A stretch of DNA of 64,000 bases. Source: an uncultured Acidobacteriota bacterium (GTDB taxonomy: Bacteria; Acidobacteriota; CAIWXX01). A program made the position numbers and the translations under genes. Numbering within the stretch: position 1 is the stretch's first letter; the number at the start of each line of letters is the position of its first letter. Below are positions 1 through 64,000 of this stretch, one piece after another. The DNA lies in the NCBI GenBank assembly GCA_903916735.1, contig CAIWXX010000053.1, positions 26,260-90,259 on the forward strand, read 5' to 3'. The notes under the pieces are model-generated. The model did no database searches. It was not told where the DNA came from and saw nothing but the letters and a program-made list of their open reading frames with translations.

Positions 1-601
1 ACAACATCAAGAAGCCGCGCTCAGCGGGAAAATTGTCAAACACAATATCCATGATCGTGTTCAGCACCTGATCCAGTGGCTGCACTTTGATGATGGATTC
101 GACGACCTTGGTTAGGAATTTGAGCGCGTTATATTTTTTCCGAAGGTCCATCCCTTCCGGAGTGAGGACTGCAGCATGACGCGCAAGAGAACCATCCTCA
201 GATGTATCCTCGGTGCCATAAGCTTTGACGATATCGCCGACGGACATGATGTATGTGCCAACGCCGGAATCGAGTGGATTCCCTTCGACCATGTGGACGT
301 TCTCTTCGGCGCTGTAGCGTATCTTGATCGGGAATCCGCCGATGAGGATTTCATCCCCGTCCTTCAGAGGGACCTCAACAATGGGGCGCCCGTTAACCTT
401 CGTCCCGTTAAGCGTCCCAAGATCGGCGACTGTGCAACCATCCGGCCCAACTTGGATCCTGCAATGCCTCCGCGAAATCCCTATATCCTGGAGAGTCAGA
501 TCATTGTCTCGCGCACGGCCGATAATGATTTCAGGACGAGTGAGCGCAAAAGTTTTTTGAACCCCTTTATCCTGATAGATGAGCGTATACATCGATGTTT
601 T
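1..601 (-). CDS. FHA domain protein (N-terminal FHA, then start of a GAF-like domain). 3' end lies outside the window. Not in the ORF track because it has no in-window stop.
   Basis: Reverse-strand translation from ATG at 601: MYTLIYQDKGVQKTFALTRPEIIIGRARDNDLTLQDIGISRRHCRIQ...NGTKVNGRPI (FHA signature G-R...SRRH...NGT), then ...MDLRKKYNALKFLTKVVESIIKVQPLDQVLNTIMDIVFDNFPAERGFLML running off position 1. Confidence 0.7.
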
Positions 602-933
602 TAATAAGGTCTTTCCGCCACTTGATATCTTATCAACCGATCAATGTCCAAGCAAATGGAAACGCTCTTATCCGCCGGCATTGAGTTTGACGATGAGATT
701 CTTTTCTTTTCGAAACAGCAGAGAGGGGCCTACTCTCGCTCCCCTCATCTACATCGCGGCACCTCTGCAGCGACCGACCGTCCACTCAACTGACTGAGCA
801 CGACTCGGGAGATCGGACAATTTATTGAGACGCCGCGTGGTCATGGGAAGACGCTCCGATTCATGCCTCGACACCCCAACAGACTCGAATCCATATTGGG
901 GATTCTGCTCTCACACATTGATCTGCCGGTTTT

Positions 934-1974
934 TCATACGGAGTTGGTGATGTGATTCCGATCCTCCGGCCCCTTGCCAAGCGGGTATTCTTCTTTCAAT
1001 TCACGTTCCATCAGTCCGCGGAGTGCATCAGATGGGGATTTGTCCTCGTAAAGGATCGCGTACATTTCCATGGTGATAGGCATTTCAACACCGATACGAC
1101 GTGCGAGTTGAGTGGCCGATCGCGTCGTTCGAACTCCTTCGGCAACCTGGAGCATTCCGCTGAGTATTTCCGACAGCTTGCGCCCTCGACCCAGTTGCTC
1201 TCCCACCGACCGGTTGCGTGAAAGTGACCCGGTGCTGGTCAAAACGAGATCTCCGATTCCCGCCAAGCCGGCCATCGTTTCAGCGCGGGCGCCCATGGCA
1301 ACGGCCAGCCGCGTGATTTCGTGCAGCCCGCGGGTGATGAGTGCGGCCTGAGTATTGAGGCCATAGCCCATGCCGGAAACGACACCCGAAGCAAGGGCGA
1401 TCACATTCTTGAGAGATGCCGCAATCTCGACACCGACAACATCCGTGTGAACATAGATTCGGAAGTTACTCGTCGTTAGTGCTCGTTGAAATTCCCGAGC
1501 AAGGCCTTGATCGTGCGACGCAATCGCAACCGCCGTGGGGTGTTCCCGACCAACCTCCAGAGCGAAGCTCGGCCCTGCCATCACGGCATAACCACTCATG
1601 TGACTCACTACCTCTGCTGCCACCTGCTCCATGCGAAGGCAGGAATCCTCTTCAATGCCCTTCGTCGCACTCAGAACCCTGATTGGCCGGCTGACGGCAC
1701 TATCAATCCTCCGGTAAATACCGCGGCAGAAGTGCGATGGTACAACGACAAGGTGCGTCTCTGAGAAGTTCGCACACTCATCAATGTCCTGTGTCGCGGT
1801 GATCAACTCAGGAATTCGACAGCCAGGCAGATATCGGGCGTTCTCCCGTGTCGTGTTGATCTCTTCGGCCAGACCGGTATCGTAGACCCAGAGCCTGACC
1901 GTGTGGCCGGCCCGCGCTGACTGGATTGAGACCGCCGTACCCCATGTGCCTCCTCCAAAAATCGAAAGCTTCAT
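934..1974 (-). CDS. gpsA: NAD(P)H-dependent glycerol-3-phosphate dehydrogenase
   Basis: MKLSIFGGGTWGTAVS NAD-binding fold. Full-length GpsA-like architecture (~347 aa) from the internal Met at 1974. Immediately downstream of plsY, as usual. Confidence 0.85.
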   Translation of the reverse strand: MKLSIFGGGTWGTAVSIQSARAGHTVRLWVYDTGLAEEINTTRENARYLPGCRIPELITATQDIDECANFSETHLVVVPSHFCRGIYRRIDSAVSRPIRVLSATKGIEEDSCLRMEQVAAEVVSHMSGYAVMAGPSFALEVGREHPTAVAIASHDQGLAREFQRALTTSNFRIYVHTDVVGVEIAASLKNVIALASGVVSGMGYGLNTQAALITRGLHEITRLAVAMGARAETMAGLAGIGDLVLTSTGSLSRNRSVGEQLGRGRKLSEILSGMLQVAEGVRTTRSATQLARRIGVEMPITMEMYAILYEDKSPSDALRGLMERELKEEYPLGKGPEDRNHITNSV

Positions 1975-1987
1975 CTGATAAACCCCT

Positions 1988-2644
1988 TCACGCTTCCGCC
2001 ACCGGTCCCGTACGCGAACTGTCGTCCGGTGGGCAGGCATTTTCGACCACAGCGGTTGCTCTTCGACTCTTTCCAAACTTCGGCTCACGGCCACGCAACA
2101 GCCGTTCGATATTGGCACTATGCCGAATACCAATGAGCGCCGCCACGATGGCGCCGGACCAGACAACCTCCTCTGGAGAACCAAAAGACCAGGCCAGCAA
2201 CGGGAACATTCCCGCCGAGGTGATCGAGGCCAGTGACACGATCCGCGTCGTCAATACGACAAGCGCGAATATCCCCAACACGACCAGGACCGCCTTCGGG
2301 CACAGTGCCATAAAAACCCCTGCGCCGACAGCCACCCCCTTGCCACCTCTAAATTTCAGAAAAATGGAAAAGCTGTGTCCCACCACCGCTGCGATGGCCA
2401 CTGCAACACCTTGCAGCAGGCCGAAATAATGCAACGCCAGAAGCACCATGATCGTACCCTTGAGAAAATCCAGAATGAATGTGGCGGCACCTGCTCCTTT
2501 GCCAACACTTCTAATAACATTCGTGGCTCCAATGTTCCCACTGCCTTTGGTTCTGATATCCCCGACGCCGAATATCTTCGCAATGAGAAATCCAAATGGG
2601 ATGGAGCCCACCAAGTATGCGATCATTATGAGTGCATACGTCAT
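1988..2644 (-). CDS. plsY: glycerol-3-phosphate acyltransferase PlsY
   Basis: MTYALIMIAYLVGSIPFGFLIAKIFGVGDIRTKGSGNIGATNVIRSVGKGAGAATFILDFLKG is the PlsY signature. Polytopic membrane protein. Start taken at the internal Met; the ORF could extend to 2746. Confidence 0.85.
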   Translation of the reverse strand: MTYALIMIAYLVGSIPFGFLIAKIFGVGDIRTKGSGNIGATNVIRSVGKGAGAATFILDFLKGTIMVLLALHYFGLLQGVAVAIAAVVGHSFSIFLKFRGGKGVAVGAGVFMALCPKAVLVVLGIFALVVLTTRIVSLASITSAGMFPLLAWSFGSPEEVVWSGAIVAALIGIRHSANIERLLRGREPKFGKSRRATAVVENACPPDDSSRTGPVAEA

Positions 2645-2827
2645 GCTTTTCCTCCAATTTCCAGCAGCATGATCCCTCTGATCAAAATCATGAGCATCAA
2701 TACCATCGCGATAATCGGCGACGTGAAATGGCATCGGACTCGGCAATATCGATGGAGTAATCCTTGCTCATCATCCGCCACCATCACACGCATTTACCCA
2801 TGATCATGAAGACTTCCGCTGCCTCTC

Positions 2828-3409
2828 CTAGACGCTTTCAGACAAAGGCCTCCCCAGCACATGAACCGAGATCTCTTTGTGAATCGCTCCAGACGGGGCA
2901 AGAATTGACTGGAAGAATACAAGCCGATCGAAAAAAAAGGAGATCGGCTCGACAACAACTCCCTCCATAGCCCTCCCTTGCAGCCGTCCTGAGTCCTTTC
3001 CAGGCCGCCGGCGGCCAAGAGTCAGATGGGGTGTGAATTGGCGCTGTTCTTGCTCAAAGCCAAAACCATCAAGAGCATCCTCCACCGATCGTTGTACAGT
3101 CACTGCATTCCCTCCGTCCTCTACGCCGACCCAGATAACTCGAGGAGCCGATGAGTTTGGAAATGCACCCAGCTTCGACTGAAGCTGTGCGGGCCACGGT
3201 GCGTATGACGCCACCAAGGCACGAAGGCCGGCTGTGATTTGTGGCGCTTGCCCTTCATCGATATCCCCCAAAAACTTCACAGTCAAGTGGATCTGGCCGG
3301 CCGGTACAAACCGAACAGCGCGCCCACAGAGACGTTCGAGTTGGTTAATCGTTCGGCTGAGCACCGCTTGCACCTCCCTGGGAAGAGGCAGCGCGATGAA
3401 TGCCCTCAT
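2828..3409 (-). CDS. thpR: RNA 2',3'-cyclic phosphodiesterase (2H phosphoesterase, ThpR/LigT family)
   Basis: Two H-x-T-x motifs (HLTVKFLG and HLTLGRR). ~190 aa. ATGA start/stop overlap with cinA. Confidence 0.75.
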   Translation of the reverse strand: MRAFIALPLPREVQAVLSRTINQLERLCGRAVRFVPAGQIHLTVKFLGDIDEGQAPQITAGLRALVASYAPWPAQLQSKLGAFPNSSAPRVIWVGVEDGGNAVTVQRSVEDALDGFGFEQEQRQFTPHLTLGRRRPGKDSGRLQGRAMEGVVVEPISFFFDRLVFFQSILAPSGAIHKEISVHVLGRPLSESV

Positions 3410-4662
3410 GACGCACTCTCTTCACTCAATGACATCCTCACCATATCCAAAGCGCGTTGTGTGGCCTGAAATCTCACAATGGGTCTCTCCCCGAGAAAGC
3501 GATTTTCTGTGGTCTGAACGCGTTTCATCGTAGCCACTGAGATATAGACAAGTCCCACAGGCTTGGTTTCCGTGCCTCCGGAAGGGCCGGCAATCCCTGT
3601 AATTGACACTCCGAGATCCGCATCGCTCCGCGATCGTACTCCAGAGGCCATGGCTTCAGCCACCGGCGCCGAAACTGCACCGAATGTTTCAATGAGTTCA
3701 GGCGAAACCCCCACATCATGGATTTTTGAACGGTTGGTATAGCAGACATAGCCACGCAGAAGATAGGCCGAACTTCCTGGCACATCAGTCAACCTCGCCG
3801 TCAGCAACCCTCCAGTACAACTCTCAGCGGTGGCGATAGTGCAGCCCATAACCTGCAATTTTCGGCCAACGACCATTTCGAGGGTTTCATCATCAATACC
3901 GTAAATACGGTCCCCCAACTTTTGACGAAACTTCTCTTCCACATCGGCGATGAGCTCATCAGCGGTGTGACGGCCATCGGCTATCGCCCTCAGGTGCAAC
4001 TCGATCGCCCCAGGCGAAGCCAGAATCGTCACAGACGGATTCTGGAGATTTTTATAGATCGGACCAACCAGCGAGTCGGTATACGATTCAGTCAGACCAG
4101 TGATACGAAGAATTCGCGTGTGCATGGCCACTCCGCCGGCTTGACCGGCAATTCGCCGCATCACTTCTCTTTCAAACATCGGGTAAACTTCGCGCGGCGG
4201 CCCAGGCAGCATCAGAATCGTACAATCCCCCGGAATCCACTGACCTGGCGCCGTGCCGAATTGATTCCTTAAAAGCTCCGCCCCTTCCAAGAGGTCCGCC
4301 TGCCGGAGATTATTTTCAGTCAGCGGCCTCCCGGCTCTCGCGAAACGCTCCGTCATGTAAGCAATCCATGAATCATCTCTGACGAATCGCTTTCCTGTTG
4401 CGCAGCTGACTGCTTCTCGCGTTCGGTCATCTTCAGTCGGCCCGAGCCCACCCATGGTGATCAGGAGGTCCGTTCGAGTCATACCATCGCGGATGGCCTT
4501 GATGAGATCATCAACGTCATCTCCGACGACCGTTTTTCGCCGCACTTCAATTCCCACCTCATTTAGCTTGCGAGTCAGGAAAAGAGAGTTAGTGTCGGAA
4601 CGAAGCGGCGTCAGGAGCTCTGAACCGATCGCGATGATTTCAGCCGTGCATAATTTTCGCAT
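3406..4662 (-). CDS. cinA: competence/damage-inducible protein CinA (MoCF-like N-domain plus PncC-like nicotinamide-nucleotide amidohydrolase C-domain)
   Basis: N-terminal LLITMGGLGPTEDDRTREAV. C-terminal ...TAESCTGGLL... CinA motif. 418 aa. Confidence 0.85.
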   Translation of the reverse strand: MRKLCTAEIIAIGSELLTPLRSDTNSLFLTRKLNEVGIEVRRKTVVGDDVDDLIKAIRDGMTRTDLLITMGGLGPTEDDRTREAVSCATGKRFVRDDSWIAYMTERFARAGRPLTENNLRQADLLEGAELLRNQFGTAPGQWIPGDCTILMLPGPPREVYPMFEREVMRRIAGQAGGVAMHTRILRITGLTESYTDSLVGPIYKNLQNPSVTILASPGAIELHLRAIADGRHTADELIADVEEKFRQKLGDRIYGIDDETLEMVVGRKLQVMGCTIATAESCTGGLLTARLTDVPGSSAYLLRGYVCYTNRSKIHDVGVSPELIETFGAVSAPVAEAMASGVRSRSDADLGVSITGIAGPSGGTETKPVGLVYISVATMKRVQTTENRFLGERPIVRFQATQRALDMVRMSLSEESAS

Positions 4663-5138
4663 CAGAGCACATGAAAAAAGATGAGGAGACGCACGGCGAT
4701 GTTCGCATACAAAGCCGCCACAAGATCATCGAGTACGATGCCCCAACCACCTGGAAGTTTTTCACATCGCCGACCTGGAAACGGTTTTAGGATATCAGAA
4801 ACGCGAAAGAGCAAAAAGCCCGCCAAAAGCGCCTTCCACGAAAATGGGATGAACAGCATCGTCAGAAGCATCCCGGCGATTTCGTCGATGACAACGGCGG
4901 ACGGGTCCTTTTTCCCAAAATGTTCCTCGGCCGCACTGGAGCTGACAATAGCCACGATCGTCATGACAGCGAAGCCGATGCCGACCGCGAGATCTCCACC
5001 GAAACGGAGTGCCAGATAGATGGGAATGGCGACGACCGTGCCGATGGTTCCAGGCGCTATTGGAAAATATCCCGAATAAAATCCCGTTGCGAGGAAAACC
5101 GCAATCCCCTGGCCAGTGCGAGACGAGTGATCATTCAT
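4662..5138 (-). CDS. pgpA: phosphatidylglycerophosphatase A
   Basis: GFYSGYFPIAPGTIGTVVAIPIYL ... AVVIDEIAGMLL ... FRVSDILKPFP matches the PgpA family. 158 aa. Confidence 0.85.
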   Translation of the reverse strand: MNDHSSRTGQGIAVFLATGFYSGYFPIAPGTIGTVVAIPIYLALRFGGDLAVGIGFAVMTIVAIVSSSAAEEHFGKKDPSAVVIDEIAGMLLTMLFIPFSWKALLAGFLLFRVSDILKPFPGRRCEKLPGGWGIVLDDLVAALYANIAVRLLIFFHVL

Positions 5139-6517
5139 TGCCGTACACCCCTGAGGTCATATGCCGATGCCCCTGTTATGCGGACATTGACGTAGTCGCC
5201 GGGATCGAGACGCCGGGAGTCGCTATCCGGACTCATCCTCATTCTTGTGATTCCATCGATCTCCGGCGCCTGACCGGAAATTCTACACAAGTAGTAATTT
5301 GAACCGATCCCCTCGACGACAGCTTCGTGATGCTCACCGATCCGCGCCCGATTGATATTCGCGCTGATCTCATTTTGGACGCGCATGAGGATTGATCGAC
5401 GATGGCGTTTCTCCTGCTGTGAAACCGGGTCGCCAAGCCCCCATGCCTCCGTCCCCTCTTCACGCGAGTATGTGAAAACACCGACGTGATCGATGCTCGC
5501 ATCACGGAGAAACGAGACGAGCTCCTTAAAACGTCGCTGAGTTTCTGTCGGGAAGCCAACCATAAAAGAACTGCGCAGGAAAATGCCAGGAACGACACTA
5601 CGAATTTTGTCTATCAACTTGGTCGTCGACATCCGATCGCCCCCTCTCCTCATGGCTGCCAATACGTCGCCCTGACAGTGTTGAAGAGGAATGTCCAAAT
5701 ATTTGCAGACTTTGGATTCGCCGGCGATCATCTCGAGCAGTTTCCGGGTGACTCGTGTCGGATAGAGGTACATGATCCGAATCCATCGAACTTCCCTGAG
5801 GGCGGCGAGCCGTTGGATGAGAGATATCAAATCAGGCGTCCCAGGCAGATCCTTCCCGTAGTTGGTTGTATCCTGGGCGATGAGGATGAGTTCGGTGGCA
5901 CCATGCGACGCCAGCTCAGCAGCTTCCTCCACCAGTTCATCGATAGGTCGAGACTGCTGCAGACCTCGAATTCCGGGGATCGCACAGAATGAGCATTTCC
6001 GGCTGCACCCTTCAGCGATCTTCAAGTAGGCCAGGTGAGGCGGCCCAGTGAGTGCTCGAAAGGGCTCTTTGCCGCTCGGTTGTGGCGATTTCACTCCAAT
6101 GATTTCCGGGATGGCTTCCTGCCCGAAGACGCCAACCCAAGCATCGACTTCTGGAAGCTCTCGACGCAGCTCGTCCACATATCTTTGCACGAGACAACCG
6201 GTAACGATCAGCTGCTTCTTTCCATTTTTTAACCGAGCCATTTCCAGAATCGTCTTGATGCTTTCGCGCTTGGCATCCGTTATGAATCCACATGTGTTGA
6301 CGATCATGACATCAGCCGATTCCGGATCTGAGACGATGTCACATCCTGCGGCATTCAATCGCCCCAGCATTTTCTGAGAGTCGACGAGATTTTTCGGGCA
6401 CCCGAGACTCACAAGGCCAACACGAATTCCGGATTCCGACGTCCGTCCTCCAAGCCATGATTGGGAGACCCCGCCTCGTGCAAGGTGCGAGCCTGGACAG
6501 GGCGCTGCGTTCTTCAA
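5135..6517 (-). CDS. rimO: radical-SAM methylthiotransferase, RimO type (ribosomal protein S12 methylthiotransferase)
   Basis: VGLVSLGCPKNLVDSQ MTTase N-domain. Radical-SAM CxxxCxxC (EGCSRKCSFCAIP). C-terminal TRAM-like region. The true start is probably downstream of the first Met. Confidence 0.7.
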   Translation of the reverse strand: MKNAAPCPGSHLARGGVSQSWLGGRTSESGIRVGLVSLGCPKNLVDSQKMLGRLNAAGCDIVSDPESADVMIVNTCGFITDAKRESIKTILEMARLKNGKKQLIVTGCLVQRYVDELRRELPEVDAWVGVFGQEAIPEIIGVKSPQPSGKEPFRALTGPPHLAYLKIAEGCSRKCSFCAIPGIRGLQQSRPIDELVEEAAELASHGATELILIAQDTTNYGKDLPGTPDLISLIQRLAALREVRWIRIMYLYPTRVTRKLLEMIAGESKVCKYLDIPLQHCQGDVLAAMRRGGDRMSTTKLIDKIRSVVPGIFLRSSFMVGFPTETQRRFKELVSFLRDASIDHVGVFTYSREEGTEAWGLGDPVSQQEKRHRRSILMRVQNEISANINRARIGEHHEAVVEGIGSNYYLCRISGQAPEIDGITRMRMSPDSDSRRLDPGDYVNVRITGASAYDLRGVRQ

Positions 6518-6537
6518 GACTCCCCCGATAGCACCGA

Positions 6538-7818
6538 TTAGGGATAGATCCTATAGAGAGTACGAGGGAAAGCGATTGTCTCTCGCAAGTGATCGATTCC
6601 GCACATCCAGGCGGTGACTCGTTCGATACCCATTCCGAATCCTGAGTGGGGAACCGAACCGTACCGCCGCAAATCCAGATACCAGGTGAAAGATTCCTTC
6701 GGAAGCTGGTGCTCTTCGATCCGCTTCAATAGAAGAGCATGGTCGTCGAGACGTTGTCCGCCTCCAATGATTTCCCCATAGCCTTCCGGAGCCAACACGT
6801 CGACGCCGAGAGCGATATTCGGGTCTTGAGGATCAGGCTTCATGTAGAAGGCTTTGACGGCGGTTGGGTAGCGATGGACGAGAACAGGGCTTTCATATTT
6901 GCTGGAGAGAAGGGTCTCTTCTGGAGATCCGAAGTCGTCACCCCATTTGATCTTTGATCCCTCCTTCTGAAGCACCTGAACCGCGTCAGTGTAGCTGATT
7001 CTCGGGAAGGGCTTCTTGACTCGGCGGAGCTTTTCGATATCTCGTTCAAGCACTGACAGTTCTCGCTGCCGATTCTCAAGCACTCTCTGAATGATGAAGT
7101 GAATAAAATCCTCGGCGAGTTGCATTGTGTCATCGAGATCAGCGAAGGCCATCTCGGGTTCAATCATCCAGAACTCGGTCAGATGCCGTCGCGTTTTGGA
7201 TTTTTCAGCGCGAAAAGCCGGGCCGAAACAATAAACCTTGCCGAAGGCCGCGGCGGTGGCTTCGCTGTAAAGCTGCCCGCTCTGAGTGAGATATGCCTTG
7301 TCATCAAAGTACTGGGTCTCGAAAAGCGTCGTTGTGCCTTCACAAGCGGCAGGGGTAAAGATCGGCGTATCGATCAGCGTGAAGCCATTGCCATCGAAGA
7401 AATCGCGGCTTGCCTTTATGACTTCCGCCCGAATGCGAAGGACGGCCCACTGCCTCTGGCTCCTGAGCCACAGATGACGGTTTTCCATCAAAAAGGCCGT
7501 GCCATGTTCTTTGAGAGTAATCGGGTATTCATCGGCAATCTGAACGATGTCGATGCTCGTGGCTTCCATCTCATAGCCGCCCGGCGCCCTGGCATCCGCT
7601 CTGATACGGCCAATCACCTTCACTGAGGATTCCTGAGTCAGCCGATCAAAGGCATCCATCAGCTCGGGTTTTGCTATCACGACCTGGATGATGCCCGTGC
7701 CGTCGCGGACTAGCAGAAACCGGATCTTTCCGCTACTCCGCTTATTGTAAACCCACCCGCAGATCAATGCCTCCTGCCCGTCGGAGACTGCAATTTTTTC
7801 AATCGTTGTTTGTGTCAT
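6538..7818 (-). CDS. asnS: asparagine--tRNA ligase (class II aaRS)
   Basis: N-terminal OB fold. Motif 2 [24 protein letters not shown] (AsnRS-type FWM.EPE.AF). Motif 3 GFGMGIERV. Start at MTQTTIEK. Confidence 0.8.
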
Positions 7819-8002
7819 ATTCTTGCCTTCATAATAAAAACATACATTATAGGGCAAGATGATTCAGTGCAACAAGCAAGCGATTCATACATCAGGAATT
7901 CCGCGACGGCGGATGCGTGAAGTAACACCGTTCTCGACAGTCACGCTCACACTTGATGCGGGGATTGTGTTATCCTGAGCTTGCAGGGAAGGCGGAACCA
8001 TC

Positions 8003-8491
8003 GTGAATTACAACGTACCCAAAGTCGGCATTATCGTCAAAGCCGTGATGACAGCCGGCACTCCCCGTGCCGGAAGGGTATTTCTTGCCGAGATCGCACG
8101 AGCCCATTCCGGCCCTGAACGATTGGAAGAGATGTTGAATCAATCCGAGCCCTTTATTCCGCTTTCGGGGAAAGGGAATTTCAGCATTTTGAACAAACGC
8201 CACCTGGTCTACTTAACGACCTCTGATCGAGGCGAAATTGATTACTATCGGAATCTCATAACGATCGCTCGAAGAGAAGACGTACGACTCATTCTCCGCG
8301 GCCGGAAAGCTCTCTCCGGCACACTTCTTATCGAAATGCCCATGGGCATGGATCGCGTTCTGGATTATCTGAACAGCCAGCGTGTTTTTCTTCCCTTGCT
8401 GGTCGGAAAGCTTCTCGCTTTGGTCAATTGTTCCAGCATCGTCAGCCTCACACCAACTAAACTCATATCTGCAAAGAAGAGACGCACCTGA
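8003..8491 (+). CDS. hypothetical protein
   Basis: 162-aa ORF with a GTG/ATG start ambiguity. No recognisable motifs. Assigned as coding on length and position only. Confidence 0.35.
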   Translation: MNYNVPKVGIIVKAVMTAGTPRAGRVFLAEIARAHSGPERLEEMLNQSEPFIPLSGKGNFSILNKRHLVYLTTSDRGEIDYYRNLITIARREDVRLILRGRKALSGTLLIEMPMGMDRVLDYLNSQRVFLPLLVGKLLALVNCSSIVSLTPTKLISAKKRRT

Positions 8492-8561
8492 CAGTGACAA
8501 CCGGAACACTGTTCTCTCTCAGAAACCTGCACCTGAAACCGAGCTATCCAAGGGTCTAGGA

Positions 8562-9488
8562 ATGAAATCCCGCAGTGCACTTTCTTTCGTTTTCGTTACT
8601 GTTCCTGTGCTTTTTCTGACACTCATGGCTGTCGTCACGGTTTTCATTCTCATGAGAGTGGCATTTCCAGAGAGGATGCATTCGGAGCTCACTCCATCAA
8701 GCCTCCTCATGAACTGCCAACAGATCGAACTCCGGACAACGGACAACATCAAGCTCCTCGGCTATTATGTTCCAGGAAAGGGCCCTTCTATTATTCTGTG
8801 CCATGACGCGGGCGCCAACTTGGGCGATCTTTTGCCGCTCGCATCGATGCTCAACCAGACGGGCTACTCGGTGTTGCTTTTCGACTTCCGTCGCCATGGA
8901 CGCAGCGCCGGATGGATTTCCACGATGGGGGCGCGAGAACAGTTGGATGTTCTTGCAGCCGTAACTTTTCTGAAATCCCGGGGCCTGCGGGGGAAAATCG
9001 GCCTTGTTGGAATTTCTATGGGAGGATATGCAGGCGCATTGGCGGCTGCCAAGGCTGATGAATTGGCATCGCTTATTCTCGTTGACCCCTACCCCAACCG
9101 AAGAATCCTTTTCCGTGATCGAATTGAAGAGCAATTCAAAATATCCAAGGGGCCACTCTCTCACATCATCGGATGGGTTTTCGCTCTTTGTACTCGCACG
9201 ACTGGCAGAAGATGGGATCTTGATGAGGTCCTCCCAACTCTTCACAATAAGTCAATCCTTTTCATTTCCAGCCAGACGACACCGCAAACTGACACCTACT
9301 GCCACAACCTCTACAACCGCACTCCGGAACCCAAGGAATTGGCCATCATCAAGGATTTCAATCGCACACTACTTCTCGGGTCGGATAAGGCTGCTCTCGA
9401 GCAGCGCATCACGCGCTTTTTCAAGTATTTTCTCCCGGCTGAACAGCACCAAGGGAGAGTCGTTTCAGCGGGAGGCACTAACCGGTGA
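8562..9488 (+). CDS. alpha/beta hydrolase fold protein with N-terminal TM/signal anchor
   Basis: Start MKSRSALSFVFVTVPVLFLTLMAVV preceded by an AGGA RBS. HG motif region ILCHDAGAN. Nucleophile elbow GISMGG. Longer ORF-track version 8382..9488. Confidence 0.7.
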   Translation: MKSRSALSFVFVTVPVLFLTLMAVVTVFILMRVAFPERMHSELTPSSLLMNCQQIELRTTDNIKLLGYYVPGKGPSIILCHDAGANLGDLLPLASMLNQTGYSVLLFDFRRHGRSAGWISTMGAREQLDVLAAVTFLKSRGLRGKIGLVGISMGGYAGALAAAKADELASLILVDPYPNRRILFRDRIEEQFKISKGPLSHIIGWVFALCTRTTGRRWDLDEVLPTLHNKSILFISSQTTPQTDTYCHNLYNRTPEPKELAIIKDFNRTLLLGSDKAALEQRITRFFKYFLPAEQHQGRVVSAGGTNR

Positions 9489-9562
9489 AGGTCGGTGGCT
9501 GCTTACTCCCCAGCCCTGTTTCTCAACCAGCAAGGCTTGATCTCGAAAGTGAAAAACCGGGT

Positions 9563-10000
9563 TTAGCTCTGGTGAGCCACCATCCGGGCTCGCTTCATCA
9601 GTTTGACTTCCGTGCCCTGTGTCCGGAGGAAACGAAATGCAACATCATCCATGAAGTGGCGCATGAAAAAGATGCCTCGTCCACAAGGCCTCAAGAGGTT
9701 CTCAGGGGCCGTTGGATCCGGTACGGAGGCTGGATCAAATCCAGTTCCTTCATCCCGTACCAGCATCGTGATACTGCCTAGAATGCCATAGAACCGTACC
9801 ATGACATGTTTCCCATCGCTACGCCGATTGCCATGAACGACTGCATTGTTGACAGATTCACGGAGAGCCATGCAGATATCGGACGTCTCTTCCTCGGAAA
9901 ATCCGAGTGTTTGGAGGATGCTGGAACATGCGCTGACTGCCAGTTCCGTGAACCGCAGATCACTGGCGAAGATCATTTCAAGAATCGGCCGTGGCCGCAT
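9563..10000 (-). CDS. anti-sigma regulatory factor / GHKL ATPase (RsbW/SpoIIAB-like Ser/Thr kinase)
   Basis: 145 aa, HATPase_c-like: ...ESVNNAVVHGN ... VRDEGTGFDP ... GRGIFFMRHFMDDV. Confidence 0.65.
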   Translation of the reverse strand: MRPRPILEMIFASDLRFTELAVSACSSILQTLGFSEEETSDICMALRESVNNAVVHGNRRSDGKHVMVRFYGILGSITMLVRDEGTGFDPASVPDPTAPENLLRPCGRGIFFMRHFMDDVAFRFLRTQGTEVKLMKRARMVAHQS

Positions 10001-10324
10001 TCAGTTCTTCCTCCAACCAGATTGAGCGTACTTGATCGCAGACAATTCTGTCAAGCCGCAGAAACCGAACGGGTGTCCTTCAGGAAAATTGCACACTGAT
10101 AGATTAAGGCACTGAATGGAACCACAGATGAACGCAGGCAAACACAGAAATACGGCATCTGATCTGTGTTTATCCGAGTTCATCTCTGGTTCCAAAGTTT
10201 TCCCTTTGCCTGAAACAATTTTGTCGCGCACCCGAACCGGGCGGTTCATCGTGTTGGCGAGCAAAAGCTCTATCGACTCAAAACTCTATGGACCGGCAAC
10301 TCTTCTTTTCTCATCGATCTGTTC

Positions 10325-10933
10325 ATGACGAAAACGCACACAATCTTCATGGTGCCAAGCTTGCGTCACGGGTATGCGTTGCTGATGAGAAGGGAGGAGA
10401 CATCCGACACGAGGCCCGGGAAGCAGCCCGGCATCTTGCTTCGTCTAAAAACCCGCTATTATCGCTGGACCGAGTCGGCGCTCGCTCAAGAGCGAGCTCT
10501 CAAGAAAGCCCGCAACGCTGAAATGACCGATATCCTCTACCCTTCATCAATGGGCGAGGAAGAGGCGATGCAACAATTCAAGATACGTGTCCGTCACGAA
10601 ATGCGGCATCACCTGATCTGGCTTCTCATCGATTTCCCGCTCTTGATCCCGGCGGCGCTGGCAATGGTGATTCCAGGGCCAAATATTTTTTTTCTATTTT
10701 GGGCAATACGAATTCTTGGTCATTATCACGCGTGGGATGGAGGCAAGCGGCTTCTCATGCAGGGGAAGACGACCTTTCGCCCCTCCGAGGTTCTCGATGC
10801 ATGGCAGAGGGTTCTTCGCGATGAACCACGAGAGAGATGGGATCCCGAACTGGAGCTTCTCGAGGACAAGATCGGCCTTCGGAAGCTCAGAAGAATCCTG
10901 CTCTGGCATGAGAAGCGCGACACAAAAGGATAG
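10325..10933 (+). CDS. hypothetical membrane protein
   Basis: 202 aa. Hydrophobic segments HLIWLLIDFPLLIPAALAMVIPGPNIFFLFWAIRILG. No family assignment. Confidence 0.4.
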   Translation: MTKTHTIFMVPSLRHGYALLMRREETSDTRPGKQPGILLRLKTRYYRWTESALAQERALKKARNAEMTDILYPSSMGEEEAMQQFKIRVRHEMRHHLIWLLIDFPLLIPAALAMVIPGPNIFFLFWAIRILGHYHAWDGGKRLLMQGKTTFRPSEVLDAWQRVLRDEPRERWDPELELLEDKIGLRKLRRILLWHEKRDTKG

Positions 10934-10986
10934 ATCGCCCATCAACCGCGGTATCGCACGCGTCGGAGAAATCGTCGTCACCGCAT

Positions 10987-11015
10987 GTTTCTAATTTTCG
11001 CTCAGGGAAATTTCA
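10987..11015. terminator. inverted repeat ctcaggga-N9-tccctgag between convergent genes (weak intrinsic-terminator candidate, no T-tract)
   Basis: gctcagggaaatttcaactccctgagagc between the end of 10325..10933(+) and the end of sctD(-). Confidence 0.25.
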
Positions 11016-11062
11016 ACTCCCTGAGAGCCCGCTTTGGCTGACCGCCTGATAGATGCAGGCAG

Positions 11063-20179: not shown

Positions 20180-21757
20180 TCATTTCGGTCCCTCCTGCAA
20201 TTGGGTGAGGAGTCTGGTTATTTCAACTCCAAGCTTTCCACTCAGCATAACAATACGACCTTCAGCCAGAACGCGCCTCTGAAAACCTGTTTCCAAGATC
20301 AGCCGCACAGGATCGTTCGGTCCTCGCTGAAGCGTGGCGCATTGCCCGACCTGCCACCGCTTCAATTCGCCCACCGTAATCGGGAATCGATCCAGCTCAA
20401 CCACAATTTGGAGTTCAAGATCGTTGACCGGGACGGATTCTACTTCTTCAACCGGAGTCTCTTTTTCGGGCATAAGCAACCCACCTCCAGGAGTACGCAA
20501 CCAGAGTTTTTCGAGAGCCAGTGTAAGGCGGCCGGCGTCCATATGCAACTGCCCGTTGTGCCAAAAACCGCCTACTTTCAATGTCGCCGGCCCAAGGACG
20601 CGAGGAGTGATTGAGGATTCTTCAGTCCATGATTGGATCGTCCAGAGATCCGGCAGCATCGCATCCCCCGGATCAACCTGCTTCCAGTCGGACACCTTCA
20701 ACCTGATCATTCCGATGCAGACGGAAGCCGGCCATACCAGATCGGTGAGATCGATCGCCGCAGACTGAACAGTCATTTCGCCAATCGGCACAAGAACCGT
20801 GGTGGCAAGTTCAGTCGGCGGAAAGCCAAGCCACACATCTGCTTGCAGCCATTCCTGGCTCCCGGTCATCATTCGATCAGCCTCGGCTCCTGTCATCCAG
20901 CTATCGACTTGCACAAGTATCTGCAACTGATCGCTCAATACCTTCGCAACCTGCAGGAGGATAAATTGAGCGACACCTTCCTCGAGTGCATCCAAGCTCC
21001 AATTATCCTCAAACCGGATCTCGGTCAGCCGCTGCCAGCAAGCCTTGATCCATTGAATCGGCACCCGAACCCATGCCATTGAATCAGCCCACCGGACCCG
21101 CATCCAACGATCCGCTGGGTGAGCCAGCAAGCGGAATGGGCGAGGCTCCTTCACGAGCCGGAAGGCGTCTCCACGAATCTGAAGCAGAGGTGTTTCAGTT
21201 TCCGTACGCTGCGCATTCGCAAAAGTGAATGGATAGGGGCCGATTTCGAATCGGTCCCCAGACCGTAATGCGACCGGAGTCAGAGGCTCTAAACCGACTC
21301 CGTTGAGTCGTGTGCGATTCGTACTCTTCAAATCCATCAACGTCACAACCCCGCGGTCCACCCGGATCTCGGCATGCTCAGTTGAAACCGTCGGACTCGG
21401 AAGCTGGATATGGCAAGACTCACCTCGCCCGATCCGGACCGGCGTGTGATGAAGATGAATTTCCCGTTCCGTCCCATCCGAATCGCGCAAGGTGAGAAGC
21501 AAAGCGAACTCGCCCTGTCCCAAATAGGGCCACCAGGGAGACATCGCCGCTGGCAGGCGATGTACAAAAAGCGGAAGCCATGGGCACAGCTTCTTACGAA
21601 CAAAGGCCTCCCTCATCTGACGATCAATTTCAGCCGGCGTTACTGTCGGTAGAAAATCAATCCAACTCTGCGCCATGCCGCTCTCACTCGCTGCCGCCGG
21701 AGGCTCCTGCGCCGTCGAGGATTCAGGGATGAGGTTATTTCTTTTCCGAGCCATCAT
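20180..21757 (-). CDS. sctQ: FHA-domain :: SpoA (FliN/SctQ) fusion protein; cytoplasmic sorting platform/C-ring component
   Basis: FHA: HLHHTPVRIGRGESCHIQLPSPTVSTEHAEIRV...STNRTRLNGVGL. C-terminal surface-presentation-of-antigens domain: LQIVVELDRFPITVGELKRWQVGQCATLQRGPNDPVRLILETGFQRRVLAEGRIVMLSGKLGVEI. 525 aa. Confidence 0.75.
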   Translation of the reverse strand: MMARKRNNLIPESSTAQEPPAAASESGMAQSWIDFLPTVTPAEIDRQMREAFVRKKLCPWLPLFVHRLPAAMSPWWPYLGQGEFALLLTLRDSDGTEREIHLHHTPVRIGRGESCHIQLPSPTVSTEHAEIRVDRGVVTLMDLKSTNRTRLNGVGLEPLTPVALRSGDRFEIGPYPFTFANAQRTETETPLLQIRGDAFRLVKEPRPFRLLAHPADRWMRVRWADSMAWVRVPIQWIKACWQRLTEIRFEDNWSLDALEEGVAQFILLQVAKVLSDQLQILVQVDSWMTGAEADRMMTGSQEWLQADVWLGFPPTELATTVLVPIGEMTVQSAAIDLTDLVWPASVCIGMIRLKVSDWKQVDPGDAMLPDLWTIQSWTEESSITPRVLGPATLKVGGFWHNGQLHMDAGRLTLALEKLWLRTPGGGLLMPEKETPVEEVESVPVNDLELQIVVELDRFPITVGELKRWQVGQCATLQRGPNDPVRLILETGFQRRVLAEGRIVMLSGKLGVEITRLLTQLQEGPK

Positions 21758-21937
21758 TCAGTGTTCCGGGTTGAGGCGAACGCGCGAACGGGGTCAATAA
21801 GATCACTTGAGGAGCCTGTGTGTTGATAGGAAATCGTCGATAGAACATGCGTTTTTAATAGGCATGCCGATTGGATCGCCTCGCTTGCAGGCCATCGTGT
21901 CTCCACAACCGAGCCGCTGCCTTCGATCGTACCGACT

Positions 21938-22819
21938 CTATTCATCTTCCCTCTCAATGGACTCGCGTTGCCTTCGCCTCTCATCCTGCTGTTGCTGTTC
22001 GGATCCTTGATTCTGCTTCCATTCGTTCTCACTTGAAGCGTGGGATCGCACGAGGGGTTCCGATGGCCCGCTGCGAGTTGGTTCCGTCGTCGGCACGGGC
22101 TGAGGTTCGAACTTGAAGGCCGAATGATCAAGGGTCTGGACGGAGATTTCTTTAAGCACGACCCCCCGAGCATTAAGACGATCAGCCAGCTCCGACACAT
22201 GTGATTTCAGAAGATCCTGTGCGGCGGCTGTGACGGCTTGAAAATCAATCTTGATTTGTCCGTCAGATGTGCGATGAAGCTCTACCGTCATGTTTCCAAG
22301 GTTCGCCATGTTCAGCTCAAGATGCACATCAGTGGCTCCTCCAGGTTGCATCCGGATCTGTACGGCATCCACAATCCGATCAGCAATGGCGTGAATGGAC
22401 TGGTGCGTGGCGTGCATGGTCTGGACATGGACCAGGGGCCGAAACTCGATGGGTTGTTGCGACAACATAAACGGCACAACAACATCGCCTGGCATCGCGC
22501 GTCGCTGAGAAGAGGAATCGTCCCGGCTCCCCTGATCGCCGGAATCCCCCTCCTGTTGACTCGATCCATCCTTGTATTCCTGGAGGAGCTTCACTCCATG
22601 CTCGGTGCCTCGTGCTGTCTCCAACTTCTCCCCATGGACGTTCTCGCGGCCTCGCAGCACGGTACTCTCACTCTGTGCCCGTGTCGTGTGTTGGCCCGCC
22701 GCCTTCTGTTCGATGACCTGATCGAACTCGCCCTTCTGTCCTTCCGCCTTCTTGTCTGGCGGCGCCTCGGCAGGCGCGGTTGATGATTGAGACCCTCTCG
22801 TCTTATTCACGGGTTCCAT
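21938..22819 (-). CDS. sctP: needle/hook-length control protein SctP-like (FliK/YscP C-terminal domain)
   Basis: Low-complexity Q/E/S-rich N-half. C-terminal FliK-like region QPGGATDVHLELNMANLGNMTVELHRTSDGQIKIDFQAVTAAAQDLLKSHVSELADRLNARGVVLKEISV. Start at MEPVNK with a GGAGGAG RBS. Confidence 0.6.
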   Translation of the reverse strand: MEPVNKTRGSQSSTAPAEAPPDKKAEGQKGEFDQVIEQKAAGQHTTRAQSESTVLRGRENVHGEKLETARGTEHGVKLLQEYKDGSSQQEGDSGDQGSRDDSSSQRRAMPGDVVVPFMLSQQPIEFRPLVHVQTMHATHQSIHAIADRIVDAVQIRMQPGGATDVHLELNMANLGNMTVELHRTSDGQIKIDFQAVTAAAQDLLKSHVSELADRLNARGVVLKEISVQTLDHSAFKFEPQPVPTTEPTRSGPSEPLVRSHASSENEWKQNQGSEQQQQDERRRQRESIEREDE

Positions 22820-22927
22820 ATGACTCTCCTCCCCTGTGGATGAGCAGAGCACCTCTCCCGGTCACACTGCTCCTCCGCACCTCTACGGAAACAACCAGCC
22901 CAGCGCGTTCCCCCTTCGTCATGACAA

Positions 22928-23449
22928 TCATGCCTCAGAGTCCTCCTCCTCAGCCTGCTCAGCAGCATCCCGCACAAATCGAGCCAGAGCGATCTCTTCT
23001 CCGAGTTTCTGCTCTTTCTTCGCTGCTTCCTTTTTGACATCGGCCAACCAGTTTTCGTGATGTTTCTCGATCGCCTTCAATTCCTTGTCCGCTTCAACGA
23101 GGGCTGTCTTCCGCGACTCAACAACCTGCTCCGCCGTCTTGACAGCCTTTTCCTGCAAAACAATATTCTTGGCCTTTTCTTCAATCTGGTAGGTGAGATG
23201 CTGGATACCATTTCGTCTCGCGTCGACGAGTGGCACACTGAGAAGGCCTTTCTCATCGGTGTCGTAAAGATGGAGTTGCCAATCGGCCCGCGAAGCGATC
23301 ATTGCATCCTTCTCTCTTTCCAGCTGGCTGAGTCGCTGTTGTTCGGCGTCGAGTGCCTGAATAGAGGTCGCAAAATTCTTTTTCGCATCCTCCTTGGCGC
23401 GGTTCCGCTGATCCAGTATTGTCTGCAGCGGGTATTTCGGCAATCCCAT
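22928..23449 (-). CDS. sctO: T3SS stalk protein SctO (FliJ/YscO), coiled coil
   Basis: 173-aa all-helical K/E/Q-rich protein (…QRLSQLEREKDAMIASRADWQ…) located between sctN and sctP. Confidence 0.6.
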   Translation of the reverse strand: MGLPKYPLQTILDQRNRAKEDAKKNFATSIQALDAEQQRLSQLEREKDAMIASRADWQLHLYDTDEKGLLSVPLVDARRNGIQHLTYQIEEKAKNIVLQEKAVKTAEQVVESRKTALVEADKELKAIEKHHENWLADVKKEAAKKEQKLGEEIALARFVRDAAEQAEEEDSEA

Positions 23450-23499
23450 GTCCTATCGCCTTCTCCAGAGAAGCGTCGATATGCGATTTCGACTGTCTC

Positions 23500-24903
23500 C
23501 TATTTCATTCCGATGACGTTTTTCATCATGATGACCGTCTCATCGAAGCCGTTTTTCTCAAGTGTTCCCTGCCGGAGAAATCCCTCGATTGTTGGAAATC
23601 TTTCAATGGATTCATCAACTCGAGTGTCGGAGCCTTTTTTATAGGCACCGAGGAGAATGAGATCCCGGTTCTTTTCATAATTGGCGATCAGTTCTCGAAC
23701 TTTCTGCGCCGCCATCAAGTGCTCCTGCGTCGCGATAGCCGTCATGACTCGACTTGCGCTACGAAGAACATCGATGGACGGGAAATGACCGCGCGCCGAT
23801 AACTCTCGCGAGAGAATAAGATGTCCATCCAGAATGGATCGGACCTCGTCCGCAACCGGTTCTGTCATATCATCGCCTTCGACAAGGACTGTATAGAATG
23901 CCGTAATGGAACCCTTCTGCGAGTTGCCGGCCCGTTCGAGCAACTTCGGTAGGATTGCAAAAACCGAAGGCGGAAAACCGGCGCGCGCCGGCGGCTCGCC
24001 GATGGCCAGCCCCACTTCTCTCTGGCTTCGCGCAAACCGCGTCACCGAGTCCATCATCAACATGACGCGCAGCCCCTGATCGCGAAAGTACTCGGCGATG
24101 GCCGTCGAAACATACGCCGATTTCAAGCGCACAAGAGACGGCTGATCGGATGTCGCAACGACGGTAACGGAGCGGGCGAGGCCTTCCGGGCCGAGACTCT
24201 CTTCGATGAAGTCCATGACTTCCCGACCGCGCTCGCCTATCAGTGCTATCACATTGACGTCGGCAACCGCGTTGCGAGCCAGCATGCCGAGCAGGGTTGA
24301 TTTGCCGCCGCCCGCTGCGGCAAAGATTCCCATACGCTGGCCTTCGCCGATGGAGAGCACCGAATCGATGGCACGAACACCGACAGGAAAGGGAAACAGG
24401 ACACGCTTGCGTTTCATCGGATCAGGAGGCGGAGCATAAATTGGGTATTCGACTGTCTGAGAAATATCGATCGGCCCTTTTCCGTCGATAGGTTCGCCCA
24501 GTCCGTTCAGGACGCGCCCGAGCAAACAGCGGCCGACTCGCACCGTCATCACATGCCCTGTCGGGCGCACTTCGCTGTCCGGACCGATTCCTGTAAGCTC
24601 GCCAAGAGCCATCAGGTAGACCAGATCGTTCTTAAACCCAACCACCTCCGCTCGCACAGGCTGATCACGCAGTGGTGTTTCGATGTAACATAGCTCGCCG
24701 ATCCGCACTCCAGGCACACGAGCCTTGATGACGAGACCGGTCACTTCGACGACGCGCCCCCTCACCTCGATGAGTGTGACGTCATCAATAAGTTCAAAGT
24801 AGTGCGTCAGGTCAAGGCCAACGAGTTCCTGCTCTGTCATATTACTACGCCTGTAGGATAACCCTGAAAGCCGATCGCCTGTCGTAGCGTCGTCTGCTTT
24901 CAT
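23500..24903 (-). CDS. sctN: T3SS ATPase SctN (FliI/YscN, F1/V1-ATPase beta-like)
   Basis: Walker [18 protein letters not shown]. Walker [47 protein letters not shown]. 467 aa, with a possible internal start at 24840. Confidence 0.92.
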
Positions 24904-24952
24904 CGGGCATTGAATGCTGTCTCTGCACTGTCATGATCACCTTGGAGCCGTC

Positions 24953-25615
24953 TTACCCCTGCCTGGGTGTACTTTGCGTGCCGGTTGTATCCCCCAGAAG
25001 ATGCCTCTCCATGACACGAATCTGAGTCCCAACGGTTGCGTCGACCATCCCGAATTCAGTCTCGATCTTGCATCCGCCGCGTTGCATGGCTTCATCCCCG
25101 ATGATTTCAATTTCGCCGATTGCAGGATTCCGTTCACGCCAGCGCTGGCGACGACTATCGAGAAGTGTATGATCGGCAGGATGAACACGCAGAATAATTT
25201 TCGATTGTGCACGGAGCGACCGAATCGCTTCGTCGATCATGGGCACAACAGATTCCGGAGACATTTCCAGCCGCTGCCGTACGATTTTTTCCGCGACACG
25301 CAGGGCGAGGCGAATGATCTGAGGCTTGGCCTGATCAAGAGTGCTCTTCATCTGTTGGCTGAGACGCTGCGTTTCTGCGTACCACTCGCTTAACCCGCGT
25401 TCACGGCCTTCCTGCAAACCCTGCTGCACGGCGGCATCATGATCAGATTGAGCCGATGCCAGGACCTGTTCCGCTTGAGCGTGTGCGGTCTCAATGATGC
25501 GCCGGCTTTCTTCTCCGGCAGCGATGACTTCGCGTTCGATAATTTTCGGAGTGGATGTAGGAGAGTACGAGGGCGGGTCCATTTCTTCCGTTGATCGCTT
25601 GATGATCTTCGTCAT
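24953..25615 (-). CDS. sctL: T3SS stator protein SctL (FliH/YscL)
   Basis: 220 aa. FliH-like C-terminal region IIRLALRVAEKIVRQRLEMSPESVVPMIDEAIRSL. Immediately upstream of sctN. Confidence 0.65.
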   Translation of the reverse strand: MTKIIKRSTEEMDPPSYSPTSTPKIIEREVIAAGEESRRIIETAHAQAEQVLASAQSDHDAAVQQGLQEGRERGLSEWYAETQRLSQQMKSTLDQAKPQIIRLALRVAEKIVRQRLEMSPESVVPMIDEAIRSLRAQSKIILRVHPADHTLLDSRRQRWRERNPAIGEIEIIGDEAMQRGGCKIETEFGMVDATVGTQIRVMERHLLGDTTGTQSTPRQG

Positions 25616-26592
25616 GACTTCGATGCTCCAGATGACGGCCGTTCATATCGAATCCGGCCTTTTTTACGGAGATCCCTGATGAGTTCCTTCAGCTGCTTTT
25701 TCCATCCTTCAATTGACGGCAGGACAGGCAATGCAGCCCAGGTGGGTGGAGTGTCAATCTTCTGTAGAATCCATCTCCCCAATGTCCTCGGCAGCCGATA
25801 AGCCAGCCGTTTGAAATTCACAGCTTGCAGATCCTGAATTCCACAGCGAAGCCAATCGGAAAGGCCGATCCACAGCAGTAGGTCTTGCAGCACGGGATGG
25901 GCTGTTCGCATCTCTTCGTAGATAATCAACCAGAACGAATCATCCACCCACTTTTTCATTTTGACAATGTCAGCAGCCACCGATTGAATGTCCTCCGGCA
26001 ATTGCCACATCAGCTGCTGCGCGTCGGCCCGCGGGAGCTTCCGCATACAGGAAACGATTCCGAATGTGCCGTGAGCACGCAGAAGCGTGATCACGTCGGA
26101 GTCATCGAACTCCCACAGACTTGACGGCAGATCACTCTCAGTCGGGCCTTTTTTCCATGGAGAGACTTCGGGGTATTTAAATTTGTTCTTGGCGCATTCA
26201 GAAAGCCACATTGGCCACCAGGCAGGGGTTCGCCCGTTAAGAATTGTCACCGTGGTCGGCGATGATTTTTGTGCGCGAGCGCGCGTTTCTTGAGGCAGCG
26301 TTTCCAGCGCCCAAAGGCGCCATTGTGCGGGCCAGGAACGCATCAGATAAATGAGCCATGAAGGGTGAATGGCCCGCCAAGGGATCGTCGATGCTCGCAT
26401 GCCCAATAGCATGAAAAGCCGCCTCTGCACATCCGGCTCCATTTTCTGAAGTTGTTCAGCCATATGGTGAGCCCGCCGCGTGTCGGCTTCTGTTGGTGGT
26501 CCTGAAAAAATCGGGGTCAGCGATCCCGCTTCCTTCCCTGCCTTCAATTCGGCGAAGGCAAAAGAAATATGACTGAGCGGGCTATATTCCAT
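25612..26592 (-). CDS. hypothetical protein at the SctK position (between sctJ and sctL)
   Basis: 326 aa with no clear family motif. Assigned by synteny only (Yersinia order yscJ-yscK-yscL). Faint resemblance to FliG-like helical repeats, not demonstrable by eye. Confidence 0.35.
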   Translation of the reverse strand: MEYSPLSHISFAFAELKAGKEAGSLTPIFSGPPTEADTRRAHHMAEQLQKMEPDVQRRLFMLLGMRASTIPWRAIHPSWLIYLMRSWPAQWRLWALETLPQETRARAQKSSPTTVTILNGRTPAWWPMWLSECAKNKFKYPEVSPWKKGPTESDLPSSLWEFDDSDVITLLRAHGTFGIVSCMRKLPRADAQQLMWQLPEDIQSVAADIVKMKKWVDDSFWLIIYEEMRTAHPVLQDLLLWIGLSDWLRCGIQDLQAVNFKRLAYRLPRTLGRWILQKIDTPPTWAALPVLPSIEGWKKQLKELIRDLRKKGRIRYERPSSGASKS

Positions 26593-26601
26593 GCAGCCGT
26601 C

Positions 26602-27408
26602 CTATTTAGCCTGCCGTTGCGCCGAATGAAGCTGGTGTTCGACGTCGGCGAGTTCGAAGCGAAGTTGTCCAAGGAGACGGCCTTGCCAAAAGAGCATAAA
26701 CGCCAGGACGAAAAAGATGAGGAAAACGAGTATTGCAGTGATCTTGAAAGTCGTCACAGACGCTTCAGCCACTGTCAGCGGTCCGAAGCTCGTGAATGTG
26801 TTGCTCTGCACCATTCTTGTCATTTGGATCTGTTTCATGACGACCGCGACGCTCTCCAGCTTCAAACCATTGACGCCGTTTGCAACAAGCTTCTGCACTT
26901 CTTCAAGGTGGAGCGGAGGCTGCCCGGCGGGGTCAGGCCGATATTCCAGCATGACAGAGGCTTTGGCTTCACCCCGCATTTGCCCGGCTATATCTTCCTC
27001 CGGCAAAACGATGTGAACGCGAGCCGCCACGACATTCGTGACCGATTCCAGAGTGTGCGACAGTTCGCCCTGAAGTGCTTCGAGAAAGAGCGCTTTTTCT
27101 TCGATGGGTGCCACGACCAATTTACTCTTCCCGAAAACATCCTGAAAGCGGCGGCTCGGCATCGCCGGCAACTTGTATTCCTGCAAAACGCTCCACACCT
27201 TGACAGCATCCCGCTTCGGCACCGTCACCCTCCAGGTATTCGCCTCGGCATTATCAAGTTCCTTTGTGGCGATGATGCCCTGATCCTGTAGGATCGCGAT
27301 CACTTGATTCGAGTCCTGCTCGGACAGACTGTGCAAAATCGCCGTGCGACAGCTCGTCACCAACGGCATTGCGAGAATCACCATTAACAGCCATATGTGC
27401 TTTTTCAT
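26602..27408 (-). CDS. sctJ: T3SS inner-membrane ring lipoprotein SctJ (YscJ/PrgK)
   Basis: Start MKKHIWLLMVILAMPLVTSC (lipobox) preceded by a GGAGGG RBS. CRTAILHSLSEQDSNQVIAILQDQGIIATKE…WRVTVPKRDAVKVWSVLQEYKLP is the YscJ signature. C-terminal TM. The ORF track extends to 27675. Confidence 0.85.
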   Translation of the reverse strand: MKKHIWLLMVILAMPLVTSCRTAILHSLSEQDSNQVIAILQDQGIIATKELDNAEANTWRVTVPKRDAVKVWSVLQEYKLPAMPSRRFQDVFGKSKLVVAPIEEKALFLEALQGELSHTLESVTNVVAARVHIVLPEEDIAGQMRGEAKASVMLEYRPDPAGQPPLHLEEVQKLVANGVNGLKLESVAVVMKQIQMTRMVQSNTFTSFGPLTVAEASVTTFKITAILVFLIFFVLAFMLFWQGRLLGQLRFELADVEHQLHSAQRQAK

Positions 27409-27646
27409 CGCCGGATGTTCCCTCCATTTCTGCGAAAGATGCTGAATCCTTGCGAAAATCATAAAGCACATGGGCTGCAAAGTCCAACGCCTGATTTCAC
27501 GACGTCGGGTTCTGTATTCAATGCTTCCGATGCGTTCCGTTCCTTCGGCGCAGGGAAAACAAAGTACCGTCGTCGCGCCATGCATGGCATCGCCCAGGTC
27601 GCTTGGGTGATCCAGAGAGATATACAGCCGATCATTTGCTTCTTCA

Positions 27647-28315
27647 TCAGGGACCAGACCCAATGGAAATCGCATGCATGCCCAACGATTCCCATTTGCT
27701 GCGATCGATGCGTGTCAATGTGATATCAACCCGGGAGCCATCTGACCGAGCGACATGCATACGATCATAAATATCAAAACCCGCAGCCAGGGTTATTCTT
27801 TCCGAGGCCGTATTGCCGGCCAGATGGTACGTGAAAATCGTTTGCAGGTTCAGGCGGAGAAAGAGGTAATCCCGCAAGGTGCAGCCGGCATCCAAACCAA
27901 TACTGATGCCGTTCCGTTGCCTCCTTGCAATAATAGGTCGCATCGCCAAAGGGTCCAGTACAAGCTGCCCGAGCCATGCCGTGCTCGCATTCTGATCCCA
28001 GTTGTACCAACCCACCATCCCCAGGAGATGATTTAGATCTTTATCACGGATCGCCAAAAGAACGGCATACGGCCGTCCAATGCCGAATCTCATCTGAACC
28101 CAGATCGCTCCTGAATCAACCGGGGCCGTGTCGAATGACCACCTCAGAAGCTGAGGTGAATTGCGCAGCTGAATGATCCGATCATATTCGGAAAGCTCGG
28201 GCAACCCGATCCGTATGGACTGACCTTCGCACAGATAAGCGGCCGCCCCTGTGAGAGATGCCACAGACATGGAAGGTCCTTCCGCAGCCGTCGCATAACC
28301 CGACGCAGAGGACAT
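27647..28315 (-). CDS. GNAT-family N-acetyltransferase (RimL/RimJ-like)
   Basis: …AIRDKDLNHLLGMVGWYNWDQNASTAWLGQLVLDP… and …ISIGLDAGCTLRDYLFLRLNLQTIFTYHLAGNTASERITLAAGF resemble the GNAT fold. Occupies the slot between the sctI-like gene and sctJ. Confidence 0.5.
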   Translation of the reverse strand: MSSASGYATAAEGPSMSVASLTGAAAYLCEGQSIRIGLPELSEYDRIIQLRNSPQLLRWSFDTAPVDSGAIWVQMRFGIGRPYAVLLAIRDKDLNHLLGMVGWYNWDQNASTAWLGQLVLDPLAMRPIIARRQRNGISIGLDAGCTLRDYLFLRLNLQTIFTYHLAGNTASERITLAAGFDIYDRMHVARSDGSRVDITLTRIDRSKWESLGMHAISIGSGP

Positions 28316-28370
28316 TGAAGGAGTGCGAGGAAGGGGCTCCTTCCAAACGTGCTCTTCGCAGGCTGGATGA

Positions 28371-28844
28371 CTATACCTGTTGCTGCATCAGCTGCTTGAT
28401 TCCTGAGACCGCCTCCGATACGACTTTGGTCGTCACTTCGATATGCAAACTGAGCTCATGCATTTCGCCCTGAATCCCGAGGAGTTCTTGTGGCGTATAG
28501 GTGCGATTGCCCTGTAATTGATGGATCAGTTCGTTCAGGCGATTATATCCCGATTCAAGTTCAGTGCCCAACATCTTCAGGCCCTCTGGCGTCTGTGCAA
28601 TTTCCTGCTTTTGTGCCGTCAGTTCCTGAACACGCAGATCGGGTCCGAGGTGCTCGGCCGTCAGCGTGATCTGTTGTTGTTGCGGGCCTTGGATGCCCGC
28701 ACCTTGTTGCATCTGCTGATTTTCACCGAGCTTCGAGAGGACGTCATCGAATTCCTTCAGATTGCCCGGGCCTTCCGACACCAGCTTCTGAGCTTGTTGC
28801 AGAACAGGTCCAATAGATTCCGCTCCGGTGATCGACATCATCAT
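28371..28844 (-). CDS. putative T3SS inner-rod/needle-family protein (SctI-like)
   Basis: 157-aa Q-rich helical protein whose C-terminus (…LHIEVTTKVVSEAVSGIKQLMQQQV) resembles needle/rod family C-termini. Position matches yscI in yscE-F-G-(H)-I-J order. Confidence 0.35.
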   Translation of the reverse strand: MMMSITGAESIGPVLQQAQKLVSEGPGNLKEFDDVLSKLGENQQMQQGAGIQGPQQQQITLTAEHLGPDLRVQELTAQKQEIAQTPEGLKMLGTELESGYNRLNELIHQLQGNRTYTPQELLGIQGEMHELSLHIEVTTKVVSEAVSGIKQLMQQQV

Positions 28845-28909
28845 CTCCTTTCAGCAGAGCAGCGGCACGTTCCTTGCCCTGGCCGCTGTGCCGGGAATCG
28901 CCATCAGCC

Positions 28910-29311
28910 CTAACCGGCTCGTTGGAAAATTCCGGCCCGAAGCCCGTTCAAGAGCCCGCCGGCGAATGCAACAGCTTGTGGATCTCGATTATTATTGGTG
29001 ACAGTATTCAACATCGATTCTGCTTCGGACCAGCGCTTCTGCACAATCAGAGATTCGGCCAGGTAAGCGCGGGCCAGATCATGCTCTTCGTGCTGCTGCA
29101 AAACCTGACGATAGAGCCGCTCCGCTCCGGCATACTGTCCTTGAGCGAAATGCAACATCCCGAGAAACAGGGCTGGGGTCGGATCGGAGGGGCGAAGAGT
29201 TTGGGCTGCTTCAAGCAATGCGCAGGCCTCCGGCATTGAACCCATCCGCAGACTGAAATAGCCCAGTTCAAGCAGAAGCCGTGGAATTTGTTCCTGGAAG
29301 TCTCTCGTCAT
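28910..29311 (-). CDS. TPR-repeat T3SS chaperone (YscG-like needle-subunit chaperone)
   Basis: 133 aa, three TPR-like helical repeats (…ALFLGMLHFAQGQYAGAERLYRQVLQQHEEHDLARAYLAESLIVQKRWSEAE…). Immediately downstream of the needle gene. Confidence 0.5.
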   Translation of the reverse strand: MTRDFQEQIPRLLLELGYFSLRMGSMPEACALLEAAQTLRPSDPTPALFLGMLHFAQGQYAGAERLYRQVLQQHEEHDLARAYLAESLIVQKRWSEAESMLNTVTNNNRDPQAVAFAGGLLNGLRAGIFQRAG

Positions 29312-29346
29312 ATCTACCTCATGGTGCGCGACGCAGGCGCATCAAA

Positions 29347-29607
29347 TCACTTGAAGTTGCGAATGGCTGTTGTGGAGGAGTCGAATCGGGCTTTCATGAT
29401 CGTCGACAGAGCCTGAAACACCTGTTGTTCTTTGAGCATGGATTGCTGGAGTTTGAGGTAATAGCCCATGTCCTGTGATCCGGTAGCCTGCGAATCATTG
29501 AGAAGCTTTCCGAACTCTTCAGTGTTGGCATTCGACGTGGAAATGGGATCGCTCCCTCCTGCCACTGTCTGTGAGGATCCGGCATAAGTGATTTTCGTCG
29601 AGCTCAT
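29347..29607 (-). CDS. sctF: T3SS needle filament protein SctF (YscF/PrgI/MxiH family)
   Basis: 86 aa. C-terminus …YYLKLQQSMLKEQQVFQALSTIMKARFDSSTTAIRNFK parallels PrgI/MxiH …YQSKLSEY.LYRNAQSNTVK..KD.DAAIIQNFR. ATGA overlap with the upstream yscE-like gene. Confidence 0.7.
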   Translation of the reverse strand: MSSTKITYAGSSQTVAGGSDPISTSNANTEEFGKLLNDSQATGSQDMGYYLKLQQSMLKEQQVFQALSTIMKARFDSSTTAIRNFK

Positions 29608-29807
29608 ATCTTGCCTCCATATGTCTTATACAGAATCGGCAGCAGTTGCACTGCCATCTGTAGTCCCTTCTGCACGGCCGGCGCCGGTTCCCGCCGGACC
29701 TGAGCCGCGAGATAATCGAGACGTTCCCGGAAATCATTTGACGGCTGGCGGAGCCAGTCGGCAAGCGTCGGAAATGCCTCTGCGTCCAGTTTCAGATTTT
29801 CTGCCAT
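29604..29807 (-). CDS. YscE-like needle co-chaperone
   Basis: 67-aa helical protein directly upstream of, and translationally coupled to, sctF. Size and position match YscE/PscE. AAGGAGG RBS. Confidence 0.45.
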   Translation of the reverse strand: MAENLKLDAEAFPTLADWLRQPSNDFRERLDYLAAQVRREPAPAVQKGLQMAVQLLPILYKTYGGKI

Positions 29808-29830
29808 GCATGGCCTCCTTGATTCCTCAA

Positions 29831-29836
29831 ATTATA
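29831..29836 (-). promoter_or_regulatory. candidate sigma-70 -10 hexamer (TATAAT on minus strand) about 25 bp upstream of the yscE-like start
   Basis: Minus-strand read: …cggatcacTTATAATttgaggaatcAAGGAGGccATG. Perfect -10 hexamer. No convincing -35. Confidence 0.3.
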
Positions 29837-29889
29837 AGTGATCCGTCGGTTTCTTTCAGCGTTCAGAGCCTCTCGCATAAGAGGAAATC

Positions 29890-29924
29890 GGACAGAGGCA
29901 TCGTGCGTTATCATGCCTCTGTCC
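29890..29924 (-). terminator. intrinsic-terminator-like hairpin between the chaperone/Gly-rich-protein genes and the needle operon
   Basis: Perfect 12-bp stem ggacagaggcat / atgcctctgtcc with an 11-nt loop. On the minus strand it is followed by gaTTTccTcTTaT. Confidence 0.5.
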
Positions 29925-39080: not shown

Positions 39081-39302
39081 GAATCATCCCTCCTCTTTGG
39101 ACCCTCAAGATATCTGAATGAAATGGCCCATTCAAGAGAGAAAGAAGTTGACTGGTACAAGTTCGCAGTTCTCAGCGATACATCAGCAACAGTTGAAGAG
39201 GCATTGACGAAGGAGATGATGAATAGTTTGTCGGTTGACTTGAGAAGATTTCCCCAGTCAGCCTTGATTTGGCCGTGTTTCCGAATAGCCGGGAGATGAA
39301 AA

Positions 39303-40880
39303 TTGAATTCGAGCGAGTCCTCTTTTTCCCAATATTTACAACAACTTACCTTGACCGCCTCCGATGGACGTGCTACTTTGTATACAGGCGAAATGGAAAA
39401 GAAAGCTGGAATAATCACAGTTGTGGCTGGCGTCGTAGCTGTGTCATTCATCTTCGGGTTCATGATTTCCTCTATTTTCTCACAACATCATGAACAAACG
39501 AACCTGACTGCTGGAAAAAGGATTACGCCATCTTTAATGAGGGACTCACCATTTAGTTTCGCTGATGTTGCTGAACGGATCAATCCGGCAGTTGTCAGCA
39601 TCACCTCGACGACAGTTGTGCACCAAGATCAAAGAAAGAACCAACAAACCCGTGATTTTTGGGATCAATTCCGACAGCCTTCTAATCCTGAAGACGATTC
39701 GGATAGGAGTGAGGATTTTGGATCGGGTGTTATCGTTGATCCGGCCGGACTCATTCTGACGAATAACCATGTTGTCGATAAGGCAAATAACATCCTTGTG
39801 AAATTGAGCGATAATCAACCCTTCAAAGCCACGCTTGTGGGCGCGGACAATCTGTCGGATCTGGCGCTCCTACGTATCGACAGCCCGAAAAAGCTGGCAT
39901 CGGCGCCTCTGGGAGATTCCGATGGGATTCGGGTCGGAGACTGGGTTATCGCCATCGGAAATCCGCTCTTTTATGAACATACCGTCACCGTCGGCGTCGT
40001 CAGCGCAAAAGGGCGTGTGAATTTTTCCACTCCTTTCGATAATTACATCCAGACAGATGCCGCCATCAATAAGGGCAATAGTGGAGGGCCGCTGGTCAAC
40101 ACTCGCGGAGAAGTCATCGGGATCAACACGCTGGTTTCGATGTATGGACAGGGGATAGGTTTCGCCATACCAATCAACACCGCCAAAGAACTCCTGCCGC
40201 AGCTTCAGGAGAAAGGCCACGTCTCGCGCGGGTTCCTCGGTATCTTCCCCGACGCCGTGACGCCTGGAATTCAGAAGTCGCTTGATCTGCCGAGTGCGCG
40301 CGGAGCACTCGTCAAAGAGGTAACTGTCAATACACCGGCAGCTCGCGCGGGAATCAAAGTGTACGACGTCATCACCGAGATCGGCGGAAGAGAGATCCAG
40401 AGTCAGACGGATCTCTATCGTTTCGTGGCTGGACTGAAGCCAGGCACACGTGTCGAGATCAAGTTGATACGCGATGGAAAGCCGATGATCGTCCAAGCAG
40501 TGCTTGATGAAAGGCCTCTGGATTCATCCGAAGATCAACCGCAGAAGCCACAAGCCCGAAATAATGAGAACGGCATGCCGTTCGATCTCGGGATGGAAGT
40601 TGAAGACATGACTCCTGATCTCAATCGGAGACTGCGGATGCCTCCTCGCATCAAAGGTGTCGTCATCAGCCTGATTGCGCCGGTCGGCCCCGCTGTGGAT
40701 TCGCAGCTGCAGGAGGGGGATGTCATCACAGAAGTCAACAAAAAGCCCGTTGCATCGAAAGCCGAGTTCAGTCGGATCGTGCAAGAGATCAGGCCGGGAT
40801 CGTATGTTTTGATATTGTATCAGCGGCGCGAAGATGGTGATTATCAGCCGTTCTTGACGAGTTTGCAGATTCCTGAATAA
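39303..40880 (+). CDS. periplasmic serine endoprotease DegP/HtrA (trypsin domain plus two PDZ)
   Basis: Catalytic triad context: NNHVV (His), DLALLRI (Asp), GNSGGPLVN (Ser). Two PDZ-like regions. N-terminal signal/anchor. Possible start at 39393 (MEKKAG). Confidence 0.88.
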   Translation: MNSSESSFSQYLQQLTLTASDGRATLYTGEMEKKAGIITVVAGVVAVSFIFGFMISSIFSQHHEQTNLTAGKRITPSLMRDSPFSFADVAERINPAVVSITSTTVVHQDQRKNQQTRDFWDQFRQPSNPEDDSDRSEDFGSGVIVDPAGLILTNNHVVDKANNILVKLSDNQPFKATLVGADNLSDLALLRIDSPKKLASAPLGDSDGIRVGDWVIAIGNPLFYEHTVTVGVVSAKGRVNFSTPFDNYIQTDAAINKGNSGGPLVNTRGEVIGINTLVSMYGQGIGFAIPINTAKELLPQLQEKGHVSRGFLGIFPDAVTPGIQKSLDLPSARGALVKEVTVNTPAARAGIKVYDVITEIGGREIQSQTDLYRFVAGLKPGTRVEIKLIRDGKPMIVQAVLDERPLDSSEDQPQKPQARNNENGMPFDLGMEVEDMTPDLNRRLRMPPRIKGVVISLIAPVGPAVDSQLQEGDVITEVNKKPVASKAEFSRIVQEIRPGSYVLILYQRREDGDYQPFLTSLQIPE

Positions 40881-40935
40881 TGATCCAGGAGCCGATTGCC
40901 TGCGGCTGATTGATCGCAGAAGGTGGTGAGGAAGG

Positions 40936-42360
40936 ATGGGACGAGCGAAAATACTGGCCGTTGATGACGAAACGACCATCCGGGATACACTGAAAATGGT
41001 GCTGGAATACGAAGGGTACACCTTTTTCGGCGCACGCGATGCGGCGGAAGGGTTGCGAGTCACCATCGAAGAACGTCCGGACATCGTCCTGCTGGATATC
41101 AAGATGCCGCAGGTGGACGGGCTGGAGATACTCCCGAAACTCGTGTCGCTCGCCGATGCACCTGAGGTCATCGTAATCTCCGGGCATGGAACCGTGGCGA
41201 CGGCGGTCGAAGCGACGAAACAGGGAGCCTACGATTTTCTTGAAAAGCCGCTGGAACGCGAAAAGCTTCTGCTCTCAATCCGCAATGCGCTCTCCCAGAC
41301 AAATCTCCGCCGCGAGAATCGCCGGCTGACTCTCCGCGAGGAGAATCGTTATCGCATCGTCGGCAAGAGCAACGCCATCAAACGACTATGGGAGATCATC
41401 GAAAAGGCGGCCCCGACCAACGCCACCGTGCTCATTCATGGCGAGAGCGGTACCGGAAAGGAATTGGTGGCGAGGGAAATTCACAGGAGGAGCCAACGGC
41501 GATCCGAGAGCTTCGTGCAGGTCAACTGTGCGGCGATCCCGGAGGAGCTCATCGAGTCCGAGCTCTTTGGGCATGAAAAAGGCTCCTTTACCGGCGCCAG
41601 CGATAAGCAGGTCGGGAAATTCGAGCAAGCTAACAGCGGGACAATCTTTCTGGACGAAATCGGCGATATGAGCCTTAAGACTCAGGCCAAAGTACTGCGG
41701 GTGTTGCAGGAGGGAGAAATCGAGCGGATCGGGGCGAATCGGATCATTCGAGTGGACGTCCGAGTCATCGCTGCCACGAATAAAAACCTGGAAGAAGAAA
41801 TCGCGACCAATCGTTTTCGGGAGGACCTCTATTTCCGACTGAATGTCGTTCCCATACAGACTCCGCCGCTACGGGAGAGGCCTGAGGATATACCTCTATT
41901 GATTGAGCACTTCAAGGGAACCTACTGCCGGGAAAATAGCACGAAGCCAAAAGCATTCGCTCCTGAGACGACTCAGGCCTTGAGTGGGATGCCGTGGCGA
42001 GGCAATGTTCGCGAGCTTAAGAATATGGTTGAACGGCTCGTCATTATGAGCGACGGCGACGTCATATCACCCCGGGATGTCATGGCTCAGGCCGGCATCC
42101 AGCGCGCCTCGGCGCGGCCCGCAGCAGGAGGAACATCCGACGTTCCTGATATGAACGGCGTGCGGACGCTCAGGGAATTCCGCGACCTTTCTGAAAAGCA
42201 TTTCCTATTAGCCCGGCTCAGAGAAAATAACTGGAATATTTCACAAACGGCGACGCAAATCGATGTGCCCCGTTCGAACCTTTATAAGAAGATGGAGCAA
42301 TACTCGATCAGACCAGCCAAGGGAGAAATGCCCTCACCTCCTGATTCAGATAATGAGTGA
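40936..42360 (+). CDS. sigma-54-dependent response regulator (NtrC family: REC + AAA+ sigma-54 activation + Fis-type HTH)
   Basis: REC (ILAVDDE…DIVLLDIKMP). Walker A GESGTGKELVAREIH. GAFTGA loop EKGSFTGA. C-terminal HTH. Confidence 0.9.
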   Translation: MGRAKILAVDDETTIRDTLKMVLEYEGYTFFGARDAAEGLRVTIEERPDIVLLDIKMPQVDGLEILPKLVSLADAPEVIVISGHGTVATAVEATKQGAYDFLEKPLEREKLLLSIRNALSQTNLRRENRRLTLREENRYRIVGKSNAIKRLWEIIEKAAPTNATVLIHGESGTGKELVAREIHRRSQRRSESFVQVNCAAIPEELIESELFGHEKGSFTGASDKQVGKFEQANSGTIFLDEIGDMSLKTQAKVLRVLQEGEIERIGANRIIRVDVRVIAATNKNLEEEIATNRFREDLYFRLNVVPIQTPPLRERPEDIPLLIEHFKGTYCRENSTKPKAFAPETTQALSGMPWRGNVRELKNMVERLVIMSDGDVISPRDVMAQAGIQRASARPAAGGTSDVPDMNGVRTLREFRDLSEKHFLLARLRENNWNISQTATQIDVPRSNLYKKMEQYSIRPAKGEMPSPPDSDNE

Positions 42361-42447
42361 TCACCAAGAACGGGGAACCGAAAACTGACAATTAATTTTT
42401 CTCCATGGCGGCTCATTCTGGATGAGCATAAGGACGCCGCATTTAAT

Positions 42448-43206
42448 ATGGCGGCCGACGAGATGATGCTCCAGGTTGTCGACGACGCACCAGCGACGAT
42501 CATCAGGTTCTACGGCTGGTCTGAACCCGCCCTCTCACTGGGGAATTCGCAGACGGCTGAGGAGGCCGCGGACATCGAATACTGCCGGAAGCACGGCATT
42601 CACATTGTCAGGCGACCAACCGGAGGGCAGGCTGTCCTTCATGATCAGGAGGTCACGTATGCTGTGGCGTCCAGCCATCCTGATTTTTTGCGCGGCCCGT
42701 CACCATACGCTCCTTATCGTAGAATCAGTGCGGCATTGGCGGCCGGTTTCGAGAAACTCGGAATTCAAGTATCCCTCGCCCCGCGCATTCGCCATGTGGG
42801 AGGAGTGAGGCGGGCCGACCCGTGCTTTCTCGAAGCGGGATTTTCAGAAATTATCTACAATGGTAGAAAAATTGCAGGTTCCGCACAAAAGCGCCTCCGC
42901 AATCGCTTTCTCCAGCACGGGTCAATTCTCATCCGATTTGACCCTGAGCTCCTGGCGGGATGCACGCGGAGCGATGCTGGAGTTCTGGCTCAGAGCGTCA
43001 CGTCAATTACAGAAATCATGCAAAAAGAACCGCTGAAGCTCGACCGCATTTTCGCCGACGCATTCTGTTCAAATTTCGGCGTCGAGTTGATTGAACAGGC
43101 ATGGTCCGGCGAGGAGAGGCTCTTGATCGAGCACCTCATCCGCACCAGATACGGCACGGATGAGTGGAATTTCGGCGGCTTGCCTGGGGTTCCAAAAAAT
43201 CCTTGA
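42448..43206 (+). CDS. lipoate-protein ligase / octanoyltransferase (BPL/LPL catalytic domain, LplA/LipM-like)
   Basis: VRRPTGGQAVLHDQEVTYAV and GRKIAGSAQKRLRNRFLQHGSIL motifs. 252 aa. Confidence 0.75.
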   Translation: MAADEMMLQVVDDAPATIIRFYGWSEPALSLGNSQTAEEAADIEYCRKHGIHIVRRPTGGQAVLHDQEVTYAVASSHPDFLRGPSPYAPYRRISAALAAGFEKLGIQVSLAPRIRHVGGVRRADPCFLEAGFSEIIYNGRKIAGSAQKRLRNRFLQHGSILIRFDPELLAGCTRSDAGVLAQSVTSITEIMQKEPLKLDRIFADAFCSNFGVELIEQAWSGEERLLIEHLIRTRYGTDEWNFGGLPGVPKNP

Positions 43207-43366
43207 CGCCCTCCCTTTGCGATTCACATGACAGGCTTATGAAAATATCCATGTTCATCCAAGTTCATCGGTGGCCGGAAAGTGCGGAATTCGAAAGATA
43301 AGTCAAACAAATGCCGGGAATCATATGACGGCTTCCCCTCTTGAGGGTGACCGGTGACGCTGTTTC

Positions 43367-44338
43367 CTATAGCGAGCCCCTGGCGAGGATTCTATTCAGA
43401 TCCCAAAACTGAATAGTTCCGTCGCCGCCGCTAGAGATTAAGTATTGTCCATCGGTCGTGAAGCTCAGATGCAAGACACCGCCGGATTGTCCTTGAAGCG
43501 TCTTCAACAATCCGAAAACCCCCACCTTCCAAATCTTGATATCACCGGCCATGGAAGCCGACACCAGATACTTGTTATCGGGGGAAACGGCACACGCGCT
43601 GACGTATCGCGGATGAGCAATAAACGTTCTGATGATCGACTGGGTCTCCCTGTTTCTGATCGTCAACCGTCCTGTGTAGTCGCCATAAGCGATATCGACG
43701 CTATCCCCACTGATCGCGATGGCCGTGCATGGATAGGCTTCCTCGTGGTATTTAGCGGCGAGCTGTTTATTGGTCAAATTGTAGACATAGACATATTGAT
43801 CGGCCGATGCGCAGACAAGGAAACGACTATCGGCACCGATGGCTATCGCTAGAATCTCATCCCCTGGGCCCCTGAGTTCTCTGAGAAAATAATCCTTCAT
43901 GCGCCAAAGCTTGATTGTTTTGCCGGATGCAGCGGCAAGATAGGCGCCATCGGGAGAAAGCGCCAAGCCTGTCACAGGACCGCTCGCAGTGAGAACTCTG
44001 GTCAGTGAGAAAGCATTTGCGGCCTTTCGGATGTTCACTTTGCCATTGGCACCGGCCTCGGCAATAAACTCGTCGTTGGGGAAAAATTCCGCCGCTTCTT
44101 TCTTGATCGATGGCGTCGACAGCGTCTTTAAAAGCGAGAAATCTTCGTACTTCCAGATTTTCACAGCACCATCGTCGCCGCAGGTTGCCAGGAGTAATCC
44201 GTCCGGACTCATGGCAGCCCAGTTTGAAGCATTGGAGTGTGCAGCAAGAGTGATGTCCGGGAGAATCGTCGTATCAAGCTGTGCCCATGCGACGCCGCCA
44301 GCTATGATCACGGCCACGATAGCAATGAGTTTCTTCAT
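43367..44338 (-). CDS. secreted WD40/beta-propeller repeat protein
   Basis: Signal peptide MKKLIAIVAVIIAGGVAWAQ. Repeated …SPDG.YLA…D.T.K.W… units. Confidence 0.7.
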   Translation of the reverse strand: MKKLIAIVAVIIAGGVAWAQLDTTILPDITLAAHSNASNWAAMSPDGLLLATCGDDGAVKIWKYEDFSLLKTLSTPSIKKEAAEFFPNDEFIAEAGANGKVNIRKAANAFSLTRVLTASGPVTGLALSPDGAYLAAASGKTIKLWRMKDYFLRELRGPGDEILAIAIGADSRFLVCASADQYVYVYNLTNKQLAAKYHEEAYPCTAIAISGDSVDIAYGDYTGRLTIRNRETQSIIRTFIAHPRYVSACAVSPDNKYLVSASMAGDIKIWKVGVFGLLKTLQGQSGGVLHLSFTTDGQYLISSGGDGTIQFWDLNRILARGSL

Positions 44339-45231
44339 AATCCTCTCTTTTTACAATTCCTAAATAGATGAACACAGGCACTTCTGTCAAGTCGCAGTCA
44401 AGTCGAGTAACCGGAGGAGGTTGCCCTCCCCCTGCTCTCACGAAACGGTTTGCATCCTTCGCGGGTAGCACCACATTGGTGACATCGATGCTGCGTGCAA
44501 GCAGCTTCTCGGTGATCGCCGCCGATGCGCGTAGATCAGCTTCGTCGGAATCAAGCGCCGGGATGATTCGGCGAACGCTGTGCTTATCAAGCAGCTCGTC
44601 GTGATCGACAGTCCATCCGTTGACGCCATAGACCGGGATCGCGTTCATGATCCCGACTTCCAGGAATGACATCGCATCGATCACCGATTCGGTGATCATG
44701 CTCTCATTGCTTGTAGCCGCGCACGCCGCATTCACAAGCCCTCTGCTCGGCCCTGGCAGATACAGATGCTGATCCCGATCGATCGCACGGCCGTAGATGC
44801 CGACAACAACGCCGGCGAGGTCCCGCAACGGCAGCACAATGCAGCGAAGTAATAATTCGCAGACCGAGCGATGTGAGCACAGCGCGCATCTCATCGGAGA
44901 TCCGCTCCAATAACGTCCCATCCGCGTATCCAACCTACAGCGCCTCGATGATCTCCGCCTTCGTAATCCCGCACGCAGCCGGATACTCCCGCCGCGCGAA
45001 CTCAATCACGTCGCCGCCAACGCGCTTCGCCGCCCCCGCCGAACAAGCCCCATGACAGCACCAGTACTGCTTCCGCGGGAATACCACCAAAGATGGTCCC
45101 GTATCGTTGTGAAAAGTACATCGCCCCACGTAGTCAGAACCACGCCGCCGAAGCTGCACTCCGTTGGATTCGATGAATGCCACGAGATCATTGCGAGCCC
45201 GAGCTTCCGCAATCACTTCGGCAGAAATCAT
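44280..45231 (-). pseudogene. disrupted DNA primase (CHC2 zinc-finger and Toprim parts in different frames), likely a mobile-element remnant
   Basis: ORF 44935..45231 carries the CHC2 zinc finger (CTFHNDTGPSLVVFPRKQYWCCHGACSAGAAKRVGGDVIEF). ORF 44274..45005 carries a Toprim-like segment (AIPVYGVNGWTVDHDELLDKHSVRRIIPALDSDEADLRA) but starts with Arg-rich out-of-frame junk and overlaps the WD40 gene. Confidence 0.55.
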
Positions 45232-45330
45232 CGAATTCGGACCTTCCTTGTAAATTTGTCAATTGGAAATTGAATGCATTTCACGCATCAATATATGCCC
45301 GTCACGAATGGTCGCCAAGGAGAATTTCGC

Positions 45331-45753
45331 ATGACAGATAGAATTCAGGGTGAAGAGATAATTCAGGACTTTGCAACAACCATGAAAGACCGCCGGATTC
45401 TAAAAGCATTCGGTACCCGTGTGAAAGCACTCCGCAAGCAGAAGGAATGGACTCAGATGGAGCTGGCGGAGAAGATCGGTATACGCTTCCCGCAACTCAA
45501 CAAGTATGAGTGCGGCCTCCAAGCTCCTCCATTTGACAAGCTGATAATGCTGTCGGAAGCTCTCGGAACCACTGTGGACTTCCTCCTGACCGGCGAGCTG
45601 ACCGACACACAACTGCTCCACAATTTCAGATTGCTTGAGCGATTCAGGGCGCTGGAGTCATTCCGCAACAACGACCAGGAGTCGATCATCACGTTGATTG
45701 ATGCATTGATTGTGAAGCAGCGTGTAGAAGGGGCGCTGAAGCCCCTCCGATGA
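45331..45753 (+). CDS. XRE-family HTH transcriptional regulator
   Basis: LRKQKEWTQMELAEKIGIRFPQLNKYECG is a Cro/C1-type HTH. AAGGAG RBS before MTDRIQG. Confidence 0.75.
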   Translation: MTDRIQGEEIIQDFATTMKDRRILKAFGTRVKALRKQKEWTQMELAEKIGIRFPQLNKYECGLQAPPFDKLIMLSEALGTTVDFLLTGELTDTQLLHNFRLLERFRALESFRNNDQESIITLIDALIVKQRVEGALKPLR

Positions 45754-45809
45754 AGTGGAGCAGGAACAGTCATACCGTCGATTAGCCGCTTCTTGGGATC
45801 ATCATTCGC

Positions 45810-46031
45810 ATGTACTTTGACGAGCACGAGCCTCCGCATTTCCACGCCATCTATGGAGACTATGAGGCTGATGTGACCATTAAAACCCTCCAGATCTTGG
45901 CAGGCACATTGCCCCGGCGTGACCTTGCACTTGTACTTGAATGGGCTGCGCTGCATCGGGCCGAGTTGCCGGAGAATTGGGTGTTGTGCCGGCAGCATTG
46001 GCGTCCAGAAAATATTCAACCGCTGGATTGA
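45810..46031 (+). CDS. DUF4160-family small protein
   Basis: MYFDEHEPPHFHAIYGDYEA…. The usual DUF2442 partner is absent; only a 14-codon stub follows. Confidence 0.6.
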   Translation: MYFDEHEPPHFHAIYGDYEADVTIKTLQILAGTLPRRDLALVLEWAALHRAELPENWVLCRQHWRPENIQPLD

Positions 46032-46070
46032 GGCCAACAATGAATTACAAAGTTCAGACCTCCTGTTATT

Positions 46071-46292
46071 TTACGCGTAACATAACAGGAGTTCTGAAAT
46101 TACCATTGTTGAATCCGGAGACCAGGATATTGCAGACGGTGTCGTACCGCGGAGATAAGGGTACGCGAACAGCTGGTCCAGCGTGAGATGATCTTCGGCA
46201 CTCACAATCCCGGAAAGAAGTGCCAACAGAAACAAGGTGAAAATCGCTTTGGCGCGCATTAGAGGACTTCCTTTCTTGTATTCATGAGTCAC
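46071..46292 (-). pseudogene. 5' fragment of a secreted protein (signal peptide plus beginning of a beta-propeller/peptidase-like N-terminus), truncated
   Basis: MRAKAIFTLFLLALLSGIVSAEDHLTLDQLFAYPYLRGTTPSAISWSPDS then the frame terminates. Confidence 0.35.
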
Positions 46293-46379
46293 CTCTCAGG
46301 CAATTCCCCACGAAGTAATCGATCATCGGATCATGTCAGAGTCGCGTTTGAAATACGTACGGTTATTTTTCGGGATACT

Positions 46380-47747
46380 CTAAGTGACGGTGATTTCGTT
46401 GCTCTTTCGGAATTCACCTTCCCATCGGGCGATAACGACCGTGGCCAGGCAATTGCCGATCACGTTGACCGACGTTCTCGCCATGTCCATCAACTCGTCG
46501 ATGCCAAGAATGATAAAGATCGGCTCAATGGGCAAATTGAAAGAAGCGGCCGTGCCAAGCAATATGACAAGCGATGCACGCGGCACCCCGGCCACTCCTT
46601 TTGATGTCAACATCAGAGTGAAGATGATTACCAGCTGCCGCCCAAAACTGAGCTCGATGCCTGCTGCCTGAGCGACGAAAATTGATGCGAGCGAAAGGTA
46701 GAGTGCCGTTCCATCCAGATTGAAACTGTAACCCGTCGGCATAATGAACGCGACAATTTTGCGAGGAACACCGAGCTTCTCCAGAGCCTCCATGGCCCGT
46801 GGCAGTGCGGCTTCTGAACTGGTCGTCGCAAACGCCAATGAAACCGGCTCTATGATCGCTCGCACAAACTCACGGATGGGCACGCGCGTGATGAGGGCGA
46901 TCGGGAATAATACCAGGATCAAGAAAGCAATCATGGCGATGTAGAGAGTGGCCAGCAGCTTGAAAAGGTTGAGGAGGATGCCCAACCCCATGTGACCCAC
47001 CGTATAGGCGATCGCTGCACCGACACCGATCGGAGCGAACAACATCACGATATTAGTGAATTTGAACATGACATCGGCGAGGCATTCAGTGATATTCAAA
47101 ATCGGCTTCCTACGCGGTTCGGGAACCATCGCAAGGGCGACACCGAAAATAAGCGCGAAGACGACCACCTGCAGAATCTGCCCTTCAGCGACCGCCTTGG
47201 CAACATTTTCGGGAAAAATGTGGATGATCACATCCGATGCACTTTGTTTGACGGCTTCCAATTTTTCAGCAACAGGCGCCGGCGGCAGATGAATGCCTTT
47301 GCCGGCCTGAGTCAGGTTGATGGCGGCGAGGCCGATGAAGAGCGCAATGGTCGTAACAATTTCGAAATAGATAAGAGCCTTCACACCCATCCGGCCAACC
47401 TGCTTCAGGTTCGCGTGACCGGCAACGCCCACGACCAGCGTCGCGAAGAGCAGCGGAGCAATGATCGTCTTGATCATGCGCAGGAACACGAGAGATAGAA
47501 CTCGAAGATTGACAGCAATGTTGGGAACATCGTGCCCGATTTCAGCTCCAATCACCATGCTGATGAGTATCCAGGTCGTGAGCGATTTCTTTCGAATGCC
47601 ATGAACGACGAGGCTGCAGATGGCCAGCCATCGCGATGCGACAAGAACGGCAGCAGGCACAGCCACAAAGCCGGAAAGATGGACGAGGAAAAGCGCAGCG
47701 GCCACACCGAGAAATCCAAGAATGGCGATGTTTATTTTGTTGCTCAT
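46380..47747 (-). CDS. dicarboxylate/amino acid:cation symporter (DAACS, GltP/DctA family)
   Basis: 455-aa polytopic protein with conserved DAACS hairpin regions (…GIELSFGRQLVIIFTLMLTSKGVAGVPRASLVILLGT…). Confidence 0.85.
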   Translation of the reverse strand: MSNKINIAILGFLGVAAALFLVHLSGFVAVPAAVLVASRWLAICSLVVHGIRKKSLTTWILISMVIGAEIGHDVPNIAVNLRVLSLVFLRMIKTIIAPLLFATLVVGVAGHANLKQVGRMGVKALIYFEIVTTIALFIGLAAINLTQAGKGIHLPPAPVAEKLEAVKQSASDVIIHIFPENVAKAVAEGQILQVVVFALIFGVALAMVPEPRRKPILNITECLADVMFKFTNIVMLFAPIGVGAAIAYTVGHMGLGILLNLFKLLATLYIAMIAFLILVLFPIALITRVPIREFVRAIIEPVSLAFATTSSEAALPRAMEALEKLGVPRKIVAFIMPTGYSFNLDGTALYLSLASIFVAQAAGIELSFGRQLVIIFTLMLTSKGVAGVPRASLVILLGTAASFNLPIEPIFIILGIDELMDMARTSVNVIGNCLATVVIARWEGEFRKSNEITVT

Positions 47748-48036
47748 GATGACACAGTGGTGGATGAGGTTTTCGGGGTTCCGCTCAGGATCAAAATCAA
47801 CACCGGCGAAATATAGGTGTTGAGTGGAGTGTTGTCAAAGAGCGAAAATCGAAGGGGCGCGAGTCGGAGAAATCCCATGGAAACAGCTTGACCTACTGAG
47901 AGAAACCACCGAGGAACTTCGATCAGCACAAATACTATCGACTGCCGGCCAGAACGATGCGGAGGTGGATAGACACGTCAAAAAAAAGTGCAATAGCATT
48001 CATCATCATCCTCGAAGAATGAAGCGCCTCATGACG

Positions 48037-48262
48037 CGGCATAGCAGCAACCAAACAAGATGGCTTCGACAACCATCGCTCCCGAACTTCTCAGGAATGC
48101 AGGAAGAGAGGAAAGCAGAAACGGATTTTTATATCGACCAGCGGTGGTTTCATAAGTCATTCCTGCATTCCTTTCTTCCTGGCTTCCTGAGAGGAATTCA
48201 CGATCCTGCCGTATCACAACTTTTGCCATTTTGTACACATATTTCGCCGATCCGATACTAAA
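48037..48262 (-). repeat. copy B (inverted orientation) of the ~200-bp intergenic structured repeat family
   Basis: Reverse complement reads …agtatcggatcggcgaaatatgtgtacaaaatggcaaaagttgtgatacggcaggatcgtgaattcctctcaggaagccagga…tgaaaccaccgctggtcgatataaaaatccgtttctgc…ttcctgagaag…gcgatggttgtcgaagccatcttgtttggttgc, near-identical to copy C. Confidence 0.85.
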
Positions 48263-48364
48263 ACCTGTGCTGGCACCTAAAGTTCCTTTCTCATGATGGT
48301 GTCTTCCCGGCGGCATGTGATGAAAAATAATTTCGTAGCCACCGAATCAGAAGCGATGAACCTT

Positions 48365-49099
48365 TTACTGGACGGCCCGGAAAGGAAGCACCTCGGCCTT
48401 CTTGGATCCTTCGATAAAAATCGCCATATGGACATAACTCCGGTCTGAAGGATCAAAAGGCGGCGCGCCTTCGTAGTCGTGCCAGCGGTTGACGAATTCA
48501 TTGAGCGGAATGATACCTCGGCTGCCGAGGAGTGACGGATCTTCGACATAGAGATTGTCCTTGTCGATTCCGACGGCGACCACGTAGTGGCCATCTTCCC
48601 AGTCCGAAGACCAGGAAAAGCCTGCAGCTGGAGCCTCAGTCCAGGCTTGAATATCGACGATCGCCGGTATGCCGCGATCGAGTGCATGCTTGAGATCCTC
48701 AACTGTACAGCCCTCTTTCATCTCCGCCCGGAGCCCATATGAGCGGGCCACCCTTAAAATGCCCGCAGGTTGAGTTCCGTCTTCGGGCGTCGTGCGGCAG
48801 GCTTTCATGATGACATCCTCACGCGCCTCGAGTCCCCAGTATGCGAGAACAGCCTGGAGAGCTGATGCTCCGCAAGAATAGTTCGTTGACTGCCTCACAT
48901 CCGGAACACCGGCAAACGGAAGCGGTGTTGATGATGCTGAGGCGCGTGAGGAATTCGCATGGGATAATAGAAACCCATTGACCGTAAACCCGGCTGTGAA
49001 CGCAAAAAGAAAAACGCTACCAACAAGGATGCTGAATTTGCTTTTGCTCAAGTTCCCTAATCCTCTCCGGGCTCGGTACGCTCCCGAATCTTCGATCAT
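48365..49099 (-). CDS. C39-like/papain-like cysteine peptidase domain protein with N-terminal signal anchor
   Basis: NYSCGASALQAVLAYWG (catalytic Cys context) …GHYVVAVG… (His). Start uncertain; the ORF track extends to 49219. Confidence 0.45.
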   Translation of the reverse strand: MIEDSGAYRARRGLGNLSKSKFSILVGSVFLFAFTAGFTVNGFLLSHANSSRASASSTPLPFAGVPDVRQSTNYSCGASALQAVLAYWGLEAREDVIMKACRTTPEDGTQPAGILRVARSYGLRAEMKEGCTVEDLKHALDRGIPAIVDIQAWTEAPAAGFSWSSDWEDGHYVVAVGIDKDNLYVEDPSLLGSRGIIPLNEFVNRWHDYEGAPPFDPSDRSYVHMAIFIEGSKKAEVLPFRAVQ

Positions 49100-49397
49100 C
49101 AACCTTGATCTGTGAGGATGTGCGGGATCATGCCGTGAAGTCGACCATCTTTCCACAAACCTCAGCGGGGCATGGGCATGTAGATAATGATCTCGTGCCT
49201 CACCCCTTATGCGTCGCAATCATTGTCAAGTTACCGTCGATGCGGCTGCCCGGCGGGGTCATGCCCTCCCATTCCCCATGGCACATGGTCAGGGGATTGG
49301 GAGGGCGAGCCTTCGATGATCCGTCTCATGTGCATATCAGGGAGCTTTCATGGCGTAGAGTCCTGCGGATGGCATGACAATTCCGCTGTATCTCCAG

Positions 49398-49802
49398 TCA
49401 CACCCTTTCCTGATATTCAACGGCTTTGGGATAGCAGTAGCGCACGCATTGAGGATCTCCGCTGCACAGATCGCACGCGATCGCCTTGGCGGTGGGAGAG
49501 TCAAATTGCATGGCACCATAGGGGCAGGCCGGCACGCAGGCGCCACAACCGTTGCAGAGCTGCGTATCGATCGCCAGCGGCTGATCTCGCTCCGGACGCG
49601 TGATAGCCGCGACAGGGCATGACGCAATGCAGGGCGCTTTCGGACAGGAAAAGCACGACATGACCTTGGCCTCGCCCGTCTGCGGCCGCACCGTCACGTG
49701 GATGCGCGAACGCGTCGGGGCAAACTCCTGGTAATGGAAGGAAGAGCATGCCACTTCGCAATGGTGGCAGCCGGTACAGAGCTGATTGTGAAATTTCAAC
49801 AT
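49398..49802 (-). CDS. 4Fe-4S dicluster ferredoxin-domain protein (likely electron partner of AOR)
   Basis: Several CxxCxxCxxxCP motifs (CTGCHHCEVAC; CNGCGACVPACP; CDLCSGDPQCVRYC). Immediately downstream of the AOR gene. Confidence 0.85.
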   Translation of the reverse strand: MLKFHNQLCTGCHHCEVACSSFHYQEFAPTRSRIHVTVRPQTGEAKVMSCFSCPKAPCIASCPVAAITRPERDQPLAIDTQLCNGCGACVPACPYGAMQFDSPTAKAIACDLCSGDPQCVRYCYPKAVEYQERV

Positions 49803-49818
49803 CGCTTTACTCCTGTCC

Positions 49819-51621
49819 TCACTTGCACGAATTGACGAGCGAGCTCAGGCCGAGTGATTCCAGCTTTTCAGGTGTGGGCACGCCTTCGCGCGTCCAACCA
49901 CGAAGAGCGTAGTATTGGTCGAGAGCGGCATTGTAGGCCTCGCGCGTATAGGTCTTCCCGGCGGCCTTCCCAGCACGCAGCGGCCGCTCGAAGAGGGCCC
50001 GGGGCGGCATGTCGTCCGCTCGACTGAAGCCTTCGCGCAGGTTGAACAGTTTTCCAACATTCCAGATTCGCTCACCGATGCGCATCGCTTCATCGCCGTT
50101 GAAGGAGTATCCAGTCGCGGCCGAAATCAGAGCAGCGATATCCGGAACAGAAATAGCCCACATATCACAGAACACACCCGTCCACTTGATCGAGTTCAGG
50201 TTCTGATCGTTGATGATCATGGCAGCCTTGTCATCGAATGAGTCGGGGTTGAAGGTGCCGAAGAGCGCTTCATTCCCAACGACAAAGGAGCGCATGTGGC
50301 AGGCACCTCGTTCGGATGTCGTGTAGGCCAGCCCCATGCCGAACGCACCGCGTGGATCATAGGCCGGGAATTCGAGCCCCTTGACCTCCAGGACCATGTG
50401 TTCGCCACCATACTTGTGAGCCAGCCAGCGGGATCCATTGGACAGCTCAGCCCATCGGCCCTGGCGGTGGGCGATATCCTGAACTGCCTGCAGGCAGCCA
50501 TCGGTATCGCCGTAATGCAGCCCAAAGTCGAACAGCCCCTCTTCAGTCATAGTCATTGCCAGGCCGATGACATTGCCGGTCGAGATGGTGTCCAGGCCCA
50601 GGTTATCGCAGAGGCGATTGTATGTGATCAGAGTATCCATACTGTCGATGCCGCAATTACCGCCTCCCAGTCCGATCGTTTCGTACTCGGGACCCTCGAC
50701 AATCTCCCCTGTCTTACTCTTTGTCAGGCGGCCGCAGGCCAGCGGGCAGTACGTGCAGGCACGTTTGCGAACCAGCGCCGCTTTGACAGCGTCTGTGTTG
50801 ATATTCGCCCGGCCCTCGAACTCCCCTGATGTAAACCCGCGGGTGGGAAAGACGCCTCCATCGTTGGTCAGGTTGACGAGTATCGGAGTTCCATCGGTGT
50901 TGGCCCACAGATTGGCCTCCGTCAGGAGGTTATTAAAATGGAGATCATCGTACATTTTCATGAAGGAAGGCATGTCCGGAACGACGACCGAACCGGTACC
51001 GCGGACTGCAACTGATTTCAGGTTCTTGCTGCCGAAGACCGCCCCGAGCCCACCACGGCCACACTGGCGGTAGGCTTCCGACGTCAGGCATGCGAAGGTC
51101 ACCTGCTTCTCCCCTGCCGGTCCTGCAGTTAATGTAACGATCCGTGCCGGTCCGAGTTTCTCTTCAAGCAGATTCTCTGTTTCCCAAATGGATTTGCCCC
51201 AGAGGGTGGCGGCATCGCGAATTTCCACTCGGTCATCTTCAATCCAGAGATAGGATGGTCGAGGCGCCTTGCCGGTGATGATCACGCCGTCCCAGCCGGC
51301 GTACTTGAGCATCGCTGCAAAGCCTCCTCCGACGTAGGAATCGAGGATCGTGCCTGTGGCCGGCGATCGAGTGCCAACTACGAGGCGAGCCGTCGTGGAT
51401 ACAATGGTTCCGGCGAGGGGTCCGGAAAAGAGGACAACGACGTTGCTCGGAGAGAGCGCATCGGTCCCCGCCTGCAGCTCGTGATAGAGATAGCGAAAGA
51501 CAAATCCCTTGCCGCCGATGAAATCTTTCGTCCATTCCTCCTTGAGCGGCTCGCTGGAAATCGCGCCGCTTGTGAGGTTCACTCGCAGGATTTTGCCCGC
51601 ATAGCAATTTCTCGGGCTCAT
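49819..51621 (-). CDS. tungsten-containing aldehyde:ferredoxin oxidoreductase (AOR family)
   Basis: N-terminal AOR_N (…GKILRVNLTSGAISSEPL…FIGGKG…). Full-length ~600-aa AOR architecture. Confidence 0.88.
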   Translation of the reverse strand: MSPRNCYAGKILRVNLTSGAISSEPLKEEWTKDFIGGKGFVFRYLYHELQAGTDALSPSNVVVLFSGPLAGTIVSTTARLVVGTRSPATGTILDSYVGGGFAAMLKYAGWDGVIITGKAPRPSYLWIEDDRVEIRDAATLWGKSIWETENLLEEKLGPARIVTLTAGPAGEKQVTFACLTSEAYRQCGRGGLGAVFGSKNLKSVAVRGTGSVVVPDMPSFMKMYDDLHFNNLLTEANLWANTDGTPILVNLTNDGGVFPTRGFTSGEFEGRANINTDAVKAALVRKRACTYCPLACGRLTKSKTGEIVEGPEYETIGLGGGNCGIDSMDTLITYNRLCDNLGLDTISTGNVIGLAMTMTEEGLFDFGLHYGDTDGCLQAVQDIAHRQGRWAELSNGSRWLAHKYGGEHMVLEVKGLEFPAYDPRGAFGMGLAYTTSERGACHMRSFVVGNEALFGTFNPDSFDDKAAMIINDQNLNSIKWTGVFCDMWAISVPDIAALISAATGYSFNGDEAMRIGERIWNVGKLFNLREGFSRADDMPPRALFERPLRAGKAAGKTYTREAYNAALDQYYALRGWTREGVPTPEKLESLGLSSLVNSCK

Positions 51622-51807
51622 AGGTACACCTCCAGGAAGCTAAGTGGTTACGATGAATAGGCCCCATGAATTATGTGGCATACTGAACTTGGGCCATTGC
51701 CTCTTCAATCACCCGATATTAATCCCCTTGGCAAGAGCCGTCATATCGCGCCACCTGTTTTATTGAACAGAGCAGGAACAGAGAGGCGGCCGGATGCTTT
51801 GTCAAGG

Positions 51808-51823
51808 TTTGCATCAAGGTTCC
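51808..51823 (-). promoter_or_regulatory. candidate sigma-54 promoter (-24 GG / -12 GC) upstream of the AOR gene
   Basis: Minus-strand read TGGgaaccttgaTGCA matches TGGCAC-N5-TTGCA at GG, spacing, and T-G-C. About 190 nt upstream of the AOR start. Confidence 0.25.
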
Positions 51824-51867
51824 CATGTCAAAGCCCTCGCCATCTCCGGATCCTCATACGACGCTGA

Positions 51868-52683
51868 TCATGCCCAATCGGCGACTTCGTTATACCAGGG
51901 CTTGCTCGTGCCTGTCTTGGCGCGACTCTTCCATTTGCCGCTCTTTGGAGTCTCTTCGATGAATTTCAGGAAATGATCAATTTTCTCGGCGATCACCCTT
52001 CGTTGTTCGTCTGTCAGCGCCTTGACGCCTGCCATGGCCTCTTTGATACGACTCAAGTTCGTCGTCGCCGTGTGATAGAAACCCCAGTCCTCCGAAAACA
52101 GCTTGGCGATGTATTTGGCGTTGATTGAATTCCAATCGTTATCGCTGATGGGAGCAGCCAGGAGGAGGAGCATGGCATCCTTGAGATCCTTGTCGTTGAT
52201 CTGGACAATCTGCAATTTTTGGAGCATCAGATCGGCCAATGAAACGCAATGAGGATGAATCTCCAGTCGCCCTCGGTAATCGATCGGGTGGTTATAAGAC
52301 AGTTTGTCAAAAAACACATCGATCATCGGAATGCGATTGCTGAAGAAAATCAGGCGCGTCCCTCCGCTGATCATCGCGGCGCGCTTTTCCAATTCGTAGC
52401 CGTGCGATTCAAAGAATGCGACCAGTTTGCCGCGATGCTTGCCGTAGGAGGCATAGTCAATATCTGTGAAGACGCGGTCGCCCAGGCGCTCCATCCTGGT
52501 ATAGAGGTCCACGTAATCCGGGAAGTGGTAATGCAGTGCGATGGGACCCATGACACGCATGACAATACCTTGCTTTTGGGCTTCATCTGTCAAGTGCCGG
52601 CCTTCTTCGAGATAGGCTTCCGGCTTGGGATATTCATCCAGCGGTATATCTTTGGGCAGTCTAAATTGTAAAGGCATTGTCAT
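51868..52683 (-). CDS. hypothetical protein carrying an unassigned conserved domain also found at the C-terminus of 61032..62159
   Basis: …RLIFFSNRIPMIDVFFDKLSYNHPIDYRGRLEIHPHCVSLADLMLQKLQIV… and …SEDWGFYHTATTNLSRIK…FIEETPKSGKW… align with …RFIHSEKKIGIEVFLDTLNSYHKLNFADRLDSDEETIPLADLLLWKLQSV… / …TNDWGWYKTATINLEKCV…IIDEAPKSGKW…. Confidence 0.5.
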   Translation of the reverse strand: MTMPLQFRLPKDIPLDEYPKPEAYLEEGRHLTDEAQKQGIVMRVMGPIALHYHFPDYVDLYTRMERLGDRVFTDIDYASYGKHRGKLVAFFESHGYELEKRAAMISGGTRLIFFSNRIPMIDVFFDKLSYNHPIDYRGRLEIHPHCVSLADLMLQKLQIVQINDKDLKDAMLLLLAAPISDNDWNSINAKYIAKLFSEDWGFYHTATTNLSRIKEAMAGVKALTDEQRRVIAEKIDHFLKFIEETPKSGKWKSRAKTGTSKPWYNEVADWA

Positions 52684-52687
52684 ACTC

Positions 52688-53632
52688 CTATCCGGAAGTA
52701 AAGACGTAATCTATGACTTTGCCCTTTTCAAGGACAACAACCACGCCCTTTAAAATACCTTCGGAATACTCGCTGCCTGGGTTGAGAATGGTCGTCTTGC
52801 GGATTTTCTGCAGGCCGCGCGATTCATGGATATGACCGTGCAGACCAAGCAGCGGCTGGTATTTCTCGAGCATCTTCGTCACCGCACGGCTGCCGACATG
52901 GATCTTGCGGTCGGCCGCCTGGATCAGATCTTTGGTCAATTCAGGCGCCAGGTCCAGAGCGAATCCAAATGGCGGCGCGTGGAAGTTAAAAATGGCGTTC
53001 GGCTTGTCTTTGACGGTGGCAATCAGTTCCTCCAGCATCGGCTCCAATTCCTCGTCCGGCTTTTCGCGCGGAGTATTCCAGGGCGTCGGGTTCGTATAGC
53101 AGAAGGTAATCATTTCGTGATCGCCCACCATGACGTTCTTGTTGTTGCAGTTGACGATTGCAGCCGAGTCTTCGATGATCTTATCCACTTCAAAGTAGTC
53201 ATCGTTGCCGGGGGCCATATAGACCTTGTAGGTCGTTCCTTTGAGACGCTCGTCTGCCAGGGCGACCCATTCCCTCATGCGTTGGAGCATCAGCTCTTTG
53301 AAGAGGGTGTCAACCTTCTTCGGGTTCGATTTAAATTCTTGAAATTCTTCCGACGTCTGATGAACCCAGTAATAGCCCATCAGTTCAACAGTCTTCTTAA
53401 GTTTGTCCAGATCCTCCTGAGTCGGCACGTCGGTGTACTGGCCCATAAGGGTGGTATGCCAGCCGCCTCCTTCTTTTTCAACAATCGGAACGAGCACCTT
53501 GCCAGTGAGGTCGCCCAGCAGGATCCCGACATCCACCTTATAGACTTTCAACGCATTCAGGTACTTCCGATAGCACGAATTCGATCCATGAATGTCGGTG
53601 ACAAAAAAGAATTTGATTTGCTTACCCATCAA
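52688..53632 (-). CDS. calcineurin-like metallophosphoesterase
   Basis: FFFVTDIHGS…ILLGDLTG…GNDD…GHIHE metal-binding motifs. Confidence 0.75.
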   Translation of the reverse strand: MMGKQIKFFFVTDIHGSNSCYRKYLNALKVYKVDVGILLGDLTGKVLVPIVEKEGGGWHTTLMGQYTDVPTQEDLDKLKKTVELMGYYWVHQTSEEFQEFKSNPKKVDTLFKELMLQRMREWVALADERLKGTTYKVYMAPGNDDYFEVDKIIEDSAAIVNCNNKNVMVGDHEMITFCYTNPTPWNTPREKPDEELEPMLEELIATVKDKPNAIFNFHAPPFGFALDLAPELTKDLIQAADRKIHVGSRAVTKMLEKYQPLLGLHGHIHESRGLQKIRKTTILNPGSEYSEGILKGVVVVLEKGKVIDYVFTSG

Positions 53633-53719
53633 TCACTCCATCTACAAACGATTCGATCATGATAGAGGCGAGGGGTGAAGCGGACATGCTCCTACCCCTC
53701 GCCGGCAATAGTTGAAACC

Positions 53720-55330
53720 CTAGTCAGGCGGCAGTTCGCCGAAAGTCATATTGACATCGACGCCCACCTTTTTATTACGCGCTTTCCAATAGAAGTACCA
53801 GCCGATTCCCAATCCCCAGATGAACGCGTAGAGGATGAGAGATCCAATCGTCAGCTCTTCGAAGTTGTGCATGAACACATAGAAATAGAAAAGGATCGCC
53901 AGGTAAATCAAATTGCAAATACCGCCGATGGTGACCGCCGGGATGCCAAAAATTTTCCACGTCTTGTAAGGAGAGGCATCCCAGATGCTTCTGACCTTCT
54001 TCACATAGGGGAAGATGACCGCGGCAACAGCGGTCACGCCGAAGACCGAGACAATCTCCAGTGCCGTGATGGAGAGGCCAGTCATCGGATTCCGCCAGAA
54101 GGCATACAGGATAATGCCGAGCTCACCCAGGACAAAGCACAGAATATGGTTCTTCACCGGAGTCGCCCAGCGATAATCGATATCTGCGAACCATTTCGGG
54201 CCCATGCGGTCCATGCCCCAGGCAAACAGGATCCGTGGAAAGGCCAGATAGGAGAGTGCCACGTACCAGACGTTGAACAGGATGAACGAGCTGGCCATCA
54301 TGATTAGTAGTATGGGGTTGCGCGTCAGCATGGCCGCGAGGCCGACATAGTGCGTATTCCAGGGGATCGTATATGCCGGCAGGCTATCCCGGTTATAGTC
54401 AACCCAAGCCGTTGCGGAGAGGAACTGGAAATCAACGATGCGATACAGGGCAAACGCCAGCCAAATCATGAAGAAGGCGGGCACGAGGATAGCGAACAGG
54501 TTGCCCAGGATGATGGTCTTGTCGGGCCGCTTGACTTCGCCGGCGATGAAGGTGATGCAGTAGGAATAGGCGAAGAGCCACGAGCCGGCCACCATTACAC
54601 CAAGGGTATCGAACCAGTTCCAGGTTACAGGGAGTGCAGTTCCAGCCGCTTCCATGGCAGCTTTCGCGGATACGATGAAACTGTTGTAATCCAACGAGCC
54701 ATACTGCACGGCCAGGGTGTTCCATGCCTGGACGAACGCCGCGTGAGAGGTGAAAGTGAGGATCACCAAAATGACCAACCCGCCCAGCATCGCGAGTCCC
54801 ATGACGATCTTCTGAGCGATGGCAAAGATCTTCATGCCGAAGATCAGGAACAAACACGCAATCAAGTTGACCAAGCTGGAGATGAGGAACAAGCCCATGG
54901 GTTTGGCCAGAGAATCAGCGATCTCCGGTTTGCCCATGAATTGGAAGAGCATCTTCAGGCCGGGATCCACCGTCCAGGGCGCGAGGACGTAGATCCACAT
55001 GATCCACACGAAGGCATTCCCGAAGGATTCCGCGATGCCGATCAACGGGCTGAGGATGCGGGAGTTGTAAATATACTCGCCGCCGGACCGCGGCATCGAA
55101 CCGCCTAGAATTCCCCATACCAGGGGGAACCCAATGCCGCATAAGACAGCGGACAGGATTGTAGCAATGATGAGATTGCCTCCGGTATACACCGATAGGC
55201 CCATGCTGATCATGACCCACATACTGACGGTCAAGCCCTGGTTCATGAAGCCGACGCCGAAAGCGTCGATGAACGACAGGCCTCGCACCAAACCGCTGGC
55301 CTTTCGGGCGAACGACATTTGTTCAGGCAC
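53720..55330 (-). CDS. APC-superfamily amino acid/polyamine permease
   Basis: 536 aa, ~12 TM. N-terminal …GLSFIDAFGVGFMNQGLTVSMW…SGGEYIY… typical of APC transporters. Confidence 0.75.
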   Translation of the reverse strand: MPEQMSFARKASGLVRGLSFIDAFGVGFMNQGLTVSMWVMISMGLSVYTGGNLIIATILSAVLCGIGFPLVWGILGGSMPRSGGEYIYNSRILSPLIGIAESFGNAFVWIMWIYVLAPWTVDPGLKMLFQFMGKPEIADSLAKPMGLFLISSLVNLIACLFLIFGMKIFAIAQKIVMGLAMLGGLVILVILTFTSHAAFVQAWNTLAVQYGSLDYNSFIVSAKAAMEAAGTALPVTWNWFDTLGVMVAGSWLFAYSYCITFIAGEVKRPDKTIILGNLFAILVPAFFMIWLAFALYRIVDFQFLSATAWVDYNRDSLPAYTIPWNTHYVGLAAMLTRNPILLIMMASSFILFNVWYVALSYLAFPRILFAWGMDRMGPKWFADIDYRWATPVKNHILCFVLGELGIILYAFWRNPMTGLSITALEIVSVFGVTAVAAVIFPYVKKVRSIWDASPYKTWKIFGIPAVTIGGICNLIYLAILFYFYVFMHNFEELTIGSLILYAFIWGLGIGWYFYWKARNKKVGVDVNMTFGELPPD

Positions 55331-55444
55331 TGCGTATTTCTCCTTTCAAAGGTTGATTGAAAATGACGCGCGAAGCTTCCTCATGCAAAGTCTCGCCGCT
55401 GCTCATCGTGAACTCGCTCTCTCCTTGTTAATCCACGTCCCCTA

Positions 55445-56920
55445 CTAGAATTTCCGTGTCCATTCTTTCGGCCAACGTTCAATGACGATCTTGGTCTGCG
55501 TAAAGAACTCGATGGCGTGTTTCCCCTGGCCATGGAGTGTTCCAAAGAAACTGTCCTTCCAACCGCTGAAGGGAAAGAAGGCCATCGGAGCTGCGACACC
55601 GATATTAATACCGATATTCCCTGCCTCGGCTTCATTTCGGAACTTGCGCGCGACAGAGCCGTTGCTCGTGAAAATGCATCCCATGTTACCGAAGGCGCCA
55701 TTGTTGAGAATCTCAATGCCCTGTTCGACGGTATTGACGTGCATGATTCCGAGGACGGGGCCGAAAACCTCGGTCTTGGCAATAAGGCCGTCAACAGGGA
55801 CATCTGTCAGAATCGTGGGACGGATGAAGTTGCCTTTTTCATAGCCCGGAATAACGGCCTTCCGCCCATCGACCAGCATCTTGGCGCCTTCATCCACGCC
55901 CTGCTGGATGAGTCCCTCGATTCGAACCTTGTCCTGTGGCGTGATGACAGGGCCCATCTGGACTTCCGGATTCAGCCCATAGCCGACAACTCGCCTGGAA
56001 GCCGCTTCGGCAAGAGCCGGAATAAAGATCTTGTCGGCTTCCCCCACCATGATCGCCGTGGCGGCCGCCAGGCAGCGCTGACCTGCATTCCCAAAGGCGC
56101 TGTCGATCAGGATATCGGTCGTGACTTTGACATCAGCATCGGGCAGGATCAGCACCGGATTTTTCGCGCCGCCCATCGCTTGAACACGCTTGCCGTGCGC
56201 TGAACCGCGGCTGTACACATGCATCGCAACAGGGGTCGAGCCGACGAAGCTGGCTGATTTAATGAGGGGATGATCCAAAATGGCATCGACAATCTCCGAT
56301 CCCCCATTGACCATGTTCACAACACCTGCCGGGAGCCCGGATTCTTCCATCAGCTTGACCAACTTGAACATCGTGATGGGCACTCGGCTGGAGGGTTTGA
56401 TGACAACGGTGTTTCCAGCGGCGACGGCATAGGGAATAAACCAGAACGCAATCATGCCCGGGAAGTTGAAAGGCGAAATGATGCCGGTCACGCCTATCGG
56501 CTGGCGGATCATATATTCGTCGATGCCTGGAGCAATATTCTCGACGAAATCTCCCATCATCAATGTGGGAGTTCCACAGGCCACTTCGACGTTCTCAATG
56601 GCACGGCGCATCTCGCCACGCGACTCCTCCAGAGTCTTCCCATGCTCCATGGTGATGGTGCGGGACAGGTCTTCGAAATTGGCTTCGAGCAGATCCTTCA
56701 ACTTAAAAAGATACTGGATTCTCTTTGTAACCGGGACGTTTCTCCATTCAAGGAATGCTTTGTGCGCCACCTGAGCGGCCTGATCCAGTTCAGCTGCCGA
56801 CGAGATGGGCACCTTCGCCAGAATTTCCGCCGTGGCAGGATTTTGGACTTCACGGAAGCGGCCGGTAGCCGAAGACGTCCATTTTCCGTTGATGAAATTT
56901 TGCAAAATTTGCTCGCTCAT
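55445..56920 (-). CDS. mmsA: CoA-acylating methylmalonate-/malonate-semialdehyde dehydrogenase
   Basis: ALDH fold with MMSDH-type N-terminus (…[30 protein letters not shown]…). Catalytic Cys context. ~490 aa. Confidence 0.8.
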
Positions 56921-56963
56921 ACTCTTCTCCTTAGAAGGCAATCAATGGCCGGAAATCGAGCCA

Positions 56964-58325
56964 TCATGCCACAGCCTTATCGGCGACTTCCAATGCCTTC
57001 TCGATGATTGCCAAACCTTCATCCAATTGTTCTCTGGTGATACAAAGCGGCGGTACGATAAACACCATGCTCCCCATGTTATTGGCCATGATGAAAGTGA
57101 ACAACCCATTTTGACGGAGCACCTTGCCCACCTCAGCCATGACCGGTGGAGCGACGATTCCCTTTTGAACGCGGTTGGTGACAAGTTCAATCGTCGAGAA
57201 CAGGCCGATGCAACGCACATCGCCAACGGACGAGTGCCGTGTCTTGATATCTTCGAGCGCCCGGCCGAGGTATTTGCCCTGCGTGATGGAGTTCTCCATG
57301 AGATGTTCTTCTTCATAAACCTCGATTGTCGCCAATGCAGCAGCGCAGGCGAGCGCATGGCCGTTATATGTCAGGCCTGCGCACAGGTACTTATCGTCGA
57401 AGAATTTGGCGATTGGTTCCGAGACAATGACGGCTCCAAGAGGCACATAGCCGCTGGTGATGCCTTTGGCTGTGGTGATCATGTCAGGGGTGACGCCCCA
57501 GTGATCTACCGCGAACCACTTGCCGGTGCGCCCCCAGCCGCTCATCACTTCGTCGGAGATCAGCAGAATGCCGTATTTGTTACAGATTTCACGAATGCGC
57601 GGCCAATAGTCATCAGGTGGAATGATCAAACCATTGGAGCCGACCACGCCTTCCATGATGATGGCGGCGATTTTATCCGGGCCTTCGTACGTGATGACTT
57701 CTTCCACATGCGAGATGCACTGGCGTTTGCAACTCTTTTCTTCCGCGCCGAAAGGGCATCGGTAGCAAAATGGATCGAGGAAATGAACGCCGCCCGGCAT
57801 TGTCGGCTCGACAGCCAGTCGACGATAGTCGCCGGTCAGGGCAATCGCTCCATGCGTGGCGCCATGATAGGAACGGTAGCGCGCCAGAATCTTATGCCGC
57901 CCCGTGTAGAAACGCGCGATCTTGATGGCGTTTTCGTTAGCTTCGGCGCCACCCAAGGCGAAGAACGTCTTCTTGAGATTGCCTGGTGAAATTTCGGCCA
58001 GTTTCTTTCCCAACAGGCCTCGCGGCACCGTCGCATTTCCCGGGTGGACAAAGCACAGTTTTGCCGCTTGCTCCTGGATGGCTTTCACCACTTTCGGGTG
58101 CTGGTGACCGACGTTTGTATTCATCAGCTGAGACGAAAAATCGAGATACCGTTTCCCGTCTGCATCCCAAAAGTAAACTCCCTCTGCTCTTTCCACCGGG
58201 ATAGGATTGACCTGGCCCTGAACCGACCAGGAGAAAAAAGTGTATTCCCGGTTAAGACGAACAACCTCCTGCGACGTCAGCTTAGACAAGGTAGAACCTC
58301 CGGAGAGTTTTGGAGATATGATCAA
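56964..58325 (-). CDS. class-III (omega) aminotransferase, PLP-dependent
   Basis: …LISDEVMSGWGRTGKWFA…TTAKGITSGYVPLGAV… (PLP-Lys context). 453 aa. Adjacent to mmsA, as in beta-alanine/aminoisobutyrate catabolism. Confidence 0.8.
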   Translation of the reverse strand: MIISPKLSGGSTLSKLTSQEVVRLNREYTFFSWSVQGQVNPIPVERAEGVYFWDADGKRYLDFSSQLMNTNVGHQHPKVVKAIQEQAAKLCFVHPGNATVPRGLLGKKLAEISPGNLKKTFFALGGAEANENAIKIARFYTGRHKILARYRSYHGATHGAIALTGDYRRLAVEPTMPGGVHFLDPFCYRCPFGAEEKSCKRQCISHVEEVITYEGPDKIAAIIMEGVVGSNGLIIPPDDYWPRIREICNKYGILLISDEVMSGWGRTGKWFAVDHWGVTPDMITTAKGITSGYVPLGAVIVSEPIAKFFDDKYLCAGLTYNGHALACAAALATIEVYEEEHLMENSITQGKYLGRALEDIKTRHSSVGDVRCIGLFSTIELVTNRVQKGIVAPPVMAEVGKVLRQNGLFTFIMANNMGSMVFIVPPLCITREQLDEGLAIIEKALEVADKAVA

Positions 58326-58359
58326 CAGTCAGCCGGCAGCGACGATACATTGCCAACCG

Positions 58360-59664
58360 CTATCTCTTCACCGACTTGATTGTGTCGCGAAACACATTCA
58401 GTGTTGTGTCGATGTCGGCTTCGCTGTGAGAGTAACACAGGAACCAAGGTTCGCGTGGGTCGTGATCCGTCATGACTCCTCGATCAACCATCGCCTCGAC
58501 CAGGTCCAGGAAATATTTCTTTTCGCTGAGATTCCATGAGCGCTGGTCCGTGATCTTTTCGACGCCGATGGCAAATGAGAACATAGATGGATACCCGTTC
58601 ATGCAGTGCGGGATGCTCTCTTCGGTCAGGATCTTGCAAAGCCCGTCCATGAGCCGCTGCCCGCGCTTCTCGATGGTCTTGATCACCGGCTCGCGTTCGA
58701 GCACTGTCAGCGTGGCCCAGGCGGCGGCTACTCCCGGCTTATTGTTTGTAAAAGTCCCGCCTTGCGCCACACCATGACCAATCGTTGACATGATGTCCTT
58801 CTTGCCGCCAAAAGCCGCCAACGGGTAGCCGTTGGCCAAGGCTTTGGCATAGGTTGCCAAATCAGGCTTGATGCCGTAGTACTCCTGCGCGCCGCCATTG
58901 GCGATGCGGAAGCCGGTCTTGACTTCGTCCAGAATGAGAACGATTCCGTATTTGTCGCATTGCTCACGGATGACATTCAGGAAACCATTCTGTGGGGTGA
59001 TGCCACCACAATTGCCCATGCACGGCTCAGTGATAATCGTCGCCACTTGGTCACCAAACGATGCCAGAGTTCTCTTCAGAATATCTGGTTCATTGAATGG
59101 CAGAGTGATGATGAGCTCATTGAGCTGTTGCGGGATGCCGGAACTGGCCGGGACGGAAATCGGGTTGCGCACATGACCATATGATTCCGTAGGAGCATAC
59201 GTGGACCATAGGGTGTAATCATGCATTCCATGGTAGCACCCCTCGAACTTGATGATTTTTTCCCGACCGGTGTAAGCACGAGCAACGCGGATGGCATGCA
59301 GAGTCGCTTCGGTGCCGGAACATGCAAAACGCACCATCTCGACACTGGGGCACATTCTAACAATTTTCTCGGCGACTTCGATTTCGAGCTCATAGGTCAT
59401 CGCCGCCATTGTACCGCGGTCAATTTCTTCCTTGACCTTCGCGTTGACCTCGTCGTAGGCATGACCGAGGATGATCGGACCGAAAGCCATCCGGTAATCT
59501 ATGTATTTGTTTCCGTCCACATCCCAGAGATAAGCTCCCTTGGCTTCCTTCATGTAGGGAGTGATTCCATCGCCCCAAAAACGAAAGTTCGAATTGACAC
59601 CCAACGGCATGACCTTAAAGGCTCTTTCCTGCAATTTGTTGTTATTTTGCCAGGGGATTTTCAT
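58360..59664 (-). CDS. class-III aminotransferase (glutamate-1-semialdehyde aminomutase-like subgroup)
   Basis: …LILDEVKTGFRIANGGAQEYYGIKPDLATYAKALANGYPLAAFGGK…. 434 aa. Confidence 0.8.
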   Translation of the reverse strand: MKIPWQNNNKLQERAFKVMPLGVNSNFRFWGDGITPYMKEAKGAYLWDVDGNKYIDYRMAFGPIILGHAYDEVNAKVKEEIDRGTMAAMTYELEIEVAEKIVRMCPSVEMVRFACSGTEATLHAIRVARAYTGREKIIKFEGCYHGMHDYTLWSTYAPTESYGHVRNPISVPASSGIPQQLNELIITLPFNEPDILKRTLASFGDQVATIITEPCMGNCGGITPQNGFLNVIREQCDKYGIVLILDEVKTGFRIANGGAQEYYGIKPDLATYAKALANGYPLAAFGGKKDIMSTIGHGVAQGGTFTNNKPGVAAAWATLTVLEREPVIKTIEKRGQRLMDGLCKILTEESIPHCMNGYPSMFSFAIGVEKITDQRSWNLSEKKYFLDLVEAMVDRGVMTDHDPREPWFLCYSHSEADIDTTLNVFRDTIKSVKR

Positions 59665-59683
59665 AGGAATTTCCTCTCTTCAG

Positions 59684-60178
59684 TTACTTGGGTTGACGTT
59701 CGTCGTTTACCATCAAAGCATTCCGGGGAATGTTCCATTGGTAAACATCCTTCATCACGAGTGGCACGATGGAGGTCGTTGTCTTGCGTACCCCCGGGAC
59801 TTTCCCGATAACCTCGGTCACGAACCTGTATATGTCCGCCGTGTCCTTACCCATGACCTGGATGGATACATCCGTTGCACCAATGGAACATGCAACGTAA
59901 GAGACGCAATCATATTCCATCGCTTTGCTCGTCACCTCCTCGATGGCGTTCGGTTCTACCTCCAGCAGCACATCCGCCCGCGTGGTCAAATCAAAGGCCT
60001 GGGGATTCACAATCGGGCGAATTTGGATGACCTTATCCGTGACCATTCGATCAATCCGGTAGCGGACAACACGCTCGGTGATATCCCCTATACGGCGCGC
60101 AATCTCGGCAGCTGGTATTCGGCCATCTTCCATGAGTAGCTCAACAATACGACGATCTACTTTGTCGATTTCGCGCAT
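59684..60178 (-). CDS. Lrp/AsnC-family transcriptional regulator
   Basis: N-terminal HTH (LDKVDRRIVELLMEDGRIPAAEIARRIG) plus RAM/ACT-like domain. 164 aa. Confidence 0.85.
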   Translation of the reverse strand: MREIDKVDRRIVELLMEDGRIPAAEIARRIGDITERVVRYRIDRMVTDKVIQIRPIVNPQAFDLTTRADVLLEVEPNAIEEVTSKAMEYDCVSYVACSIGATDVSIQVMGKDTADIYRFVTEVIGKVPGVRKTTTSIVPLVMKDVYQWNIPRNALMVNDERQPK

Positions 60179-60364
60179 TTTCTAAATTAGGTTTGGATTT
60201 TTCCGACTCCAATTTCCCACATTATAGTTTTTTTCGACAAAGAGCAAGTATTTTTTTCGCAAGTCATCACCTCAGAATGTCGGTTTCCTGCAAAAAGCTG
60301 GAATTGAAAGCCAGAAGGTGAATTCGCTCAAATCTCCCGGTTGGTTTATGGAGATGGAGCAAAG

Positions 60365-60579
60365 TATCTGATCGGTGAAATCTGCGCACAAAATGGCAAA
60401 AGTTATGATAGGGCAGGATCGTGAATTCCTCTCAGGAAGCCAGGAAAAAAGGAATGACTTTTGAAACCACCGCTGGTCGAAATAAAAATCCGTTCCTGCA
60501 TTCCTCTCTTCCTGCATTCCTGAGAGGTTTGGGAGCGATGGTTGTCGAAGCCATCTTGTTTGGTTGCGGCTATGCAGCG
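60365..60579 (+). repeat. copy C of the ~200-bp intergenic structured repeat family
   Basis: agtatctgatcggtgaaatctgcgcacaaaatggcaaaagttatgatagggcaggatcgtgaattcctctcaggaagccagga…tgaaaccaccgctggtcgaaataaaaatccgttcctgcattcctctcttcctgcattcctgagagg…gcgatggttgtcgaagccatcttgtttggttgc. Terminal inverted repeat cctctcaggaa / ttcctgagagg. Internal palindrome ggaatgcagg/cctgcattcc. Confidence 0.85.
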
Positions 60580-60607
60580 TTAGGGAAAAGCCAATCGCAG
60601 GATTTTG

Positions 60608-64000: not shown

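What the first reader, a model, noticed from the sequence alone, without database searches (positions are those of the whole stretch)
20180..21757. SctQ/FliN (SpoA) domain fused to an N-terminal FHA domain
The sorting-platform protein has a canonical SpoA C-terminal domain but a ~100-residue FHA phosphothreonine-binding domain near the N-terminus (…RIGRGESCHIQLPSP…STEHAEIRV…STNRTRLNG…). In characterised injectisomes, FHA domains occur in SctD, not SctQ. A fusion would couple substrate sorting directly to phospho-Thr signalling.
Basis: seen in the sequence. Interest (0 to 1): 0.75.

Follow-up and report, generated by a model that had tools for sequence, protein, structure and literature searches.

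The report
FHA-tagged SctQ of an Acidobacteriota T3SS
The sorting-platform protein (SctQ) of a secretin-less type III secretion system from an uncultured Acidobacteriota-like bacterium carries a conserved, apparently functional phosphothreonine-reading FHA domain at its N-terminus, which suggests that docking or activity of the secretion machine is controlled by protein phosphorylation.

Summary
ORF 20180-21757 (minus strand, 525 aa) has a full-length FHA domain (PF00498, E 2.3e-19) and a C-terminal SpoA/FliMN_C domain (E 3.5e-9). It lies between sctP and fliO-sctRSTUV in a non-flagellar T3SS operon.

It is not a frameshift artefact. More than 40 uninterrupted homologues (about 30 clusters at 50 % identity) share the architecture, and every named one is from Acidobacteriota. 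The AF2 model gives: helical hairpin, FHA, FliM-middle-like domain, SpoA1, disordered linker, SpoA2.

In the window's subfamily all eight FHA signature residues are invariant down to 36 % identity, and the domain matches only true pThr readers, not SctD-type FHAs. In about a dozen distant lineages these residues are lost but the domain is kept, so it also has a structural role.

A conserved internal ATG/GTG (Met429) with a strong Shine-Dalgarno predicts a separate 97-aa SctQ-C, as in YscQ and SpaO. Two further canonical FHA proteins sit in the operon, one with SctD topology.

No kinase, phosphatase or secretin lies in the 64 kb, so phospho-regulation is inferred, not shown. I found no paper describing this architecture. 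I rate it a new variant of a known kind.

The parts
20180..21757 (-). FHA-SctQ gene, 525 aa (sorting-platform/pod subunit with an N-terminal FHA module)
   Evidence: ORF; Pfam FHA + FliMN_C; SctQ TIGR02551 sub-threshold; sits between sctP and fliO-sctR; orthologues with the same architecture
21533..21664 (-). Residues 32-75: conserved helical hairpin before the FHA (invariant W32, W76, P77); function unknown
   Evidence: AF2 helices 41-57 and 61-75, pLDDT 85-91; invariant columns
21203..21508 (-). Residues 84-185: FHA beta-sandwich with the canonical pThr pocket (G110 R111, S125-x-x-H128, S145 T146 N147, N152)
   Evidence: Pfam E 2.3e-19; invariant residues in 21 sequences; Foldseek TM 0.8-0.9 to Ki67, FhaA, GarA and DgcB FHAs; PDB profile hits only to pThr-binding FHAs
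20753..21190 (-). Residues 190-335: FliM-middle / SctQ-N-like domain
   Evidence: AF2 model; Foldseek matches to full-length FliM in C-ring structures (8wiw_7, 8umd_C) and to the H. pylori FliM middle domain 4fq0_B, rmsd 3.8 over 144 columns
20498..20737 (-). Residues 341-420: SpoA1 domain
   Evidence: Top Foldseek hit is the FliM(SpoA)::FliN tandem 4yxc_B, E 1.6e-9, TMt 0.73 over 180 columns; TIGR02551 alignment covers 336-516
20432..20497 (-). Residues 421-442: disordered SpoA1-SpoA2 linker that contains the internal start
   Evidence: pLDDT < 50 for 421-442; sequence not conserved except for the Met/Val
20483..20488 (-). Shine-Dalgarno-like GGAGGT, 9 nt upstream of the internal ATG
   Evidence: Sequence; anti-SD duplex -13.8 kcal/mol, the best of all 43 in-frame start codons in the gene and in the top 0.6 % of all codon positions
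20180..20473 (-). Predicted internally initiated SctQ-C product (Met429 to stop, 97 aa, SpoA2 only)
   Evidence: ATG/GTG at this alignment column in all 9 genes with DNA and Met/Val within 1-2 residues in nearly all 44 fusion proteins; strongest SD of the gene in 5 of 9 genes, including the distant L012; P0100 is a separately called 99-aa protein starting at this position; precedent YscQ Met218 and SpaO Val203 (PMC4443714)
20210..20416 (-). Residues 448-516: SpoA2 (FliN-like) domain
   Evidence: Pfam FliMN_C E 3.5e-9; PDB profile hits to FliN, HrcQB-C (1o9y) and YscQ-C (3uep)
11063..13120 (-). SctD-topology protein, 685 aa: N-terminal canonical FHA, one TM (168-196), periplasmic part with a TIG/IPT domain
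   Evidence: Pfam FHA 3.8e-20, Yop-YscD_cpl 2e-14, TIG; TM prediction; weak SctD TIGR02500 match over residues 26-193, E 7e-4; conserved at the operon end in L011, L006, L007 and L012
13117..13845 (-). Tail-anchored FHA protein, 242 aa: canonical FHA, Pro-rich linker with conserved PATMWEIQTGVY motif, C-terminal TM
   Evidence: Pfam FHA 8.8e-17; TM 215-242; orthologue alignment
25612..26592 (-). Conserved 326-aa protein of unknown fold at the sctK position (between sctJ and sctL)
   Evidence: No Pfam, NCBIfam or PDB hit; orthologues in the same position in L011 and L012; AF2 model unusable, pLDDT 46
13971..20151 (-). Export apparatus genes: sctV, sctU, sctT, sctS, sctR and a FliO homologue
   Evidence: Pfam; NCBIfam SctV 777 bits > 692 cut-off, with FlhA below its cut-off; SctR passes and FliP fails; FliO
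21938..27675 (-). sctP (FliK-like), sctO, sctN, sctL, the unknown 326-aa gene, and sctJ
   Evidence: Pfam; NCBIfam SctN TIGR02546 608.5 > 604.75

Best explanation
[quoted passage not shown] That system belongs to a family so far seen only in Acidobacteriota: no secretin in the locus, and FliO present. Compared with an ordinary SctQ of about 300-350 aa, this family has gained about 190 N-terminal residues: a short helical hairpin plus a complete FHA domain. The remainder is a normal SctQ: a FliM-middle-like domain, SpoA1, a flexible linker and SpoA2.

The gene most likely makes two products, the 525-aa protein and a 97-aa SctQ-C started at Met429. As in YscQ and SpaO, these would assemble through SpoA-SpoA contacts and bind SctL and SctN.

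Proposed mechanism (inferred, not shown). The FHA domain sits at the membrane-proximal end of the pod, where canonical SctQ meets SctK and the SctD cytoplasmic FHA ring. There it binds a phosphothreonine on a basal-body or regulatory partner. The best candidates are the cytoplasmic linkers of the two membrane-anchored FHA proteins encoded at the end of the same operon. Docking or activation of the sorting platform would then depend on a Ser/Thr kinase-phosphatase pair encoded elsewhere. This is analogous to PpkA-Fha control of T6SS assembly and, conceptually, to phospho-CheY binding the N-terminus of FliM. In distant relatives that have lost the pThr pocket, the same domain would act as a constitutive, phospho-independent adaptor, as SctD FHA domains do.
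For: Identity and architecture: domains; AF2 pLDDT 78.6; Foldseek to the FliM(SpoA)::FliN tandem, FliM middle domain and pThr-binding FHAs; operon order sctJ-?-L-N-O-P-Q-fliO-R-S-T-U-V; SctV, SctN and SctR pass the non-flagellar equivalog cut-offs.

Real and under selection: 18 orthologues; about 30 clusters at 50 % identity of full-length fusions among 1.84 billion representatives; same synteny at 50 % and at 21 % identity; the nearest non-Acidobacteriota SctQ (Desulfovibrio, 347 aa) has no FHA.

pThr competence: G110, R111, S125, H128, S145, T146, N147 and N152 are invariant in P0001-P0021 down to 36 % identity. PDB sequence-profile hits are FhaA/Rv0020c, GarA, OdhI, DgcB, Ki67 and Rad53, with no SctD FHA at E <= 0.01. 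Canonical SctD FHAs lack exactly the Arg and Ser that are kept here.

Three canonical FHA domains sit in one operon, 28-36 % identical to each other. A conserved Thr-containing motif lies in the linker of the tail-anchored one.

Internal start: (P0100), with precedent.
Against: No Hanks-type kinase, PP2C or other obvious pThr writer or eraser is in the 64-kb window or within +-10 kb of the cluster in two other genomes. T6SS Fha systems, by contrast, usually have ppkA/pppA nearby.

About 12 distant fusion lineages have lost the pocket residues yet keep the domain, so pThr binding is not essential to the fusion as such.

No pThr ligand has been identified; the linker motif is only a candidate. 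The placement of the FHA relative to the basal body is inferred from canonical injectisome architecture, and the AF2 pTM of 0.47 means inter-domain geometry is not reliable.

The SctQ NCBIfam equivalog score is below its cut-off. The internal SD signal is weak in 4 of 9 genes, and it overlaps a conserved Pro-Gly-Gly peptide, so amino-acid constraint partly confounds it.
Confidence: 0.6

Rival explanations
1. The FHA domain is a purely structural, phospho-independent adaptor. It would be a second copy of the kind of FHA fold that SctD uses to contact SctK, fused to SctQ to strengthen or replace the pod-to-basal-body link, and no phospho-signalling would be involved.
For: About 12 distant fusion lineages (P0027, 36, 37, 39, 41, 42, 47, 58, 63, 66, 72, 182) lack Arg/Ser/His/Asn at the pocket positions but retain the domain in the same synteny. 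In those, Pfam sees only the SctD-cytoplasmic model Yop-YscD_cpl. There is no kinase or phosphatase in any inspected neighbourhood. SctD FHAs are documented to work without pThr.
Against: In the window's own subfamily all eight signature residues are invariant across 21 sequences down to 36 % identity, while mean column identity is 59 %. That is hard to explain without selection on the pocket. The nearest solved relatives by sequence and fold are true pThr readers, not SctD FHAs. The other two FHA domains in the operon are also canonical.
Confidence: 0.3
2. The FHA acts intramolecularly as an autoinhibitory switch, as in GarA/OdhI or DgcB. It would bind a phosphorylated Thr in the protein's own disordered N-terminal tail and so open or close SctQ, rather than docking it to a partner.
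For: Residues 1-30 are disordered and contain Ser/Thr (ESSTAQE). Close structural matches include GarA, OdhI and DgcB, which use this mechanism.
Against: The N-terminal tail is not conserved in length or sequence among orthologues, and many start only a few residues before W32. No conserved Thr motif is present there.
Confidence: 0.06
3. The protein is a flagellar switch protein (a FliM/FliN-type C-ring subunit), as NCBI's automatic names for its homologues say, and the cluster is a degenerate or unusual flagellar export gate.
For: Automatic names such as 'FliM/FliN family flagellar motor switch protein'. Flagellum-like traits in the cluster: FliO, a FliJ-equivalog SctO (58.1 > 50.45 bits), a FliK-like Flg_hook domain and a FliA/WhiG-like sigma factor. 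The structure matches FliM.
Against: SctV, SctN and SctR pass the non-flagellar equivalog cut-offs, while FlhA, FliP and FliI clades 1-3 fall below theirs. The inner ring protein is SctJ-like rather than FliF (146 vs 53 bits). No FliG, MotAB, rod, hook or flagellin genes are in the cluster. YscO-like, HrpB1-like, SctI-like and needle-family matches are present. SpoA1 and SpoA2 are in one polypeptide, as in SctQ.
Confidence: 0.03
4. The fusion is an artefact: two adjacent genes (an FHA gene and sctQ) joined by a sequencing or assembly frameshift.
For: None found.
Against: The same uninterrupted ORF is found on 7 independent contigs for the identical protein, and in more than 40 homologues from NCBI, ENA, JGI and Logan assemblies. 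The junction region (residues 186-240, including D216, R217 and W218) is conserved. AF2 models it confidently.
Confidence: 0.01

Closest known systems
SctQ of characterised injectisomes (YscQ, SpaO, Spa33, HrcQ)
   Same: Same operon position (after sctP, before sctR). C-terminal SpoA1-linker-SpoA2 tandem. N-terminal FliM-middle-like domain. Predicted internal translation start in the linker giving a ~97-aa SctQ-C (YscQ Met218, SpaO Val203; PMC4443714). Neighbours sctL and sctN.
   Different: About 190 extra N-terminal residues (helical hairpin plus canonical FHA). Only 52 bits against the SctQ equivalog (cut-off 100.8). Host system has no secretin in the locus, has FliO, and is from Acidobacteriota rather than Pseudomonadota or Chlamydiota.
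SctD cytoplasmic FHA domain (YscD, PrgH, MxiG, PscD) and Chlamydia CdsD
   Same: An FHA fold at the interface between the inner-membrane ring and the sorting platform. The Pfam SctD-cytoplasmic model Yop-YscD_cpl also hits this domain (E 4e-12). Chlamydia CT664/CdsD FHA is among the structural matches (3gqs).
   Different: SctD FHAs are membrane-tethered and lack the pThr-binding Arg and Ser. Here the domain is on the soluble pod protein and keeps the full pocket. This system additionally has its own SctD-topology FHA protein, so the SctQ FHA is an addition, not a relocation.
T6SS Fha/TagH with the PpkA-PppA threonine phosphorylation pathway
   Same: A canonical FHA scaffold protein encoded inside a secretion-system cluster and proposed to gate assembly through pThr recognition. 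The TagH model TIGR03354 gives a weak hit (E 3.6e-10).
   Different: Unrelated machine. No ppkA- or pppA-like genes are near this cluster. Here the FHA is covalently fused to a core structural subunit rather than being a separate scaffold.
Myxococcales 'Myxo' NF-T3SS / needle-less T3SS* of Myxococcus xanthus
   Same: A non-flagellar T3SS without a secretin in the locus and with a FliO homologue (PMC3459982, PMC12403147, PMC12075869). Chromosomal, in a soil-type non-pathogen lineage.
   Different: Different phylum. This cluster has weak SctI- and needle-family C-terminal matches. Phylogenetic relation was not tested. I could not check whether the Myxococcus SctQ has an FHA, because the primary paper is not held.
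FliM of the flagellar switch
   Same: Middle domain plus SpoA architecture. The N-terminus serves as the input site for a phospho-signal (CheY-P binds the FliM N-terminal peptide; established knowledge).
   Different: FliM uses a short peptide that binds phospho-Asp CheY, whereas this protein has a folded pThr-reading domain. FliM has one SpoA domain and pairs with a separate FliN.

Membership tests
SctQ (T3SS cytoplasmic ring / sorting-platform protein) | C-terminal SpoA (FliMN_C, PF01052) domain | tested here: met
   E 3.5e-9, 36.9 bits > 23.8 cut-off, residues 444-517; PDB profile hits to FliN, HrcQB-C and YscQ-C
SctQ (T3SS cytoplasmic ring / sorting-platform protein) | Two SpoA domains in tandem joined by a short flexible linker | tested here: met
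   AF2 strands 341-420 and 448-516 with a disordered 421-442; best Foldseek hit is the FliM(SpoA)::FliN tandem 4yxc_B, TMt 0.73
SctQ (T3SS cytoplasmic ring / sorting-platform protein) | Score above the curated equivalog cut-off (TIGR02551) | tested here: not met
   52.2 bits vs 100.8; only model positions 133-300 align. This is a divergent member rather than an equivalog by NCBI's criterion
SctQ (T3SS cytoplasmic ring / sorting-platform protein) | Encoded within a non-flagellar T3SS operon between sctP and sctR | tested here: met
   the only difference is a fliO homologue between sctQ and sctR
SctQ (T3SS cytoplasmic ring / sorting-platform protein) | Internal translation initiation producing SctQ-C | tested here: inconclusive
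   Conserved ATG/GTG plus SD, the strongest in the gene in 5 of 9 orthologues.
SctQ (T3SS cytoplasmic ring / sorting-platform protein) | Binds SctL and SctK and forms pods under the basal body | not testable with these tools
   Needs interaction assays or cryo-ET
FHA domain (PF00498), pThr-binding class | Profile match above the gathering threshold over the whole model | tested here: met
   70 bits vs 20.7, model positions 1-67 of 67
FHA domain (PF00498), pThr-binding class | Conserved pocket residues: Gly-Arg (beta3-beta4 loop), Ser-x-x-His (beta4-beta5 loop), Asn (beta6-beta7 loop) | tested here: met
   G110, R111, S125, H128, S145, T146, N147 and N152 are present and invariant in 21 sequences. 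The defining role of the Arg and Ser is as stated
FHA domain (PF00498), pThr-binding class | Eleven-strand beta-sandwich fold | tested here: met
   AF2 pLDDT 84-94 over 84-185; TMt 0.81-0.91, rmsd 1.6-2.6 A to Ki67, FhaA, GarA and DgcB FHAs
FHA domain (PF00498), pThr-binding class | Actual phosphothreonine-peptide binding | not testable with these tools
   Requires ITC or FP with pThr peptides
Myxo-type (secretin-less) NF-T3SS of Abby and Rocha 2012 | No secretin gene associated with the system | tested here: inconclusive
   None in the 64-kb window (all ORFs of 400 aa or more scanned) nor within +-10 kb in L011 and L012. A secretin elsewhere in the genome cannot be excluded
Myxo-type (secretin-less) NF-T3SS of Abby and Rocha 2012 | No needle subunit SctF | tested here: inconclusive
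   Weak needle-family C-terminal matches in the 292-aa (E 0.0027) and 157-aa (SctI E 5.6e-4) proteins. The L011 locus lacks these genes
Myxo-type (secretin-less) NF-T3SS of Abby and Rocha 2012 | Phylogenetic placement in the Myxo clade; restricted to Cystobacterineae | not tested
Every named host here is Acidobacteriota, so the taxon criterion is not met
T6SS-like Fha/PpkA/PppA threonine-phosphorylation switch | Cognate Hanks kinase and PP2C phosphatase encoded with the system | tested here: not met
   None in the window or in two orthologous neighbourhoods

The most novel reading that the evidence does not exclude
This would be a previously undescribed lineage of non-flagellar T3SS in Acidobacteriota, early-branching and Myxo-like (secretin-less, with FliO, a FliJ-like SctO and a FliA-like sigma factor). 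Its cytoplasmic face would be built around three pThr-competent FHA modules: on SctQ, on an SctD-topology ring protein, and on a tail-anchored partner. [quoted passage not shown] That would be the first T3SS whose core sorting-platform subunit directly reads a Ser/Thr-kinase signal.
Probability: 0.35. Interest if true: 0.8.

Novelty: new variant of a known kind. Interest (0 to 1): 0.6.

Why it matters
How sorting-platform pods dock to and exchange with the injectisome basal body, and what signals control this, is an open question in T3SS biology. In known systems the link is SctQ-SctK-SctD(FHA), and that FHA is a degenerate, phospho-independent fold. Here the pod protein itself carries an intact phosphothreonine reader, and the ring protein's FHA is intact too.

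If it is functional, this gives a natural system in which platform docking is switchable by a kinase. It would be a direct handle for testing the dynamic-exchange model, and an evolutionary hint that the SctD FHA fold descends from a true phospho-reader.

It also documents a T3SS family in Acidobacteriota, a phylum absent from the 2012 NF-T3SS survey. The family shares features with the predation-linked needle-less T3SS* of Myxococcus.

Tried and rejected
1. AF2 model of the 326-aa protein at the sctK position, built from 5 sequences: pLDDT 46, unusable, so no fold search was run. Its profile has no PDB sequence hit and no Pfam or NCBIfam hit. Whether an SctK exists remains open.

2. Foldseek against AFDB50, to get named organisms with the same architecture: the library was unavailable.

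3. SctQ-only profile (FHA removed) against the word-indexed database: it returned only 11 proteins, all FHA fusions, and no FHA-less neighbours. The apparently FHA-less hits (P0078, P0062) come from ~1-kb contigs and start with non-Met residues, so they are probably N-terminal truncations.

4. Myxococcus T3SS* comparison: the primary paper (Cell Rep 2022) is not held. The Nat Commun 2025 paper and its supplements do not mention FHA or SctQ in the T3SS*. A review mentions FHA proteins only in kil clusters.

5. L009 (Chloroflexota) looked like a possible fusion outside the phylum, but it is several separate FHA ORFs. Rejected.

6. Organism name for the window: the exact-sequence look-ups carry no names.

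7. GarA-like autoinhibition by the protein's own N-terminal tail: the tail is not conserved. Down-weighted.

8. Frameshift artefact: rejected.
Full report
OBSERVATION. Pfam gives a full-length FHA match (PF00498, residues 107-173, model 1-67 of 67, E 2.3e-19, 70 bits against a cut-off of 20.7). It also gives an overlapping match to the SctD-cytoplasmic FHA model (Yop-YscD_cpl, E 4e-12) and a C-terminal FliMN_C/SpoA match (PF01052, residues 444-517, E 3.5e-9, above cut-off). NCBIfam's SctQ equivalog TIGR02551 aligns residues 336-516 to model positions 133-300 (E 8.4e-14), but at 52 bits it is below the 100.8-bit cut-off. An in-frame TGA lies directly upstream of the first ATG, so the ORF cannot be longer. 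Which of Met1, Met2 or Met28 is used is unclear, since none has a good SD, and it does not matter for the domains.

NOT AN ARTEFACT. The identical protein is recorded on 7 contigs. Eighteen further proteins at 39-56 % identity have the same FHA + FliMN_C architecture. An exhaustive profile search of 1.84 billion cluster representatives found about 30 clusters at 50 % identity whose members match the profile end to end in a single stretch. Wherever a source gives a name it is Acidobacteriota. One JGI auto-annotation already lists both domains. A genome scan of 185,579 species representatives found the fusion in seven Acidobacteriota MAGs. The only other SctQ hit, from a Desulfovibrio, is an ordinary 347-aa SctQ without an FHA. 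A Chloroflexota hit turned out to be separate FHA ORFs. The junction between the domains is conserved.

ANATOMY. An AlphaFold2 model built on the 19-sequence alignment (mean pLDDT 78.6, pTM 0.47) shows these elements:
- a disordered tail (residues 1-30);
- a helical hairpin (about 41-75, flanked by invariant W32, W76 and P77);
- an FHA beta-sandwich (84-185);
- an alpha/beta domain (190-335);
- a SpoA-like domain (341-420);
- a disordered linker (421-442);
- a second SpoA domain (448-516).

Foldseek against the PDB gives as top hit the FliM(SpoA)::FliN tandem (4yxc_B, E 1.6e-9, TMt 0.73). Full-length FliM from C-ring cryo-EM structures and the H. pylori FliM middle domain (4fq0_B) match the 190-335 region. 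The FHA matches Ki67, FhaA/Rv0020c, GarA, OdhI, DgcB and EmbR at TMt 0.8-0.9 and rmsd about 2 A. A sequence-profile search of the PDB agrees. The FHA part hits only documented pThr readers and no SctD FHA at E <= 0.01, and the C-terminus hits FliN, HrcQB-C and YscQ-C. The protein is therefore a complete SctQ with about 190 extra N-terminal residues.

CONTEXT. All genes from about 11063 to about 32367 are on the minus strand and form a T3SS cluster flanked by housekeeping genes. In transcription order they are:
- a FliA/WhiG-like sigma factor;
- a 292-aa protein with a weak needle-family C-terminus;
- TPR proteins and two small ORFs;
- an HrpB1-like TPR protein;
- a weak SctI-like protein;
- a GNAT acetyltransferase;
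- SctJ;
- a conserved 326-aa protein of unknown function at the sctK position;
- SctL, SctN, SctO and SctP (FliK-like);
- FHA-SctQ;
- a FliO homologue;
- SctR, SctS, SctT, SctU and SctV;
- a 242-aa FHA protein;
- a 685-aa FHA protein.

SctV (777 bits against a 692 cut-off; FlhA below its cut-off), SctN and SctR pass the non-flagellar equivalog thresholds, and no flagellar structural genes are present. No secretin is present in the 64 kb.

The 685-aa protein has SctD topology: an N-terminal FHA, a single TM at 168-196 and a large periplasmic part. The periplasmic part carries a TIG/IPT domain, and only the FHA+TM region weakly matches the SctD equivalog. The 242-aa protein is an FHA, a Pro-rich linker and a C-terminal TM anchor. 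Both FHAs have the canonical GR / SxxH / (S/T)xN motifs. The three FHA domains are 28-36 % identical to one another, so they are old paralogues rather than recent copies.

The same core, from sctJ to the two terminal FHA genes, recurs at 50 % identity (L011) and at 21 % identity on a 4.5-Mb contig (L012). Published work places FliO in Myxococcota non-flagellar T3SSs (PMC12403147). It describes the 'Myxo' family as lacking a secretin, SctF, tip and translocon, and at that time found no NF-T3SS in Acidobacteria (PMC3459982). The Myxococcus needle-less T3SS* functions in prey lysis (PMC12075869).

IS THE FHA A PHOSPHO-READER? According to the PscK/PscD study, pThr binding depends on an Arg in the beta3-beta4 loop and a Ser in the beta4-beta5 loop, and all structurally known SctD cytoplasmic FHAs lack them and bind SctK phospho-independently. 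Here G110, R111, S125, H128, S145, T146, N147 and N152 are invariant in all 21 members of the window's subfamily, down to 36 % identity. In the wider family (21-32 % identity) nine clusters keep the pocket. About twelve have lost Arg, Ser, His and Asn while retaining the domain and the synteny. I read this as two layers of function. One is a structural role for the fold that is common to the whole family. The other is a pThr-dependent role under strong selection in this subfamily.

Against a local signalling module, there is no Hanks kinase or PP2C anywhere in the window or within +-10 kb of two other clusters. The only kinase-like gene nearby is an RsbW-type HATPase_c_2 at 9563-10000. A candidate ligand is the conserved PATMWEIQTGVY motif inside the otherwise variable linker of the tail-anchored FHA protein, but that is a lead, not evidence.

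INTERNAL START. Met429 (ATG 20471-20473) lies in the disordered SpoA1-SpoA2 linker and is preceded at 9 nt by GGAGGT. Of 43 in-frame ATG/GTG/TTG codons in the gene it has the best anti-SD pairing (-13.8 kcal/mol, top 0.6 % of all codon positions). The same alignment column is ATG or GTG in all nine genes for which I have DNA. It is the strongest SD-linked start in five of them, including the 21 %-identical L012, and the signal is weak in the other four. Met or Val persists at this point in nearly all 44 fusion proteins although the linker is otherwise unconserved. A separately called 99-aa protein (P0100) begins exactly there. The product would be 97 aa (SpoA2 only), matching YscQ-C (Met218) and SpaO-C (Val203 GTG) (PMC4443714). 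One caveat is that the SD overlaps a conserved Pro-Gly-Gly peptide.

MECHANISM (inferred). The SctQ body plus SctQ-C should form the pod and bind SctL and SctN as in known systems. The N-terminal end of SctQ is where canonical pods meet SctK and the SctD FHA ring. I therefore propose that the added FHA docks the pod to a phosphothreonine on a basal-body or regulatory component, making platform recruitment dependent on a kinase encoded elsewhere. Where the pocket has decayed, it would act as a constitutive adaptor. The analogies are T6SS Fha-PpkA and, conceptually, CheY-P binding to the FliM N-terminus (established knowledge). The main rival is a purely structural adaptor. I give about 0.95 to the identity and architecture, about 0.45-0.5 to pThr-dependent regulation in this subfamily, and 0.6 to the combined statement.

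NOVELTY. I found no paper describing an FHA-SctQ/FliN fusion or an Acidobacteriota NF-T3SS. The library covers open-access papers only, and the key Myxococcus paper is not held. Databases already carry automatic annotations of both domains. This is a new variant of a known kind, not a new category.

LIMITS. Several things could not be settled:
- AFDB was unavailable.
- The sctK-position protein could not be modelled.
- Inter-domain geometry in the AF2 model is unreliable (pTM 0.47).
- The Myxococcus SctQ architecture and the phylogenetic placement were not tested.

Noticed in passing
window 13117-13845 (-): Tail-anchored 242-aa FHA protein. Its variable Pro-rich linker contains a conserved motif, PATMWEIQTGVY(R/N/Q)S..MQ(I/V)DD, with two Thr residues, shared with orthologues in L011 and L006. 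It is a candidate phospho-site or short linear motif.
   Followed up: partly
L007 about 16865-19762 (CAVSPR010000001.1): The FHA-242-like ORF runs on in frame into the SctD-like gene, giving a 972-aa FHA-linker-FHA-TM-periplasm ORF. That is a two-FHA SctD, as in Chlamydia CdsD. It is either a Rosetta-stone hint that the two proteins act together or an assembly or frameshift issue.
   Followed up: no
window 11063-13120 (-): The SctD-topology protein has a TIG/IPT (Ig-like) domain in its periplasmic part and no detectable match to the canonical SctD periplasmic region. Only residues 26-193 weakly match TIGR02500.
   Followed up: partly
window 25612-26592 (-): A conserved 326-aa, Trp-rich, mostly helical protein sits at the sctK position, with only 4 detectable homologues and no Pfam, NCBIfam or PDB similarity. 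AF2 failed (pLDDT 46). It could be a divergent SctK or a FliG-like adaptor.
   Followed up: partly
window 19807-20151, 22928-23449, 31642-32367 (-): Flagellum-like traits inside a non-flagellar T3SS: a FliO homologue between sctQ and sctR, an SctO that passes the FliJ equivalog cut-off (58.1 > 50.45 bits), and a FliA/WhiG-like sigma factor at the head of the cluster.
   Followed up: partly
window 26602-27675 and 27647-28315 (-): The longest SctJ ORF (357 aa) overlaps the upstream GNAT gene. A lipoprotein-like signal (MKKHIWLLMVILAMPLVTSC) begins at about residue 90, and the orthologue in L011 is 273 aa, so the real SctJ start is probably near Met90. A GNAT acetyltransferase inside a T3SS operon is itself unusual.
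   Followed up: no
window 28371-28844, 29347-29807, 30524-31402 (-): There are weak SctI-family and needle-family C-terminal matches (157-aa and 292-aa proteins) and two small unannotated ORFs (67 and 86 aa). These genes are missing from the orthologous locus L011, which starts at sctJ. No secretin is present anywhere in the 64 kb.
   Followed up: partly
window 9563-10000 (-): An RsbW-like anti-sigma Ser kinase domain (HATPase_c_2, E 8e-25) lies about 1 kb beyond the end of the T3SS cluster. It is the only kinase-like gene near the cluster and is not the type known to generate FHA ligands.
   Followed up: no
P0100 (metagenomic protein): A 99-aa protein called as a separate gene matches profile positions 408-502 and starts at the position equivalent to the internal Met429. 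It is either a stand-alone SctQ-C gene or a gene call on a truncated contig.
   Followed up: no
window 21533-21664 (-), residues 32-75: A conserved helical hairpin precedes the FHA (invariant W32, W76, P77) and is confidently modelled. No similar element was noticed in other FHA proteins. Its function is unknown.
   Followed up: no
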